Positions 1 through 64,000 of a DNA stretch of 64,000 nt are shown piece after piece (the stretch's first letter is position 1; the number at the start of each line of letters is the position of its first letter). The translations under genes and the position numbers were made by a program. This stretch comes from an uncultured Actinomycetota bacterium (GTDB lineage: Bacteria > Actinomycetota > Actinomycetes > Streptosporangiales > Streptosporangiaceae): assembly GCA_963777905.1 (NCBI GenBank), contig CAVZSM010000034.1, forward strand, positions 39,691-103,690, read 5' to 3'. The notes beneath the pieces were generated by a model that was given only the letters and a program-made list of their open reading frames with translations, searched no databases and was not told the origin of the DNA.

Positions 1-215
1 CAGCGGCCTGGTGCGGCGTCCCGGTGGTAGAACTCCGGCGCGATGGCCAGGAACCCGGCCTTGGCCAGGTCGTCGGCTACCCCGCGGATGTCCGGGTTGA
101 CCCCGAACAGCTCGTGCGCCACGATCACCCCGGCCGGTGCCGGGTTCGCCGCGGGCCGGGCCAGGTACGCCGGCAAGCTGGTGCCGTCTTCGACGGGGAT
201 GGTGATGGTTGCCAT
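1..215 (-). CDS. dienelactone hydrolase family protein, N-terminal part (gene runs off the window)
   Basis: Absent from the ORF track because there is no stop in the window. The reverse complement reads MATITIPVEDGTSLPAYLARPAANPAPAGVIVAHELFGVNPDIRGVADDLAKAGFLAIAPEFYHR, a typical DLH N-terminus. An alternative ATG lies at 224. Confidence 0.6.
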   Translation of the reverse strand, partial: MATITIPVEDGTSLPAYLARPAANPAPAGVIVAHELFGVNPDIRGVADDLAKAGFLAIAPEFYHRDAAPGR

Positions 216-275
216 GGTTCCCATCGTCAGCGTCCAGGACAGCGGTAACCAGAGCCGTTTCTTACTGGTACTGCC

Positions 276-1133
276 ATGAGTACCCTGGGGACCATGACGG
301 CCGGCGGAGATCCGGCGGCGCTGGGCCAGCTGCTCAGGTCCCGGCGCGAGCGCCTCGTGCCCGCTGACGTGGGCCTGCCCGCGGGCTTGTCCGCGGGGCG
401 CCGGCGCACGGCGGGCCTGCGCCGCGAGGAAGTCGCCATGCTGGCCCACCTGTCCGTCACCTACTACACGTTCCTCGAGCAGGGCCGCCCCGTGCGGCCT
501 TCTGAACAGGTCCTGGACGCGCTGGCTTCCGCGCTGCGGATGTCCGCCGCCGAGCGGCGCTACCTGCACGTGCTGGCCTACGGTCCGGACGGCGACAGCG
601 GTGCTGCCTCGGGCGCCCCGGGCGCCCCGGGCGGGTCGGCGCCGCCTGAGCTGCTCGATCCCGCAGTGGCCAACCTGGTCCAGCGGCTCGAGCCGTTCCC
701 GACCCTGGTCAAGGGCCGCCGCTGGGACGTCCTGGCGGCCAACCCCGCCGCGCGCGAGCTGTTCGGCGACTGGCCGGCAGGGCCCCCTGACGAGCGCAAC
801 TTGGTGCGCTGGATGTTCACCACCGACCAGGCCAGGGAGGTCTACCTGGAGTGGGAGCCGGAGGCCAGAGCGATGCTCGGCCGCTTCCGGCTGTCCGCCG
901 CCCGGTACCCGGACGACCCCGATATCAGCGCCCTGATCGCCGAGCTTCAGCGCGACAGCGAGCATGTCAGGGACTGGTGGCCGCGCCACGACGTCACCGC
1001 TATCGGGGGCAGCGGCGCAAAGAAGCTCCGCCACCCCCGGCTCGGCCCCGTCGAGTACTCCCACGCGGTCCTTCAGGTCGCCGACCACCCGGACCAGACC
1101 CTGGTCACCTACTCACTGGTCACCGGGAGCTGA
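276..1133 (+). CDS. MmyB-like XRE-family HTH transcriptional regulator
   Basis: 285-aa ORF. N-terminal HTH (LGQLLRSRRERL...LRREEVAMLAHLSVTYYTFLEQGR) followed by an MmyB-type C-terminal region. Divergent from the hydrolase gene. Confidence 0.8.
   Translation: MSTLGTMTAGGDPAALGQLLRSRRERLVPADVGLPAGLSAGRRRTAGLRREEVAMLAHLSVTYYTFLEQGRPVRPSEQVLDALASALRMSAAERRYLHVLAYGPDGDSGAASGAPGAPGGSAPPELLDPAVANLVQRLEPFPTLVKGRRWDVLAANPAARELFGDWPAGPPDERNLVRWMFTTDQAREVYLEWEPEARAMLGRFRLSAARYPDDPDISALIAELQRDSEHVRDWWPRHDVTAIGGSGAKKLRHPRLGPVEYSHAVLQVADHPDQTLVTYSLVTGS
611..634. repeat. 9-bp tandem duplication GGGCGCCCC x2.6 inside the regulator gene
   Basis: Read directly; encodes SGAPGAPGG. Confidence 0.8.
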
Positions 1134-1134
1134 C

Positions 1135-1482
1135 ATGGTCACGGCGGCGGACGTGCGCGCGGTGGCGATGTCGCTGCCGCGCACTTCCGAGCACCTGATC
1201 CACGACCACATCAAGTTCCGGGTCGGCAAGATCGTCTACGTGGCGATCTCGCCCGACGAGTCGACGATGGGCTTCGGGTTCCCGAAAGAGGAACGGGCCG
1301 CGCTGATCGCGGCCGAGCCGGACAAGTTCGCCATGCCGCGGCTGTCCGACCAGCGCTTCCACTGGGTGCACGCGCGAATGGCGGCGCTGAGCCTCGAAGA
1401 GATGCGCGAACTAGTCACGGACGCCTGGCGGATGGTCATCCCGAAGAAAATCGCCGCGGCCCACCTGGACAGGCAGGTGTAA
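1135..1482 (+). CDS. MmcQ/YjbR family DNA-binding protein
   Basis: In-frame ATG at 1135 within ORF 964..1482. MVTAADVRAVAMSLPRTSEHLIHDHIKFRVGKIVYVAI... matches the YjbR-like pattern. The start overlaps the upstream stop (TGACATG). Confidence 0.7.
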   Translation: MVTAADVRAVAMSLPRTSEHLIHDHIKFRVGKIVYVAISPDESTMGFGFPKEERAALIAAEPDKFAMPRLSDQRFHWVHARMAALSLEEMRELVTDAWRMVIPKKIAAAHLDRQV

Positions 1483-2184
1483 GGACCAGGCATCCGCCGG
1501 GGGCCAGGGGCGGGCGGCTAGCACGGACAGGTTCAGGGACAGCAGCGTGTCTTCCATCTTCGGCAGCGTGTCGGTCTGGCCGTTGCGCACGGCGGTCCGC
1601 ACGAGCTTGGCGATGGCGCCCGCGATCGCCAGGTAGACGTCGTCGGGGACGGCGGGCCAGTCCGGGTGCCGCGCCCGCGCCCGGCGGTGCCAGGTGGCGG
1701 TCATTTCCGCGAACCGGCGTTCCGCCGCGTCGAAGCGCGCGACCGCGCGCGGCCCGGCGGTGGGCATGCCGATGTAGAACGCTCGCGCGAAGGCCGGCTC
1801 GTCGGCGAGGAACTGGAGGAACGCGCGGCACGCCGCGCGCAGCACCTCCTCGTCCGGGGCGTCAGGCGGCACGGCCCTGGTCGCGGCGACCACCCCGTCG
1901 GCCAGCAGCTTGCCGCCTTCGCGGGTCGCGGCGAGGAAGCAGTCCTCTTTCGTCCTGAAGTGCGTGTAGAAGGCGACGCGGGATACCTTGGCCCGGCGCA
2001 CGATGTCGGCCACCGTGACATCCGCGTACCCGCCTTCGGCGACCGCCGCGATCGCCGCCCGGCACAGCCGCTGCACCTGGGAGGCGCGCACCGCCCGCGC
2101 GGGAAGCCGGCTCCGGCCCCTGGGCAGGCCCGGTTTTCCCTCGTGGGTGTGGGCAAGGCTGCCCCCTTGCGGGGTGTCGGGCAT
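1411..2184 (-). CDS. TetR/AcrR family transcriptional regulator
   Basis: Internal ATG (MPDTPQGG) of ORF 1411..2322. TetR HTH: GYADVTVADIVRRAKVSRVAFYTHFRTKEDCF. Divergent from the MFS gene. Its 3' end overlaps the convergent gene by about 70 nt. Confidence 0.85.
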   Translation of the reverse strand: MPDTPQGGSLAHTHEGKPGLPRGRSRLPARAVRASQVQRLCRAAIAAVAEGGYADVTVADIVRRAKVSRVAFYTHFRTKEDCFLAATREGGKLLADGVVAATRAVPPDAPDEEVLRAACRAFLQFLADEPAFARAFYIGMPTAGPRAVARFDAAERRFAEMTATWHRRARARHPDWPAVPDDVYLAIAGAIAKLVRTAVRNGQTDTLPKMEDTLLSLNLSVLAARPWPPADAWSLHLPVQVGRGDFLRDDHPPGVRD

Positions 2185-2208
2185 GCGCTCTAGAGTAGCT
2201 GAAAAATT

Positions 2209-2235
2209 CCTAAAGTACGTACGCGTACTTTTAGG
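2209..2235. promoter_or_regulatory. putative TetR operator (imperfect palindrome)
   Basis: CCTAAAGTACGTACGCGTACTTTTAGG lies in the 94-bp TetR/MFS divergent intergenic region and is AT-rich relative to its surroundings. Confidence 0.4.
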
Positions 2236-2278
2236 TGCGCACGCCACTGCCGACGTGGTGCCGAAAGGGGTCGTCAGC

Positions 2279-4204
2279 ATGACAGCAACCGCGCAGGGAG
2301 CCGCCCCGGCGGCCGGGGGCATAAACGGCCTCTGGCAACGGCAGCTCGACCACTACCCGGACACCCGGCCGCGGATGACCTACCTGGCCATCGTGGTGCT
2401 CGCCACGATCGCGCTCTACTACGCGTTCTACATCCCCGGCGCGGTATCCCCGTCGATCATCGCCCACTTCGGGATGACCTTCAGCACCTACGTGTACATC
2501 ATTGTGATCGCCAACGCCGTCGGCGCCTTCGGCTCGCTCGCCGCGGGCCTGGCCGACCGGTGGGGCCGCGCCAACCTGGTGGCCTACGGCCTGGTCATCG
2601 TCGGCCTGCTGGTCCTCTTCGGCGTGCCGAACGCGCCCAACACGTTCACTTACGGCCTGCTGTTCGCCATCATCGGGGCCGTCGAGGGCGTCATCCTCGT
2701 CGCCACTCCCGCGCTGGTGCGCGACTTTTCGCCGCAGCTCGGCCGGGCCTCCGCGATGGGGTTCTGGACCCTCGGGCCGGTCCTCGGCAGCCTGGTGGTC
2801 GCCGTGGTGTCCAGCAACACGCTCAGCCACCTCCCCGCCTGGCAGGACCAGTTCACCATCGCCGGCATCGTGATCCTCGTCGTCGCCGCGATCGCCGTGG
2901 TCGGGCTGCGTGAGCTCTCGCCGCAGCTGCGCGACCAGCTCATGGTGTCCATGCGCGACCGCGCACTGATCGAGGCCCGGGCCCGTGGCCTCGACGTCAA
3001 GACCCTGACGGAGCACCCGTGGCGGCAGATGCTGCGCCTGGACATCATCGGCTCCGCGTTCGCGATCTCGGTGTTCCTGCTGTTCTACTACACGGCGGTC
3101 GGCTTCTTCACCATCTACTTCACCTCGCTATTCAACTTCACGCTGTCGACCGCCAACAGCATCGGGAACTGGTTCTGGGCATTCGACGCGGCGGCCCTGG
3201 TCATCATCGGGATCATCTCCAACCGGGTCGGGGTCCGCAAGCCGTTCATGGTGCTCGGCGCGGTCGGCGCGATCGTCATGACGATCATCTTCCTCAACCT
3301 GGGCCACGGCACCACATACGCCACGTTCGCCCTGGTCATCAGCATCCTGGCGGTGTTCCTCGCGATCGCGTACGCGCCGTGGATGGCCAGCTACACCGAG
3401 ACCATCGAGAAGCACAACCCGGCGCTGACCGCGACCGGCCTGGCCGTCTGGGGCTGGATCATCCGCGCGGTCATCGCCATTTCGCTCCTCGTCTTGCCGG
3501 TCGTGGTCAGCTCGATGACGCCGCTGGTCACCTACGGCTCGCAGGTCGCCACGCTGTCCGCTAAGTACAGCAGCCAGCTGGCCTTCGCGGCGAGCCATCC
3601 GACCGTCGTGGCAGCCGCCCAGAAGGTACCCCCGCCGGTCGTGGCCACCGCGCAGGCGAACGCTACGCAGCTCGCGAACGCGCAGAAGTTCGCGCCCGAA
3701 CTCGCCGTGATCCAGGCAAACCCGGTGCTGTTCGCCAGGCTGGCCACCTACACGAACCCGGCTACGATCCCGCCGGCGCTGGTGGCCCAGGCGGTCCGTG
3801 CGGCCGGGGGCGGCGCCAAGGGCCTGCAGATCCTGACCACGATCTCGGCCAACCAGGCGGCCATCGCCGGCGTGATCGCGGCCGCGCCCGCGCTGAAGAC
3901 CGTCGCCCCGTACGCGGCGGAGCTGACCATCATGGCTCCGTTCGGCCCGCAGCTGACCGCGCTGTCCAAGGTCCCGCCGGCGGACCTGGCGTACCTCAAG
4001 GCGCACGGCGCTGATGTCGTCAGCGCCGCGGCCGCGGCGCCCGGGCAGTGGAAGAACTGGTGGTGGGTCTGTGTCGGCGGCCAGGTGATCTTCATCCCGC
4101 TGATCCTGCTGATGGCAGGCCGGTGGAGCCCGCGGCGCGCCCGCGAGGACACCGCCGAGCACGAGCGGCTCGTGCAGGACGAGATGACGAAGCTGGGGGC
4201 GTAG
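2279..4204 (+). CDS. MFS transporter with long C-terminal extension
   Basis: ATG at 2279 within ORF 1988..4204. About 12 hydrophobic helices, then an Ala/Pro-rich segment of about 170 aa and a final TM (WWWVCVGGQVIFIPLILLMAG). Confidence 0.85.
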   Translation: MTATAQGAAPAAGGINGLWQRQLDHYPDTRPRMTYLAIVVLATIALYYAFYIPGAVSPSIIAHFGMTFSTYVYIIVIANAVGAFGSLAAGLADRWGRANLVAYGLVIVGLLVLFGVPNAPNTFTYGLLFAIIGAVEGVILVATPALVRDFSPQLGRASAMGFWTLGPVLGSLVVAVVSSNTLSHLPAWQDQFTIAGIVILVVAAIAVVGLRELSPQLRDQLMVSMRDRALIEARARGLDVKTLTEHPWRQMLRLDIIGSAFAISVFLLFYYTAVGFFTIYFTSLFNFTLSTANSIGNWFWAFDAAALVIIGIISNRVGVRKPFMVLGAVGAIVMTIIFLNLGHGTTYATFALVISILAVFLAIAYAPWMASYTETIEKHNPALTATGLAVWGWIIRAVIAISLLVLPVVVSSMTPLVTYGSQVATLSAKYSSQLAFAASHPTVVAAAQKVPPPVVATAQANATQLANAQKFAPELAVIQANPVLFARLATYTNPATIPPALVAQAVRAAGGGAKGLQILTTISANQAAIAGVIAAAPALKTVAPYAAELTIMAPFGPQLTALSKVPPADLAYLKAHGADVVSAAAAAPGQWKNWWWVCVGGQVIFIPLILLMAGRWSPRRAREDTAEHERLVQDEMTKLGA

Positions 4205-4270
4205 GCGGATCGCTGACGACGCCGGTCGCTGACGCAAGATGTCAGCGACCGGCGCGTAGCGTTAGGTCCC

Positions 4271-5797
4271 ATGCTGACTTACTACAGCCGACCAGGGGTC
4301 ATGACCTCGGCCGGCCGTTTCGCGGCCTTGCTCGACGGCCTGCCCCGTGACGTGGCCGCCCTCGCCGCCGTCGGGCAGGGCCTGCTGATCCACGAGCACA
4401 TGGCGCGCGGCTACGGGGTCACGCTGTCCGAGGAAGACCGGTCCAGCGTGCATACCCGCCCGGCCGAGGAACTGCTCGCCCAGATCGTGGCGCGTGACAG
4501 CCGTCCGCTGGACGTCGCGCGGCCGCCGGAAGCCAGGCTGCCGGGAAACTGCCGCCACTTCACCGTCTTGATGACCGCCATGCTCCGGGCGCGCGGGACG
4601 CCGGCGCGGGCGCGCTGCGGTTTCGGCGGCTACTTCGGCAGCGGCACGTTCGAGGACCACTGGGTCTGCGAGTACTGGGACGCCGGGGAGCAGCGCTGGC
4701 GCCTCGTCGACGCCCAGATCGACGCGGTGCAGCTGGGCTGGTTCGACATCGACTTTGACCTCACCGACGTGCCGCGCGACCGGTTCCTCATCGGCGGGGA
4801 CGCGTGGGCACGGTACCGGTCCGGCGCGGCCGACCCCGGCAAGTTCGGGCTCAGCCTGATCGGCGAGACGGGTGACTGGTGGATCGCCGCCAACCTGATG
4901 CGCGACGCCGCCGCGCTGCTGAATCTGGAGCTGCTGCCGTGGGACTGCTGGGGCGCGATGCCCGGGCCAGAAGACCCGATCGATCCGGAGCTGGCCGCGC
5001 TGTTCGACCGGCTGGCGGCCCTCACCCAGGCCCCGGACGCTGCCCTCGCGGACCTGCGCCAGCTGTGTGACGATGACCGGCTGCGAGTCCCGCCGGAGGT
5101 CCGCAACGCCGTCAGCGAACCGCCTCGAGAAGGTCTAGGTCCGGGCCAGGCCCGCGTCGGGGGTGCCGTCGGCGAGGGCGGGTCCGTGGCGGGCCACGCC
5201 CTGCGTCCACACGCCGGCCACGTCCGCCGGCGTGGCCAGGGAGAAGATCCTGGCCAGCGCGTCGGTCGTATCGCGGGCATGCTTGAGGTTCACCGCCAGC
5301 GTGCTGCCCGCGGCCGGCCGCAGCCATACGGCGTCGAAGTCCTTGCCCACCGAGAAGTCACCCACCCGGTCGTCGAGCCCGAGCGCCCGGGCGCCGGCCC
5401 GCGTCGCCAGATAGAGCAGGTGAACCGGCGTCAGGTTCATCCCGTCGGCGCCCAGCATCTGCTGGATGAAGTAGGCCTGCAGCGCCTCCTTGGGCAGGAA
5501 CAGGCCCGCTCCCGCGCCCACGTCGGACCCGAGCGCGATGCCGATGCCGTGCTCGACGTGCCTGCGCAGCGGGAACAGCCCGCTGCCCAGCGCGCAGTTG
5601 CTGGTCGGGCAGTGCGCGACGGAGGCCCCGTGCTCGGCGAGCATCGCGAGCTCGGCGTCGCTGGGGTGGACGTTGTGGGCGAAGACGCTGCGCCTGGTGA
5701 CCAGGCCGTGCTGGCGGTAGGTGTCCAGGTAGTGCCGGGCGCCGGGGAACAGCCCGGCCACCGCGGCGACCTCGGCGACGTTCTCGTTGACGTGTGA
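4271..5797 (+). CDS. transglutaminase-like domain protein (3' end doubtful; see findings)
   Basis: The first ~285 aa look like a genuine transglutaminase-like protein (NCRHFTVLMTAMLRARGTPARARCGFGGYF...EDHWVCEYWD). There is no in-frame stop until 5797, so the last ~660 nt run antisense through guaD and encode an Arg/Gly/Pro-rich tail. Confidence 0.5.
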   Translation: MLTYYSRPGVMTSAGRFAALLDGLPRDVAALAAVGQGLLIHEHMARGYGVTLSEEDRSSVHTRPAEELLAQIVARDSRPLDVARPPEARLPGNCRHFTVLMTAMLRARGTPARARCGFGGYFGSGTFEDHWVCEYWDAGEQRWRLVDAQIDAVQLGWFDIDFDLTDVPRDRFLIGGDAWARYRSGAADPGKFGLSLIGETGDWWIAANLMRDAAALLNLELLPWDCWGAMPGPEDPIDPELAALFDRLAALTQAPDAALADLRQLCDDDRLRVPPEVRNAVSEPPREGLGPGQARVGGAVGEGGSVAGHALRPHAGHVRRRGQGEDPGQRVGRIAGMLEVHRQRAARGRPQPYGVEVLAHREVTHPVVEPERPGAGPRRQIEQVNRRQVHPVGAQHLLDEVGLQRLLGQEQARSRAHVGPERDADAVLDVPAQREQPAAQRAVAGRAVRDGGPVLGEHRELGVAGVDVVGEDAAPGDQAVLAVGVQVVPGAGEQPGHRGDLGDVLVDV

Positions 5798-6463
5798 GGT
5801 GAACCAGACGCCTGCCTGGAGCAGCTGCGCGCAGACGTCGAGCATCTCGTTCGACGCGGACAGCGAGAACCGCGGCGTGACCGCGTACCGCAGCCGGCCG
5901 CGGCCATGCCAGCGGCCGATCAGCTCGGTGCTGTCGGCCAGCGCCGTCCGCGGTGTGTGCAGGAGATCGGGACGCAGGATCCGGTCGCTGAGCACCAGGC
6001 CCGAGGTGATGTTCAGGCCGCTTCGCTCAGCCGCGGCGAACAGCTCCTCCATGGCGGACGCGAAGTGCGATCCGAACACGAGCGCGCTGGTCGTTCCCGA
6101 GGCGAGCAGGCCGCAGAGAAACTCGCCGGCCACCTCGCGCGCGTACGCCCGGCTGGCGAGCTTGCTCTCCTCTGGCAGGGCACATCGCTCGAGCCAGTCC
6201 AGCAGCGGCATGCCCAGCCCGCCGATCGCGCGGATCTGGGGGAAGTGGACGTGCATGTCGACGAAACCGGGCACGAGCATCCCGTCCGGCAGCTGGGTCA
6301 CCGGCTCGCCGGGGTACTCGGCGCACAGCGCGGCCAGCGTGCCCCGGGCGCAGATGACGCCCTCGCGGACGCAGACGGCGCCGGCCTCCGCCAGCGCATC
6401 GGCCGGGTCGCCGTCAAACGGGTCACCCGGCGTGTCGACGATCGTGCCGGCGTAGATCGTCAC
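5135..6463 (-). CDS. guaD: guanine deaminase
   Basis: GTG start (VTIYAGTIVDTPGDPF...) overlaps the xdhC stop as GTGA. Amidohydrolase metal motif FVDMHVHFPQ. Sits in a purine-catabolism context. Confidence 0.9.
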   Translation of the reverse strand: MTIYAGTIVDTPGDPFDGDPADALAEAGAVCVREGVICARGTLAALCAEYPGEPVTQLPDGMLVPGFVDMHVHFPQIRAIGGLGMPLLDWLERCALPEESKLASRAYAREVAGEFLCGLLASGTTSALVFGSHFASAMEELFAAAERSGLNITSGLVLSDRILRPDLLHTPRTALADSTELIGRWHGRGRLRYAVTPRFSLSASNEMLDVCAQLLQAGVWFTSHVNENVAEVAAVAGLFPGARHYLDTYRQHGLVTRRSVFAHNVHPSDAELAMLAEHGASVAHCPTSNCALGSGLFPLRRHVEHGIGIALGSDVGAGAGLFLPKEALQAYFIQQMLGADGMNLTPVHLLYLATRAGARALGLDDRVGDFSVGKDFDAVWLRPAAGSTLAVNLKHARDTTDALARIFSLATPADVAGVWTQGVARHGPALADGTPDAGLART

Positions 6464-7281
6464 GCGGTCACCCTGTTTTCCAGCCCGGCGGTGAGCTTCT
6501 GCACCAGGGCGGCGGCGACCGCGACGGCGATCACGGCCGGGTCCTTGCCCGTGATCCCTGGCTGGCCGATCGGGCAGGTGATCCGGCCGATCGCCGCCGG
6601 GCGGTGCCCGGCGGCGGCGAGCTGGGCCTGGAACCTGGTCCACTTCACGCTCGAGCCGATCAGGCCGATGCTGCCCAGCGGCTGGCCGAGCCGCAGGGCC
6701 GCGTCGCACAGGGCGTAGTCCTCCGCGTGATCGTGCGTCGCGATCACGACGTGCGCCCCCCTGGGCAGCTGCTCGAGCACCTGCTCGCCGAGCAGCGTGT
6801 GGCGGGTGCTGACGTCAGCGGTGCCGTCGATCACGTCCGCGAGCCGAACCCGGTCCAGCTGCTCGGCGCGCGAGTCCACCAGCAGCAGCTGGACCGGCAG
6901 CCGGGACAGGATCCTGGCCAGCTCGTAGCCGACATGCCCGATCCCGAACAGGGCGACGACGGGACGGACCGCGAGCGGCTCGAGCAGCATCCGGACGGAA
7001 CCGCCGCAGCACTGGCGGCCGTGCTCGGTGTGCGCGTGCGGGTTGAGCTGCAGCTCGCACGTCTGCGGCCCGGCGGCACCCGACGACATCATCTCCCTGG
7101 CCCTGGCGACGGCCGTCGCCTCCAGGTTGCCCCCGCCTACACTGCCCCAGCTGGCCTCCCGGCTCACTACCATCTTGGCGCCGGCCTCGCGCGGCGCGTG
7201 GCCGCGCACCTCGATGACGGTCACCAGCACGCCGGGCTCCCTGTTGTCCCGCAGCTGCTGCACGGCTCTGAGCCAGTCCAT
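6460..7281 (-). CDS. xdhC: xanthine dehydrogenase accessory protein XdhC
   Basis: MDWLRAVQQLRDNREPGVLVTVIEVRGHAPREAGAKMVV... is a typical XdhC/CoxI sequence. Immediately downstream of xdhB. Confidence 0.9.
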   Translation of the reverse strand: MDWLRAVQQLRDNREPGVLVTVIEVRGHAPREAGAKMVVSREASWGSVGGGNLEATAVARAREMMSSGAAGPQTCELQLNPHAHTEHGRQCCGGSVRMLLEPLAVRPVVALFGIGHVGYELARILSRLPVQLLLVDSRAEQLDRVRLADVIDGTADVSTRHTLLGEQVLEQLPRGAHVVIATHDHAEDYALCDAALRLGQPLGSIGLIGSSVKWTRFQAQLAAAGHRPAAIGRITCPIGQPGITGKDPAVIAVAVAAALVQKLTAGLENRVTA

Positions 7282-7282
7282 C

Positions 7283-9664
7283 TCACGCCCCCACGTACGC
7301 CGGGGCGGGCTGCTCGGACGGCGCCGCGTCGCGCGCGGCCCGGACCGCCCAGTAGACGGCTTCCGGCGTGGCCGGGGTGGCTAGCGTGACGCTCCGCCCG
7401 GCCGGGCCGAACGCGCCGACCGCCTGCCGCAGCGCCTCGCGCACGCTGAACGCCTCCATCAGCGGCGGCTCGCCGACCGCCTTCGAGCCGTACACCACGC
7501 CCGATTCTGTCGCCCGCTCGAACAGGTGCACGTTGAACTCCTCGGGCATCTCCGAGAAGCTCGGGATCTTGTAGGTGCTCGCGGCCTGGGTGTTCAGCCG
7601 GCCCCGGTTCGGCCCGTCGGTCTCGTCCCAGAGCAGTTCCTCCAGCGTCAGCCATCCGACGCCCTGCACGAAACCGCCCTCGATCTGGCCCAGGTCGACC
7701 AGCGGGGACAGGCTGTCGCCGACGTCGTGCACGATGTCGGCCCGCCGCAGCCGGTACGCGCCAGTGAACCCGTCCACCTCGACCTCGGCCGCCGCCGCGC
7801 CGTACGCGAAGTACTTGAACGGCTCGCCCTGCATCCGCTCGGCGTCCCAGTGCAGCCCCTCCGTCCGGTAGAAGCCGGCCGCCCACAGCTGGACGCGCCG
7901 CATGTACGCGTCGTGCACCAGCTCGGGCCAGGCGATCCGCTGGTCGCCGGCGCCGAGGCCGGTGACCATGCCGCCGGCGAAGCGCACGTCCTCGGCGGGC
8001 ACGCCGAGCCGTCCGGCGGCCACGATGGCTAGCCGCTCGCGGATCTGGTCGCAGGCGTTCTTGACCGCGCCGCCGTTGAGGTCGGCGCCCGCGCTGGCCG
8101 CGGTGGCCGAGGTGTTCGGCACCTTGTCGGTGCGGGTCGGCGCGAGCCGCACCGCCGCCATCGGCACGCCGAGCGCGGTAGCGGCGACCTGGATCATCTT
8201 GGTGTGCAGGCCCTGCCCCATCTCGGTGCCGCCGTGGTTGATCAGCACGGAGCCGTCCTTGTAGACGTGCACCAGCGCCCCGGCCTGGTTGAACGCGGTG
8301 AGGTTGAACGAGATGCCGAACTTGACGGGGGTTATCGCGAGCCCGCGCTTGGCGTCCTGGTGCGCCGCGTTGAACGCCGCCACCGCGGCCTGCCGCCGGT
8401 CGAAGTCGCTGCGCTCGGCGCACAGCGACCAGATCGCCGCGAGCCGCTCCGCGTGCCGCACGGGCTGTCCGTACGGCGTCGCCTGACCGGGCCGGTAGAA
8501 GTTCCTGCGGCGCAGCTCGTGCGGTTCGACGCCGAGCGCGGGCGCGCAGCGGCCGAGGATGTCCTCGATGACGATCATGCCCTGCGGGCCGCCGAAGCCG
8601 CGGAACGCGGTGTTCGACTGCCGGTTGGTCTTGGCGACGCGGCCGTGGACCTCGATGTCAGGAATCCAGTACGCGTTGTCGATGTGGCACAGGGCGCGGG
8701 CCAGCACGGGTTCTGACAGGTCCAGGCTCCAGCCGCCGTTGCTGGTCAGGGTGGCGCGCAGCGCGCACAGCCGCTTGCCGGCGTCGAAGCCCGCCTCCCA
8801 GGTCGCGAAGAACGGGTGCCGCTTGCCGGTCATCGTGATGTCCTGGGTGCGGTTGAGCCGCAGGCTCACCGGGTGCCCGGTCAGCGCGGCCCCCAGCGCC
8901 GCGATGGCGGCCAGCCCGTGCGGCTGGAACTCCTTGCCGCCGAAACCGCCGCCCATGCGCAGGCACTGCACGGTGACCTGGTGTGCCGGCACGCCGAGCA
9001 CGTGGGCCACGATGTCCTGGGTCTCCGTCGGGTGCTGCGTGCTCGACTGGACGAAGATCTGGCCGTTCTCGTCGACGATGGCCAGCGCGGCCTGGGTCTC
9101 CAGGTAGAAGTGCTCCTGCCCGCCGATCTCGAGTTCGCCGCTGAACCGATGGGCGGCCGTGTCCAGCGCGGCGGCCGCGTCGCCGCGGCTGACCGTGCGG
9201 TGCTCGCCCTGGTAGCTGCCTGCCCTGATCGCGTCGCGGGTGGTGATCAGCGCGGGCAGCGGCTCGTAGTCGGCCTCGATCCTGGCCGCTCCCAGCCGGG
9301 CCGCTTCCAGGGTCTCGCCCAGCACCCAGCAGATCGCGTGCCCGTGGTACATGACCTCGCTGGGGAACAGCGGCTCGTCATGCTTCTCGCCGGCGTCGTT
9401 CAGGCCGGGCACGTCGTCGGCGGTCAGCACCCGGACCACGCCCGGCACGTCGTAGGCGGCCGCCACGCGCAGGCCGGTGAGGCGGGCGTGGGCGTGGCGC
9501 GCCTGGACCGGCCAGGCGTGCAGGGTGCCGAGCGTGCGGCCGATGAGGTCGTTCGTGTACAGCGCGGCCCCGGTCACGTGCAGATCGGCGCTCTCGTGGG
9601 AGACCTCAAGGCCGACCGCGGGCTTATCCGGCCGGTCCGCCAGCGGCCCGTATCCCTTGCTCAT
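7283..9664 (-). CDS. xdhB: xanthine dehydrogenase molybdopterin-binding subunit
   Basis: 793 aa with aldehyde oxidase/xanthine dehydrogenase a/b-hammerhead and Mo-binding motifs (GGGFGGKE, AFRGFGGPQG). 4-bp overlap with xdhA. Confidence 0.92.
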   Translation of the reverse strand: MSKGYGPLADRPDKPAVGLEVSHESADLHVTGAALYTNDLIGRTLGTLHAWPVQARHAHARLTGLRVAAAYDVPGVVRVLTADDVPGLNDAGEKHDEPLFPSEVMYHGHAICWVLGETLEAARLGAARIEADYEPLPALITTRDAIRAGSYQGEHRTVSRGDAAAALDTAAHRFSGELEIGGQEHFYLETQAALAIVDENGQIFVQSSTQHPTETQDIVAHVLGVPAHQVTVQCLRMGGGFGGKEFQPHGLAAIAALGAALTGHPVSLRLNRTQDITMTGKRHPFFATWEAGFDAGKRLCALRATLTSNGGWSLDLSEPVLARALCHIDNAYWIPDIEVHGRVAKTNRQSNTAFRGFGGPQGMIVIEDILGRCAPALGVEPHELRRRNFYRPGQATPYGQPVRHAERLAAIWSLCAERSDFDRRQAAVAAFNAAHQDAKRGLAITPVKFGISFNLTAFNQAGALVHVYKDGSVLINHGGTEMGQGLHTKMIQVAATALGVPMAAVRLAPTRTDKVPNTSATAASAGADLNGGAVKNACDQIRERLAIVAAGRLGVPAEDVRFAGGMVTGLGAGDQRIAWPELVHDAYMRRVQLWAAGFYRTEGLHWDAERMQGEPFKYFAYGAAAAEVEVDGFTGAYRLRRADIVHDVGDSLSPLVDLGQIEGGFVQGVGWLTLEELLWDETDGPNRGRLNTQAASTYKIPSFSEMPEEFNVHLFERATESGVVYGSKAVGEPPLMEAFSVREALRQAVGAFGPAGRSVTLATPATPEAVYWAVRAARDAAPSEQPAPAYVGA

Positions 9665-11190
9665 GATCTCGGCCCTCCTGCCTGCGCCGGGTTCTCGGCG
9701 TAGAACTTCAGCAGCGAGTTACGCAGCATGGCGATCCGGTAGCTCTCGCTGGCCCGGTGGTCGCTGATCGGCGTGCCTGTCCTGGCCAGCTCGCCGGCGG
9801 CCGCCGTGACGGTCTCGCGGGTCCACGGCTGGCCCCGCAGCGCTTCCTCGGCGGCCGTCGCGCGCAGCGGCGTGGCCGCCACCCCGCCCAGGCCGATCCG
9901 GACCGAGGCCACCCGGCCGTCGTCGTCCAGTGCCAGCGCGTACGCCATGGCCACGCTCGAGATGTCGTCGAACCGGCGCTTGGCGATCTTGTGGAAGGCG
10001 GTGACCGGGGCCAGCGGCAGCGGGATGCGGATCGTCGTGATCAGCTCGTCGGGCCGCCGGACGCACTCCCGGTAGCCGGTGTGGTAGTCGGCCAGCGGGA
10101 CCTCCCGCTTGACTTCCCCCTCGCCGGTGACCGAGGCCAGCACGAGCGAGGCGTCCAGGGCCAGCAGCACCGGCGGCGCGTCGCCGATCGGCGACGCGGT
10201 GCCGAGATTGCCGCCCAGCGTGGCCCCGTTGCGGATCAGCCTGGACGCGAACTGCGGGAACATGTCGGACAGCAGCGGCACCCGGCCGTCAAGCAGGGAC
10301 TCGATCTCCGACAGGCTCAGCCCGGCGCCAAGTTCAATGCGGTCCGGGCCGAAGGAGAACTCCCGCAGCTCCTCGAGCCGCTCGATGCCGATGGTCAGCG
10401 CGGCCCTGGCGTGCCTGATGTTCAGCTCGACGCCCCAGTCGGTGGATCCGGCCACCACCCGCGCGTCCGGGCGGGCGGCGAGCAGCTCGAGGGCCGCGCG
10501 CAGGCTGTCCGGGCGGACGTAGCCGCCCTGCGCGCTCGAGGTCGTGGTGGCGGCGGCCGCCGGGGCGGGCTCGGCCATCCGGGCCGCCAACGGGTCGGCG
10601 GTGTCCGGCTGGCCCAGCGCATAGGCCGCGTCGCGGATCGGCCGGTAGCCAGTGCACCGGCACAGGTTGCCCGACAGCGCGTGCAGGTCGAACCCGTTCG
10701 GCCCGTGCTCGTGGTCAGCCGTGCCCGAACCGTTGAGCCCTGCTTGCCCGGTAAGCCCTGCTGACCCGGAGAGCCCTGCTGGCCCCGTTCCGGCGGGCCG
10801 CCGCCCTGGCCGGTAGTACTCGGCGGCCATCGAGCAGATGAAGCCGGGCGTGCAGTAGCCGCACTGGGAGCCGCCGCGGTCGGCCATCTCGCGCTGGACC
10901 GGGTGCAGCTGCCCCGGCCGGCCCAGGCCTTCGGCGGTGACGACCTCCTGCTGGTCGAACGCCGCGGCCGGCACCAGGCAGGCGTTGATCGCGACCCAGC
11001 GCGTACGGTCCGGCCGGTCCGGCCCGTCCTGGCGGGCGACCAGCACGGCGCACGCGCCGCACTCTCCTTCCGCGCAGCCCTCCTTGCACCCGGTGAGGCC
11101 GTCGGCGCGCAGCCATTCCAGCAGGGTCACGTGACCGCCGACCTCGCCGAGCTCGCGAGTCCGCCCGTTGACCACCAGCTGAGGTTTCAC
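9661..11190 (-). CDS. xdhA: xanthine dehydrogenase small subunit (2Fe-2S + FAD-binding)
   Basis: 509 aa. Cys clusters GCKEGCAEGECGAC and CGYCTPGF...CRCTGY, then an FAD-binding domain. GTG start with an upstream GGGAG. Confidence 0.92.
   Translation of the reverse strand: MKPQLVVNGRTRELGEVGGHVTLLEWLRADGLTGCKEGCAEGECGACAVLVARQDGPDRPDRTRWVAINACLVPAAAFDQQEVVTAEGLGRPGQLHPVQREMADRGGSQCGYCTPGFICSMAAEYYRPGRRPAGTGPAGLSGSAGLTGQAGLNGSGTADHEHGPNGFDLHALSGNLCRCTGYRPIRDAAYALGQPDTADPLAARMAEPAPAAAATTTSSAQGGYVRPDSLRAALELLAARPDARVVAGSTDWGVELNIRHARAALTIGIERLEELREFSFGPDRIELGAGLSLSEIESLLDGRVPLLSDMFPQFASRLIRNGATLGGNLGTASPIGDAPPVLLALDASLVLASVTGEGEVKREVPLADYHTGYRECVRRPDELITTIRIPLPLAPVTAFHKIAKRRFDDISSVAMAYALALDDDGRVASVRIGLGGVAATPLRATAAEEALRGQPWTRETVTAAAGELARTGTPISDHRASESYRIAMLRNSLLKFYAENPAQAGGPRS
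10732..10785. repeat. 18-bp x3 tandem repeat in the xdhA inter-domain linker
   Basis: GTTGAGCCCTGCTTGCCC / GGTAAGCCCTGCTGACCC / GGAGAGCCCTGCTGGCCC. Encodes AGL(S/T/N)G(S/Q) x3 on the minus strand. Confidence 0.85.
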
Positions 11191-11236
11191 CGCACGCTCC
11201 CAGGGACAACTCTGTCTCTTACCGACGATAACGCCG

Positions 11237-12127
11237 TCAGAAACCGGGAATGGCCTGCCAGGCCCGGCCGGGGTCGGGAGCGTCGTCGCGGGTCACGGTG
11301 CCTTCGATCAGGCCGTACGGGCGGTCCGCGGCGTAGTACACCTCGTTGTCGTTCGGCAGCCCGAACGGGCTCAGGTCGACGAGGAAGTGATGCTTGTTCG
11401 GCATCGACATCCGGATCTCGGCCACCTCCGGGTGCGCCTCGAGCACCTGCTCGCCCATGAAGTAGAGCGTCTGCTGAAGAGCCAGGCTGTGCTTGGCCGC
11501 GAACGACTCGATCAGGATGCGCCGCACGTCGGCGTAGCTCTTCCCCCAGTCCACGTCGGTGCCCGCGTACCGCCAGCGCGCGGTGACCGCGGTAGCCAGG
11601 ACGCGGTCCCTGGTCTCCTGCAGCGAGGTGTACCGGTCGCGCGGGAAACCCCGGAACTCCAACCCGGTCGACTTGAGCACCACCAGGTCGGTCAGGCCCG
11701 AGATCACCCAGGCCTGCTCGCCGTCGATGGTGACGTCCGTGGTCCTGGTGCCGCCCCCGGCCCGTGTGAAGGCGTGCCCGTGCTCGGCGCCGTCCGCCAT
11801 GATCCGGTCCCAGCCGTACTCCTGGATGCTGATCTTCGCGCCGGTCACCCACTCGAAGCTGTCCGTGAAATGCCGGCCAAGGCGCAACGCGAACGTCTCG
11901 ATCTCGGCTACCCCGTACTGCTGGGCGAAGGCGTAGACGGTGTTCTTCTGGGTGTCGGTGGCGACGACCTTCGAGTTGTCGCCAAGCAGGTGAGCGTCGG
12001 CGAAGTCGCCGCGCAGCGTGCTCGACACGTTCAGATCCTTGACCTGGTGCCGGTCACCGTCGCGGGTGACGTGGACCAGGCGGACTTCCGCCTTGCCGTA
12101 CTGGTTGTCGCCGAAGGTGATGGCCAT
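11237..12127 (-). CDS. urate oxidase (factor-independent urate hydroxylase)
   Basis: MAITFGDNQYGKAEVRLVHVTRDG...VATDTQKNTVYAFA is the classic uricase N-terminus. ATG at 12127 is preceded by GGAG; an alternative GTG lies at 12133. Confidence 0.9.
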   Translation of the reverse strand: MAITFGDNQYGKAEVRLVHVTRDGDRHQVKDLNVSSTLRGDFADAHLLGDNSKVVATDTQKNTVYAFAQQYGVAEIETFALRLGRHFTDSFEWVTGAKISIQEYGWDRIMADGAEHGHAFTRAGGGTRTTDVTIDGEQAWVISGLTDLVVLKSTGLEFRGFPRDRYTSLQETRDRVLATAVTARWRYAGTDVDWGKSYADVRRILIESFAAKHSLALQQTLYFMGEQVLEAHPEVAEIRMSMPNKHHFLVDLSPFGLPNDNEVYYAADRPYGLIEGTVTRDDAPDPGRAWQAIPGF

Positions 12128-12289
12128 GATCACTCCGCGATCTCTCGTGCGCTCATCTCCTCATGGTGCTGCAGCGATGCCGCGTGCGCCATGCCAGCGC
12201 CCCCCGGCCGTCGAGCCAACGCATGCCCTTCGGGTACCCGGTGGTCTTGACGTTGAGCTGGTAGCCGGGTCCCGGTTTCGCGGGCGAGG

Positions 12290-12811
12290 TCAGGTGGTTG
12301 TGCCCTGGTTAAAGCGGTACCGGGTCTGGGTGTAGGGGCTCTTACCGAACGAGAGGACCTTCACCGGTGTGACGCCGAAGACGAGCCCCTGGCGGCCATC
12401 GGCATCGCCGAACACCTCGCCGGTGACCTCGAAATCCCAGTCGAGCTTGGACTTCCACATCGCCGCCAGCCGTTGGAGCTGCGCGGTGTGGGTCACGCGA
12501 GCGGCGGTTCCCTCGACCACGACGTCGAGCCCCGACCGGAGATGGCTGGTGCCGGTGGTGAGGATGCAGCGGGGATTGGACTCCAGGTTCTTCGCTTTCT
12601 GCTCATGTGAGCCGGCGCAGAAGTGAAGCGTTCCGTCGAGCCATATCGCCGGGAGCGGCGTGACGTGCGGACGCCCATCGCGACGTACGGTGGACAGCCA
12701 GAACATCTCTGACTTCGACAGCACATCGGCCACCTCGGCCCACGGCCGGCCCGCAGCACCCGGTTCACTGAATCCCTCGTTCAACTCTACGGTCGGTTCG
12801 GTCTCGGGCAT
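12290..12811 (-). CDS. pyridoxamine 5'-phosphate oxidase (PPOX) family protein
   Basis: MFWLSTVRRDGRPHVTPLPAIWLDGTLHFCAGSHEQKAKNLESNPRC is the PPOX split-barrel pattern. ATG at 12811 (the ORF-track start at 12814 is TTG). Confidence 0.75.
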   Translation of the reverse strand: MPETEPTVELNEGFSEPGAAGRPWAEVADVLSKSEMFWLSTVRRDGRPHVTPLPAIWLDGTLHFCAGSHEQKAKNLESNPRCILTTGTSHLRSGLDVVVEGTAARVTHTAQLQRLAAMWKSKLDWDFEVTGEVFGDADGRQGLVFGVTPVKVLSFGKSPYTQTRYRFNQGTTT

Positions 12812-12969
12812 CAACGCTGTCCTGTTCAGGGTCTCGTTCGATCAACTCATCACCAGATAGACGCGGCGGCCAAGCGGAACTCATCGCTCCGTGACGCAGG
12901 TGCAATTGCAGCGCCGATCGTGACATCCTGGCCCGCTCACGCGCGGCCCTCAACCCTCATACTGAGACG

Positions 12970-13869
12970 GTGGCCGCGAACCGGATGCCTGCCGCCGACG
13001 TCGACATTTCCGCTGATCTGGTGCGACGGCTGCTCGTCAGCCAGCACCCGGATCTCGGCAGGCTGCCGGTCGAGTTCCTGGCGAACGGGTGGGACAACGC
13101 GCTGTTCCGTCTGGGGACGGAGCTGGTCATCCGGATGCCGCGCCGCCTGCTCGGCGCGACGATCATCGAGCACGAGCAGCGGTGGCTGCCATCGCTGGCA
13201 CCCCGGCTTCCGCTCCCCATTCCTTATCCAGAACGGACTGGTCACTCCGCCCTCGGCTACCCCTACTCATGGAGCGTGGTGCCCTACATCCCGGGGACGC
13301 CCGCGGCCGACGAGGAACCGGGGGACCTTGACTCGGCCGCCGTGGCGGCCGCCGTCGGCGGGTTCCTTGGCGCGCTGCACGTGCCGGCGCCGCCGGACGC
13401 GCCGGCCAACCCGTTCCGTGGCGTGCCGCTGGCCGGACGCGCGCCGAATCTCGCTGCCAACCTGGGGCTGCTCGAGGGCGCGGTGGACCGGGATCTCGCG
13501 CTGCGCTCGTGGGAGTCCGCGCTGGCGGCGCCCGGCTATAACGGCCCGCCGCGGTGGCTGCACGGCGACCTGCACCCGGCCAACATCCTGGTCCTCGATG
13601 GCCAGGTCAGCGGGGTCATCGACTTCGGGGACATCACGTCGGGGGATCCGGCCACGGACCTCGCGGTGGCGTGGATGCTGCTGCCCCCCGCGTGGCACGG
13701 CGCCTTCCGCGCGGCGTACGAGGCCGCCGGCGGACCGCCCGGCGACGCCCTCTGGCAGCGCGCCCGCGGCTGGGCGCTGAACCTCGCGCTCGTCTTCCTG
13801 GCTCACTCGGCGGACAACCCGCAGCTGCGACGCGTCGGGCGCCGCACCCTCCGCGCCGTCCTGGGTTAG
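12970..13869 (+). CDS. aminoglycoside phosphotransferase (APH) family kinase
   Basis: FLANGWDNALFRLG..., then WLHGDLHPANILV and VIDFGD catalytic/Mg motifs. Confidence 0.8.
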   Translation: MAANRMPAADVDISADLVRRLLVSQHPDLGRLPVEFLANGWDNALFRLGTELVIRMPRRLLGATIIEHEQRWLPSLAPRLPLPIPYPERTGHSALGYPYSWSVVPYIPGTPAADEEPGDLDSAAVAAAVGGFLGALHVPAPPDAPANPFRGVPLAGRAPNLAANLGLLEGAVDRDLALRSWESALAAPGYNGPPRWLHGDLHPANILVLDGQVSGVIDFGDITSGDPATDLAVAWMLLPPAWHGAFRAAYEAAGGPPGDALWQRARGWALNLALVFLAHSADNPQLRRVGRRTLRAVLG

Positions 13870-14963
13870 TGCCCGTGCCCGCTGCGCGCCTGCCGGTACT
13901 TCGCCCGCAGCCAGCCGGCTGCACCATGCAAAACCGGGTGTCGCCTGACGACCTCGATCACCCGCCCGCGTGCGGCCACCCGCGCTCGGGGGGCCGTCGC
14001 GAGCACCGCACCGCGGAGCGAGCCCGTGGTGACAATGCCGACGCCGACGAATAGGTCACCGTTCTTCAGCTCATCTTTATAGCGCTGGAGACCGGTGCCC
14101 ATGTCGATCACGCGAACACCCGCGGCCGGCGTGAACTCGGCCATGCGCAGGTGCATGATGAGCCCGGCCGAATACCGGCTGAACTCTGCGTCGTACGCCG
14201 GGAACCAGTGGGCCAGGGTATCGCCGCCGCGCAGTCCGAAGTGCGCGGCGATCGGAACATCGGCCGCGTACAGCACAGAGAAGAGGCCGCTGAAGGAGTC
14301 ACCGCGGGTGCTGAACAGCGTTTCAATCAGGCCGGTAACCCACGACCACGCGAAAATGTCGAACTGCCCGGTCCGGCGGTACTGGGCTCTTTTCCAGGTG
14401 AGCAGGGAGCGGAAAGCGCTGATGTCGTCTGAATCAGCCACGAAACGAAGTTCGCCCGGCTCACGTTCCAGCTTCCGTGCTTTGCGCTCTGTGTTCCTGC
14501 ACAGCTGCGGGGCCTGGGTGCCAAGCTTTTCATAGTAGGCATCGAATCCGTTGGACAGGTCGATGATCGGCGAGCGTTCCACGCCTGTCCGGTACCGTTC
14601 AAACGGCTGTTGCGAAGCCTCAAGGTGATCAAAACGCCACGCGGGGAGCCCGCATCGTCGCACCAGTTCGCGCGCGTCCCACTGGACGTCAGGAGCGTGG
14701 ATGAGGCCCTGGCAGTCGGTCATCCCTGCCGCGATGGGCAGCCCTGCCCCGAGCCTGCCCCGCTCAAAAGGGAAAAACCCTGCAACGTCAGGCCCGTCGC
14801 TCAGAACGGCGACTCGTGCGCCCGGCCGGAATTCACCAACGGCGATCGTGAACTCCGGGGAAAGAAACGGGCTGGCGAGAGACGGCGTACTAGACTGCAT
14901 GGCACGCCAGGAGGCGATGTCGTCCGGCCCCAATTCGCCCGGGCGCACAACGGAAACCCGCAT
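13866..14963 (-). CDS. GNAT-type acetyltransferase (BioF2/CelD-like, Acetyltransf_6-like)
   Basis: 365-aa ORF resembling the CelD/BioF2-like acetyltransferase family. Visibly lower GC than its neighbours. Confidence 0.65.
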   Translation of the reverse strand: MRVSVVRPGELGPDDIASWRAMQSSTPSLASPFLSPEFTIAVGEFRPGARVAVLSDGPDVAGFFPFERGRLGAGLPIAAGMTDCQGLIHAPDVQWDARELVRRCGLPAWRFDHLEASQQPFERYRTGVERSPIIDLSNGFDAYYEKLGTQAPQLCRNTERKARKLEREPGELRFVADSDDISAFRSLLTWKRAQYRRTGQFDIFAWSWVTGLIETLFSTRGDSFSGLFSVLYAADVPIAAHFGLRGGDTLAHWFPAYDAEFSRYSAGLIMHLRMAEFTPAAGVRVIDMGTGLQRYKDELKNGDLFVGVGIVTTGSLRGAVLATAPRARVAARGRVIEVVRRHPVLHGAAGWLRAKYRQARSGHGH

Positions 14964-14973
14964 TTCGTCACTC

Positions 14974-15744
14974 CTATTTCCAGGGCGGCCTGCCGACCAG
15001 GCAGTACTCGTGTCCGGCGGGGTCGGTCAGCACGGTCCAGTACTGGAACGTACCGGTCACCCGCGCGCCGTGGTCGACGTGCCAGGCTACCGCCGCGTCC
15101 CGGTCCGTGCAGCCTAGATCGATGTGCCCGCGGACCCGCTGACCGGGCGCCGCCTCCTCCCGCCGCTGCAGCAGGAGCCGGACCGGCATCCCGGTGCCCG
15201 CCGGCCCGGTCAGGTAGGCGAACCCCGGCACCGGCGCGGCCTGTGGCGCCTGGCCGGTGAGCGCGGCCCAGAAGGCGCTCTCGCTGGCGAACAGCTCCGG
15301 CGGGATGTCCAGGCACAGCGTGTCCACCCGGCTGACCCCGCGGCCATCCACCGCCTGCGGGGCCGGCACAGCACGCTCTCCCTCCCAGCGGACCAGGCAG
15401 AACGTGAACCCGCCGGGACTGTCAGCGACGATCACCTCGCCCGCCTCCCGGTGCCGCACGGTCGCGCCAAGCGCCACCGCCAGGCCGGCCGCCTCATCAA
15501 GCGCCTGCAGCGCCCCGCCCGCCGTATCGACGTGCAGGTCGAGGTGGTAACCGCCGTCCCCGGCGAGCACCCGCTGCACCCGCAGATAGGCGTCGCCGGA
15601 CGGAGGCAGCATGGTGGCGAATTCGCCACCGGGCCCGCGGAACGGCGACAGCCCCGCCCCCGTCACCGCCCGCCAGAACGCGATGCCCGGGCCGAACCCC
15701 GCCGCGGGGAAATCCAGGAAGACCGTGAGCCACCGGAACGTCAC
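14974..15744 (-). CDS. VOC (glyoxalase/bleomycin-resistance-like) family protein, two-domain
   Basis: GTG start (VTFRWLTVFLDFP...) inside ORF 14974..16404. The motif FWRAVTG...YLRVQR...HLDLHV appears twice, in diverged form. Confidence 0.75.
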   Translation of the reverse strand: MTFRWLTVFLDFPAAGFGPGIAFWRAVTGAGLSPFRGPGGEFATMLPPSGDAYLRVQRVLAGDGGYHLDLHVDTAGGALQALDEAAGLAVALGATVRHREAGEVIVADSPGGFTFCLVRWEGERAVPAPQAVDGRGVSRVDTLCLDIPPELFASESAFWAALTGQAPQAAPVPGFAYLTGPAGTGMPVRLLLQRREEAAPGQRVRGHIDLGCTDRDAAVAWHVDHGARVTGTFQYWTVLTDPAGHEYCLVGRPPWK

Positions 15745-15768
15745 GCCCTCAAGGTAGTGTGCTGTGCC

Positions 15769-16557
15769 ATGAGGACGGTAGAGCCCGAGATTTTCCTGGT
15801 CGCGCGGCCCCAGATCGACTACCAGGCGATCGCCGCCTACCTGCGCGAAGTCGGCGGGGAACGCTGGCTGGAGCGGCTGGACCGCGACCAGCTCGACACC
15901 GACGCGCAGAACCTCGCCGAGTTCGCTGGCCGGATGTGCTACCGCTCCTGGGAGCCTGGCCTGAACCCGAACGTGAGCCGGATCCGCGAGGACCAGGTCC
16001 GGTACCTGGAAAACATCCTGCGCAGCGGCCACGGATCGGTCCTCGAGCACATCAACTTCACGTTCGTCCTGCACAACGTCAGTCGCGTATTCACCCATGA
16101 AACCGTCAGGCACCGCGCTGGAACGGCCATCTCGCAGGAGTCGCTGCGCTTCGTCCGCCTCGACGAGCTGCCCTTCTGGTTCCCCGACTGGGCGCAGCAA
16201 GACCCCGAGCTCATGAAGCGAGCGACCGCCCTGCTGACGGAGATGGAAGCCTTCCAGCAGTGGATGGCCGGGCACTTCCGCCTCGACGACGACGGCGTCC
16301 CCTTCCACGAGAAGAAGCACAAGACGTCGTTCATGCGCCGCTTCGCGCCGGACGGCGTGGCCACCGGGCTGGTGTGGACCGCGAACATCAGGGCGCTGCG
16401 GCACACCATCGAAATGCGCACCGACGCGGGGGCCGAGGAGGAAATCCGCCTGGTCTTCGGCAAGATCGGGGAGATCATGCGCGCCGAGGCGCCCGCGCTT
16501 TTCAGCGACTACCAGGTGACCGACGGTGCATGGGTGCCAGGCTGGCGGAAGGTCTAG
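15769..16557 (+). CDS. thyX: FAD-dependent thymidylate synthase ThyX
   Basis: ATG at 15769 inside ORF 15124..16557. EFAGRMCYRSW, GHGSVLEH, and the ThyX motif region THETVRHRAGTAISQESLRF. Confidence 0.85.
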   Translation: MRTVEPEIFLVARPQIDYQAIAAYLREVGGERWLERLDRDQLDTDAQNLAEFAGRMCYRSWEPGLNPNVSRIREDQVRYLENILRSGHGSVLEHINFTFVLHNVSRVFTHETVRHRAGTAISQESLRFVRLDELPFWFPDWAQQDPELMKRATALLTEMEAFQQWMAGHFRLDDDGVPFHEKKHKTSFMRRFAPDGVATGLVWTANIRALRHTIEMRTDAGAEEEIRLVFGKIGEIMRAEAPALFSDYQVTDGAWVPGWRKV

Positions 16558-16680
16558 TTCTCGTCAGGAACCCGGCGGCGAAGAGAAGCCCGTAGAAATA
16601 AGTCATCGCCAGGTCAGAAACCGCTTCAGTCAGGAAGAATGGCGATGGTGCGGGGGCGGGGTTTGTGTTCCCGTCTGACG

Positions 16681-16712
16681 GTTGCGCACAGTGTTGCACT
16701 CGGTTGCACTCG
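16681..16712. promoter_or_regulatory. three direct GTTGC(G/A)C repeats upstream of the amidotransferase-like gene
   Basis: GTTGCGCACAGT GTTGCACTCG GTTGCACTCG lies about 30 bp upstream of the ATG at 16744. Function unknown. Confidence 0.3.
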
Positions 16713-16743
16713 CGACAGAGCGTTACAAGGCGAGGAGGACTGA

Positions 16744-17532
16744 ATGGGCCGCCCGATCATAGGCATTACCTGCGAGCTGGAGGCGGCCCGCTGGGGAGAC
16801 TGGCTTCGTGAGGCCGCGATTTCCCCGGTCAGTTACACCCGGGCCGTGGAGCGGGCCGGGGGAGCGCCCGTGCTGCTGCCCCCGGTGCCGCCGGATTCGG
16901 TGTCCTCCCTCGTTGTCCGCCTTGACGGGCTGCTCTTCACCGGCGGCAGGGACGTCGACCCCGCACTGTACGAGCAGCAGCGGCTGGACGACACCGACCT
17001 GCCCGAGCACCGCAGGGACAGGTTCGAGCTGCTGCTGATGCGCGCCGCGCTCGAGGCCGGCCTGCCCTTCCTCGCCATCGGCCGCGGGTTGCACGTGCTG
17101 ACCGTCGCGCGCGGCGGCACGCTCACCCAGCACCTGCCCGAGCACCGGCCGGACCGGGCCCGCTACCTGCCGCACGATGTGCACCTGGCCGACGACAGCG
17201 TGCTCGGCCGCCTGCTCGGCAGCAAGGTCCAGGTGCCCGCCGCGCACCACCAGGCACCGGACCGCCTCGGCGACGGACTGACGGCAACCGGCTGGTCGCC
17301 GGACGACCAGGCGGTGGAGGCTGTGGAAGTCGCCGGGCACGGGTTCGGCGTCGGCGTGCACTGGCACCCCGAGGAAAGCGACGACCTCCGCCTGCTGACC
17401 GCCCTGGTCGAGGCGGCCGGCAAGCCACGCCGCGAACAGGCCAAGCGGGCGGAACCGCAGCAATCCCAGGCGCACCAGCAGCCTAAGCAACCGTCAGCGC
17501 CGAAGCCCAAGGCGGGCACCCGCGCCCGCTGA
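16744..17532 (+). CDS. class-I glutamine amidotransferase / peptidase C26 (PuuD-like) homologue lacking the nucleophile Cys
   Basis: GITCE..., FTGGRDVDPALY, and VHWHPEE are present. The position of the usual G-x-C-R-G reads AIGRG (GGC at 17080-17082). Basic Pro/Gln-rich C-terminal tail. Confidence 0.8.
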   Translation: MGRPIIGITCELEAARWGDWLREAAISPVSYTRAVERAGGAPVLLPPVPPDSVSSLVVRLDGLLFTGGRDVDPALYEQQRLDDTDLPEHRRDRFELLLMRAALEAGLPFLAIGRGLHVLTVARGGTLTQHLPEHRPDRARYLPHDVHLADDSVLGRLLGSKVQVPAAHHQAPDRLGDGLTATGWSPDDQAVEAVEVAGHGFGVGVHWHPEESDDLRLLTALVEAAGKPRREQAKRAEPQQSQAHQQPKQPSAPKPKAGTRAR

Positions 17533-17557
17533 GCTGGCCGCCGTCTTGCAGGGCCCG

Positions 17558-18415
17558 CTACAGCGGGGTCGAGTAGCTGGTGAGCCAGTGGGTGTGCAGC
17601 CAGGCGATGGCAGACGTCCACGCGCCGGTTACTTCGAGGACGCCGACGACCACCAGCAAGGCGCCGCCGATCCTGCTGACCAGCCGCGCGTTGCGGCGGA
17701 AGAAGCTGAGCACGTTCACCGCGCGCTGGAAGGCGGCCGCGACGATCAGGAACGGGATGCCGAGGCCGAGCCCGTAGACGAACGCGAGGAACGCGCCGCG
17801 CGCGGCGGTGCCCGACGTCTCGGACAGCGCCAGCACGGCGGTCAGCGTGGGGCCGATGCACGGCGTCCAGCCGAAGCCGAACATCACGCCAAGCAGCGGC
17901 GCCCCGGCCAGCCCGGCCCGCGGCCGCGCCGAGGGCCGGAAGATCCGGCCGGCGAAGCTGAAGCGGTCGAACGCCCCGGCGAACATCAGCCCGAGCAGGA
18001 TCGTGATCACCCCGAGGACCTGAGTGAGCCCGGTGTTGTGGGCGCGGAGGAGGTGGCCGAGCCCGCCGAACGCGAGCCCGTAGACCGCGAAGACGGCGGA
18101 GAACCCGAGGACGAACAGCGCGGTCCCCGCGACGGCCCGTCCGGTGGGCGCCGAACCCGGCGCGTCACTGGTCGTGACCGTGGCGGTCGTGACGCCGCCA
18201 CTGCCCTCCGAGACAGCGACGGCGGCGGTACCGCCGCCCGTGACAGCCGCGCTCTCCGCGGCACCGCCGGCGCCGGACATGCCGGTGATGTACGACAGGT
18301 AGCCGGGCACCAGCGGCAGGCAGCAGGGGGACAGGAACGTCAACGCGCCGGCCGCCGCGGCGACCGGTATCGCCAGGATCAGCGGCCCCGAGGAGACCAG
18401 GTTCTCGACGCTCAT
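17558..18415 (-). CDS. ccdA: cytochrome c biogenesis / thiol-disulfide transporter CcdA (DsbD family)
   Basis: ATG at 18415 inside ORF 17558..18994. LSPCCLPLVPGYLSYI and GWTPCIGP motifs. Gly/Ala/Thr-rich loop insertion. Confidence 0.85.
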   Translation of the reverse strand: MSVENLVSSGPLILAIPVAAAAGALTFLSPCCLPLVPGYLSYITGMSGAGGAAESAAVTGGGTAAVAVSEGSGGVTTATVTTSDAPGSAPTGRAVAGTALFVLGFSAVFAVYGLAFGGLGHLLRAHNTGLTQVLGVITILLGLMFAGAFDRFSFAGRIFRPSARPRAGLAGAPLLGVMFGFGWTPCIGPTLTAVLALSETSGTAARGAFLAFVYGLGLGIPFLIVAAAFQRAVNVLSFFRRNARLVSRIGGALLVVVGVLEVTGAWTSAIAWLHTHWLTSYSTPL

Positions 18416-18861
18416 CCCTGCCGCTTGCCGTGCGGAATGATCACCAGGTTGGCGGCGTAGCAGAGCATCGCGACCGCGGTGGCGATCGCCATGCCGAGCG
18501 ACGCGCCGTCGGCGCCGTCCTGCGCGAACGACGATCCGGCGCCGCCCGCGGCGAGAATGGCGACGAGTCCGGCGATAGACGTGGCCAGCACCGCGCCCGA
18601 CTTCGCCTGAACCGCGCGGAACACCAGCATCGCGGCCACGATGACCAGCAGGATGCCGAGGATCACGTGGATCGCGAGCAGCGGGCTGGAGAACAGTCCG
18701 ACGGACTTCTTCGCGGTCGGGGCCGTGCCGTACAGGTTGTACGCCGTCCCGATGACGAACTGCAGGACCAGCATTGTCAGGGCGCCGAAGCTGGCCATGC
18801 GGACCCGCTCCAGCCGCGTGGCGAGTGCGGACCCCGTTCCGGGTTCGGTCAGCGTTGACAT
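18412..18861 (-). CDS. small 4-TM membrane protein
   Basis: 149 aa with four hydrophobic helices. Its stop overlaps the ccdA start (ATGA), so it is probably co-translated. Confidence 0.6.
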   Translation of the reverse strand: MSTLTEPGTGSALATRLERVRMASFGALTMLVLQFVIGTAYNLYGTAPTAKKSVGLFSSPLLAIHVILGILLVIVAAMLVFRAVQAKSGAVLATSIAGLVAILAAGGAGSSFAQDGADGASLGMAIATAVAMLCYAANLVIIPHGKRQG

Positions 18862-18884
18862 GCCACCACGATATCGTTACCGGT

Positions 18885-20300
18885 GTGAATTCGGTCGCCG
18901 TCGGCCCCCCAGGGACCCGGCTCGTGAAAGCCGGCGCCATCGCGTTCGGCGCGATCCTCGTCAGCTGGGTGATCTTCGACGTCCTCCGCGGCAAGGCCGG
19001 CGCGCTGAACCCGGTGGACCTGACCGTGTACCGCGACGGCGGGCTGATCGTCCGGCACGTCCAGCCGTACTACGACCCACACGCGGGCGCGCCCCTCTAC
19101 GACTGGGGCGGGTACAGCTCGCTGGCGCTGAAGTTCACCTACACGCCGTTCGCCGCGATCGTATTCGCGCTGATCTCGTTCATCCCGATGAAGCCGTTGC
19201 TGGTGCTGTCGGTCATCGTGAACATCGCGAGCCTGGTGGCGGCGCTGTGGTTCACGTTCCGCGCCCTCGGCTACGCAGACCGCCGGGTCCGGCTCGGCGC
19301 GACGCTGCTGGCCGCGGCGGTCACGTTCTGGCTGCAGCCGGTGGTGCGGACGATCTACCTGGGCCAGGTCAACCTGATCCTGATGGCGGCGATCATCTGG
19401 GACTTGACCCAGGTGGAGTTCACCGCGAACGGGAAGCGGCGCTGGTGGGCGGGCGCGGTGACCGGAGTCGCCGCGGGGATCAAGCTGGTGCCGCTGATCT
19501 TCGTCCCGTACCTGCTGCTCACGAAGCGGTTCAGGGAGGCGGCCATGACCGTGGCCGGCTTCCTGGCGACCGTCCTCATCGGGTTCGCGATCCTGCCGGG
19601 CGACTCGTCCAAGTGGTGGCTGCACGGGCTGGTCTTCTCCGACGGCAACAGGACCGGGTTCACCGGCTGGGCAGGCAACCAGTCGCTGCGCGCGATCATC
19701 ACGCGGTTCGCCGGATCCATCAACGCCGGCACCAAGCCCTGGCTGGTCGCCGCCTTCGTGGCCGTAGTCCTCGGCATCGTGGCCGCGGCGCTGCTCTACC
19801 GCGCCGGGCACTCCATGGTCGCGCTGCTGACCGTCGCGCTGACCGGGCTGCTCGCCTCGCCGATCAGCTGGGACCACCACTGGGTGTGGGTCGCCCCCGG
19901 CGTGGCGGTCGCGGGCCACTACGCGATCCGCGCCTGGCAGGCCAGGGAGAAGTGGCGGGCCCGCTGGATCGCCGCGCTCGCCGTCGGCATCATCGTCGTG
20001 TACGGCGCCTGGCCGGACGCGCTGTGGGAGCACGCCCGCAACCTCGGCAAGTTCTCGCTCGGCTTCCTGTGGGCGCAGAAGAACACCAGCCCGATCCTGT
20101 TCAGCCAGCACGGCGACCAGCCGCAGTACGTCGAGTACCACTGGCATGGCTTCCAGCTGCTGTGGGGCAACATTTACATCCTCGGCGGCATCGCCCTGCT
20201 GCTGATCCTGGTGGGCATCGCGGTCAAGCTCCGCCACGTGGCGCCGGCGCCGCGCAGTGCCGAGCCCTCCGACCTCCCCGCCGAAGTCCCCGCGACGTAG
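18885..20300 (+). CDS. GT87 family (DUF2029, PimE-like) polyprenol-phosphate-mannose-dependent glycosyltransferase
   Basis: Multi-TM protein with DLTVYRDGG...YDW..., typical of GT87. The start is uncertain (GTG at 18885 or 18924). Confidence 0.75.
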   Translation: MNSVAVGPPGTRLVKAGAIAFGAILVSWVIFDVLRGKAGALNPVDLTVYRDGGLIVRHVQPYYDPHAGAPLYDWGGYSSLALKFTYTPFAAIVFALISFIPMKPLLVLSVIVNIASLVAALWFTFRALGYADRRVRLGATLLAAAVTFWLQPVVRTIYLGQVNLILMAAIIWDLTQVEFTANGKRRWWAGAVTGVAAGIKLVPLIFVPYLLLTKRFREAAMTVAGFLATVLIGFAILPGDSSKWWLHGLVFSDGNRTGFTGWAGNQSLRAIITRFAGSINAGTKPWLVAAFVAVVLGIVAAALLYRAGHSMVALLTVALTGLLASPISWDHHWVWVAPGVAVAGHYAIRAWQAREKWRARWIAALAVGIIVVYGAWPDALWEHARNLGKFSLGFLWAQKNTSPILFSQHGDQPQYVEYHWHGFQLLWGNIYILGGIALLLILVGIAVKLRHVAPAPRSAEPSDLPAEVPAT

Positions 20301-20310
20301 CCGGTGCCGG

Positions 20311-22002
20311 ATGCGTCGTGCCGTGGCGTTGCCGATCGTGGCGGTGTCGATCGTGGCGGTGTCGATCGCGGCCGCGCCTGCCTTCGCCGCCACGCCGGCC
20401 CCGCTCAGCGGGACCGCGGACGCGCTCACCCAGTCCGCTAGCGATCCAGGCACCTGGACGACGACCGCTTACCTGAACACCGCGGCGCTGTGCGCGGAAC
20501 CGGTCACCTTCGCGCTGCAGCTGACGCCGGCCCCGTCGCCCGGCAAACCGGTGCCAGCGACCCCGGCCGGCAGCGTCACCGCGAACTGCGGCCCGGGGGA
20601 GACGGCGTCGCCGATCACCGCGGTCACGCTCAGCGCCAGCCTCCCCGAAGTGCCGCTGTCCGCAACGCTGGTCGTCACGCCGTCCCCGGTGGCCGCCGCG
20701 TCAGAAGCGCAGCTGGACGTCACCCTGGCCGTGCACCGTCACGTGTCCGTCTATCAGTACCTGGTGATACCGGCCTGCTCCGGCGCCGTGCTCGCCGCGC
20801 TGCTCATCATCGCCACGGTGGCGTTCGGGGTGCCCCGGTCGAGGCGGCCGGCCCGACCGCCGCGGTCCGGACGCCGGAACGCGCACCTGGACAAGGAGGA
20901 TTTCTGGCGACGGCCGCTGTACGCGGCCTCCGCGTGGACGTGGGGCGACAGCTGGGTCACGAACATCGCCGCGGTCGGCACGCTCATCGGCACCGTGCTC
21001 ACCGCGTCGAGCGGCGTCGCCGCGCTGCTGCCCGGGGTTGACCAGGGCCGGTTCAGCCTGCTGCTCGCCATGGCGGGCGGCGTATCGGTCATCGCGCCGC
21101 TGATCTTCGCGCTGCTGAACTACCGCTTCAGCAGGCAGAACCCGGCGACCGCCCGGATCATGCAGATCAGCCTGCCAGCGGGGCACGGCGGATTCACGGT
21201 CACCATGCCCGTCGGCGGCAGCGTCGCCGTGCAGAGCGGCGGCACGCTGGACAGCGGCCAGGCGCTCAGTCCTGGCACCACCCTCGACGTGCCGGTCAAC
21301 GGGGAGGTCACGGTGGCCGCGCCGGGAACCGGGCAGCGCGACTCCGTGATCCTGGTGCTGCCGGGCAGCAACGACATCGTGCTGCCGCCGGAGCAGCGGA
21401 TCACGCTCAGGCCCGCGATCAGCGTCCCGCCGAGCGCCATCCAGGGCGCCCAGGCAGCCCGGGTCACCCAGGACAGCGCCATCCGGGCGGCGCGGCCGGG
21501 CTTCGCGAGCCGCGTGAAAGCACTCGTGCCCGGCGCAGCGACGGCTGCGACGCCGGCGCCTGCGCCGCCATCCGCCACGACCGTCGCCGCCCTGACGGTG
21601 CCGGACGGGGCCAAGCTCTCGTTCACCGGGCTGGCGGACATCACCTTGCCATCGGGCAGCCGCGTCTCCGCCGTGGGCGAGCCGAAGAACGAGGTGACGC
21701 TGAGCGAAGACCGGACGTTCACCCTGCCGTTCGCCGGCGAGGTCATCTCACAGCTGTGGTCGTTGCTGCTGGCGTCGTGTTTCACGATGTTCGGCATCGG
21801 CGCCGACCTGGCCATCGCCGGCTGGGTGCTCGGCTACGACCTGGCGGCCGCGCCGCTGTGGGCGCGCGCCCTCATCGCGGCCGTCGCCGGCGCCGCGGCG
21901 CTCATCGTCGTCTGGTACGGGGTCTTCGCGATCCGGTCGCTCGCCGACACGCGGGACGGCTCGGTGCTGAGCGGCCGCCAAGACGCCTCCTTCATCCTCT
22001 GA
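20311..22002 (+). CDS. secreted/membrane protein of unknown function
   Basis: ATG at 20311. Signal peptide ending AFAATP, about 5 TM helices, and a large Thr/Pro/Val-rich soluble region. I recognise no family. Confidence 0.6.
   Translation: MRRAVALPIVAVSIVAVSIAAAPAFAATPAPLSGTADALTQSASDPGTWTTTAYLNTAALCAEPVTFALQLTPAPSPGKPVPATPAGSVTANCGPGETASPITAVTLSASLPEVPLSATLVVTPSPVAAASEAQLDVTLAVHRHVSVYQYLVIPACSGAVLAALLIIATVAFGVPRSRRPARPPRSGRRNAHLDKEDFWRRPLYAASAWTWGDSWVTNIAAVGTLIGTVLTASSGVAALLPGVDQGRFSLLLAMAGGVSVIAPLIFALLNYRFSRQNPATARIMQISLPAGHGGFTVTMPVGGSVAVQSGGTLDSGQALSPGTTLDVPVNGEVTVAAPGTGQRDSVILVLPGSNDIVLPPEQRITLRPAISVPPSAIQGAQAARVTQDSAIRAARPGFASRVKALVPGAATAATPAPAPPSATTVAALTVPDGAKLSFTGLADITLPSGSRVSAVGEPKNEVTLSEDRTFTLPFAGEVISQLWSLLLASCFTMFGIGADLAIAGWVLGYDLAAAPLWARALIAAVAGAAALIVVWYGVFAIRSLADTRDGSVLSGRQDASFIL
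20334..20368. repeat. 15-bp tandem duplication GATCGTGGCGGTGTC x2.3 in the signal peptide
   Basis: Read directly; encodes IVAVS IVAVS. Confidence 0.9.
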
Positions 22003-22050
22003 CCGGCTTCATCCTCTGACCGGCTTCATCCTCTGACCGGCTTCATCCTG
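21991..22050. repeat. 17-bp tandem repeat TTCATCCTCTGACCGGC x3.5 spanning a stop codon
   Basis: Three perfect copies plus a 9-bp partial copy. The first copy contains the TGA (22000-22002) of the upstream gene. Confidence 0.95.
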
Positions 22051-22070
22051 TAAGCGTTCATACTGGGCTG

Positions 22071-23786
22071 ATGGCGAGCATGAACGAGGCGGTCGCCGGG
22101 CTGCTGCGGGAGTACGCGGAGCTGCTGGCCATCACCGGGGGCGACCCGTTCAGGGCGCGGAACTACGAAAAGGCGGCCAAGGCGGTCGCCGGGCACCCGG
22201 CCGATGTCACCACGATGGCCGAGCCCGCGTTGACAAGCATCCCCGGCGTCGGCAAGTCGATCGCCGCCAAGATCACCGAGTTCAAGCGCACCGGCACCAT
22301 CAAGGCCGTTGAGGAGCAGCGGGCCAAGGTACCGCCCGGCGTCCGCGAGCTCACCCGGGTTCCCGGGCTCGGCCCGAAGCGCGCCATGCAGCTCAGCAGG
22401 GAACTGGGCATCGCCACCGTGAGCGACCTGGAAGCCGCCGTGAGCGAGGGCAAGCTGCGGAACATCGCCGGCTTCGGCCCCAAGAGCGAAGAGCGCATCC
22501 TGCGCGGCCTGGCGGTCATGACCACCGACCGGGTGCTGCTCAACGTGGCCCTGAGGACGGCGACGGACATCGTCGGCGCCCTGCGGGACAGCACCGAGCA
22601 CGTCGAGTACGCCGGCTCGCTGCGCCGGTGGCGGGAGACGATCGGCGACGTCGACATCCTCGCCACCGCCGGCGACGACGCGCACGCCGAGCGGATCATG
22701 ACCGCGTTCAGGGAGATGTCGGACGAGATCGTCGTGTCCGGCCCGACCAAGACCTCGATCCGCAAGGCCACCAGCGCCGGCACCGGTCTCCAGGTCGACC
22801 TGCGCGTCGTCAGGCCGGAGTGCTACGGCGCCGCGCTGCAGTACTTCACCGGCTCGCAGGCGCACAACGTCGCGGTCCGCCAGGTCGCGATCAGGGCCGG
22901 GCTCAAGCTGTCGGAGTACGGGCTGTTCCGCGGGGACGAGCTGATCGCCAGCGCCACGGAGGACGACGTCTACGTCGCCCTCGGCATGGACTGGGTGCCG
23001 CCGCCGATGCGCGAGGACACCGGGGAAGTCGAAGCGGGGATCAAAAGACAGATACCCGCGCTCGTTCAGGAAAAAGAAATACGCGGCGACCTGCACACGC
23101 ACACGAACCTGACCGACGGAGTCGCGTCGCTGGAGGAAATGATCAGGCAGGCGGAGCCCAAGGGGTACGCGTACTACGCGGTCACCGACCACGCGCCGAA
23201 CCTGATCATGCAGCGGATGACCGACGAGAAGATGCTGGCGCAGCGAACGCGGCTGGCGGCGCTCGCATCCAGCATGGTCCTGCTGCACGGCACCGAGCTG
23301 AACATCGCGCCGGACGGCTCGGTGGACTGGGACGAGGACTTCCTGAGCGGGTTCGACATGTGCGTGGCGTCGGTGCACTCGCATTTCGACCAGGACCGGC
23401 GGGCGATGACGAAGCGGTTCATCGTGGCGTGCGAGAACCCGCGCGTGAACATCATCGGCCACCCGCTCACCCGCAAGATCGGCCGCCGCCCGCCGGTCGA
23501 CGTGGACCTCGGCGAGCTGTTCAAAGCGTGCGCCCGCACCGGCACCGCGCTCGAGGTCAACGCCTCGCCGGCCCGGCTCGACCTGCCGGGCGACTACATC
23601 AGGCAGGCCAGGGACGCGGGCGTGAAGTTCGCGATCGACACCGACGCGCACTCGTTCGGCGACCTGGAGAACATGAAGTACGGGGTGGGAACGGCGCAGC
23701 GCGGCTGGCTGACCTCCGGCGACGTGATCAACACCTGGCCGCTGGAGAAGCTGCGGGAATTTCTTCGCAAGGGCCGTGCGTCATAA
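22071..23786 (+). CDS. polX: DNA polymerase/3'-5' exonuclease PolX (Pol X + PHP domains)
   Basis: 571 aa. HhH motifs (IPGVGKSIAAKI, VPGLGPKRA), the Pol-beta-like core (GSLRRWRETIGDVDIL), and a C-terminal PHP domain (GDLHTHTNLTDG...HSHFD). Confidence 0.9.
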   Translation: MASMNEAVAGLLREYAELLAITGGDPFRARNYEKAAKAVAGHPADVTTMAEPALTSIPGVGKSIAAKITEFKRTGTIKAVEEQRAKVPPGVRELTRVPGLGPKRAMQLSRELGIATVSDLEAAVSEGKLRNIAGFGPKSEERILRGLAVMTTDRVLLNVALRTATDIVGALRDSTEHVEYAGSLRRWRETIGDVDILATAGDDAHAERIMTAFREMSDEIVVSGPTKTSIRKATSAGTGLQVDLRVVRPECYGAALQYFTGSQAHNVAVRQVAIRAGLKLSEYGLFRGDELIASATEDDVYVALGMDWVPPPMREDTGEVEAGIKRQIPALVQEKEIRGDLHTHTNLTDGVASLEEMIRQAEPKGYAYYAVTDHAPNLIMQRMTDEKMLAQRTRLAALASSMVLLHGTELNIAPDGSVDWDEDFLSGFDMCVASVHSHFDQDRRAMTKRFIVACENPRVNIIGHPLTRKIGRRPPVDVDLGELFKACARTGTALEVNASPARLDLPGDYIRQARDAGVKFAIDTDAHSFGDLENMKYGVGTAQRGWLTSGDVINTWPLEKLREFLRKGRAS

Positions 23787-23847
23787 AGGTTACTGGCGAG
23801 TAGCATAAGCCCGTCAGGCGCAACCGACACGCCAAGGAGCAAGGCAA

Positions 23848-25026
23848 ATGCGGGCACGCGATGTGGTCTTCGTCAACGGCGTCCGGACGCCGTTCGGCAA
23901 GTCTGGGCCGAAGGGCATCTACGCCGAGACCAGGGCCGACGACCTGGTGATCCGGGTGATCAGGGAACTGCTGCGGCGCAACCCGGACCTGCCGCACGAC
24001 CGGATCGGCGAGGTCGCCATCGCGGCCACTACGCAGATCGGCGACCAGGGGCTGACGATCGGCCGCAGCGCCGCCATCCTCGCGGGCCTGCCGGTGACCG
24101 TGCCCGGGTACGCGATCGACCGGATGTGCGCGGGCGCGATGACCGCGGTGACCACGGTGGCCGGCGAGGTGGCGCTCGGTGCCGCTGACGTCGCGATCGC
24201 GGGCGGTGTCGAGCACATGGGCCGGCACCCGATGGGCGAGGCCGTCGATCCGAACCCGCGGTTCATCGCCGAACAGCTCGTCGACGAGTCCGCGCTGTTC
24301 ATGGGCATGACCGCGGAGAACCTGCACGACAGGTACCCGGCGGTCACGAAGGACCGGGCGGACGCGTACGCGCTGGCCAGCCAGCGCAAGGTCGCGGCCG
24401 CCTACGAGGCGGGGCAGATCCAGCCGGACCTGGTGCCGATGGCGATCCGCACGAAGGAGCTGGGCTGGGGCTGGGCGACGGTGGACGAGCCGCCCCGGCC
24501 GGACACGACGCTGGAGGGCCTCGCGGCGCTGAAGACCCCGTTCCGCCCGCACGGCCGGGTCACGGCCGGCAACTCCAGCGGCATCAACGACGGCGCGACC
24601 GGCTGCGTCATCGCCGCGGAAGAGGTCGCGGCCGAGCTGGGCCTGACCGCCAAGATGCGCCTGGTGGACTTCCAGTTCGCCGGCGTCGAGCCCGAGGTGA
24701 TGGGCATCGGCCCGGTGCCCGCGACCGAGAAGCTGCTCGCCCGCAACTCCCTCACCATGGATGACATCGGCCTCATCGAGATCAACGAGGCGTTCGCGGT
24801 GCAGGTGCTGGCGTTCCTCGACCACTTCAAGATCGATGACTCCGATCCCCGGGTGAACCCGTGGGGCGGCGCGATCGCGATCGGCCACCCGCTCGCCTCC
24901 TCCGGCGTCCGGCTGATGATCCAGCTCGCGCGGCAGCTTGCCGAGCGGCCCGATGTCCGTTACGGGCTGACGACGATGTGCGTGGGCATGGGCATGGGCG
25001 GCACCGTGCTCTGGGAGAGGATCTGA
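23848..25026 (+). CDS. fadA: acetyl-CoA C-acyltransferase (thiolase)
   Basis: 392 aa with thiolase motifs (DRMCAGAM, NEAFA, GGAIAIGHPLASSG, CVGMGMG). AAGGAG RBS. Confidence 0.9.
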   Translation: MRARDVVFVNGVRTPFGKSGPKGIYAETRADDLVIRVIRELLRRNPDLPHDRIGEVAIAATTQIGDQGLTIGRSAAILAGLPVTVPGYAIDRMCAGAMTAVTTVAGEVALGAADVAIAGGVEHMGRHPMGEAVDPNPRFIAEQLVDESALFMGMTAENLHDRYPAVTKDRADAYALASQRKVAAAYEAGQIQPDLVPMAIRTKELGWGWATVDEPPRPDTTLEGLAALKTPFRPHGRVTAGNSSGINDGATGCVIAAEEVAAELGLTAKMRLVDFQFAGVEPEVMGIGPVPATEKLLARNSLTMDDIGLIEINEAFAVQVLAFLDHFKIDDSDPRVNPWGGAIAIGHPLASSGVRLMIQLARQLAERPDVRYGLTTMCVGMGMGGTVLWERI

Positions 25027-25027
25027 G

Positions 25028-27181
25028 ATGAGTATCCAGAACGTACGCGGCTTTCTCCCCGGCGAATCCGCGCTGCCCGATGAGGTGGTGACTCGCGCCC
25101 TGGTCCGCGACGTTGACCTGGGCGCTGTCGTACCAGGCGCTGTCGTACCAGGCAAGGGGGCTGGCGTGATGGCGCTGATCACGCTGGACAACGGGCACGA
25201 CCACACCAAGCCGAACACGTTCGGCGTGCGCGGCCTGCTGTCGCTGAACGCGGCGCTGGACGCGATCGAGGCGCGGGTGGCTGCTGGCGAGGTGGCCGCG
25301 GTCGGCGTGACCGGCAAGCCGTTCATCCTCGGGGCCGGCGCGGACCTGGACGGCGCCGCGGCGGCTCTGGCGGCGGCAGGCGCGGATCCGGCGGCGGCGC
25401 GCGAGCGAGCGCTAGGGATCGCGTCGCTCGGCCACGCGGTGTTCCGGCGGCTGGGGGAGCTGGGCGTCCCGTCGTTCGGGTTCATCAACGGCGTGGCACT
25501 CGGCGGCGGCCTTGAGGTGGCGCTGCACTGCACGTACCGGACGATCTCCTCCGGCGCGCAGATGGTCGCGCTGCCCGAGTGCTTCCTCGGCCTGGTGCCC
25601 GGCTGGGGCGGCGCCTACCTGCTGCCCCGGCTGATCGGGCCGTCCGCCGCGCTGAAGGTGATCATCGAGAACCCGCTGGCGCAGAACAAGATGCTGCGCG
25701 GCCCCGAGGCCTTCGGCCTGGGCATCGCGGACGTGATGTTCGAGCCCGCCGACTTCCTCGAGGAGTCGCTGCGCTGGGCCGCGCGCGTGCTGACGGGGGC
25801 GGTTTCCGTGCCTTCGCGTGAGCTGGCACCCGCCGGGGAGTGGGACGCCGCGGTGGCCGCCGCGCGCTTCCTCGTGGACGGCAAGCTGCACGGCGCGGCG
25901 CCCGCGCCGTACCGGGCGCTCGACCTGGTGGCCGCGGCGCGGACCGCGACACGCGACGAGGCGTTCGCGGCCGAGGACGACGCGCTCGCGGACCTGATGC
26001 TGTCCGACGAGCTGCGTGCCGGGCTGTACGCGTTCGACCTGGTACAGAAGCGGGCCAAGCGCCCGGCCGGCGCGCCAGACAAGTCGCTGGCCCGGCCGGT
26101 CACCAAGGTCGGCGTGGTGGGCGCGGGCCTGATGGCGGCGCAGATCGCCCTGCTGTTCGTCCGGCGGCTGCAGGTCCCGGTCGTGATGACCGACCTGGAC
26201 CAGGCGCGGGTGGACTCCGGGGTTTCCTACGTACACGCGGAGATAGACAAGCTGTTGTCGCGTGGCCGGCTGTCCGCTGACGCGGCCAGCCGGCAGAAGG
26301 CCCTGATCACCGGCTCGGTGTCCAAGGACGGCTTCGCCGACGCCGACTTCGTGATCGAGGCGGTCTTCGAGGAGCTGTCGGTCAAGCAGCGGGTGTTCGC
26401 CGAGGTCGAGTCGATCGTCTCGCCGGAGTGCGTGCTGGCGACCAACACGTCGTCGCTGTCGGTCTCGGCGATGGCTTCCGGGCTGGCGCACCCGTCGCGG
26501 GTGGTGGGGTTCCACTTCTTTAACCCGGTCGCGGTGCTGCCGCTCGTCGAGGTGGTGCGGGGCGTCGCGACCGGCGACGCCGCGGTGGCGACGGCGCTGG
26601 CCGTGGGCCGGCAGCTCAAGAAGAACTGCGTGATCGTCGCGGACCGGCCCGCGTTCGTGGTGAACCGGCTGCTCACCAGGTTCCTCGGCGAGATCACCCG
26701 GACGGTCGACGAGGGCACCCCGTTCGAGGTCGCCGAACACGCCGCCGACCCTCTCGGCCTGCCCATGACCCCGTTCCTGCTGCTGCAGCTGGTCGGGCCC
26801 GCGATCGCGCTGCACGTGGCGGAGACGATGCACGCGGCGTTCCCCGACCGGTTCTTCGTCTCGCCCAAGCTGCGGGCGCTCGCCGAGTCGGGCAAGACGT
26901 CGGTCTACCTGCCTGATTTCTCAGTCGACCCCGAGGTCGAGGCGCTGCTCGGCGGCGGCGACCGCCCGTCCACCGGCGCCGAGGTGCTCTCGCGCGCCCT
27001 GGAGGGGCTGGCGCAGGAGGTCAGGATCATGCTCGACGAGGGCGTCGTCGCCGCCCCCGAGGACATCGACCTGTGCATGATCCTCGGCGCGGGCTGGCCG
27101 TTCCACCTTGGCGGCATCACGCCGTACCTGGACAGGACGGGGATCGCGGCCAAGGTCAACGGCGCGCCGTTCCGCGGCTAG
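25028..27181 (+). CDS. fadB: multifunctional enoyl-CoA hydratase / 3-hydroxyacyl-CoA dehydrogenase
   Basis: 717 aa. Crotonase fold (INGVALGGGLEVAL) plus the NAD Rossmann motif VGVVGAGLMAAQIA. Starts 2 nt after fadA. Confidence 0.9.
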   Translation: MSIQNVRGFLPGESALPDEVVTRALVRDVDLGAVVPGAVVPGKGAGVMALITLDNGHDHTKPNTFGVRGLLSLNAALDAIEARVAAGEVAAVGVTGKPFILGAGADLDGAAAALAAAGADPAAARERALGIASLGHAVFRRLGELGVPSFGFINGVALGGGLEVALHCTYRTISSGAQMVALPECFLGLVPGWGGAYLLPRLIGPSAALKVIIENPLAQNKMLRGPEAFGLGIADVMFEPADFLEESLRWAARVLTGAVSVPSRELAPAGEWDAAVAAARFLVDGKLHGAAPAPYRALDLVAAARTATRDEAFAAEDDALADLMLSDELRAGLYAFDLVQKRAKRPAGAPDKSLARPVTKVGVVGAGLMAAQIALLFVRRLQVPVVMTDLDQARVDSGVSYVHAEIDKLLSRGRLSADAASRQKALITGSVSKDGFADADFVIEAVFEELSVKQRVFAEVESIVSPECVLATNTSSLSVSAMASGLAHPSRVVGFHFFNPVAVLPLVEVVRGVATGDAAVATALAVGRQLKKNCVIVADRPAFVVNRLLTRFLGEITRTVDEGTPFEVAEHAADPLGLPMTPFLLLQLVGPAIALHVAETMHAAFPDRFFVSPKLRALAESGKTSVYLPDFSVDPEVEALLGGGDRPSTGAEVLSRALEGLAQEVRIMLDEGVVAAPEDIDLCMILGAGWPFHLGGITPYLDRTGIAAKVNGAPFRG
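25121..25153. repeat. 15-bp tandem duplication GGCGCTGTCGTACCA x2.2 in the fadB N-terminus
   Basis: Read directly; encodes GAVVP GAVVP. Confidence 0.9.
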
Positions 27182-27190
27182 CCTTGGTCG

Positions 27191-27301
27191 GCAGGGGTCC
27201 TTCAGGCGAGCGACCTGAACCCGGGGGTGATCGTGGCAGCAGGGCGGTGGAACGCGATGTCCGACAGGCAGATCACGCTCCGCTCCGGCGCGAAGCCGTA
27301 G
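27191..27301 (+). pseudogene. remnant of a third Methyltransf_19-family gene (C-terminal fragment only)
   Basis: QASDLNPGVIVAAGRWNAMSDRQITLRSGAKP* aligns with HQASDLDPAMSVAAGRWNAMSVRRVTLRSRAQ of the paralogue at 28235..29059 (about 80% nt identity by eye). No N-terminal part is present. Confidence 0.5.
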
Positions 27302-27308
27302 GCCCGCG

Positions 27309-28127
27309 GTGACGGACGAATGGCTCAGGAAGGCGACCCGCCCGGTCAGGATCGCCCGTGTCGATGCCGCGGCGCCCAACGTGGCGCGGGTGTGGAATTA
27401 CCTGGTCGGCGGCCTGGACAACTTCGAGGCTGACCGCGCGGCGGTCAGGGAGGCGATGGCCTTGGCGCCGGTGGTGGCGGACGTCGCGCCGGCGTCGCGG
27501 GCGTTCCTTCGCCGCGTGGTCAGGTTCCTGGCGGCCGAGGCCGGGATCAGGCAGTTCCTCGACATCGGCAGCGGGATCCCGACGGCGGGCGGCACCCACG
27601 AGCTGGCGCAGGCGGTGGACCCGGCCTCCCGGATCGTCTACGTGGACAACGACCCCGTGGTGAGCGCGCACGCCCGCGCGCTGGTGCTGTCTCGTCCGGA
27701 AGGCGTCGTCAGCTACCTCCAAGCGGACGCCCGCGAGCCCGCCGCGATCATCGACGCCGCCCGGCTCACCCTCGACCTCGGCCAGCCGGCCGCGATCGTG
27801 ATGATCGGCATCCTGAACTTCATCCAGGGCCCCGGCTTGGTCGCGGCGGTGCTGCGCACGCTGGTCGCGGCGCTGTCCCCGGGCAGCTACCTCGCCATCG
27901 CGCAGCCCGCCCCGGCCGAACGGTGGCTCGCCGCCCAGCGGCGGTGGAACCAGCACGCCCCGCTGCGGGTCTGGCTGTGCGGCCGCGAGGAGGTGGCCTC
28001 CTGGCTCACCGGCCTGTCCCTGGTGGCGCCGGGCATCGTCGAGATCCACCAGTGGCGTCCTGATCAGAGCGACCCGTCGTACCCCCATGGGATCCCGATC
28101 CACGGGGCGGTCGGCAGAAAATCGTAA
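27309..28127 (+). CDS. SAM-dependent methyltransferase, Methyltransf_19 (DUF574) family, paralogue 1
   Basis: ARVWNYLVGGLDNFEADR...IRQFLDIGSGIPT...VYVDNDPVV is the family signature. GTG start. Confidence 0.8.
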   Translation: MTDEWLRKATRPVRIARVDAAAPNVARVWNYLVGGLDNFEADRAAVREAMALAPVVADVAPASRAFLRRVVRFLAAEAGIRQFLDIGSGIPTAGGTHELAQAVDPASRIVYVDNDPVVSAHARALVLSRPEGVVSYLQADAREPAAIIDAARLTLDLGQPAAIVMIGILNFIQGPGLVAAVLRTLVAALSPGSYLAIAQPAPAERWLAAQRRWNQHAPLRVWLCGREEVASWLTGLSLVAPGIVEIHQWRPDQSDPSYPHGIPIHGAVGRKS

Positions 28128-28182
28128 AAGAAATCTGTCCCCGCAATCTCGTGCGACGTGTGATCCGTAAGTAGTAAACCGG

Positions 28183-28218
28183 GACCGGAGCCTTTTCAAC
28201 GACCGGAGCCTTTTCAAC
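28183..28218. repeat. 18-bp tandem duplication GACCGGAGCCTTTTCAAC x2 (non-coding)
   Basis: Perfect copies directly upstream of the RBS of paralogue 2. Confidence 0.9.
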
Positions 28219-28234
28219 GGGAGGGGGCGTCCGG

Positions 28235-29059
28235 ATGGCGGACCGCTGGCTGCTCGACTCGACACGCCGCGCCAAGGCGGCGCTCATCGATACCACCATG
28301 CCGAACTGGGCTCGTGTCGGGGACGCCCTCTTCGGCGGCCGGGACAACTTCGAGGCCGACCGCAAGGCCGTGCGGATGCTGGCCGCGGCGGCACCGGTCG
28401 TCGGCGCCATCCCCGCCGCGGCTCGCGCCTTCCGCCAGCGCGTGGTCCGTTACCTGGTGGCAGAGGCTGGGATCAGGCAGTTCCTCGACGTCGGCACCAG
28501 CCTCGCCATGTCGGGCAACACCCATGAGGTCGCGCAGTCGCTGGCGCCGGACTGCCGCGTCGTGTACATCGACGACGACCCGATGGTGCTCGCGCACGCT
28601 CGCGCGCAGCTGGCCTCCGCGCCCGACGGCGCGGTGGCCGCGCTGGACGCGAACCCGAGAGACCCTGCCGCCATTCTCGCCGCCGCGGCAGGGACCCTGG
28701 ACCTTGGCAGGCCGGTCGCGATCCTGCTGATGGCCACGCTGTCGTTCGTGCTCGACGACGCAACGGCGTCCAGGATCGTGCGGTCACTGGCCGGGGCCGC
28801 GACGGCCGGCAGCCATGTCGCGCTCTACCATCAGGCGAGCGACCTGGATCCGGCGATGTCCGTGGCGGCCGGGCGGTGGAACGCGATGTCCGTCCGCCGC
28901 GTCACCCTCCGCTCCCGCGCGCAGCTCACGGGACTGCTGTCCGGCCTCAACCCGGTCCCGCCCGGCCTCGTGCCCGTCACCGAATGGCGCCCCGCCCCGC
29001 ATGACCCCCGCTTCGAGCGCCTCGTCCCGGTGTACGGCGCGGTAGCCCGCAAACCGTAG
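28235..29059 (+). CDS. SAM-dependent methyltransferase, Methyltransf_19 (DUF574) family, paralogue 2
   Basis: ARVGDALFGGRDNFEADR...IRQFLDVGTSLAM...VYIDDDPMV. Collinear with paralogue 1. Confidence 0.8.
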   Translation: MADRWLLDSTRRAKAALIDTTMPNWARVGDALFGGRDNFEADRKAVRMLAAAAPVVGAIPAAARAFRQRVVRYLVAEAGIRQFLDVGTSLAMSGNTHEVAQSLAPDCRVVYIDDDPMVLAHARAQLASAPDGAVAALDANPRDPAAILAAAAGTLDLGRPVAILLMATLSFVLDDATASRIVRSLAGAATAGSHVALYHQASDLDPAMSVAAGRWNAMSVRRVTLRSRAQLTGLLSGLNPVPPGLVPVTEWRPAPHDPRFERLVPVYGAVARKP

Positions 29060-29065
29060 CTGCGG

Positions 29066-29887
29066 TCACGCGAACGGCTTGACCGCGCGGACGATGGCCG
29101 AGTGCATCCCCGGTGCCGCCTCGTGCGTGAACGTCACCGACGCGCCGGTGAACCCGGCCGCCGCCAGCCCGGCCAGGTACTCCGACCGCGACAGCGCCCC
29201 GGCGATGCACCCGACATAGGACCCGGCCGCTGCTCGGTCCGCCGCGCTCAGGTGGTCGTCGGCGACCACGTCGGAGACGCCGATCCGGCCGCCTGGCACC
29301 AGCACCCGGAACATCTCCGCCAGCACCGCCGGCTTGTCGGTCGACAGGTTGATCACGCAGTTGGAGATCACCACGTCCACCGACGCGTCCGGCAGCGGCA
29401 CCGCCTCGATCTGACCTTTCAGGAACGTCACGTTCGCCGCGTCCGCCTGCCGCGCGTTCGCCCGCGCCAGCGCCAGCATCTCATCGGTCATGTCGACCCC
29501 GTAAGCGTGCCCGGACGGCCCGACCCGCCGCGCCGACAGCAGCACGTCGATGCCGCCGCCCGAGCCCAGGTCCAGCACCCGCTCGCCCTCGTGCAGCTCC
29601 GCGACCGCCAGCGGGTTGCCGCAGCCCATGCTCGCGCTCACCGCGTCCTCGGGCAGCCCGGCGGTTTCCCCCTCCCGGTACAGCGACGCGCCCGCCCCGT
29701 CGGTCAGCGCGCTCAGCGTGCCGGCCGGAGCGCAGCATCCGCCGGCATCGCCGCAGCACCCGTCCCCGCCGTCCGCCTGGCCCAGCACCGCCAGCGCCGC
29801 CCCGGCATACCGGGACCGGACCTGCTCGCGCAGGCCCGCGCCCGTCTCCGTGTCCTCGCTCACCGCAGCCTCCCGTTTCCTATTCAC
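29066..29887 (-). CDS. arsM: arsenite S-adenosylmethionine methyltransferase
   Basis: Cys-rich CCGDAGGCC, SMGCGNP, VLDLGSGGGID, ISNCVINL. The GTG at 29887 overlaps the arsR stop (GTGA); an alternative GTG lies at 29863. Confidence 0.85.
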   Translation of the reverse strand: MNRKREAAVSEDTETGAGLREQVRSRYAGAALAVLGQADGGDGCCGDAGGCCAPAGTLSALTDGAGASLYREGETAGLPEDAVSASMGCGNPLAVAELHEGERVLDLGSGGGIDVLLSARRVGPSGHAYGVDMTDEMLALARANARQADAANVTFLKGQIEAVPLPDASVDVVISNCVINLSTDKPAVLAEMFRVLVPGGRIGVSDVVADDHLSAADRAAAGSYVGCIAGALSRSEYLAGLAAAGFTGASVTFTHEAAPGMHSAIVRAVKPFA

Positions 29888-30243
29888 GTCACTGCCCCGG
29901 CCGCCGTGGCCGAGGCCGGCACCAGCACCGCCGACATTCGCGCCATCACCTGCGGGTTGACGCGGTAGTACACCCACGTGCCGCGCCGCTCGGAGCTGAT
30001 CAGCCCCGCTTCCCGCAAGATCCGCAGGTGATAGCTGACCGCCGGCCCGGTCACGTCGAACGCGTCGGTCAGGTCGCAGACGCAGGATTCCCCGCCCTCA
30101 TGGCAGGCGATCAGCGACAGCAGCCGCAACCGCACCGGATCGGCCACCGCCTTGAACAGCGGCGCCAGATCTTCCGCCCCGGCATCCGACAATGGCTCGC
30201 ACGCCAGCGGCGCGCAGCAGTCGGTCACGCTCTGATTAGACAT
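29884..30243 (-). CDS. arsR: ArsR/SmtB family metalloregulator
   Basis: ATG at 30243 (MSNQSVTDCCAPL...). LFKAVADPVRLRLLSLI, metal-site CVCDL, wHTH VSYHLRILREAGLI. Confidence 0.85.
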   Translation of the reverse strand: MSNQSVTDCCAPLACEPLSDAGAEDLAPLFKAVADPVRLRLLSLIACHEGGESCVCDLTDAFDVTGPAVSYHLRILREAGLISSERRGTWVYYRVNPQVMARMSAVLVPASATAAGAVT

Positions 30244-30267
30244 GTCTTTAATTAAACATGTCCTTAA
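30240..30267. promoter_or_regulatory. putative ArsR operator: ACATGTC(T/C)TTAA direct repeat, 16-bp period
   Basis: ACATGTCTTTAA TTAA ACATGTCCTTAA. Strikingly AT-rich. The first copy overlaps the arsR ATG. Confidence 0.4.
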
Positions 30268-30291
30268 GCAGTTGTGCAACCAGGACGTGTG

Positions 30292-30349
30292 GCCGCTTCA
30301 CTCCGCGCGCAGGGCCAGGGCGGCCGGGGAGCGCGGCCGCGAGGTTGAC
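30292..30349. repeat. orphan duplicate of the permease 3' end (left repeat of the hicAB-like insertion)
   Basis: Matches 31054-31134 apart from 2 substitutions and a 23-bp deletion between GCCGGGG micro-repeats. Confidence 0.85.
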
Positions 30350-30425
30350 TGCCAATTCGGGCGGCCTCCGGCCGCGTCGGTTAGCTAACCGCCCGAATGT
30401 CGGTGCTACGCTGTAGCGTGAAAAT

Positions 30426-30662
30426 GTGCTAGTCATGTATCAGGAAATCCGGGATCGGATCTTCCGCCTCTGCCGTGAGCATGGTCTACGGCCGGACTTT
30501 CCCGAAACGACCAGAACGGGACGGGTGCTCCTGGTCTGGAACAGCGGCCAGGAGGTGGTGGCGCGCGCGTTCATCCCCACGATGAGCGATCCGCCGCCTA
30601 CTGTCCTTGCCCGCCTGCAGCACGACCTAACGGGGATATTCGGAGAAGGGTGGATGGAGTGA
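30426..30662 (+). CDS. small protein in the hicA position (HicA-like fold suspected, catalytic His not found)
   Basis: 78 aa (GTG at 30426 or ATG at 30435), coupled to the next ORF by GTGA. Ends ...DLTGIFGEGWME, like actinobacterial HicA tails. Lacks an obvious G-x-H motif. Confidence 0.4.
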   Translation: MLVMYQEIRDRIFRLCREHGLRPDFPETTRTGRVLLVWNSGQEVVARAFIPTMSDPPPTVLARLQHDLTGIFGEGWME

Positions 30663-31054
30663 GCACAAGGGTGACCCTGAGGGTGACTAGGGAAGGCCGC
30701 TACTGGGTCGGCGTCCCTGATGGCCATCCGGGCTCTTGTATGGGCCGCAGCATCATGGAGCTGATGCAGGAGGCGGAGGCGATCCTGCCATTCATGACAT
30801 CCGGAGCGGATGGTGAGCCCGCGCCAGACGTGGCGATCGATTACATGTTCACTGATGTTCCGCTGGAGCTCAGTGACGACATCCACCGCTATCGTGACCT
30901 TGCCGTTCAGCGCAGGGAGCTCGATCGGACGCTGGGCGAGCTTGGGGCGCGCACGGTCAAGCGGCTGAGGTCAGTGGTAGGCCTCACCGATGATGACAGC
31001 GCCGCCATGCTCGGGATCTCAAGGCAGCGTGTCAATCAGCTTAGGAACGCCTAG
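30659..31054 (+). CDS. HicB-family antitoxin with C-terminal HTH
   Basis: RVTLRVTREGRYWVGVPDGHPGSCMGRSIMELMQEAEAIL fits the HicB/UPF0150 N-domain. C-terminal HTH: DDSAAMLGISRQRVNQLRNA. Confidence 0.6.
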   Translation: MSTRVTLRVTREGRYWVGVPDGHPGSCMGRSIMELMQEAEAILPFMTSGADGEPAPDVAIDYMFTDVPLELSDDIHRYRDLAVQRRELDRTLGELGARTVKRLRSVVGLTDDDSAAMLGISRQRVNQLRNA

Positions 31055-31134
31055 CCGCCTCACTCCGCGCGCAGGGCCAGGGCAGCCGGGGTGCGGGCCG
31101 CTGACCGGCCGGGGAGCGCGGCCGCCAGGTTGAC
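31054..31134. repeat. right repeat = authentic 3' end of the permease gene
   Basis: See 30292-30349. Begins at the last base of the hicB-like stop codon. Confidence 0.85.
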
Positions 31135-33606
31135 CAGCGCCAGGGCGCACAGCGGCAGCAGCACGATGGAGAGGACGGGCACCACGGGCTGCGGCACCGC
31201 GTAGATCTGCCGGGCGAACGCGGTCCACAGCCACCGGCCCAGCGCGATGCCGAGCGGGATCCCCACGGCGCTGCCCACGATCGCGGCGACCGTCGCCTGC
31301 CACGCGACCGTCGCTGCGAGCTGGCGCCGGGTGAACCCGATGGTCTTCAGCACCGCCAGGTCCTGCCTGCGCCGCCGGACCGACGCGAAGAGGGTCAGGA
31401 ACAGCGCCGCCACCGCGCCGCCCGCCAGCCCCGCGGCCAGCAGGCTCGGCGCGGCGCTGAGCGCCGCGTAGTTGGCGATCTGGGCCGGATGCTGGACGGG
31501 CAGCACGCCAAGCACGTCACCGTGGCACGGGCTGGCCGGCGAGACGGCGGCGAGCTCCCGGTTGACGCCGGCGGTGACGCGCCGCATCGCCGCCAGCCCC
31601 GCCGCCGCGCTCACGCCCGGCCGCAACCGGACGAACGTCATCCCTGGCGGCCCGGCGCAGCTCGCCGCCGCCGCCCCCAGGAGCTGGGCGGACGCCAGCG
31701 CGCCGGTGCCCATCGAGGTGTGCAGCACGTCCGACAGGCCCACTGTGGGCATCGTCGCCGTGCCCACGATGGTCAGCGGATCCTGGAGCCGCAGGCCAGG
31801 CCCGGTGAGGGTGAACGACACCGTGCCGCCCACATGCTGGTGCAGCGCCGCCAGCGTGGCGGGGCCGAGTACGACCTGGTTCCTGCCGGAAACCGGGTCC
31901 CCGGTCAGGATCGGCGGCGCGACGGTCGCGTTCGGGTCGCCGAACAGCACGGGAACGGCCTGCCCGTCCAGGTCGGCGGTGGCATAGGAGACCGTGGCCC
32001 ACGCCGCGACGCCGGGAGCGGCGTGCAGTTCGCCGTTGACCTGCTGCCCGGGCACCGCCTCAGGCCCCTGGTTCGAGGCCAGGGCGTAGGACCAGTTCCA
32101 GCCGTAGAGCGCCGGACGGGAAACCAGCGCCGACAGGCTAGCACCGAACGTCAGCGTGGTCATCACAATGACCACCGCGAGGACGGCGGCGGACAGCGCC
32201 GAGCGGGCGGGCACGGCCCGGCGGCCCCGGCCGGCGCCCGAGTCGAACGCGAACTGGAACCCCGCGACCGCCGCCGGGGGCAGCCCGGAGGCGACGGCCA
32301 GCCGGCCCGCCGCGGAACCCCGCGCCGGGACCGCCGGGGACGCGGTCCAGCCAGGACCGCGTCCCCGCCGGGCGGCCGCACGTGCCGCCAGCACAACCGC
32401 GACCGCGCCGAAAACGCAGGCCAGCAGCAGGAACCCGCCGCCGAGCACGGTCCAGTCGAACGCCACCCCCGGTGCCGGGTAGACCGGCCGCACCGGGCCG
32501 ATCGGCGCGACGGGAGAGAAGGCCACCGCCACGGCCACCGCGAGCAGCGCGCCCGCCGCCACCACCCCGAGCAGGCCGAGCAGGCAGTCGGCGGCGACCA
32601 TGGCAGGGCCGGCGCCCAGTGCCCGCAGCACCATCCGGTCGGCGCCGCCCGCCCGGACCTGCCGGGCGATGGCCTGCGCCCCGACGAGCAGCGTGACGGC
32701 CAGCGCGATGACGGCGAACGCGGCGAGCGCGATCCAGTCTGGCTCGATGCTGCTCTGCACCTGCGCCTCGTCGGCCGACGCGACCCTGAACCAGGCGGCA
32801 CCGCCGGCGCCGAGCCTGGCGTCCGCCTCGCGCTCGACGGACGGGACGCTGCCGGCGCCGCCGTCCAGCTTAAGTCCGTACCAGGAGATGCCGCTGCTCG
32901 TCCCTTCCGCGAGCAGCGTCTTCGTCAGCGCCGGCGTGAACAGCAGGTCGCCCTGCGGGCGGTCGGCGTCGTCCTGCACGAACTCGTCGTTGAAGTCGAC
33001 AAGCCCGGTGATCCGCGCCTCGATCCTGACCACCGGCCGCACCCGCGCCGTTCCGTAGCCCGGCGACCCCGCCTGCGCGTCGGTGTAGAAGCCGATGGGG
33101 ACCAGTTCCCCGACGCGCAGCCCCAGCAGGCTAGCGGCCCGCGCGTTCATCATGACCTCGTCGCGGCTGGCCGGGCTGGCCATCCGCCCGGCGAGGACGC
33201 CGACCCGGTCCTGATCGAAGTACAGACCGTCGACGCTGGCCACGGACGCCATCGTGAGGCTCGCGGCGATGCTGGCCGGCAGCGGCGCGCCGTCGGGGCC
33301 GAGCACATCGGCGACGGGCTCCACGGCCGATTCCGCGTGCCGCACCAGCGGCAGGCCCGCGACGACGCGGGCGAACGGCGGCAGGCCCGCGGACGCGTTG
33401 GCTTGCGAGTACTGAACGGTCAGGTCGGACGGGTTCGTGCTGGCGAGGAACACAGGGAACGACGACTCGGTGCGCCTGGCGGCCGCGGCTGCCCCCAGCG
33501 CGACGCCGCCGGTCAGTCCGATGATCAGGACCAGCCCCAGGTAGCCGGTCCAGCGGCGGCGCAGCGTGACGGTCAGCCGGTACCAGGCGGCCCGCAGGAC
33601 GTTCAC
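31060..33606 (-). CDS. ABC transporter permease, double FtsX-domain (MacB/YbbP-like)
   Basis: 848 aa. N-terminal TM, large periplasmic loops, and two 4-TM FtsX-type blocks. No ATPase gene is adjacent. Confidence 0.85.
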   Translation of the reverse strand: MNVLRAAWYRLTVTLRRRWTGYLGLVLIIGLTGGVALGAAAAARRTESSFPVFLASTNPSDLTVQYSQANASAGLPPFARVVAGLPLVRHAESAVEPVADVLGPDGAPLPASIAASLTMASVASVDGLYFDQDRVGVLAGRMASPASRDEVMMNARAASLLGLRVGELVPIGFYTDAQAGSPGYGTARVRPVVRIEARITGLVDFNDEFVQDDADRPQGDLLFTPALTKTLLAEGTSSGISWYGLKLDGGAGSVPSVEREADARLGAGGAAWFRVASADEAQVQSSIEPDWIALAAFAVIALAVTLLVGAQAIARQVRAGGADRMVLRALGAGPAMVAADCLLGLLGVVAAGALLAVAVAVAFSPVAPIGPVRPVYPAPGVAFDWTVLGGGFLLLACVFGAVAVVLAARAAARRGRGPGWTASPAVPARGSAAGRLAVASGLPPAAVAGFQFAFDSGAGRGRRAVPARSALSAAVLAVVIVMTTLTFGASLSALVSRPALYGWNWSYALASNQGPEAVPGQQVNGELHAAPGVAAWATVSYATADLDGQAVPVLFGDPNATVAPPILTGDPVSGRNQVVLGPATLAALHQHVGGTVSFTLTGPGLRLQDPLTIVGTATMPTVGLSDVLHTSMGTGALASAQLLGAAAASCAGPPGMTFVRLRPGVSAAAGLAAMRRVTAGVNRELAAVSPASPCHGDVLGVLPVQHPAQIANYAALSAAPSLLAAGLAGGAVAALFLTLFASVRRRRQDLAVLKTIGFTRRQLAATVAWQATVAAIVGSAVGIPLGIALGRWLWTAFARQIYAVPQPVVPVLSIVLLPLCALALVNLAAALPGRSAARTPAALALRAE

Positions 33607-33692
33607 GCTACGTCAGTGTGGCGCGCGGCCGCCCCGGTGCCAATCAGGCCAACTGGTCACGCGACGTGGTGCCACTACCACCCGCGGTCGGG

Positions 33693-34592
33693 TCAGGCGG
33701 CGATCGGCAGGCCCAGCTGGTCGCCTGCCACGCGGACCAGGACGGCGGTCCAGGTGCGGAACGGGCGCCAGCCCTCGGCGATCCGCTCGAGCTCGGCCGG
33801 CGACGCCGGCCCGGGGCCGGTGCCGTAGAAGTGCGCGACATAACCGGGCAGCCGCGGCTCGCCGAACGTCAGCAGGTCGGTGACCCCGGTGGAGCGCAGC
33901 AAGATGAGCGTGGCATACGTGGGCCCGATGCCGGGGAGCTGCTGCAGGTGCGCGAGCGCCGCCGCGGGCTCCATCGACGCGAGCAGCCCGGGCTCGAGGG
34001 CGCCGTCGAGGGCCGCGCGGGCGACCGCGTGCAGCCAGGCCACCCGGTTGGGGGCGACGCTGCGGATCGCATCGGCGCTCAGCAACTGGCCGGGGAGCGG
34101 GAACGCGTGCACCTGCTCGCCGCCGACGGTGAATGTGCGCCCCAGTTCGGCGCTGATCCGGTCGCGGATCGCCGCCGCCTGCGCGCGGTGCCGCCGGGCG
34201 CTGATGATCGACCAGGCGGCGGCCTCGTAGGGGGAGTGGAACAGCACCGGCCGCAGCCCCTCATGCTCGCGCTGCAGGGCGCCGATCACGGGGTCGCGGG
34301 CGCCGACCTCCGCCCACGGCGCCGCGTCGTGGTCGAGCGACAAGATCCGCCGGACCTGCCGCAGCACGGCCTCGGGATCCCCGTCGGTGTCGACGGTGGC
34401 GGCGATGGCCCCGCCGGGAACCTGCGCCAGGCGAACCCCGGCGTGGTGCCGCATGTCGTCGGTGACGAACGCCAGCCGCATCTCGTTCCCCGCTGGCAGT
34501 GGGCGCGCCATGTTCGGCCCGAACCCGAACCCGGCGGCCGCGGCCAGCGAGAATGGCCCATCCGGCTGGATGGTGCACGTAGTGAGCTTCAT
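33693..34592 (-). CDS. DNA-3-methyladenine glycosylase 2 (AlkA, HhH-GPD) family protein
   Basis: 299 aa. HhH-GPD region LQQLPGIGPTYATLILLRSTG, with an AlkA-like N-domain. Confidence 0.8.
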   Translation of the reverse strand: MKLTTCTIQPDGPFSLAAAAGFGFGPNMARPLPAGNEMRLAFVTDDMRHHAGVRLAQVPGGAIAATVDTDGDPEAVLRQVRRILSLDHDAAPWAEVGARDPVIGALQREHEGLRPVLFHSPYEAAAWSIISARRHRAQAAAIRDRISAELGRTFTVGGEQVHAFPLPGQLLSADAIRSVAPNRVAWLHAVARAALDGALEPGLLASMEPAAALAHLQQLPGIGPTYATLILLRSTGVTDLLTFGEPRLPGYVAHFYGTGPGPASPAELERIAEGWRPFRTWTAVLVRVAGDQLGLPIAA

Positions 34593-34671
34593 GTCACAGA
34601 TATAGCTCTAGGGTCTGACATTCCGTGCTCAGGCGGTGCTCAGGGAGGGGCCTGGCGGGGCCGCGTCCGGT

Positions 34672-35358
34672 CTAGCCGTACGCGTCGTGGTAGTTCCACC
34701 ACGCGTACGGTGGGGTCTGCGGATAGCCCTCCGGCGAGTCCTCCCACTCCTCCTGGCGGCCAAGCGCCGTGATATCCAGGTAACTCCAGGTGCTTCCCAT
34801 CGCCTCGGCGCCCCGGCTGTTGACGAAGTAGGTCCGGTAGATCCGCTCGCCGTCGCGGACGAAGGCGTTGGTCCCGTGCCACTCGTCCACGCCGAAGTCT
34901 TTGTCAAAGTCGTCGGTGATCGTGTACCACGGGATCAGCTCCCAGCCCATGCGCTCCTTCAGGCCCTGGATCTCGGCCTGGGGAGCGCGCGAAACGAACG
35001 CGAGCGTCGTGTCCCGCGCGTTCAGGTGGGCGGGGTGCGCGACCTGGTCGGCGAGGAACGAGCAGCCCACACAGGCACGTTCCGGGTAAGCACCGCCCCC
35101 CGGTGGGTACGTGGTGACGTCTGGCGCGTAGAAAGCGCGATAGACGATCAGCTGCCGGCGACCCTCGAACAGGTCGAGTAGGCTCACCGACCCCTCCGGA
35201 CCGTCGAAGCGGTACTCCTTCTCCACCGCCATCCACGGCATCCGGCGGCGCTTGGCGGCCAGCGCATCGCGGGCGCGGGTCAGCTTCTTCTCCTCGACCA
35301 GCAGGTTCTGGCGGGCGACATCCCACTCCTGCGGTGACACGATCGGTGGAGTCTTCAT
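34672..35358 (-). CDS. DUF899 thioredoxin-like family protein
   Basis: ATG at 35358 preceded by GGGAGGG. SPQEWDVARQNLLVEEKKLTRARDALAAKRRRMPW...CVGCSFLADQ is the DUF899 signature. Confidence 0.8.
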   Translation of the reverse strand: MKTPPIVSPQEWDVARQNLLVEEKKLTRARDALAAKRRRMPWMAVEKEYRFDGPEGSVSLLDLFEGRRQLIVYRAFYAPDVTTYPPGGGAYPERACVGCSFLADQVAHPAHLNARDTTLAFVSRAPQAEIQGLKERMGWELIPWYTITDDFDKDFGVDEWHGTNAFVRDGERIYRTYFVNSRGAEAMGSTWSYLDITALGRQEEWEDSPEGYPQTPPYAWWNYHDAYG

Positions 35359-35381
35359 CGTGGCCTGCCCTCCCTGGGGGT

Positions 35382-35831
35382 CTAACTCCCGCGGGTCCAC
35401 CGCGCCCGGCGGAACATGGTGCCGTACGTCCTGTGGTAACCCGTCGCCTGGTCGATCGCGTTGGCGTAGTAGACCGGGGTGTTCCGCTCCGGCGGCGGCA
35501 GCGCGGTGGCCTGCGCCGCGTCCAGGTCGCAGCGGATGTAGCCGGCGGTGATCGCGGCGACGTGGTCCGCGTCGACGAACCGGAGATGCTGTGGCTGGAG
35601 CAGTTCCAGCCGCCGGGCGGCCGACTTTTCGTCCCTGCTCAGGTCGCGCTGGATGCGCCGGTCCAGCCAGCCGCTACCGCCTGTCCACACCACGATCCCG
35701 TCGAAGACATCCTCCTCCGGGACCTCGAGCACGTGCTCGAGGATGCCGAACTGCGTCCCGTCCTTGGTGAGCACCGGGACGCCAGGGGAGACGCCCTGAT
35801 AGGAGACCGCGAACTGCTCGTCGTCGTCCAT
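35382..35831 (-). CDS. hypothetical protein (PRC-barrel-like N-terminus)
   Basis: 149 aa from the ATG at 35831. GVPVLTKDGTQFGILEHVL...FDGIVV resembles PRC-barrel proteins. Weak call. Confidence 0.5.
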   Translation of the reverse strand: MDDDEQFAVSYQGVSPGVPVLTKDGTQFGILEHVLEVPEEDVFDGIVVWTGGSGWLDRRIQRDLSRDEKSAARRLELLQPQHLRFVDADHVAAITAGYIRCDLDAAQATALPPPERNTPVYYANAIDQATGYHRTYGTMFRRARWTRGS

Positions 35832-35917
35832 ACGCCGACGATAGCGGACGCAATGGGACGCCGCCGTTGACACCGTGCCGTAATTGACACAGCGCCGTGA
35901 TGCGGGAGGATTCCGGT

Positions 35918-36874
35918 GTGACGATGGTAGAGACGGCGCGCGGCCCGGTACCAGCTTCGGACCTCGGCAGAACGCTCATGCACGAGCACGTGTTCGTGCT
36001 GACGGCCGACGTCCAGCAGAACTACCCCGACGAGTGGGGCGACGAGGACGTCCGCGTGGCGGACGCCGTGCGGCGCCTCAGCGAGCTCCCTGAGCACGGC
36101 ATCGGCACGATCGTGGACGTCACCGCGATCGGCCAGGGCCGGAACGTTCCGCGCGTGAAGCGGATCGCCGATCAGGTCCCTGGCCTCAACATCGTTGTGG
36201 CCACCGGAATCTACACGTTCGACGAGGTGCCGATGTTCTTCTGGCGGCGGCACCGGGAGGCCATGACCGAGCTGTTCGTCCGCGACATCACCGAGGGGAT
36301 CGCCGGCACCGGCGTCAAGGCCGGGATGCTCAAGTGCGCGGTGGACGAGAAGGGCCTGACCCAGGGCGTCGAGCGCGTGCTCAGGTCCGTCGCGCAGGCG
36401 CACGCCCAGACCGGCACGCCGGTCACCATCCACACGCACGCCGCCGGCCAGCACGGCCCGGCCATCCTCGAGGTGCTCGAGCAGGAAGGCGCGGACCTGG
36501 ACCGCGTCGTTCTCGGGCACAGCGGTGACGCCACCGATAGTCCCGACTACCTGGAGAGCATGGTCCAGGCCGGGCTCACCCTCGGCATGGACCGGTTCGG
36601 CATCGACCACTTCGCCACGTTCCAGGACCGCTCGGACCTGGTCGTCGAGCTGTGCCGCCGCGGCCTCGCGGACCGCATGGTGCTGTCCCACGACACCTGC
36701 TGCTACATCGACTGGTTCGAGCCCGGCTCGCTCGACGACCTCACGCAGTGGCACTACCTGCACGTCAGCCAGGACGTACTGCCGTACCTCCGAGAGCACG
36801 GCGTCACCGAGGACCAGATCGACGCGATGCTGGTCCGCAACCCGGCCCGCATCCTCGCGGGCAAGGCGGACTAA
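35918..36874 (+). CDS. phosphotriesterase-like (PTE/PLL) amidohydrolase family protein
   Basis: LMHEHVF, VDVT, carboxylated-Lys region GMLKCA, IHTH, VLGHSGD, LSHD. The start is GTG at 35918 (after GGGAGGA) or ATG at 35924. Confidence 0.85.
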   Translation: MTMVETARGPVPASDLGRTLMHEHVFVLTADVQQNYPDEWGDEDVRVADAVRRLSELPEHGIGTIVDVTAIGQGRNVPRVKRIADQVPGLNIVVATGIYTFDEVPMFFWRRHREAMTELFVRDITEGIAGTGVKAGMLKCAVDEKGLTQGVERVLRSVAQAHAQTGTPVTIHTHAAGQHGPAILEVLEQEGADLDRVVLGHSGDATDSPDYLESMVQAGLTLGMDRFGIDHFATFQDRSDLVVELCRRGLADRMVLSHDTCCYIDWFEPGSLDDLTQWHYLHVSQDVLPYLREHGVTEDQIDAMLVRNPARILAGKAD

Positions 36875-36879
36875 GCGCG

Positions 36880-37580
36880 TCAGTCCCGGGCCTGCCAGGT
36901 GGTGATGCAGGCTTCGTTGCCCTCGGGGTCGGCCAGCACCCAGAACGCCGGCGCCGCCGCGTCGCTGAGCAGCCTGCCGCCCGCGGCCAGCGCGGCCTCA
37001 AGGCGGGCCTGCGCCTGGTCGTGCGGCACCGAGACGTCGATGTGGATGCGGTTGCGCTGCGGCCGTGGGGCGTCCATCTGCTGGAACCACACCGCCGGCC
37101 CCGGCCGGCGGGATCGACGATGGCGTGCGGCGACTCGTCCGCGTAGCCGAACACCGCCCGCCAGAACGGCAGCACCGCCGGGATGTCCAGTGCGTCGATC
37201 CCGATCTCGGCCGTCTGCACCCGCGCCGGTTCCGGCGGAAGGCCCAGTTCGCGCAGCCAGGCGGAGATGCCCCAGGCGGCCGCGGCGCTCGCCGGCGAGG
37301 CCCGCCCCTCGCCGAGCACCCCGGCGAGGGTGATCACGAGCCGGTCAGGGCGGATATCCAGCCGGAGCTGCCCGTGACCATCCGCGGCCGGCACGGCGCT
37401 GTCGAGCGTGGCCAGCGTGGCGGCCGTGTCCGCGGCCTGCCGCAGGGACTCGGTGGCCACCTGCGTGCACAGGTCACCGAGGACGAGCCGCCAGCCGGCG
37501 TCGGCGACCGCCGCGGAGAGCTCTGCCCGGTTGAGCCCTGCCCCTGAGAGCGGTGCCCCGGAGAGCGGTGCGGAATGCAT
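36880..37580 (-). pseudogene. PCD-like + glyoxalase-like (VOC) fusion protein, frameshifted
   Basis: The N-part (37580 down to about 37100) ends ...PFWRAVFGYADESPHAIVDPAGRG. The conserved continuation VWFQQMDAPRPQRNRIHIDVSVPHD...WVLADPEGNEACITTWQ is in another frame (ORF 36880..37092). One C appears to be missing in a C/G run near 37099-37102. Confidence 0.65.
37541..37570. repeat. 15-bp tandem duplication CCCC(T/G)GAGAGCGGTG x2
   Basis: Encodes GAPLS GAPLS at the N-terminus of the frameshifted gene. Confidence 0.9.
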
Positions 37581-37592
37581 GCGCCCATCCTG

Positions 37593-38240
37593 TCAGCGAT
37601 CCGGACTGCTAACGACCCCTATCCCGTCGAAGACGAGCGTGCACACCGCGTCGGCCACCGCGGCGCCGTCGTCGCCAGGCCGTGGCTTGTACCACTCCGA
37701 CACCGAGTTGACCAGGCCGAACAGCAGCCTGGCGGTCAGCGCCGGGTCGATGTCCGTGCGCAGGTCGCCGTCCGCGACGGCCTCCTTGACCAGCGACGCG
37801 GTGAACCGGTCGAACTCGCGGCGACGGGCGAGGGCCTCGCGTTCGGCGGGAGTGTTGCCGTGCACCCGCAGCAGCAGGGTGACGAACGGGAGCTGCGCCG
37901 CGAGCACCGCGAGGCTGCCCCTGACCAGGTGCTCCAGCCGGTCCACGGCGCGACCGGGAAGTGCCTCGGCCGCCGCCGCGACGCCGAACAGCCCGTCAAG
38001 GGCCCGGCCGGTGCCGAGCCGCAGCAGCTCCTCCTTCGAGGAGACATGGTGGTAGATCGCCGACTTCGTGATGCCCAGCGCGCGGGACAGGTCTCCCATC
38101 GAGGTCGCGTCGTAGCCGCGCTCGTTGAACAGCCGCACCGCGGTCACCAGGATCGACTCCAGGTCGTGCCCTGGGCGCCCGGGGCGGCGGGGGCGCTGGG
38201 GGCGCCGGGGCTCGCGTCCCGCGGATACGACTTCGCTCAC
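37593..38240 (-). CDS. paaR: TetR family regulator, PaaR-type by context
   Basis: HTH GYDATSMGDLSRALGITKSAIYHHVSSKEELL. 4-bp overlap with the upstream paaK. Confidence 0.8.
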   Translation of the reverse strand: MSEVVSAGREPRRPQRPRRPGRPGHDLESILVTAVRLFNERGYDATSMGDLSRALGITKSAIYHHVSSKEELLRLGTGRALDGLFGVAAAAEALPGRAVDRLEHLVRGSLAVLAAQLPFVTLLLRVHGNTPAEREALARRREFDRFTASLVKEAVADGDLRTDIDPALTARLLFGLVNSVSEWYKPRPGDDGAAVADAVCTLVFDGIGVVSSPDR

Positions 38241-39568
38241 GTCGACCGCTCGTCGATCACGCGCCGCATCTTCCCCGTCGACCGCTCCAGCGTCCCGGGG
38301 TCGACGACCTTCGCCTGCACCGTCACCCCGATGCTGTCCTTCACCACTCGCACGATCTCCGCGGCTGCCGCGTCGCGAGCCCCGGCCTCCCGCGCCTCCG
38401 CGGATCCCGGTGCGGCCTCGACGAGCACGGTCAGCTCGTCCAGCTGTTCCGGCCGGGTGAGCAGCAGCTGGAAGTGCGGCGCGAGCCCGGGCACGCGCAG
38501 CACGATCTCCTCGATCTGCGTCGGGAACACGTTGACGCCGCGCAGGATGATCATGTCGTCGCTGCGCCCGCTGATCCGCGCCATCCGCCGGAACGGCGCG
38601 TACGAACTCCCGGGCAGCAGCCGCGTCATATCCCGGGTGCGGTACCTGATGACCGGCATCGCCTCCTTGGTCAGCGTGGTGAGCACCAGCTCCCCGGGCT
38701 GCCCGTCGGGCAGCACCGCGCCGTCAGGCCCGACGATCTCCGGGTAGAAATGGTCTTCCCAGATGTGCAGCCCGTCCTTGGTCGTCGCGGACTCCTGCGC
38801 GACGCCAGGCCCGATCACCTCGGACAGCCCGTAGATGTCGACCGCGGTCAGGCCGCCCCGCTGCTCGATCTCGCGGCGCATCGCCTCGGTCCACGGCTCG
38901 GCGCCGAAGATCCCGATCCGCAGCGACGACTCGGCCGCGTCCAGCCCCTGCCGCTCGAACTCGTCGAGCAGCGTCAGCATGTAGGTGGGCGTGACCATGA
39001 TGATCTCCGGCCGCAGGTCGTTGATCAGCTGCACCTGCCGCGCGGTCACGCCGCCGGAGGCGGGGATCACGGTGCAGCCCAGCCGCTCGGCGCCGTAGTG
39101 CGCGCCGAGCCCGCCGGTGAACAGCCCGTACCCGTAGGCGATGTGCACCGTGTCGCCGGGCCGCCCGCCGGCCGCCCTGATGGACCGCGCTACGACCGAA
39201 GCCCAGACGTCCAGGTCGTGCTTGGTGTAGGCGACCACGGTGGGCGTCCCGGTGGTGCCGCTGGAGGCATGGATCCGCGCGATCTGGTCCTCGTCGACCG
39301 CGAGCAGCCCGAACGGGTAGTTGGCGCGGAGGTCGTCCTTGCTGGTCAGCGGCAGCTTGGCGAGATCGGAGAAGTCGTGGAAGTCATCGGGCTGCAGGCC
39401 GGCCGCGTCCAGCATGTCATGGTAGAACGGCACGTTGGCGTACACGTGCCGCAGCGTCGCGCGGAGCCGCACGATCTGCCGTGCCCGCAGTTCCTCGACA
39501 CCGCCCGGCATCGCACCCGGCTCGTCGTCGTCTTCCACTCTGAACGCACCCGCCACGGCGGTCACCAC
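38237..39568 (-). CDS. paaK: phenylacetate-CoA ligase
   Basis: [25 protein letters not shown], and FPTQIEE are PaaK signatures. The start (GTG at 39568) is uncertain. Confidence 0.9.
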
Positions 39569-39579
39569 CCAACTTGATT

Positions 39580-39601
39580 ACTGACCGAACGATCGGTCAT
39601 T
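39580..39601. promoter_or_regulatory. PaaR-type operator in the paaK/paaA divergent promoter
   Basis: ACTGACCGAACGATCGGTCATT, with palindromic core TGACCGAnCGnTCGGTCA. Close to the ACTNACCGNNCGNNCGGTNAGT motif that I recall being reported for Corynebacterium PaaR. Confidence 0.55.
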
Positions 39602-39609
39602 ATTGTTGT

Positions 39610-40536
39610 ATGGAGCTCAGCGAGACGCAACTGAGCGAGCACTTTGAGGCGACGATAGCCCGCCAGGGCCGGATCGAGCCACGGGACTGGATGCCTGACG
39701 GCTACCGCAAGACGATGATCAGGCAGATCGCGCAGCACGCGCATTCGGAGATCATCGGGATGCAGCCGGAGGGCAACTGGATCACCCGCGCCCCGAGCCT
39801 GCGCCGCAAGGCGATCCTGCTCGCCAAGGTCCAGGACGAGGCCGGGCACGGCATGTACCTGTATGCCGCGGCGGAAACCCTCGGCACCGACCGCGCCGAC
39901 CTGACCGAACGGCTCATCGACGGCAGGCAGAAGTACTCGTCCATCTTCAACTACCCGACGCTCAGCTACGCGGACGTCGGCGTGATCGGCTGGCTGGTCG
40001 ACGGCGCCGCGATCTGCAACCAGGTGCCGCTGTGCCGGTCGTCGTACGGCCCGTACGCCCGCGCGATGGTCCGGATCTGCAAGGAGGAGTCGTTCCACCA
40101 GCGCCAGGGCTATGAGCTGCTGCTCACGATGATGCGCGGCAGCGACGCGCAAAAAGCCATGGTCCAGGAGTCGGTGAACCGGTTCTGGTGGCCGTCGCTG
40201 ATGATGTTCGGCCCGCCGGACGCGCAGTCCCCGAACACCGAGCGCTCGATGGCCTGGGGCATCAAGCGGCATACCAACGACGACCTGCGCCAGCGATTCG
40301 TCGACATGACGGTCCCGCAGGCGGACCGGCTGGGTGTCACGCTGCCGGACGACAAGCTCCGCTGGAACGAGGCCCGCGGCCACCACGACTTCGGCGAGGT
40401 CGACTGGGCCGAGTTCAAGGCGGTCGTCGGCGGCGCAGGCCCGTGCAACGCCGACCGGATCGCCCGGCGGCAGGCAGCCCACGACGCGGGTTCCTGGGTA
40501 CGAGAGGCGGCGATGGCGCATGCCGCCAAGCACTGA
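39610..40536 (+). CDS. paaA: 1,2-phenylacetyl-CoA epoxidase subunit A
   Basis: Di-iron ligand motifs ([20 protein letters not shown]). ATG at 39610. Confidence 0.9.
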
Positions 40537-40855
40537 GCGGCCAAGCACTGAGCCGCCAAGCACTGAGCCGCCAAGCACTGGCTGGCCGCTGTACGAGGTG
40601 TTCCTGCGCGGCAAGCGCGGCCTGAACCACGTGCACGTCGGGTCGCTGCACGCCGCCGACCCGGAAATGGCGCTGCGGCACGCCCGTGACCTGTACACCC
40701 GGCGGAACGAGGCGGTCAGCATCTGGGTGGTCCCCGCCGACGCGATCACTGCGTCGAGCCCGGACGAGAAGGACCCGTTCTTCGCCCCGTCGGGCGACAA
40801 GGTGTACCGGCACCCGACGTTCTACCAGATCCCGGAAGACGTGCCCCACATCTGA
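40520..40855 (+). CDS. paaB: 1,2-phenylacetyl-CoA epoxidase subunit B (N-terminus extended by repeats)
   Basis: [41 protein letters not shown]...YRHPTFY. The only in-frame start I see is the ATG at 40520, upstream of the PSTE(R/P) repeats. Confidence 0.85.
40525..40581. repeat. 15-bp tandem repeat GCCAAGCACTGAGC(G/C) x3.8 at the paaA/paaB junction
   Basis: The first copy contains the paaA stop (AAKH*). Later copies are read in the paaB frame as [10 protein letters not shown]. Confidence 0.95.
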
Positions 40856-41703
40856 TGAGCGAATCTGAGAGTGAATTCGACGCTTACCTGTCGCTGACTG
40901 ACGTCACGGAGGATGACCACCGCTGGGCGTTCGGCACGGGTTTTGCCGACCCCCTCGCGGGGGTCGATGTGACGCTGCAGGCAGGCGTGAACCCATCAGA
41001 CGCCGCCGCCCTCGCCGAGCGCTGCCTCGCGCTCGGCGACGACGCGCTCATCTACAGCCACCGGCTCCAGCAGTGGGTCACCCGCGCGCCGGAACTCGAG
41101 GAGGAGACCGCCCTCGCCAACATCGCACTCGACCTCCTCGGCCAGGCCCGGCTGCTGCTGACCCGCGCCGGCCAGGCCGAAGGGCGCGGTAGGGACGAGG
41201 ACCAGCTCGCCTTCTTCCGTGACGAGCGCGAGTTCCGCAACGTCCGCCTGGTGGAGCGCGCCGACGCCGACTTCGCCGAGCTGACCGCCCGCCTCCTAGT
41301 CTTCTCCGCCTGGCGGCTGGCCCTGTTCGACCGCCTGACGGCGGATCCTGACCCGGTGCTCGCCGCGATCGCGGCCAAGGCCGTCAAGGAGCTGACCTAC
41401 CACCGCGACTACGCCGCCGCCTGGGTCATCCGCCTCGGCGACGGCACGGACTACTCACACGCGAAGGCGCAGACGGCTCTGGACGCCCTATGGCCCTGGG
41501 TCGGTGAGCTCGACCTCGACGCCGACGCGGCCGCCTACCTCAACGCGGTCATCGCCGAGGCCACCCTCACCCGCCCGTCGGCGTCCCCGCTGGCCCCGGT
41601 CGCGGGCAAGACGGGCCGCGACGGCACGCACACCGAGGCGATGGGCTACATCCTCGCCGAGCTGCAAAGCGTCGCGCGCGCCAACCCGGACGCGACATGG
41701 TGA
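40855..41703 (+). CDS. paaC: 1,2-phenylacetyl-CoA epoxidase subunit C
   Basis: 282 aa. ALGDDALIYSHRLQQWVTRAPELEEETALANIALDLLGQAR. TGATG junction with paaB. Confidence 0.9.
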   Translation: MSESESEFDAYLSLTDVTEDDHRWAFGTGFADPLAGVDVTLQAGVNPSDAAALAERCLALGDDALIYSHRLQQWVTRAPELEEETALANIALDLLGQARLLLTRAGQAEGRGRDEDQLAFFRDEREFRNVRLVERADADFAELTARLLVFSAWRLALFDRLTADPDPVLAAIAAKAVKELTYHRDYAAAWVIRLGDGTDYSHAKAQTALDALWPWVGELDLDADAAAYLNAVIAEATLTRPSASPLAPVAGKTGRDGTHTEAMGYILAELQSVARANPDATW

Positions 41704-42170
41704 GCGCCAGGGAGACGGCCGGGTCCGTTCCGGATCCCGAATTTCCGGCCCTCACCATCGCGGACCTCGGCATCTTGCGGGACGTGCGGGAGGCGGACGG
41801 GGCAGTGACGGTCACGATCACGCCGACGTACTCCGGCTGCCCCGCGATGGCCCAGATCGCCGCCGACCTGCGCCGCCGCCTAGAGCGGGCGGGCTTCGGG
41901 GAGGTGGCGATCCGCACCGAGCTGTCGCCTCCCTGGACCACCGACTGGATCACCCCCGATGGCCGCAGGAAACTGGCCGAGGCGGGCATCGCACCGCCGG
42001 GGCAGCCGGCCGCCCGTGGCGGGCCCGTTCTCGTACCGCTCGCGGTGCCGTGCCCTCGCTGCGGGTCGCCTGACACCCGCGAGCTCTCCCGGTTCAGCGG
42101 CACCGCGTGCAAGGCGCTCTACCAGTGCCAGGCCTGCCGGGAGCCGTTCGAGCACGTGAAGGAGTACTGA
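41697..42170 (+). CDS. paaD: phenylacetate degradation protein PaaD
   Basis: DPEFPALTIADLGILRDV...TPTYSGCPAM and a C-terminal Cys4 (CPRCGS...CQAC). Confidence 0.9.
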   Translation: MVSARETAGSVPDPEFPALTIADLGILRDVREADGAVTVTITPTYSGCPAMAQIAADLRRRLERAGFGEVAIRTELSPPWTTDWITPDGRRKLAEAGIAPPGQPAARGGPVLVPLAVPCPRCGSPDTRELSRFSGTACKALYQCQACREPFEHVKEY

Positions 42171-42172
42171 GC

Positions 42173-43213
42173 GTGCCGCCCGCGGTGTTCTATCCGCTGA
42201 CGGTGTCGGCGGTCGACCGGCTGACGGCGGACGCCGCCGCGCTGACGTTCGCCGTCCCGCCGGACCTGCGCCAGACGTTCGCGTTCCGCCCGGGCCAGTC
42301 GCTGACGGTCCGGCGCGGCGACGAGCGCCGGTCCTACTCAATCTGCGTCCCGCCGGGCAGCGCTCCGCGGATCGGCGTGCGCGAGGTGCCGGACGGGTGC
42401 GTGTCCGGCTGGCTGGTGCGCGGCACCCGCCCCGGCGACACGATCGAGGTCCAGCCGCCGTCCGGCGCGTTCACCCCGGACCTGGCGGTACGCGGGCGGC
42501 ACGTGCTGATCGCGGCCGGTTCCGGCATCACGCCGGTGCTGTCGATCGCGGCGGCGCTGCTGGCGGCCGGAGCCGAGGTCACCCTGCTGTACGGCAACCG
42601 CCGCGCCGACACGGTGATGTTCGCCGACGAGGTGGCCGACCTCAAGGACGCCTACCCGACCCGGATGCGGCTGGTCCACGTGCTGTCGCGGGAGGCGCAG
42701 GAGGTCGACCTGTTCACCGGCCGCCTGGACGCGGCGAAGCTTCGTGACTTGCTACCGGCTCTCGTGGACGTGCCGGCCGTCTCGGACTGGTGGCTGTGCG
42801 GCCCGTTCGGCATGGTGACCGGCGCGATCGAGGTCCTGAGCTCGTTCGGCGTGCCGCGCCAGCGGATGCACCGCGAACTGTTCTATGTGGAGGAAGAGCC
42901 GCCGCCCGTCGTCACCCACACGGAAACCGCGGGCCCCGGCGCCGAGGTCACGGTCATCCTCGACGGCCGCGCCACGACGGTCACGATCCCGCCAGGCACC
43001 CCCGTCCTCGACGGCGCCCAGCGCGCCCGCGCCGACCTCCCGTTCGCCTGCAAAGGCGGCGTCTGCGGTACCTGCCGCGCCGTGTTGCGCGAGGGAAAGG
43101 TCACTATGCGCCGGAACTTCGCCCTGGAAGATTCCGAGCTGGCCGCGGGTTACGTTCTCACCTGCCAATCCCTTCCCGCCACGGATACGCTCGTCGTGGA
43201 CTACGACAGCTAA
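42173..43213 (+). CDS. paaE: 1,2-phenylacetyl-CoA epoxidase reductase subunit E
   Basis: FNR-like RSYSIC motif and a C-terminal plant-type 2Fe-2S cluster (CKGGVCGTCRA...LTCQ). GTG at 42173. Confidence 0.9.
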   Translation: MPPAVFYPLTVSAVDRLTADAAALTFAVPPDLRQTFAFRPGQSLTVRRGDERRSYSICVPPGSAPRIGVREVPDGCVSGWLVRGTRPGDTIEVQPPSGAFTPDLAVRGRHVLIAAGSGITPVLSIAAALLAAGAEVTLLYGNRRADTVMFADEVADLKDAYPTRMRLVHVLSREAQEVDLFTGRLDAAKLRDLLPALVDVPAVSDWWLCGPFGMVTGAIEVLSSFGVPRQRMHRELFYVEEEPPPVVTHTETAGPGAEVTVILDGRATTVTIPPGTPVLDGAQRARADLPFACKGGVCGTCRAVLREGKVTMRRNFALEDSELAAGYVLTCQSLPATDTLVVDYDS

Positions 43214-43237
43214 TTGCCGGCCGGCACGTCAGGGGGG

Positions 43238-43963
43238 CTAGCCTCGTGCTGACCGCAGGCCCGCGTCCCTGAGGAAGGTCAGCACCGCGGCGACGCGCCG
43301 GTGCACGAGCTGCTCGCTGGCCAGGTCGAGCTTCGTGAAGATCGCGTTGACGTACTTCTCCACCGACGATTCCGACAACGACAGCTCCGCCGCTATCCCC
43401 GCGTTTCCCCGGCCCTGGGCCATCTCGCGCAGCACGTCGAGCTCCCGTGGGGTGAGCCGGGCCAGCGGCGACTCGCGCAGCCGCGCCCGGCGGCTGACCA
43501 GCGCGTCGACCACCTGCGGGTCGACCACCGAGCCGCCGCTCGTCACCTCGCGCAGCGCTGCCAGCAGCTGCTGCAGGTCACCGACGCGGTCCTTGAGCAG
43601 GTAAGCCAGGCCCGCGGTGCCGTTCCTGAACAGCTCGAAGGCGTAGGACTCGTCGGCGTACTGCGACAGGACCACCACTCCGATGTCCGGATCGGCCGCC
43701 CTGATCGCGTGCGCCGCGTCGATGCCTTCCATCGCCGGCCTGACCGCGTCGTCGGCCCCGCCGACCGCGGTTCCCGCGGGCGGCATCCGGATGTCCGTCA
43801 GGACCGCGCCGGGCCGGGCCCGGCGCACCGCGTCGAGCAGTTCGGCCGCCGAGCCGACGGCGGCGAGCACGGTCACCTGCCCCGAGTCCTCGAGCAGCCG
43901 CCGGGTGCCCTCCCTGACCAGGTAGTTGTCGTCGGCGATGACGATGCGCAGCGGCTCCTTCAT
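43238..43963 (-). CDS. LuxR/NarL-family response regulator
   Basis: Receiver domain (IVIADDNYLVREG...LTDIRMPP) plus a LuxR HTH (LTPRELDVLREMAQGRGNAGIAAELSLSESSVEKYV). About 14 extra aa follow the phospho-Asp loop. Confidence 0.85.
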   Translation of the reverse strand: MKEPLRIVIADDNYLVREGTRRLLEDSGQVTVLAAVGSAAELLDAVRRARPGAVLTDIRMPPAGTAVGGADDAVRPAMEGIDAAHAIRAADPDIGVVVLSQYADESYAFELFRNGTAGLAYLLKDRVGDLQQLLAALREVTSGGSVVDPQVVDALVSRRARLRESPLARLTPRELDVLREMAQGRGNAGIAAELSLSESSVEKYVNAIFTKLDLASEQLVHRRVAAVLTFLRDAGLRSARG

Positions 43964-43972
43964 GGGCGTGGC

Positions 43973-45991
43973 TCAGCCATGGTCGGCGCCCGGCCCGGAA
44001 AGCGGGATCTCGGCGTGCAGCGTGGTTCCCCTGCCGGGCTCGCTGTCGATGCGCAGCGCCCCGCGCACGATCGAGATCCGGTCGGTGAGGCCGGCCAGCC
44101 CGAGTCCGCGCACCGACCCGGGATCGAAACCGCAGCCGTCGTCGCGCACCTCGACGGCCAGGTGCCCGTCCGGCTGCGTGAGCGCGACGAGCACCCGTTC
44201 CGCCCGCGCGTGCTTGACCGCGTTGGTCAGCGCCTCCGCGACCACGTACCAGGTGGTCGTCTCGATGTGCGCGGGGTAGCGGACCCCGCGCAGCGCCGGG
44301 TCGGCCTCGATCACCACCTCGAGCGGCAGTCTGGCAGCCTGTGCCTCGATCGCCTCGAGCAGCCCCTGGTCGGAGAGGACCGGCGGATGGATGGCGTGGG
44401 CGAACTCGCGCAAGGTGGCGAGCAGGTCGCCGAGGTCCCGCTGGAGCTCGGCCAGCGGCTCGTCGGTACGGGGGTCGCCGCGGCGCAGCCGTTCCCGCGC
44501 CAGCGCCAGCTTGGCCGTCAGCGCCACGACGTCCTGCTGGGCGCCGTCGTGCAGGTCCCGCTGGATGCGCTGCCGCTCGGCGTCCTGGGCGTGCGCGATC
44601 CTGGCCCTGGAGGCGGTCAGTTCCGCTGTCAGTCGCAGGTTGCTCACGGCCGTCGCGGCCTGGCCGGCCAGTTGCGCCAGCAGGCGGTGGTCCTCGTCGA
44701 GCAACGGGCCGTCGCGCCGCGGGCCGCACTCGATCCGGCCGAGCGTGCTGCCCGCGTGAACCAGCGGCGCCACATAGGCCGGGACAGCGGTCGTGCCGGG
44801 AACGAGCCCGGCGGTCGCGGTCTCGGCGCCGAGGCGCACGCGCACCCACTCCAGGGCGAGTCCCTGGCGTATCGCGTCAGCGAGCTGGGGCAGCAGGTCC
44901 GCCGCGCCTGGCGACGTCTCGAGCAGCGCGCCGAACCGGGTGATCACCGCGTAGCCGTCGAGCCGCTTCCCGAACACCCACCGGTCGGCCAGCCGTTCCA
45001 GCCTGCGCTGCACCGGCTGGAACGCCAGGGCGGCGCCGGCGGCCAGCAGCATCGCGACGCCGACCGTCAGGTACCGGCTGGCGAGGGTGCCGAGCGCGGC
45101 GGCCGCCGCGACGTAGACCACGGCGATCATCAGCCACAGCATGCGGTAGATGGCCGACCGGCGGGCGGCGCGGTCGATGCCGACGATTCCGTCGTCGGAC
45201 AGCGCCACTGCCAGCGATGCGAACACCAGCAGCAGTCCAAGCACCCAGAGCACCCAGACGGCTACCGTCGCGGCAGCTCCCGAGCCGAAGGTCGCAACGA
45301 CGGCGTTCGCGACGAAGACGAGCAGCGCGCTCCCCGTGCCGACCAGCATCCAGCGGATGCGGCGGCGGTCCGCCGCCGCCGACCGCCGGTACCGCAGGTA
45401 CAGCAGGACCAGCCCGAGGAAGACCCACGCGGAAAAAGTGAACTGCAGCGCGGCCAGGGCCGGCTTCGCCGGGCTCAACGCCGAAGTGAACAGCGGGCTG
45501 ACAGTGCCGGGCTCCGCCGCCTGGTAAAGGCTCGCCGGGGGTGTCTGGCTCGAGGCCATCAGCGCGACCGGGATCAGCACGGCTGCCACGGCGGTGGCAC
45601 GCAGCACCGCGCGTTCCCCGCGGCTCTGCGGGACGCCGGTCGGGAACAGCCCGATCAGCCCGATCCCGGTGACCACCGACAGGTTCGACGCGCACTCTGC
45701 GATCAGCAGCACGAGCCATGCCAACGATGAGCCGGCCACCGCCGGCAGGTCGGTGACGGCGCCGGCGAGGCAGTCGCCCACCGCGAACAGCGCTCCGCCC
45801 GCGAGCAGCCAGAATGCGACGCGGCGACCCGGCCCCCGGACAACGCCGATGAGCCCGGCGGCATAGAGCGGCGCCGGGCCGGCCAGCACGAAGCCGGCCT
45901 CGTCGAGGTGACCGGTGGCCAGTCCCATCCATGCCTCCGCGACCAGGGCGCAACCGCCGACGATCGCGAGAAACACGCAGACAGCCCGCAT
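43973..45991 (-). CDS. multi-TM sensor histidine kinase (HisKA_3/NarX-type)
   Basis: ATG at 45991 inside ORF 43973..46408. About 10 TM helices, a GAF-like linker, the H-box RIQRDLHDGAQQ, and an HATPase_c domain. Confidence 0.85.
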   Translation of the reverse strand: MRAVCVFLAIVGGCALVAEAWMGLATGHLDEAGFVLAGPAPLYAAGLIGVVRGPGRRVAFWLLAGGALFAVGDCLAGAVTDLPAVAGSSLAWLVLLIAECASNLSVVTGIGLIGLFPTGVPQSRGERAVLRATAVAAVLIPVALMASSQTPPASLYQAAEPGTVSPLFTSALSPAKPALAALQFTFSAWVFLGLVLLYLRYRRSAAADRRRIRWMLVGTGSALLVFVANAVVATFGSGAAATVAVWVLWVLGLLLVFASLAVALSDDGIVGIDRAARRSAIYRMLWLMIAVVYVAAAAALGTLASRYLTVGVAMLLAAGAALAFQPVQRRLERLADRWVFGKRLDGYAVITRFGALLETSPGAADLLPQLADAIRQGLALEWVRVRLGAETATAGLVPGTTAVPAYVAPLVHAGSTLGRIECGPRRDGPLLDEDHRLLAQLAGQAATAVSNLRLTAELTASRARIAHAQDAERQRIQRDLHDGAQQDVVALTAKLALARERLRRGDPRTDEPLAELQRDLGDLLATLREFAHAIHPPVLSDQGLLEAIEAQAARLPLEVVIEADPALRGVRYPAHIETTTWYVVAEALTNAVKHARAERVLVALTQPDGHLAVEVRDDGCGFDPGSVRGLGLAGLTDRISIVRGALRIDSEPGRGTTLHAEIPLSGPGADHG

Positions 45992-46160
45992 ACGCACAGT
46001 GTGACCCCCACGCTGACCTGCTGGGAAGGAAGCTGGCCGCACCCGCGACTTGCGGCCAGCCTCACCCCGGTCCGGCCGGCAGCCGGATACCGGGCGGACC
46101 TGCCGAGCCATAGCGTCTCGCAGCAGACCGATACCGCCCGGGGGAAAGGCGTCGAAGGAC

Positions 46161-46637
46161 ATGACAGAGAACCAGATCATCGTTGGCCACGCTGCGAGCA
46201 CGTCAGGCAGTGCGCTGCGCCGCGGCGCCGGTGCCGGGTACCGGTGGCTCTTGCTGCTCTTCCTAGTGGCTGGGGTGGTGCAGATCTTCCTCGCCGGGCT
46301 CGGGGTCTTCCACCTGCACGCGTACGGCCTCGATGACCCGGCCGGCGACGCGGCCCTGGACCCGCACCGCGCGCTGGGGTTCGCGATGGCGGGCATCGCG
46401 ATCCTCATCCTGGTGCTCGCGCTCGTCGCCAGGCCGGGCGGCCGCCAGGTCGTCCTGGCGGTCGTGCTGGTGCTGCAGACCGCGTTCCTGCAGAGCCTGC
46501 TGGCCGGGCTCGGCGACGACAGCCCGGTGTGGGGCGGGCTGCACGCCCTCGACGGGCTGCTCGCGCTGGTGGTCGCCGGCTACCTGTACGGCGTCGCCCT
46601 GGTCCGGCGCCGCGCCGCGGCGCGTGATCTCCGGTGA
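46161..46637 (+). CDS. small 4-TM membrane protein
   Basis: 158 aa from the ATG at 46161. Its stop overlaps the GTG start of the downstream kinase (GTGA). Confidence 0.6.
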   Translation: MTENQIIVGHAASTSGSALRRGAGAGYRWLLLLFLVAGVVQIFLAGLGVFHLHAYGLDDPAGDAALDPHRALGFAMAGIAILILVLALVARPGGRQVVLAVVLVLQTAFLQSLLAGLGDDSPVWGGLHALDGLLALVVAGYLYGVALVRRRAAARDLR

Positions 46638-48838
46638 GCGAGCCGCCGGGTGGCCAACCGCGGCTCTCCGCGGTCGCTTCCCGGACTCTCACGGCAACGT
46701 GGCTGATTACCGCCCTTGCGGCGGCGGCCGGGTGCGTCCTGACCGTGCTCGTGCGGGGGAACATAGCCAGGGGCGACCTCATTGGCAACCTGGCGGAGTC
46801 GCTGGCCAGCGTGTATTACGCCACCCTGGGGGTGCTCATCGTCCGGCGGGCCGCGAACCGGATCGGGTGGCTGATGCTCGGCGTCGGGGCACTGATCGCC
46901 CTTGAGACTGTCGCCAACGGGTACGGGGTGGTGGGCATCAGGCGTCCCGGTACGCTGCCCGCGGCCACGCTGGTCGGGTTGTTCGCCGAGTGGCTCTTCG
47001 TGCCGCTCTTCATCACCCTCATCGGCACGTTCCTGCTCTTCCCCGACGGAAGGCTCCCGTCTTCGCGGTGGCGGCCGGCGGCCTGGGTCGTCGCCGTCGT
47101 TGCCGTGCTCGGGATGACGGGGTTCGCGATCGCACCCCGGCTGGTGCGCATCCCGGCCCCCGGTGGGTCGGTGCTGTTTCCGAATCCGCTCGGCGTGGCC
47201 TCGCTCGGCCCGGTCTGGTCCGGCCTGCTCCTCGGCACGCTCACCGCGCTTAGCTTGGCGTCCCTGCCGCTGCTTGTCATAGTGGTCGCCGCGCTGGTGA
47301 CCCGTTTCCGCAGGGGCGGTCCCGATGTGCGGCAGCAGGTGAAGTGGCTGGCATTCGCGCTGGCGGTAATGCTCGTCGCCCAGCTACTCGGCCCGCTCAG
47401 GGACACGGCCACCGGCGGCCCGGCCAGCGGCCCGCTTATCATCGCCTCTGACGCGGTATCGGCGGCCGTCCCGCTTGCCGTGGTGCCTGCCGTCGTCACG
47501 CTGGCGATCCTGAAGTACCGGCTGTACCAGATCGACGTCATCATCAACAAGGCGGTGAAGTACGGCCTGCTCCTGGCGGCCCTCACCGCCGTCTACGCCG
47601 CCATCGTCGTCGGCATCGGGACGCTGGCCGGCTACGTCGGCGGCCCGCTGCTCACTGTCGCGGCGGCGGTCGCGATCGCCGTGCTGTTCCAGCCAGCCCG
47701 GGGCCGGGCCCAGCGGCTGGCCAACCGCTTCGTCTACGGGCGGCGGGCGACGCCCTACCAGGTGCTTGCTGACTTCGCCCAGGACATGGCCGGCCAGCCG
47801 GACGCCGCGGCGACGCTGGACCGGATGGCCGCGCTGCTCGCGGGGGCGACGGGCGCCACCGGGCTCACGGTCTGGATCCGCGTTGGTGAGCAGCTGCGCC
47901 CGCAGGCGACCTGGCCAGCCGGATCCGCCGCGACCGAACCCGTGCCGCTGGCTGACGGAGCGCTGCCGGACTTCGAAGCGACCCGGGCCGTCGCCGTCCG
48001 GCACGGGAACGAGCTGCTTGGCGCGCTCACGGTGGTCAAGCCGCCGGACGAGCCGGTGTCGGCTGCCGAGGAGAGCTTGCTGGCGCACCTGGCGTCACAG
48101 ACGGGCCTGGTGCTACGCAACTTGCGGCTCACCGCCGAGCTGCGGGCCACCATCGACGACCTGACGGCATCGCGTCAGCGGCTCGTGCGCGCCCAGGACG
48201 AGGAACGCCACCGGATCGAGCGGAACCTGCACGACGGCGCCCAGCAGCAGCTTGTCGCGCTCAGCATGCTGCTCAGGCTGCTGGAGGACTCCGCCGAGGA
48301 CCCCGGTGAGGTCAAGCACCTGGCGGTCCAGCTCAAGGACGGCCTGCGCGCCGCGCTCGAGGACCTGCGTGCGCTCGCCCGCGGCATCTACCCGCCGCTG
48401 CTGGCCGAGCAGGGACTGCGGGCCGCGCTGCGGGCACATGCCGACCGGGTTCCGGTCCCTGTGCTAGTCGAAGCGGACGGCATCGAGCGCTATCGCCGGG
48501 ACACGGAGGCCACCGCCTACTTCTGCATCCTCGAGGCCTTGCAGAACGTCGCCAAGTACGCGCGGGCCTCTCGGGCCTCCGTCGAGCTGGCCTGCCCAGA
48601 TGGTCATCTCGAGTTCACAGTCGCGGACGACGGAGTCGGCTTCGACGCCGTGACGGCCTCGGCCGGCACGGGCCTGCAGGGCATGGCCGACCGCGTCGCC
48701 GCGGTCGGCGGCAGTCTCCGGGTCCGCTCGGCACCGGGCACGGGCACGACCATCCACGGTCGCCTGCCGGAAGCAAGTAACAAGGCTAGCGAAAGAGCGA
48801 GCTTACCAAGAAGGAGGCCGACTGCACCGCCGACATGA
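46634..48838 (+). CDS. multi-TM sensor histidine kinase (HisKA_3-type), paralogue of 43973..45991
   Basis: Same architecture as the paralogue. H-box RIERNLHDGAQQ and an HATPase_c domain. Low-GC, atypical C-terminal tail. Confidence 0.85.
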   Translation: MSEPPGGQPRLSAVASRTLTATWLITALAAAAGCVLTVLVRGNIARGDLIGNLAESLASVYYATLGVLIVRRAANRIGWLMLGVGALIALETVANGYGVVGIRRPGTLPAATLVGLFAEWLFVPLFITLIGTFLLFPDGRLPSSRWRPAAWVVAVVAVLGMTGFAIAPRLVRIPAPGGSVLFPNPLGVASLGPVWSGLLLGTLTALSLASLPLLVIVVAALVTRFRRGGPDVRQQVKWLAFALAVMLVAQLLGPLRDTATGGPASGPLIIASDAVSAAVPLAVVPAVVTLAILKYRLYQIDVIINKAVKYGLLLAALTAVYAAIVVGIGTLAGYVGGPLLTVAAAVAIAVLFQPARGRAQRLANRFVYGRRATPYQVLADFAQDMAGQPDAAATLDRMAALLAGATGATGLTVWIRVGEQLRPQATWPAGSAATEPVPLADGALPDFEATRAVAVRHGNELLGALTVVKPPDEPVSAAEESLLAHLASQTGLVLRNLRLTAELRATIDDLTASRQRLVRAQDEERHRIERNLHDGAQQQLVALSMLLRLLEDSAEDPGEVKHLAVQLKDGLRAALEDLRALARGIYPPLLAEQGLRAALRAHADRVPVPVLVEADGIERYRRDTEATAYFCILEALQNVAKYARASRASVELACPDGHLEFTVADDGVGFDAVTASAGTGLQGMADRVAAVGGSLRVRSAPGTGTTIHGRLPEASNKASERASLPRRRPTAPPT

Positions 48839-48878
48839 TCGCGGTGTGGGACGAGAAGTCGGCGATACACGAGACGTC

Positions 48879-49352
48879 TTAGACTCGCTGCGGTAAGGAA
48901 GGGCCCTCGCGGGTCCAGCCTGGAGCGACCACGGTTAGGGAGAGGTCATCGGGGTTGACCTCCTGCCCGCAGTGGCGGCAGACGAACGCCGGGTCCAGGT
49001 CGTGCCCGCACGAGTGGCCGAACACCGAAGGCGGGCTGTCGACCGCCCACTTGTCTCCCCAGGCGCGCAGCGCCTGGAGGACGGTGCGGAGTTCCCGGCC
49101 CGCCTGGGTGAGCTCGTATTCGTGGCGCGGTGGGTGGTCGCTGTACTGGATGCGGGCGATCACGCCGGCGGCCTCGAGCGCGCGCAGCCGGACGGCCAGC
49201 CGGTCGCGGGGCGCGCCGGTGTTGCGGGCGATCGCGTCGAACCGCTTGTTGCCGAAGGCGATCTCGCGGATCGCGAGCAGCGCCCACTTCTCGCCGACCA
49301 CGTTCAGGGCGGCCGCTACCGAGCAGGGACGGCCGGGCAGATCCTCGCGCAT
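48879..49352 (-). CDS. HxlR-family transcriptional regulator with C-terminal extension
   Basis: CSVAAALNVVGEKWALLAIREIAFGNKRFDAI...YELTQAGREL. Alternative starts at 49364 and 49388. Confidence 0.8.
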   Translation of the reverse strand: MREDLPGRPCSVAAALNVVGEKWALLAIREIAFGNKRFDAIARNTGAPRDRLAVRLRALEAAGVIARIQYSDHPPRHEYELTQAGRELRTVLQALRAWGDKWAVDSPPSVFGHSCGHDLDPAFVCRHCGQEVNPDDLSLTVVAPGWTREGPSLPQRV

Positions 49353-49448
49353 ACGGACAAGCATACTCGGTTGCGGAATCAAACTCACTCAGGTTAGGCT
49401 TCGGTTGGGTTTTCAAACTCGGTAATGCTGGCGCGCTGATGCTGACAC

Positions 49449-50999
49449 GTGGTGCGCGCCGTGGCTACGGGAGGACGCGTGACCGACGGCGTGATCGACA
49501 CCAGCGCGGCCAACCGCAACACCGTTGGCGCTCAGGGGACAGCGCGCTTCGCGGCGGTGTTCGCCGTCGTCACGGCCGGCATTGCGATGGTGAACCTGGA
49601 TCTGTTCATCGTCAACGTGGCGTTGCCGTCGATCGGCAGGACATTCGGCGGCGCGGACCTCGCATCGCTGTCCTGGGTGCTGAACGCCTACGCGATCGTG
49701 TTCGCGGCGCTGCTCGTCCCGGCGGGGCGGGCGGCCGACCTGATCGGCCGGCGCACCGCGTTCCTGGCCGGCGTCATCGTTTTCGCGCTCGCCTCCGCCG
49801 CATGTGCGCTGGCACCGGACGTCTGGCTGCTCGTCGTCGCGCGGATCGTCCAGGCGGCCGGCGGCGCGCTGCTGATGCCGGCCTCCCTTGGCCTGCTGCT
49901 GGCGGCGGCGCCGCCAGACAAGCGCACCGGCGCGATCCGCGGCTGGACCTCGGTCGGGGGAGCGGCGGCCGCGCTGGGCCCGGTGCTCGGCGGCGCACTG
50001 GTCGCCGCGAACTGGCGCTGGGTCTTCCTGGTGAATGTCCCGATCGCGGCCGTCGCGCTGCTGGCCAGCCTGCGCGTGCTGCCGCGCGCTGATAACAGCA
50101 AGAAGCGCGCCAGCGCCGACACAGCCGACACTGTCCGTCCGGACACCGTGGGCGCCGCGCTGTTCACGATCGCTATCGGCGCGCTCGCCCTGGCCCTGGT
50201 CAAGTCCGACGAGTGGGGCTGGACGTCGGCCCGGGTACTGGGCTCGATCGCGGTGGCCGCGGTCCTGCTCGCGCTGTTCATCCGCCGGTCCGCCCGGCAC
50301 CCCGCGCCGGTCATCGAGCCGCACCTGCTCAGGCTTCCGGCGTTCTCGACGGCGACCGCGGCGAACGTCGTGTTCGGCGCCGCGTTCGGCGCGATGCTGC
50401 TGATGGTGACCCTCTGGTGCCAGGACGTCTGGGGCTGGTCCGCGCTGCGCACGGGCCTGGGCGTCGCCCCGGGCCCGCTGCTCGTGCCGTTCTTCGCCAT
50501 AGGCGCGGGCCCGCTCGCCCGCCGCATCGGCCCCGGCCCGGTCGCCGCCCTGGGCTGCGCGATCTACGCGGCGGGCTGCGTGTTCTGGCGGTTCAACCTG
50601 TCGCTGGTACCCGACTACCCCGCGCACATGCTGCCCGGCATGCTGATGACGGGGACCGGCGTCGGCCTCGCGTTGCCCACTCTCGTGAGCGCAGGGGTCT
50701 CCGCGGTCCCGCCGCACCGCTTCGCAACCGGATCCGGCGTGGTCACGATGGCGCGTCAGGTCGGCATCGTGATCGGCGTCGCCATCCTGGTCACGGTCCT
50801 CGGTCACCCGTCAGGCGCCGCCGCGCTGGCGGCCTTCCAGCATGCGACGGTAGTGATCGCCGCCATCGCGATCACCGCCGGCCTGGCGTCGCTGCTGCTG
50901 GTCCGCAGCACCAGGGGAGCCCGCGCCAGCGCGGCGGTCACGGTCGCGGAAAACCCAGTGGCGGCCGCGGCGGAGGAACCCGTACGTTCGGAGCCGTGA
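49449..50999 (+). CDS. MFS transporter, DHA2/EmrB-like (14-TMS type)
   Basis: MVNLDLFIVNVALPSIGRTF..., RIVQAAGGALLMP. About 14 helices. Divergent from the HxlR gene. Confidence 0.85.
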   Translation: MVRAVATGGRVTDGVIDTSAANRNTVGAQGTARFAAVFAVVTAGIAMVNLDLFIVNVALPSIGRTFGGADLASLSWVLNAYAIVFAALLVPAGRAADLIGRRTAFLAGVIVFALASAACALAPDVWLLVVARIVQAAGGALLMPASLGLLLAAAPPDKRTGAIRGWTSVGGAAAALGPVLGGALVAANWRWVFLVNVPIAAVALLASLRVLPRADNSKKRASADTADTVRPDTVGAALFTIAIGALALALVKSDEWGWTSARVLGSIAVAAVLLALFIRRSARHPAPVIEPHLLRLPAFSTATAANVVFGAAFGAMLLMVTLWCQDVWGWSALRTGLGVAPGPLLVPFFAIGAGPLARRIGPGPVAALGCAIYAAGCVFWRFNLSLVPDYPAHMLPGMLMTGTGVGLALPTLVSAGVSAVPPHRFATGSGVVTMARQVGIVIGVAILVTVLGHPSGAAALAAFQHATVVIAAIAITAGLASLLLVRSTRGARASAAVTVAENPVAAAAEEPVRSEP

Positions 51000-51407
51000 C
51001 CGAGGAAAGCGCCCTGCTCGTCACCGTCCCCGCCGCCGAGCCGGCGGTGGCCAGGCACCGCTCCCGCCTCGACACGAGCGCGGCGGTCGGCGTTCCGGCG
51101 CACATTACGGTGCTGTACCCATTCCTGCCGCCGGACCTTATTGACGCGGACACCCACGCGACCCTCGCCCGCCTGTTCGCGTCCGTTCCCGGTTTCCCCT
51201 TCACACTGGACCAGACGCGCTGGTTCCCTGACCCGGTGCTGTGGCTCGGCCCGTCGGACACGGCCCGGTTCTCAGCGCTGACAGCGCTCGTCGCCGCCGC
51301 GTTCCCTTCCTGCCCGCACCGAGGTCACCCTGATGACCGGCCCGGCACCGCGCTCCGCGCCGCCCGCTGCCCGTTGGACGACGCTGGCAACGTTCTCCCT
51401 CGCCTAG
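50996..51407 (+). pseudogene. 2H-phosphoesterase (2'-5' RNA ligase-like) gene with internal deletion/frameshift
   Basis: The GTG start overlaps the MFS stop (GTGA). The first H-x-T motif is present (AHITVLYPF). The expected second H-x-T region is absent. The family-typical C-terminus (EVTLMTGPAP...WTTLATFSLA*) is in the +1 frame and ends with TAG at 51405-51407. Confidence 0.55.
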
Positions 51408-51434
51408 CCGCTTCCCGTCAGCCGCGTTGGCGCC

Positions 51435-51530
51435 CGCGTTTCCGCGGAAGCGCATTGTGCACAATTTCACAAGGCCAGGGAGGCCAGCATGGCCTTGAGC
51501 CCGGCCAGGTAACCCTGGGCGTCGGCCGCT
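51435..51530. repeat. left copy of the 96-98 bp direct repeat flanking the cysS-like gene
   Basis: About 96% identical to 52930-53027. An orphan copy of the phosphotransferase gene tail (…DAQGYLAGLKAMLASLAL*) plus its 32 downstream bp. Confidence 0.9.
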
Positions 51531-51597
51531 GATCGAGCGGCACCGTCGGCTGCGCACGGACGGTTCTCACTACAATGAGCCGTCGTCTGGAGGTCAC

Positions 51598-52878
51598 GTG
51601 CGCCTGTTTGACACGGCAACTAAGACGCTCATGCCGGTCGATCCGCCCGATGGACGCATCGGCATGTACTTCTGCGGGCCGACCGTCTACGCGCGGGCGC
51701 ACGCGGGCAACGCGCGCCCGTTCGTGCTCGGCATGTGGCTAACCCGGTGGCTCCGCGCGTCCGGCCGGACCGTGACCTTCGTGCACAACATCACCGATAT
51801 CAATGACAAGATCTACGCCGCGGCCCCGAACGCGAGCGCGGACCTCGCCAACGCGGCGGCGGAATGGTACCTGCAGGACGTCTCCGCGCTGGGACTCGGC
51901 CTGCCGGACCATATGCCCCGCGTGACAGAGCATGTCCCCCAGATCATCGAGTTCATCGCAAACCTCATCGCCAACGGCTCCGCCTACGCCGCGGACCGCG
52001 ACGTCTACTTCCGGGTCTCCGGTGACAACAGATACGGGAGCCTGTCCCGGCAGCGCACGTTGGAACCGGAGGACCGCCTGCCGAACCCGGCCAAGGAGGA
52101 CCCCCGGGACTTCGCGCTATGGAAGGCCCGCAAGGACGGGGAGGACACGTTCTGGGACTCGCCGTGGGGCAAGGGTCGGCCCGGCTGGCACATCGAGTGC
52201 ACGGTGCTGGCAGAGGCGCTGCTGGGCAAGGCCTTCGAGATCCACGGCGGCGGCCTCGACCTGGTGTTTCCCCATCACGAGAACGAGCTCGCCCAGGCAC
52301 GGGCACTGGGCGGATCCTTCGCCCGGATCTGGGCCCACAACGGAATGCTCCAGTTCACCGGCGAGAAGATGTCTAAATCGGAAGGGAACGTCACCACCAT
52401 CCGAGAGGTCCTCGACGAATGGGGCGCCGAGACATTCCTGCTTTTCCTGATGACGGGGCACTGGCGACGGCCTATCGAGTTCTCAGCCGACACGATGGCG
52501 CAGGCCGTGGCCAGAGCGCAGACCTTCCGCAACGCGTTCACGCTGACGGAGGCTCGCCCCGATGAGAGCCAGTGGGCTGAGTTCGCGGCCGCGCTCGAAG
52601 ACGACTTCGACACGCCGCGGGCGCTGGCGGTCATGCACCGATGGGCATCCGAGCGGCAGCTGCGGCTGCTGAGCCGGGGTTTGGAGATCTTCGGGCTGGC
52701 GTCGCTCGCTCATCATGCCGAAGCGCCCTCCCACGTGCGCGCGATGAGGGAGCAGCGCGACGCCGCGCGGCGCAAGCGCGACTTTGCCCTAGCCGACAAG
52801 ATCCGCGCCGACATCGAGGCCGCCGGCTGGGAAATCCGTGACGACCCGAGCGGGGCCTCGCTACTGGTTCCCCGGTGA
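51598..52878 (+). CDS. cysS: cysteine--tRNA ligase homologue (short form, HIGH motif reads HAGN)
   Basis: 426 aa, GTG start after GGAGG. GMYFCGPTVYARAHAGNAR, NITDINDKI, GRPGWHIECT, HGGGLDLVFPHHENE, KMSKS, DDFDTPRAL, and a CysRS-type C-terminal helix (KRDFALADKIRADIEAAGW). Confidence 0.85.
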   Translation: MRLFDTATKTLMPVDPPDGRIGMYFCGPTVYARAHAGNARPFVLGMWLTRWLRASGRTVTFVHNITDINDKIYAAAPNASADLANAAAEWYLQDVSALGLGLPDHMPRVTEHVPQIIEFIANLIANGSAYAADRDVYFRVSGDNRYGSLSRQRTLEPEDRLPNPAKEDPRDFALWKARKDGEDTFWDSPWGKGRPGWHIECTVLAEALLGKAFEIHGGGLDLVFPHHENELAQARALGGSFARIWAHNGMLQFTGEKMSKSEGNVTTIREVLDEWGAETFLLFLMTGHWRRPIEFSADTMAQAVARAQTFRNAFTLTEARPDESQWAEFAAALEDDFDTPRALAVMHRWASERQLRLLSRGLEIFGLASLAHHAEAPSHVRAMREQRDAARRKRDFALADKIRADIEAAGWEIRDDPSGASLLVPR

Positions 52879-52929
52879 CTCGACACCGTGGGCGTGAGCA
52901 TGTTCGCCGCCTGCCGGCGCCAAGACCAA

Positions 52930-53027
52930 CGCGTTTCCGCGGAAGCGCATTGTGCACAATTTCACAAGGCCAGGGAGGCGAGCACGGCCTTGAGCCCGGC
53001 CAGGTAACCCTGGGCATCGGCCGGCTG
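52930..53027. repeat. right copy of the direct repeat = authentic 3' end of the phosphotransferase gene
   Basis: See 51435-51530. Confidence 0.9.
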
Positions 53028-53930
53028 GCCGGCCCGGAGGTCATGGGCCGCGTAGCCGATGAGGATTCGGAGCTGACTGAGGGCAAGCCACCGTCCCCGG
53101 TCGGTCCAGAACGGCGCGGCCCCGTAGCCGGCCGCCAGGGCCGCGCGGTCTATCTCGGGCCATTCCCAGCACAGCAGGGCCAGGTCATCCAGCGGGCGGC
53201 CGCCGCACGCATCGCCGAAGTCGAGCAGCCCGGTCACGGTCACCGCTTCGTCCTCGCCCGCGACGACGAAGATATGGTCAGGGAACAGTTCGCCGTGGCA
53301 CAGCACCGCCGGGCCGTCGCCGCGCGCCGCCACCGTCTCGGGGAGCAGGCCCTCCGCCCGGCGGACCTCCGCTTGTGTCAGCAGCCCCGCCCCGGCCAGC
53401 GAGCGCAGGTTGTCGAGCCGGTTCGCCAGGTCGGCCGCCTGCAGGGCGGCATTGTCGGCGAACTCGAAGCTCCCGTCGGCGCGGCGGCGGTAGAACCCGT
53501 CGACCCGCACTGAGTGCAGCCGGGCGATCACCTGCCCGCAGGAGCGGGCCGCGGATCGGCGCTGACCGGCTGACATCCCCGGCAGCATGATGCTCAGTGG
53601 CCGGCCGGCCACCGCCGTCTGTACCATCACCGTCTTCGGGCCTGCCGGGGTTTCCGCGGCCCCGACCCACACGACCTCGGGTACCGGGACCCCGGCCTGG
53701 CGGGCCCGGGCCAGGAACCACGCCTCCTGGTCCAGGCCGTTGCTTTCGTGGGCCTCACCCCGGATCACGAGCCTGGCGCCCGAGGCGGTCACCACCTCGT
53801 GAACTTCCCGGGCGCGGCCGCTGCCCAGGTTTCTCTTGCTCGCGGCGACCCCTTCAGCGCAGGCCTGTGAGACCAGCCAGGACAGCACATCCCCGGTGAG
53901 GCGCCCGCTGTCAGGCTGGGCCGGGGCCAT
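52962..53930 (-). CDS. aminoglycoside phosphotransferase (APH)-family kinase
   Basis: ATG at 53930 inside ORF 52962..54845. VLCHGELFPDHIFV and LLDFGDA motifs. Confidence 0.8.
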   Translation of the reverse strand: MAPAQPDSGRLTGDVLSWLVSQACAEGVAASKRNLGSGRAREVHEVVTASGARLVIRGEAHESNGLDQEAWFLARARQAGVPVPEVVWVGAAETPAGPKTVMVQTAVAGRPLSIMLPGMSAGQRRSAARSCGQVIARLHSVRVDGFYRRRADGSFEFADNAALQAADLANRLDNLRSLAGAGLLTQAEVRRAEGLLPETVAARGDGPAVLCHGELFPDHIFVVAGEDEAVTVTGLLDFGDACGGRPLDDLALLCWEWPEIDRAALAAGYGAAPFWTDRGRWLALSQLRILIGYAAHDLRAGQPADAQGYLAGLKAVLASLAL

Positions 53931-53932
53931 GA

Positions 53933-55066
53933 TCAGGCCGCCAGCGGGGCGGTCCACGGGTTGTAGCTGTAGACCCAGTCGACGTCGGTCTTCTCGCGCA
54001 GCCAGGTGTTGGTCCTGGAGGTGAGCTGGACCCGGGAGGTGCGGGGCTTGCGGGTCGCCTCCAGCCGGCGGAACGCGCCGGGGATGCCGGCCGGGTCGTC
54101 GACCTCCGCTAGCAGCCGGGACAGGACGGCGGCATCCTCCAGGGCCATGGCGGCGCCCTGGGCCATGTACGGCGTCATGGGATGGCACGCGTCGCCGAGC
54201 AGGGTGACGTTGCGGTCCTGCCATCGCGGCAGCGGGTCGCGGTCGGCCAGGGCCCACTTGTGCACGTCCGGGCAGGCCGCCAGGACGTGCCGCACCTGCG
54301 GGTGGAAGCCGTCGAACGCCGCGCGCAGCGTGGGCATGTCGCCCTTGGCCGACCACGACTCGACGGTGAAGCCAGGTTCCGGCTGGCTGGTGACGAAGTA
54401 GACCTCGCTGCGGTCCGGCTTGACGTAGTAGATGACGATGTGCCGGTCCTCGCCCCACCACTTGGTGCATTCGCCGATGTCGTAGCCGCCCAGCAGCGCG
54501 GCGGGGAAGGTGGTGCGGTAGGCGATGCGCCCGGTGAAGCTGGGCTTCTCCGCGCCGAACAGCAGCTCCCTGACGAGCGAGTGGACGCCATCGGCGGCGA
54601 CCACGCCGTCGTGCACCGCGGTGCTGCCGTCGGCGAAGCCGAGCATCACCGATCCGGCCCTGTCGTCCAGCCCCGTGAGCTTGTGGTCCAGCCGGATGCG
54701 CTCGCCGGGCACGGCGCTGGCCAGGGTGGCGTGCAGGTCGCCGCGGTGCGCCAGCAGGTAGGGCGCGCCGTACTTCGCCTCCGCGGCTGGGCCGAAGATC
54801 TGGTCGTACCGCACCTCGCCGGTACGCCAGTCCCTGTTGTTCCACGACCGCGGGTAGAACGCCTCGCCGCGTATCCGCTGCTCGAGGCCCAGCCCGCGCA
54901 GCACCTGCATCGCGTTGCAGCCGACCTGGATGCCCGCGCCGAGCCTGGCGAACTTCCGCGCCTGTTCGTAGACCGTGACGTCGACGCCGGCCCGGAGCAG
55001 CGCGGCGGCCGTGGCGAGCCCGCCCATCCCAGCGCCGATCACGGCGATGGAAAGCCTGCCACCCAT
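53933..55066 (-). CDS. FAD-dependent aromatic-ring monooxygenase (salicylate / 6-hydroxynicotinate hydroxylase-like)
   Basis: VIGAGMGGLATA, ADGVHSLVR, LLGDACHPMTPYMAQGAAMALEDA. Confidence 0.85.
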   Translation of the reverse strand: MGGRLSIAVIGAGMGGLATAAALLRAGVDVTVYEQARKFARLGAGIQVGCNAMQVLRGLGLEQRIRGEAFYPRSWNNRDWRTGEVRYDQIFGPAAEAKYGAPYLLAHRGDLHATLASAVPGERIRLDHKLTGLDDRAGSVMLGFADGSTAVHDGVVAADGVHSLVRELLFGAEKPSFTGRIAYRTTFPAALLGGYDIGECTKWWGEDRHIVIYYVKPDRSEVYFVTSQPEPGFTVESWSAKGDMPTLRAAFDGFHPQVRHVLAACPDVHKWALADRDPLPRWQDRNVTLLGDACHPMTPYMAQGAAMALEDAAVLSRLLAEVDDPAGIPGAFRRLEATRKPRTSRVQLTSRTNTWLREKTDVDWVYSYNPWTAPLAA

Positions 55067-55070
55067 GCGG

Positions 55071-55859
55071 CTAGCGGCCGTGGCGCCAGTTCGGCTTGCG
55101 CTTTTCCAGGAACGCCGTCATGCCCTCCTGGGCGTCGGGGAGCTGGCTGGTCGCGGCCATGACCTCGACGGCGTAGGCGTAGGCCTTGGGCTGGTCGAGG
55201 TCGATCTGGGCGTACAGCGCCTGCTTGCCGATGCCCTTGCTCTGCGCGGAGCCGCGGGTCACCCGCTCCAGGAGGTCGCGGGTCGCGTCGTCCAGCTGGG
55301 CGGCGGGTACGACCCGGTTGACCAGGCCCCAGTCGAGCGCCGTGCGGGCGTCGATGACGTCACCGGACAGCGCGAGTTCCATGGCGCGCTTGCGGCCTAC
55401 GTTCCTGGCGACCGCCACCATCGGCGTGTGGCAGAACCAGCCGCCCTTCCCGCCAGGCGCCGCGAACCCGGCGTCCTCGCTGGCCACCGCCAGGTCGGCG
55501 GTCGCGACCAGCTGGCAGCCGGCCGCGGTGGCCAGCCCGTGCACCCGCGCGACCACCGGCTGCGGCACCTGCTGCATCAGCGTCATCAGCTCGGTGCAGG
55601 TCGCGAGCAGCGCGCGGACCGACGCCAGGTCGGCGCCCGCGACCTGGGCGAAGTCGTGCCCAGCGCTGAACACCGGACCGTTCCCCGCCAGCACGATGCC
55701 CAGGGCGTCGCTGTCGCCGAGGTCACGGAAGGCCGCGATCAGTTCGCGCATGTGCTCCTGGGACAGGGCGTTGCGGCGCTGCGGCCGGTTCATCGTGACG
55801 GTGGCGAAATCGCCGGAACGCTCGACCAGGATGTGTTCGAACTCCATGGTCCTAAGCAT
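55071..55859 (-). CDS. enoyl-CoA hydratase/isomerase family protein
   Basis: 262 aa crotonase fold (RPQRRNALS, GNGPVFSAGHD, VHGLATAAGCQL). Alternative ATG at 55847. Confidence 0.85.
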   Translation of the reverse strand: MLRTMEFEHILVERSGDFATVTMNRPQRRNALSQEHMRELIAAFRDLGDSDALGIVLAGNGPVFSAGHDFAQVAGADLASVRALLATCTELMTLMQQVPQPVVARVHGLATAAGCQLVATADLAVASEDAGFAAPGGKGGWFCHTPMVAVARNVGRKRAMELALSGDVIDARTALDWGLVNRVVPAAQLDDATRDLLERVTRGSAQSKGIGKQALYAQIDLDQPKAYAYAVEVMAATSQLPDAQEGMTAFLEKRKPNWRHGR

Positions 55860-56271
55860 CGTCCCGCGGCGGGGTTATGTCCAAGGCGGACTCGATGGCC
55901 TGGGCCTCGCGCCGCAGGCGGCCAGCGCGGTCGGCATGCCCGGCGGCCTGGTAGTCGCGGGCCGCGGCGCGACGGTCGGCGGCTTCGGCCGCGGCGATCG
56001 CGGCCGCCTCGTCCTCGGTGACCTCGCGCCTGCTCACCTCGGCGGCCCCTAGCCCGGCTACGGCGTCGGCGAAGTGCGGGGACGACTGCGGCGCGGGCCT
56101 CGCCCGTGGCCCGGGACTCGCCGCCGGGAGGGGGACCGCCTCGGCGTTGGCGATCGCCGCCAGCGCCGACCGCAGCCCGGCCGCCGCGACGGTGTCCCGC
56201 TCCTTCATGGCCGAGCGCAGCGCGGCCCGCAGACGCGACCGCGCGGAACCTGCGGGGGAAGGCGTGCTCAT
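55852..56271 (-). CDS. GatB/YqeY domain protein
   Basis: ATG at 56271. RLRAALRSAMKERDTVAAAGLRSALAAIANAE...DYQAAGHADRAGRLRREAQAIESAL follows the YqeY pattern, with a Pro/Ala-rich insertion. Confidence 0.7.
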   Translation of the reverse strand: MSTPSPAGSARSRLRAALRSAMKERDTVAAAGLRSALAAIANAEAVPLPAASPGPRARPAPQSSPHFADAVAGLGAAEVSRREVTEDEAAAIAAAEAADRRAAARDYQAAGHADRAGRLRREAQAIESALDITPPRDDA

Positions 56272-56372
56272 GGGCTGGTTATACCGTCCGGGAGCACGCG
56301 AGTCGCTTGAATATTCGCTCGGCCACGGACCCATCGGGCTCACCAGGACACGCCAGGACGCACGAGGGCCGG

Positions 56373-57155
56373 CTAGGACGCCGCCGCGGCCGCGGCCGCG
56401 CGGACGCGGCCGACGATCCGCGCGGCCTCGATGCCGCTGATCTGCCGCAGCTTGTTATCGAGGTTGCCGCGCTCGGCGGAGTACAGCAGGAACGTGTGCC
56501 GCCACGCCAGGTCGCGCCCGAAGGCCTCGTCCCGCTGTCCGTCCGGGTGCATGACCCGGCGCAGCACTCCGGCCGGCGACTCGCGACTGGTCAGCGCATC
56601 GATGATCGCGTAGTAGGCGACGCGGTGCGCCATCCCGCCGGGCCGGAACGGCCGGTCCGCCAGCACGGGGCCGCTCCAGCAGAGGGCCCGCGACAGGGCC
56701 TGCAGCTCCGCCCGCGTCTCATCGTCGGGTTCCGCCGAGCGCAGCCGCGCGTAGAGCGGGAATGAGCGTTCCCGCACCGACTGGCTGAGCGCCGTGTGGA
56801 ACTGCACCTCGAACAGCTCGCCCGATCCCGGCGCCCGCCAGACGCTGACCGTCCCGAGCCGCACCGCCGCCTCCCACAGGTTCCGGCGCTCGACCTCGGT
56901 AAAGCCCCTCGACCGCAGCTCAGCGACGTCCGCGCGCATCCCGGGCAGGTACCCGTCGGACGGGTAGCAGAACGAGAACCGGATCCGGTCGGTGATGGCC
57001 GCGAGCGCCTCGTCGGCGGTGCGGCCCTTGACGCGCACGTCTTCCGCGACGCGCGCGTCGATCCGGCCTGGATCCTTGAGCCGATGCTCGCGGCCGGTCA
57101 GCCCGCCCGCGCTCTCGGTGCCGCGCAATTCCTGCCACAGGTCCAGTGACGACAT
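56373..57155 (-). CDS. hypothetical protein; N-half has tentative RelA/SpoT-like nucleotidyltransferase motifs, C-half unknown
   Basis: 260 aa. VRVKGRTADEALAAITDRIRFSF...GTVSVWRAPGSGELFEVQFHTALSQSVRERSFPLYARLR maps by eye onto the RxK / D-x-x-x-R / h-E-h-Q-h-(R/H)-T blocks of RelA/SpoT-fold enzymes. The functional call alone carries about 0.3 confidence. Confidence 0.6.
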   Translation of the reverse strand: MSSLDLWQELRGTESAGGLTGREHRLKDPGRIDARVAEDVRVKGRTADEALAAITDRIRFSFCYPSDGYLPGMRADVAELRSRGFTEVERRNLWEAAVRLGTVSVWRAPGSGELFEVQFHTALSQSVRERSFPLYARLRSAEPDDETRAELQALSRALCWSGPVLADRPFRPGGMAHRVAYYAIIDALTSRESPAGVLRRVMHPDGQRDEAFGRDLAWRHTFLLYSAERGNLDNKLRQISGIEAARIVGRVRAAAAAAAS

Positions 57156-57222
57156 GGCAGCGATGCTATCGCGAGTAGTCGACCATACTCATGCAAGCAG
57201 CGGAGAATTTCCGGCCCGCCGC

Positions 57223-58689
57223 CTACGGCTCGTGCAGGAACGTGCCCTGCCGGCGGAGCTCCTCGCGGATTTCCTTGACGTCGAGTGCGCGGGGTGCGAG
57301 ACCGGTGCCGGCCGCGAGGCCGGCGGCGGTTCCTGCCGCCTGGCCGGTCATCCAGCACTGCGGGATCTCGCGCATGAAAGCCTGGGTGGCGGCGTCGCTG
57401 GCCACGTGGCGGCCGCCGACGACCACGCCGTCGAGTCGCTCCGGCAGCAGGGCGCGGTACGGCACCGAGACCGTCGGGAACTTCTGGGACGGGGAAGGGG
57501 AGACGCCTACCTCGTCGGGGTGGCGTACCCCTGCCTTCCAGTCGTCGGACGTCATCGGATGCAAACCCGCCAGGCGGCGGGTCATCCGTACGCCGATCTG
57601 CGGCGCGGCGAGCATGATCCACGCATTCTCGAAGCCGGGGGCCTCTTTGCGGAAGAAGTCCAGGTGGGCGACCATGCGGCGGCGGGACTCGAGCTCGACC
57701 CTACTGAGGTGCTCGACGTCGAGCCCGCTGTAGCCGGACAGGCGGGGGCCCATGAACACCACGACGTCGTCGCGCCAGCCGACATGCGGTGTGTCCACGA
57801 AGCCGAGGAGTTCGCGGCCGCGGTTCATCAGGGCGTGGTGGGCCGCCGGGTTGCCGCGCTTGAACGCCAGCCACCGCCGCATGTCGACGCCCGTCCACGT
57901 AAAGGCGGTGTTGAGGCAGTGCTGGACGTTGCCGCCCGTGCCGTCCTTCTCGGCGTCGGTGACGAACGTGCCGCCGGCCTGCGCGATGACGTCGAGATCG
58001 CCGGTGGCGTCCACGACGACCTTGGCGAGGATCGCGCGGCGCCCCTGCTTGCTCTCGAAGATCACGCCGCGGACGATGCCTTCGTCGTTGATCGCGGCGA
58101 CGACCCAGCAGTGCAGCAGCACTCGCACTCCCTCGCCAACGAGGAACTCGTGGGACGTGATCTTGAGCCATTCCGGGTCGATCATCGGCGAGCGGCAGAC
58201 GGTCTCACGGAACGCGGACAGCCGCTCGCGCCAGTACGCCACCTGCTCAGGGTCGGTCGAGCCCCACAGCTCAGGGCCGGGCCCGGCGAGGGCTCCCGCG
58301 GGCAGCCGGTCCAGCAGCTCGGCACCGATGCCGGCGATGACCGGGGTGCCTGCCCAATCGGTCATCCGGTCAATCCAGATCACCAGTCCGCCCGCCGAGA
58401 GGCCACCGAGGTCGCCGTACCGCTCGACGAGGGTCACCCGCTGGCCGAGGCGCCGCGCAGCGACCGCGGCCGCGGTGCCGGCCGGACCGCCGCCGACCAC
58501 GAGTACGTCGGTCTCCTCATGCACGGGGATCTCACGGGCGGGCTCGGTGACCGTGGCGACGGACGGCGCGGCGGGCGCGGGGGAATGCGGCCCATCCGAG
58601 GTGCCTCCTGCGGTGAACAGTCCACTTCCCCCGCCGATCCCGGCGCCGAAGTAGCTCGCTGGGTCGCGCTCGCGCTGTGCCTCGTCCAT
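57223..58689 (-). CDS. FAD-dependent oxidoreductase (FAD_oxidored/GIDA-like family)
   Basis: ATG at 58689 directly after AAGGAG (the ORF-track start at 58725 is TTG). DVLVVGGGPAGTAAA dinucleotide motif after a Gly/Pro/Ala-rich leader. Confidence 0.8.
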   Translation of the reverse strand: MDEAQRERDPASYFGAGIGGGSGLFTAGGTSDGPHSPAPAAPSVATVTEPAREIPVHEETDVLVVGGGPAGTAAAVAARRLGQRVTLVERYGDLGGLSAGGLVIWIDRMTDWAGTPVIAGIGAELLDRLPAGALAGPGPELWGSTDPEQVAYWRERLSAFRETVCRSPMIDPEWLKITSHEFLVGEGVRVLLHCWVVAAINDEGIVRGVIFESKQGRRAILAKVVVDATGDLDVIAQAGGTFVTDAEKDGTGGNVQHCLNTAFTWTGVDMRRWLAFKRGNPAAHHALMNRGRELLGFVDTPHVGWRDDVVVFMGPRLSGYSGLDVEHLSRVELESRRRMVAHLDFFRKEAPGFENAWIMLAAPQIGVRMTRRLAGLHPMTSDDWKAGVRHPDEVGVSPSPSQKFPTVSVPYRALLPERLDGVVVGGRHVASDAATQAFMREIPQCWMTGQAAGTAAGLAAGTGLAPRALDVKEIREELRRQGTFLHEP

Positions 58690-58829
58690 TGCTCCTTGAT
58701 ATAAAGCCGAACGCTCGCGGGTCAACGACGGCGTTGCTCAGTCGAAGCGTTACAGGTATGCCGATGGATGCCCTTCCAAGGAGCGACGTCGCCCCGCAGG
58801 CCGCATAGTTCACAGCGTCACCAAGTCCC

Positions 58830-58880
58830 GTTAGTGCTGGGGATTTGCCCCCTCAGAGCGGCCAAATCCCCAGCACTAAC
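58830..58880. repeat. perfect 18-bp inverted repeat (hairpin, 15-nt loop)
   Basis: GTTAGTGCTGGGGATTTG (58830-58847) and CAAATCCCCAGCACTAAC (58863-58880). Located in the 370-bp lower-GC divergent intergenic region. No flanking T-tract. Confidence 0.9.
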
Positions 58881-59057
58881 CCAAAACAGCCCCTGGCCGG
58901 GTTCCGTGTGCCCGGCATAATGGACAGCAGAGGCACTTGGGACGCCTGGTGCAGGTTGCGCAAGACAGCTTGACTTCCGCGTCCGTCGTGATCCACGGCG
59001 TGATAACAGCAAGAAGCGCAGCGCGCTTTGTCAGACTCCGGTGTTAGCGTCACCCCC

Positions 59058-59996
59058 ATGAAGATCGGGCTGATGCTCTACCTGGTGAACGATCGCGAGA
59101 CCAACGACAAGCGTCCGTACCAATCGATCCGTGAGCTCGCGCAGCAGGCGGAGGCGGATGGCTTTGACAGCATCTGGCTCGCCGACCATCTCATGTACCG
59201 CCGCCCCGGTGCGCCGACCACGGGGATCTGGGAGTGCTGGACCATGCTGGCCGCGCTGGCGGAAGCGACACACCGGGTGGAGATCGGCTCCCTGGTGCTC
59301 TGCAATTCCTTCCGTAATCCGGCGATCCTCGCGAAGATGGCCACCGCCCTCGACGAGGTGAGCGACGGGCGCTTGATCCTGGGCGTCGGCGCGGGCTGGA
59401 ACGAGCCGGAGTACCAGGCGTTCGGGTTGCCCTTCGATCATCGCGCGAGCCGTTTCGAAGAGGCCATGCAGATCCTCGTACCGATGCTGCGGGACGGGCA
59501 CGTCGATTTCACTGGGCAGTACTACCAGGCGCGGAACTGCGAGGACGTGCCGCGCGGTCCGCGTCAGCAGGGACCGCCGCTGTTGTTCGGGACCGAGGGC
59601 CCGCGCTTGATCAAGCTGGCCGCGCGGTATGCCGACCTGTGGAACACCGGCTACATGGGTCAGCCCGAGACGATGGCCGGGCCGCTGGCCACCATCGAGG
59701 CCGCGTGCCGCGAGGTAGGCCGCGACCCGGCGACGATGGGCGTCACGGCGCTGATCGGCCTGTGGTTCTCCGACCTCCAGCAAGAGAAGCCGGCGTTCGT
59801 CGACGACAAGCACCTGGAAGGGACGCCCGAGGAACTCGCGGCGGCAATGCGCGGCTACGCCGAACTCGGCGTGCAGCACATCATGTTCCAGTACGCGCCG
59901 TACACCGATGAAGCGCGCCGCCGGCTGACCGAGGCGCTCCGGCTCTACCACGGCAGCCAAGACCACGGCAGCCAAGACCGAGGCAGCCAAGGTTAA
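59058..59996 (+). CDS. LLM-class (luciferase-like) F420-dependent oxidoreductase
   Basis: ATG at 59058 (MKIGLML...). FDSIWLADHL, LILGVGAGWNEPEY. The C-terminus carries the HGSQD repeat. Confidence 0.85.
   Translation: MKIGLMLYLVNDRETNDKRPYQSIRELAQQAEADGFDSIWLADHLMYRRPGAPTTGIWECWTMLAALAEATHRVEIGSLVLCNSFRNPAILAKMATALDEVSDGRLILGVGAGWNEPEYQAFGLPFDHRASRFEEAMQILVPMLRDGHVDFTGQYYQARNCEDVPRGPRQQGPPLLFGTEGPRLIKLAARYADLWNTGYMGQPETMAGPLATIEAACREVGRDPATMGVTALIGLWFSDLQQEKPAFVDDKHLEGTPEELAAAMRGYAELGVQHIMFQYAPYTDEARRRLTEALRLYHGSQDHGSQDRGSQG
59949..59992. repeat. 15-bp tandem repeat CACGGCAGCCAAGAC x2.9 at the 3' end of the LLM gene
   Basis: Encodes HGSQD HGSQD RGSQG immediately before the TAA. Confidence 0.9.
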
Positions 59997-61687
59997 AGCG
60001 GGTCGCTCTCCCGCAGCCGCCCGTCCCTGGACAGTCGCAGCCAGCGGCTGATCCCGATCGAGCGGAGGAACGGCGCGTCGTGGCTCGCCACCAGCAATGC
60101 TCCCTGATAACAGGACAGCGCCTCGGACAGCTGCCGCGCCGACGCCATGTCCAGGTTGTTCGTCGGCTCGTCGAGCAGCAGCAGCTGCGGCGGGGGCTGA
60201 GCGAGCAGCAGCGCCGCGAGCACCGCGCGGAACCGCTCGCCGCCGGACAGCGTCCCGGCGGGCTGATCCGCCCGCGGCCCGCGGAACAGGAACCGCGCCA
60301 GCCCCGCCCGCACCTCGTTGACTGAGGCGGCGGGCGCGACCGCACGCACGTTCTCCACCACGGACGCCGACTCGTCCAGCACGTCGAGCCGCTGCGGCAG
60401 GTAGCCGACCGCGCCGGTCAACCGGACCGTCAGCCCCCCAGGCAGGCCGTCCAGCTCCCCGGTGATATGGCGCAGCAGGGTGGTCTTTCCCGCGCCGTTC
60501 GGCCCGGAGAGCGCGACCCGCTCTGGCCCGCGAACGACGAGCTCATCAAGCGCGCCAAGCGCCGCCTCCTCGGAGGACTCGCCGACCTCGACAGCAGGCC
60601 GCCACGGCAGCCACGCCCCGTCGAGCCCCCGCACGGTCAGCACGGTCCGCCCGGCCGGCACCGCGGTCCCCGGCAGCGCGATCCTGATCGTGTCGTCGTC
60701 GCGGACCGCCTCTTCCGCCTCGGTCAGCCGCTCCTCCGCGGCGGCGACGCGATCCAGGCCGATCTCCCGCGACCGCCCCGCGGTCTCCTGCGCGGCGCGC
60801 TTGCGCGCGAACGCCACGATCCGCGGCAGACCGCCTGACGCGGCCACCGCACGGCCCTGCCGGTCGCGCCGCGCCTGCTTGGTCTGGTTCGCCATCAGGT
60901 CGCGTTTCTCCCGCCGGACGCCGGCTTCTGCCACGGCGACCGCGCGCCGCGCCGCGGCCTGTTCGGTCGCCAGCTGCGCCTCGTACGCCTCGAGGTTCCC
61001 TCCGTACATGCGCAGCGAGCCGCCCGGGGGGCCTGGCGCCCCACGCGGCCCGGGCGCCCCGGTCAGCTCGGCGATCTGGTCCATCAGCGCCAGCAGCTCG
61101 CGGTCGTGGCTGACGATGAGCATGACTCCCGGCCAGGATTCCACCGCCGCGCACAGCCGGCGCCGGGCGTCCAGGTCCAGGTTGTTCGTCGGCTCGTCGA
61201 GCACGATCACCGGCGGCCGCCGCAGGAACAGCGCCGCCAGTGCCGTCAGCACGGCCTCGCCGCCGGACAGCCGCCCCACCCGGTCGTCGAGCCCGACGTG
61301 CCCGAGGCCCAGCCGGGACAGCCAGGCCTGCGCCCGGTCCGCCACGTCCCAGTCATCGCCGACCGCGTCGAACAGTTCCGGCCGGACGTCGCCCGCCTCG
61401 ATCGCGGCGATCGCGTCCATCGCGGCGGCGATGCCGAGCAGCGACGCGACCGAGGCGCCGGTGTCCAGCGTGAGGTCTTGCGGCAGGTAGCCGACCTCGC
61501 CGGTCACGGTTACCGACCCGGAGGCGGGCCGCAGTTCTCCCGTGATGAGCCGGAGTAGGGTGGACTTGCCAGAGCCGTTAACGCCGATCAGCCCTGTCCT
61601 GCCGGGTCCGAAAGCAGCGTTGAGCCCCGACAGCACCACGCGGCCGTTCGGGAAAGAAAAAGACAGATCGCTCAGTACGACAGACAT
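59993..61687 (-). CDS. ABC-F family ATPase (two NBDs, no TMD)
   Basis: ATG at 61687 inside ORF 59993..61987. Two Walker A motifs (GVNGSGKST, GPNGAGKTT), two LSGGE signatures, and a charged inter-domain linker. GAPGPRGAPGPPG insertion in NBD1. Confidence 0.85.
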   Translation of the reverse strand: MSVVLSDLSFSFPNGRVVLSGLNAAFGPGRTGLIGVNGSGKSTLLRLITGELRPASGSVTVTGEVGYLPQDLTLDTGASVASLLGIAAAMDAIAAIEAGDVRPELFDAVGDDWDVADRAQAWLSRLGLGHVGLDDRVGRLSGGEAVLTALAALFLRRPPVIVLDEPTNNLDLDARRRLCAAVESWPGVMLIVSHDRELLALMDQIAELTGAPGPRGAPGPPGGSLRMYGGNLEAYEAQLATEQAAARRAVAVAEAGVRREKRDLMANQTKQARRDRQGRAVAASGGLPRIVAFARKRAAQETAGRSREIGLDRVAAAEERLTEAEEAVRDDDTIRIALPGTAVPAGRTVLTVRGLDGAWLPWRPAVEVGESSEEAALGALDELVVRGPERVALSGPNGAGKTTLLRHITGELDGLPGGLTVRLTGAVGYLPQRLDVLDESASVVENVRAVAPAASVNEVRAGLARFLFRGPRADQPAGTLSGGERFRAVLAALLLAQPPPQLLLLDEPTNNLDMASARQLSEALSCYQGALLVASHDAPFLRSIGISRWLRLSRDGRLRESDPL

Positions 61688-61799
61688 GTGGCAGCTCCAG
61701 ATGAGGTCTCGAGATGAGGTCGACCTCAGAGCTTCAAGCCACTCTCCGTCCGCCGGGGAAACAACACAGTCAACGATACCGGGTCTCTTGGGAGAACGC

Positions 61800-62081
61800 A
61801 TGATCAAGACGACGAAGCCGAGCGGCGCTGGCATGGTCAAGATCACCTTTTCGCTGCCGACGGAGGAGCCGACGGGCGCCGTTTCCGTGGTCGGCGACTT
61901 CAACAACTGGGATCCGTCCGCGCACCCGCTGCGGGTGCGCTCCAACCAGACCCGCAGCGTCTCGGTGACGGTACCGGAGGGCAGCACGCTGCGGTTCCGC
62001 TACCTGGCCGAGGGCGGGATGTGGTTCGACGACGAGACGATCCCGGCCGCGGACGGCGGCGACCCGGTGCTCGCGGTCTGA
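61800..62081 (+). CDS. isoamylase early-set / CBM48 (AMPK beta GBD-like) domain protein
   Basis: 93 aa. VKITFSLP...VSVVGDFNNWDP..HPL......W...V.VPEG...FRYL. Confidence 0.7.
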   Translation: MIKTTKPSGAGMVKITFSLPTEEPTGAVSVVGDFNNWDPSAHPLRVRSNQTRSVSVTVPEGSTLRFRYLAEGGMWFDDETIPAADGGDPVLAV

Positions 62082-62083
62082 CC

Positions 62084-63160
62084 TTAGCCGCCCCTGACCT
62101 CGCGTACGCCGGCTTCCCTGACGACGCGGGCGTGCTCCCGCATGGTCTCGGTGCCGTCGGCGCCTGGCTGCCGGCCGAACCCGCAGTACATGGCGACGCC
62201 GAAGTCGCCGATGTAGCGCGACGCGGTGGCGACCCGCCGCCGTAGCCCCGCGGTCCCGTCGATCGGCAGCACGATGCCGAGGTACACCCGCGCGTCACCG
62301 GGTTCGAGGTCGACGAGCGGCCGGAAGAACGTGCGGTCCTCGCTGCGCAGGTACCGCGGCCCGGCCAGGTGCAGCCAGTCCACGAGCCTGCCGGAGTTCG
62401 CCACCGCGAAGTTCGCCATGCGCACCAGCACCTCCATGTCGCGCGCCTCGTACATCGGCCACTCGGGGAACGTCCCGTAGCACAGGTGATACCCGAGCAG
62501 CACCTCCTCGGGGAGGAGGCGCGACAGCCGAGTGACCGGCCCGGCGAACCGCTCCCACGCGCCCTCAGGCGTCCAGGCGAGGACGCGCTCGATGTCCTGC
62601 GTCTCGTACGCCATGTCCCACTGGATGGCCAGGTCACCGGGCGGGATCGCGGCGGTCAGCCGGCGCAGCTCCCGCGCCGCGAGGTCCTCGAACGCGCGCT
62701 CGGCGACGGGGTAGTCGCGGGCGAAGTCGGCCTTGAACCCGTTCAGCGCGCTGGACGGGAACGGCAGGCCCACCTGGAACCGCAGTCCCGCCGGGATCAC
62801 CCCGGCGTCTCGCAGCTCGCGGAACACCGCGTACGACTCGATCGCGTCGTCGATCCGCGGCCAGGACTCCCAGCGCAGTTCGGTGACTCCCGGCTTGACG
62901 GCGAACACCGGGGTCTCGTAGGCATGCCGCGGAATCCCGGTCGGCAACTCGGTCTCCTCGACGGTCGCCACGCCCTCGTTCGGCCGGACAAGGCGTTCCC
63001 GCTCGTAGCCGACCCAGGCCGCCCGCGGCCCGGTCTCGCCGTCAGGCAGCGCGAACACCAGGTCGCCGAAGAACCCCGCCGCCTCGCGCAACGCCGTCTC
63101 TGTCGAGTCAGCCGGCAGGCTTCCTACGAGCAGTAGCTCACTGTTAACTCGCCGTGCCAT
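62084..63160 (-). CDS. UROD/MetE-like superfamily protein (cobalamin-independent Met-synthase-like Zn site suspected)
   Basis: ATG at 63160 inside ORF 62084..63655. GYHLCYG and AMYCGFGR resemble MetE-type His/Cys zinc ligands. No closer family recognised. Confidence 0.55.
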   Translation of the reverse strand: MARRVNSELLLVGSLPADSTETALREAAGFFGDLVFALPDGETGPRAAWVGYERERLVRPNEGVATVEETELPTGIPRHAYETPVFAVKPGVTELRWESWPRIDDAIESYAVFRELRDAGVIPAGLRFQVGLPFPSSALNGFKADFARDYPVAERAFEDLAARELRRLTAAIPPGDLAIQWDMAYETQDIERVLAWTPEGAWERFAGPVTRLSRLLPEEVLLGYHLCYGTFPEWPMYEARDMEVLVRMANFAVANSGRLVDWLHLAGPRYLRSEDRTFFRPLVDLEPGDARVYLGIVLPIDGTAGLRRRVATASRYIGDFGVAMYCGFGRQPGADGTETMREHARVVREAGVREVRGG

Positions 63161-63255
63161 TTCGCTGCCTCCAATGATTTTCCCGAACGGGCCCGTCGTG
63201 ACTCCCACGGCTACGCTTACACCGACGGGCGGTGCGATCGCAACGCACCCTCCCG

Positions 63256-63312
63256 TTGGTAGTCGATGTGACAACGTCCACCCTCTTTGGTAGTCGATGT
63301 GACATCGTCCAC
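63256..63312. promoter_or_regulatory. two 26-bp direct repeats (31-bp period), each with a CGATGT-G-ACA(T/A)CG palindrome
   Basis: TTGGTAGTCGATGTGACAACGTCCAC (63256-63281) and TTGGTAGTCGATGTGACATCGTCCAC (63287-63312). Located in the divergent promoter region between 63160 (-) and 63339 (+). Confidence 0.45.
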
Positions 63313-63338
63313 GTTCGCGCCGCCGGCTGGAGGCACCC

Positions 63339-64000
63339 ATGGACTCGTTCGCTGGAAAACTCGCCGTGGTGACCGGCGGCGGCTCCGGCATCGGCCGGGA
63401 GCTGGTCAGGCAGCTCTCCGCCGCGGGCTGCTCGGTCGCGGCGTGCGACCTCAACGCCGACACGATCGCCGAGACGGTGACGCAGGGGCGGCCGGGCGTC
63501 GCCGCCGAGGTGACGGTCACCGGCCACGTCTGCGACGTCTCCGACGAGGCGCAGGTGCTGCGGTTCCGCGACGAACTGCTCGATGCGCATGACGCGGACC
63601 ACGTCGACCTGGTGTTCAGCAACGCGGGCGTCGGCGGGGCCGGCAGCTTCATCAAGGACTCCCGCGAGGACTGGGAGCGCGTTTTCGCCGTCGACTGGTG
63701 GGGCGTCTACTACTGCGCCCGCGCGTTCCTGCCGTTGCTCATCAAGAGCGCCGAAGGAGTGCTCGTCAACACCAGCAGCGCCAACGGCTTCTTCGCGACG
63801 CTGGGACCCGGTGCGCCGCACACCGCCTACAGCACGGCGAAGTTCGCCGTGAAGGGCTTCTCCGAGTCGCTCATCGAGGACCTGCGCACGAACGCGCCGC
63901 ACGTCCGGGTCGCCGTCGTGATGCCGGGGCACGTGGGCACCAACATCGTCGCCAACTCATTGCGCGCGTTCGGCCTGGACGCCGAGCACATGACCGATGA
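63339..64000 (+). CDS. SDR family oxidoreductase (partial, runs off the window)
   Basis: Absent from the ORF track (no stop in the window). ATG at 63339 after GGAGG. MDSFAGKLAVVTGGGSGIGREL..., NAG, and the YSTAK catalytic motif. Confidence 0.8.
   Translation, partial: MDSFAGKLAVVTGGGSGIGRELVRQLSAAGCSVAACDLNADTIAETVTQGRPGVAAEVTVTGHVCDVSDEAQVLRFRDELLDAHDADHVDLVFSNAGVGGAGSFIKDSREDWERVFAVDWWGVYYCARAFLPLLIKSAEGVLVNTSSANGFFATLGPGAPHTAYSTAKFAVKGFSESLIEDLRTNAPHVRVAVVMPGHVGTNIVANSLRAFGLDAEHMTD

Follow-up and report, generated by a model that had tools for sequence, protein, structure and literature searches.

A cysteinyl-tRNA synthetase gene of a short HxGN lineage inserted between 94-bp direct repeats in a Trebonia population

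The locus and its repeats

Eight proteins of the window (the whole stretch of DNA analyzed, 64 kb) have cluster members at 90% identity or more that carry the name Trebonia sp., and by sequence the window belongs to the genome of a soil actinomycete, Trebonia sp. (Actinomycetes, Streptosporangiales). Between two convergent genes in it lies a cysS-like gene, enclosed by direct repeats:

50996..51407, + strand: predicted 2H-phosphoesterase (2_5_RNA_ligase2) pseudogene, left border of the target; PF13563 over the N-terminal part only
51435..51528, no strand: left target copy, 94 nt and orphaned: APH 3' end with 32 intergenic nt
51529..51597, + strand: 5' part of the insert, with TACAAT at 51571-51576 and a GGAGG ribosome-binding site (RBS) at 51589-51593; not in empty-site contigs
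51598..52878, + strand: cysS-like gene, 426 aa, short HxGN lineage; TIGR00435, PF01406, full-length alignment
52879..52929, + strand: 3' part of the insert, 51 nt; seen only in Trebonia filled-site loci
52930..53023, no strand: right copy of the 94-nt target, comprising the functional APH 3' end and the 32-nt palindromic region downstream
52962..53933, - strand: APH-family phosphotransferase gene, right border of the target; PF01636, E=6e-28

The repeat copies (51435-51528 and 52930-53023) are spaced 1495 nt apart and match at 91 of their 94 positions, the three substitutions falling at 51, 56, and 87 of the repeat. The opening 50 nt are identical and occur twice in the 64-kb window (0 matches expected, 100 shuffles); a dispersed-repeat (REP/MITE) origin of the 94 nt was rejected, these being the only two copies in the window. 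A preliminary description of this DNA had put the repeat at 96-98 bp and about 96% identity: the repeat is real, with an ungapped length of 94 nt, the 96-98 bp being reached by admitting a 1-nt indel and the CTG at the right end. The right copy does contain the APH stop codon (TCA on the + strand, 52962-52964) and 32 nt downstream of it, preceded by 19.7 codons rather than the “~22” first counted, and the left copy does follow the stop of the decayed 2H-phosphoesterase gene, at 27 nt from the TAG (51405-51407) rather than 28. Two palindromes, TTCCGCGGAA (51440) and ATTGTGCACAAT (51454), lie inside the 32-nt intergenic part of the left copy.

Relative to the single copy of an empty-site contig (L096, see below), the right copy has 2/94 differences and the left copy 5/94; in the nine contigs reaching both copies, left and right mostly differ at position 87 alone. 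The left copy in the window reads CAGCAT for GAGCAC, substitutions not present in the left copies of L180-L184, as would be expected of a non-coding relic.

Of the bordering genes, the 2H-phosphoesterase gene was rightly described as decayed: in the window, a 122-bp deletion at about 51317 (collinear BLAST) takes out the second HxT motif, whereas an intact orthologue (177 aa, second motif HLTI) is found in L095 and L180-L187, and on this comparison the window gene is a pseudogene. The APH-family protein shares 94% of its residues with a protein of Trebonia sp. in NCBI; the 3' end of the APH gene is the same in empty-site contigs, its C-terminus being untouched by the insertion.

Filled, empty, and alternative alleles

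The comparison loci (L-numbers) are 13-kb stretches. Two of them, L096 and L189, have the empty site predicted for relatives: 2H tail, spacer, one 94-nt copy, and APH gene, with a right flank 96.5-99.7% identical to that of the window. A single-copy empty site in near-identical Trebonia contigs, both lacking 51529-52929, implies that these 1401 bp are an insertion with a 94-bp target duplication, as had been proposed for the gene between the repeats. Against the empty-site contigs the flanks form a mosaic, the left being 83% and the right 98% identical, which indicates that alleles pass between strains through homologous recombination of the flanks. ERZ25039562 contig_72633 and ERZ25039534 contig_53438 belong to bins with the empty site.

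The filled site occurs in at least 12 other assemblies, and most sampled strains of this Trebonia population have the HxGN cysS. Among the assemblies with the locus are GCA_049794275.1, GCA_049676745.1, GCA_049798275.1, and GCA_049676095.1, as well as ENA ERZ25039522 (contig_6838). The two-copy layout recurs in nine full-length assemblies, both long- and short-read and including four NCBI MAGs (L100, L180-L187), and an assembly artefact was rejected on this ground. L001 and L098 agree with these in the gene and in the left copy with its junction, their contigs stopping at or just past the right end of the insert; the left junction is identical in all of these loci (L001, L098, L100, L180-L187). 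Three variants of the right junction adjoin the palindromes, and in L100 the 51-nt 3' part of the insert is swapped for a copy of the 2H tail and spacer. A third allele, in L095, has an NAD-epimerase gene and an IS630-like remnant at the same site, other cargo that shows the site to be an insertion hotspot.

Identity of cysS is 98.8% where flanks are 97-99.6% identical, and about 97% where flanks are 93-97% identical; this parallel divergence is consistent with one old insertion. L096 and L189 need not show the ancestral state: the insert could also have been lost from them secondarily, by precise deletion.

The inserted gene and its product

The insert is predicted to encode a complete class I CysRS; profiles and alignments agree with the initial reading of a single 426-aa homologue with intact zinc/Cys motifs and KMSKS. 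The protein scores 369.1 bits against TIGR00435 (cutoff 340) over residues 1-422 of 426, and 329.7 bits against PF01406 (E=2e-98), and aligns over its full length to the CysRS structures 3tqo and 1li5. Its CysRS motifs are CGPTVY, HAGN, HIEC, HGGGLDLVFPHHENE, and KMSKS, of which CGPTVY and HIEC, together with FPHHENE, match E. coli 1li5 and Coxiella 3tqo column by column; the zinc/cysteine-binding residues of the E. coli enzyme are C28, C209, H234, and E238. The C-terminal anticodon-binding domain is kept, with alignment continuing to residue 421 (458 in 3tqo) and to residue 457 of the Nonomuraea enzyme, including RKRDFALADKIR…GW.I.D. With dN/dS at 0.14-0.25, the gene is evidently under purifying selection.

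At the HIGH position the protein reads HAGN, so that the strict H-I-G-H sequence is missing, while KMSKS is intact. This and a shortening of about 40 aa had been taken as signs of an altered enzyme, a view that does not survive comparison: among the 120 nearest homologues, 117 have HxGN with a length of 421-430 aa, the form being housekeeping in Gaiellales/Thermoleophilia. HxGN is compatible with catalysis; human MetRS, an active enzyme, has HLGN as its natural form (PMC8216282), the sole match in a literature search that returned no report on HxGN in CysRS. Most likely, judging by its sequence, the HAGN protein is an ordinary Cys-tRNA(Cys) synthetase. An entire CysRS lineage with H-x-G-N for HIGH and about 35 residues fewer matters for annotation, and is a relevant caution where the HIGH motif serves as a functional test.

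Upstream of cysS, about 60 nt that include TA[C/A/G]AAT are conserved with L101-L104, where the gene stands in unrelated contexts. The TACAAT (51571-51576) and GGAGG sequences first described as the gene's own promoter and RBS are both present; a sigma-70 consensus scan found no full -35/-10 match and so lends the promoter no support, TACAAT being marked as a -10 box by conservation.

Lineage and horizontal transfer

The best GTDB relatives are 59-65% identical, with labels of Gaiellaceae, Gaiellales, Thermoleophilia, or broadly Actinomycetota/Actinomycetes, and the broadly labeled bins share the synteny of the Gaiellales/Thermoleophilia relatives. There the short-form gene has a constant neighborhood, GluRS-like–cysS–rlmB–sigma: all 76 testable loci (76/76) have the GluRS-like gene upstream, and all 80 loci (80/80) have SpoU/rlmB downstream. 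These comparisons identify the short HxGN form as the CysRS that serves Gaiellales/Thermoleophilia as housekeeping enzyme. Identity of the window protein is 64% to the Thermoleophilia form and 40-42% to canonical actinomycete CysRS.

A neighbor-joining tree, the kind of phylogenetic placement suggested in the preliminary description, puts the protein in an HxGN clade (100% support) separated by a long branch from canonical CysRS. Within this clade a soil-actinomycete subclade (100%) groups beside the sampled Thermoleophilia as their sister rather than branching from within them (74%). Relatives 82-90% identical are found in unrelated contexts, one of them (L094) Frankiaceae/Mycobacteriales-like by its HelY. 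The GC content of cysS is 0.675, vs 0.715±0.014 for window genes, and equals that of the host in L092 and L094. By phylogeny and composition the gene is foreign to its host; that it was acquired, as initially suspected, agrees with the 64% vs 40-42% identities, the low GC, and the strain-variable site. Phylogeny, gene contexts, and composition also show horizontal spread of an HxGN subclade among acid-soil Actinomycetes. Among the fetched loci, no donor context was seen for the 69-nt and 51-nt ends of the insert, which occur in Trebonia filled sites only. With HAGN and short length normal in the lineage, this is a genuine, if fairly ordinary, gene acquisition.

Origin of the insertion

The reading that we consider probable is a one-time insertion of 1401 bp of foreign DNA into Trebonia, through which the host gained by horizontal transfer a second CysRS that works but can be dispensed with. 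A piece comprising a promoter-like element, RBS, and complete cysS gene would have entered, in an ancestor of this population, where the 2H-phosphoesterase and APH-family genes converge, in the short interval between them. The duplicated 94 bp of target consist of the last 20 or so APH codons and the palindromic 3' region, and because of this duplication both convergent genes kept their own 3' ends.

Searches for the machinery of known elements were negative. A transposon, IS, integron cassette, or integrative element was rejected: the insert has a single CysRS ORF, without transposase, integrase, or tRNA target. Its ends are not inverted repeats, and the duplication is as long as 94 bp, which also speaks against a mobile-element reading. 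A mobile cassette hallmarked by flanking repeats was rejected as well, there being none in nine other contexts of the gene. A regulatory RNA or a tRNA as the target was likewise rejected: ARAGORN found no tRNA gene in the whole 64-kb window, and an Rfam scan of 50900-53200 had no match at E<=1. So was a phage or plasmid vector: IMG/VR yielded no viral relative of the gene, and the best matches in a plasmid collection were canonical cysS genes at no more than 41% identity. Given that transposase, integrase, terminal inverted repeats, and tRNA target are all missing, illegitimate recombination at a break-prone palindromic terminator appears to be the best explanation. Two routes can be suggested. 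Either a staggered break would have been filled in, foreign DNA being captured as its ends were joined, or replication would have switched template and returned 94 nt behind. Apart from a possible 3-nt CTG microhomology, no sequence signature of either was seen. Once in place, the 94-bp repeats would permit precise loss via recombination between them, and the excised 1495-bp circle might re-integrate.

Another possibility, which we regard as doubtful but the best of the alternatives, is a Campbell-type origin: a circle already bearing the 94-nt APH 3' end would have entered by a single homologous crossover. Direct repeats bordering an insert and equal to one host segment are equally expected from this, from break repair, and from template switching; here they border the insert exactly and match host sequence, and in most strains the copies are almost identical. 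The insert could in principle excise as a 1495-bp circle, with the predicted junction …CCAAGACCAA/CGCGTTTCC…GGCCG/CTGATCG, and re-enter empty-site strains. A foreign circle with 94 nt of Trebonia APH is however implausible unless it came from a filled site, so that the model explains spread, not origin; replicon, integrase, and attachment features are absent, neither the plasmid collection nor IMG/VR has a plasmid or viral relative, and the gene's other contexts lack flanking repeats.

Filled, empty, and alternative-cargo alleles thus coexist in one natural population, and under illegitimate insertion they would illustrate how a gene of essential function, here for an aminoacyl-tRNA synthetase (aaRS), can enter a genome without mobile-element machinery. 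The entry point would be a palindromic convergent-terminator region, where an unusually long duplication of 94 bp saves the 3' ends of both neighbors.

Role of the inserted synthetase

On the insertion reading, the gene would have a promoter of its own and supply a second CysRS that the cell can do without, with dosage and stress or inhibitor tolerance as candidate selective benefits. Its presence in most sampled strains, together with purifying selection, means that it could exceed a dispensable extra.

The same observations would fit an orthologous displacement, in which the HxGN gene is the sole, essential CysRS and has replaced the canonical actinomycete cysS. The gene passes the cysS equivalog cutoff and is conserved by selection, and at least 12 assemblies from the population have it; no other cysS, canonical or not, and no mshC lies within the 64-kb window, and the lineage is housekeeping in Thermoleophilia. 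We nevertheless find displacement unlikely: L096 and L189, with right flanks so close to that of the window, have no gene at the site, and L095 has other cargo there. No copy more than 65% identical was found among 185,579 GTDB species representatives, so other Treboniaceae must use a different CysRS. The rlmB synteny is also missing in the window, while Nonomuraea retains the canonical cysS-rlmB pair.

A more ambitious version of the insertion model, to which we give about as little weight as to displacement, is that the HxGN subclade is a self-contained unit of promoter and gene, spreading among acid-soil Actinomycetes (Trebonia, Frankiaceae-like) thanks to something selectable that canonical CysRS does not offer, the Trebonia copy being a recombinase-free, excisable and re-integrable 1.5-kb minicircle by virtue of its 94-bp repeats. 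Candidates for the property would be an ability to withstand a natural CysRS inhibitor, a shortage of zinc, or stress from oxidants or acid.

Least probable of all is a neofunctionalized CysRS-like ligase with a new acceptor or role (MshC-like, tRNA-dependent secondary chemistry, inhibitor resistance), for which the non-canonical HIGH motif, the TIGR00435 score barely over its cutoff (369 vs 340), and a horizontal spread in soil actinomycetes like that of resistance-type aaRS copies (PMC9437257) could be cited, but against which HxGN and a length of 421-430 aa are lineage-wide, syntenic housekeeping members included, no biosynthetic or tRNA genes lie near the insertion, whose flanking genes are unrelated, and no constant partner gene accompanies the gene across contexts. 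The MshC-like ligase offered in the preliminary description fails specifically: the window protein reaches 258.5 bits with the TIGR03447 (MshC) profile, whose cutoff is 485.1, and it has the anticodon-binding C-terminus. An otherwise normal CysRS may still give inhibitor resistance.

Comparison with known systems

The closest known counterparts are the Gaiellales/Thermoleophilia CysRS, which share 59-65% full-length identity, a length of 421-430 aa, HxGN, KMSKS, zinc ligands, and the C-terminal domain with the window protein. They read HVGN or HIGN where it has HAGN, and stand in fixed synteny, whereas the window gene is an isolated, strain-variable insertion in an Actinomycetes genome. Canonical actinomycete CysRS, such as that of Nonomuraea gerenzanensis (Streptosporangiales; HIGH, 463 aa, rlmB next downstream), has the same fold, catalytic and zinc residues, KMSKS, C-terminal domain, and NCBIfam family. 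It differs in its 40-42% identity, in HIGH vs HAGN, and in the long branch between the two; the Nonomuraea enzyme is about 37 aa longer, mainly through a helical linker of ~24 aa preceding the C-terminal domain.

MshC (the Cys:GlcN-Ins ligase of mycothiol synthesis) has a CysRS-derived catalytic domain, and residues 1-352 of the window protein align to 3c8z and 8hfm. MshC is known to lack an anticodon-binding C-terminal domain; the window protein retains one, and falls below the TIGR03447 cutoff.

Another non-housekeeping CysRS paralogue is CysRS* of Desulfobacterales, which, as cited in PMC9437257, charges SelC* for Cys at UGA (Mukai 2017). In that account CysRS* has no domain for anticodon binding and goes with SelB*/SelC*, to which it is linked, whereas the window protein has the domain and the window is free of tRNA genes.

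Auxiliary synthetases acquired horizontally include IleRS2 (mupirocin), TrpRS1 (indolmycin), and the stress-specific TyrZ (PMC9437257). Like these, the window gene is a foreign full-length synthetase gene with its own expression signals and a patchy distribution among strains, and is a candidate second copy; unlike them, it has no linked inhibitor, biosynthetic cluster, or regulator. The table of auxiliary aaRS in the same review has no entry for an auxiliary full-length CysRS (PMC9437257): should the inserted enzyme prove to confer a stress or inhibitor phenotype, an enzyme of this kind would for the first time have been characterized.

Layout and alleles of the insertion site

The preliminary description, in which an extra CysRS-like gene lies between direct repeats duplicating the 3' end of the minus-strand phosphotransferase (APH) gene, is confirmed, the ungapped repeat being 94 nt long (identity 91/94, spacing 1495 bp). 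The two copies in the window differ at repeat positions 51, 56 and 87; the first 50 nt are exact in both, with no further occurrence in the window (shuffle expectation 0). The features are:

51435-51528, left repeat copy, starting 27 nt past the TAG of the 2H-phosphoesterase (2H) gene
51598-52878, single gene (cysS-like) between the repeat copies, with TACAAT (51571) and GGAGG (51589) ahead of it
52930-53023, right repeat copy: 32 nt of intergenic sequence, the APH stop (52962-52964) and the last ~20 APH codons

Within 32 nt 3' of the APH stop are two perfect palindromes, TTCCGCGGAA and ATTGTGCACAAT (window 51440-51465 and 52935-52960), possibly serving as a bidirectional terminator or as a site for protein binding; folding of this region as DNA gives a z-score of only -1.4 to -2.3.

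The host is a Trebonia species, cluster mates at ≥90% identity being so named in NCBI MAGs for 8 window proteins, and three allelic states were found at the insertion spot: empty, filled, and carrying an alternative cargo. Two ENA contigs (L096, L189), 96.5-99.7% identical to the window over the APH, FAD monooxygenase and enoyl-CoA hydratase genes, have the 2H tail, spacer, a single 94-nt copy and the remainder of APH, with cysS absent; relative to the empty site, the window therefore has 1401 bp (51529-52929) and another 94-nt copy added. This is the empty site predicted by the earlier reading of cysS as an acquired gene, and it supports that reading. Such sites could represent either the ancestral state or precise deletions. 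On the left they are decayed and just 82-83% identical, so allelic replacement by recombination has taken place around the site.

Filled sites with the identical left junction were found in L001, L098, L100, L180-L183 (contigs up to 453 kb) and four NCBI MAGs (L184-L187), and nine Logan contigs end exactly 30 nt (k-1) inside the right copy. In most filled-site assemblies 2H is intact and the repeat copies differ at position 87 only. The divergence of cysS follows that of its flanks, which points to a single old insertion, followed by co-divergence of insert and host. The alternative cargo (L095, flanks 93.5-97% identical) is 1.55 kb at the same intergenic spot (L095:8970-10515, equivalent to window 51408-52967), comprising an NAD-dependent epimerase/dehydratase gene (PF01370) and an IS630-like transposase remnant; the last 3 APH codons and the palindromic region are gone.

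The neighboring genes vary in condition. The window's 2H gene is a pseudogene, having lost 122 bp near 51317 and with them the second HxT motif kept by intact 177-aa orthologues; L001 has the same deletion. Decay is independent between strains, the empty-site contigs having a ~315-bp deletion (equivalent of 51037-51352) and a degraded MFS gene (identity 82-83%); a full 177-aa 2H gene remains in L095 and seven of L180-L187, with none called in L184. In several ENA contigs (L180:7365-8332, L095:8001-8970, L189:5660-7077) frameshifts split or lengthen the APH-family gene, perhaps reflecting indel errors of assembly or sequencing, not real pseudogenes; the gene is intact in ENA contigs L181-L183 (322 aa) and NCBI MAG contigs L184-L187 (331 aa as called).

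Elsewhere in the window, a 105-bp segment (48771-48875, histidine-kinase gene end to HxlR gene) is missing from the otherwise 99.9% identical L001, and a 477-aa ThyX ORF (15124-16557) has its Thy1 domain at residues 259-458 only, implying either that the protein has ~250 additional aa at its N-terminus or that the ORF was called too long.

A short CysRS lineage

At 369 bits the gene product exceeds the NCBIfam cysS equivalog cutoff of 340, and its alignment with CysRS structures 3tqo and 1li5 covers the full length, with retention of the zinc/cysteine ligands (CGPTVY, HIEC, FPHHENE), KMSKS and the C-terminal anticodon-binding domain; dN/dS is 0.14-0.25 in pairwise comparisons with 12 relatives. 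By sequence it is a complete CysRS of the short HxGN lineage, and it most likely works like one. Identity as the paralogue MshC was rejected (258 vs 485 bits, below cutoff), as was CysRS*. No further cysS or mshC is present in the 64-kb window; a role as sole CysRS in these Trebonia genomes is improbable, because presence of the gene is strain-variable and it is absent from all GTDB representatives.

H-x-G-N is found in 117/120 of the best database homologues (HVGN 59, HIGN 33, HAGN 24, HFGN 1), whose full-length members have 421-430 aa. The best 80 GTDB species-representative relatives (59-65% identity) carry only Gaiellaceae, Gaiellales, Thermoleophilia or broad Actinomycetota/Actinomycetes labels; among them a short GluRS-like gene lies upstream of cysS in all 76 testable loci and a SpoU/rlmB methyltransferase gene downstream in 80/80, a housekeeping arrangement. 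The altered chemistry earlier read into HAGN and the shortened protein finds no support in this motif distribution, length range and synteny: both are lineage traits, not oddities of the window gene. By contrast, the canonical Streptosporangiales CysRS (Nonomuraea), also followed by an rlmB-like gene, has 463 aa and HIGH and is just 40-42% identical to the window protein, its surplus length being mainly a ~24-aa helical linker ahead of the C-terminal domain. Asparagine in the fourth motif position is compatible with class I catalysis; human MetRS has HLGN (PMC8216282).

The GluRS-like gene, immediately ahead of cysS in every Gaiellales/Thermoleophilia locus (L011-L090, ~1 kb upstream; e.g. L033:8997-9995), encodes 332-338 aa. 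Its product likewise shows an HVGN-type motif (…APSPTGTLHVGNA…), matches the anticodon domain only weakly, and may be either a minimal GluRS or a Glu-Q-RS-like enzyme.

Horizontal acquisition

A neighbor-joining tree built from 425 columns with 100 bootstraps unites every HxGN sequence in a single clade (100%), distant from canonical actinomycete CysRS. Within it, the window gene and its metagenomic relatives at 79-98% identity make up a subclade (100%) whose sister is a metagenomic HVGN group (96%); the Thermoleophilia set joins after that (74%). Contexts within the subclade are unrelated (DinB/MST then cysS; Na+/H+ exchanger, cysS, TetR or glyoxalase; hydrolase-GerE then cysS), with homology confined to the ORF and 10-60 nt upstream and no constant partner gene across the contexts compared. 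One of these contigs, L094, is Frankiaceae/Mycobacteriales-like judged by HelY (84% identical to a Frankiaceae MAG protein). In GC (0.675) and GC3 (0.869) the gene is lower than window genes (0.715±0.014 and 0.922±0.031) and agrees with the flanking DNA of L092 and L094. GTDB species representatives contain no copy above 65% identity, and no relative turned up among phages or plasmids. Phylogeny, contexts and composition together show horizontal acquisition of the gene. The two ends of the insert (69 nt and 51 nt) were found in Trebonia filled sites only, among the contexts compared. In L091 (7400-7981), an HxGN cysS starts 20 nt past a DinB/MST gene (mycothiol S-transferase family, PF04978).

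Proposed mechanism of insertion

Transposase, integrase, terminal inverted repeats, a tRNA target and structured RNA are all absent from the insert, and in nine other contexts the gene is not flanked by repeats, so that the insertion looks like a one-off illegitimate event rather than a mobile element. Its right junction falls exactly at the foot of the two palindromes, in a convergent-terminator region, and differs between contigs. In L100 (1490-1650, equivalent to window 52879-52935) the 51-nt tail is replaced, 1 nt past the cysS stop, by a second 2H tail, spacer and 94 nt, a duplication of ~148 nt; in L098 (7224-7292) the tail runs into unrelated AGTGGGGCGATGGCAAAC at the contig end; in L095 the entire palindromic region is replaced. 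The L100 and L098 variants suggest repeated breakage and repair here.

Because the junction is both at the palindrome foot and variable, the favored starting point is breakage or stalled replication at the palindrome, after which foreign DNA would have been captured either by staggered-break fill-in with end joining or through template switching with a return 94 nt behind. Of the two origins proposed earlier, template switching stays among the favored routes; a Campbell-type crossover would better account for re-integration of a 1495-bp excised circle than for the first insertion. With capture at the palindrome, neither convergent gene would lose its 3' end or its hairpins, and cysS would depend on a promoter brought along with the insert: the -10 box is kept as TA[C/A/G]AAT in L101-L104, and was not called in a consensus promoter scan.

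Comparison with known systems

The site offers a clean natural case of gene capture without machinery, with a 94-bp target duplication; the H-x-G-N CysRS lineage is useful to record. The case as a whole would not surprise specialists. A precedent for additional cysS copies on accessory replicons of actinomycetes is the 361-kb linear Streptomyces xanthii plasmid unnamed1 (NZ_CP061282.1:304200-305597), with an annotated canonical-type cysS (465 aa, HIGH). A review of horizontally acquired auxiliary aaRS copies (PMC9437257) lists no auxiliary full-length CysRS, its CysRS paralogues being MshC and CysRS* only; as a genomic feature, the Trebonia cysS insertion resembles the auxiliary copies described there.
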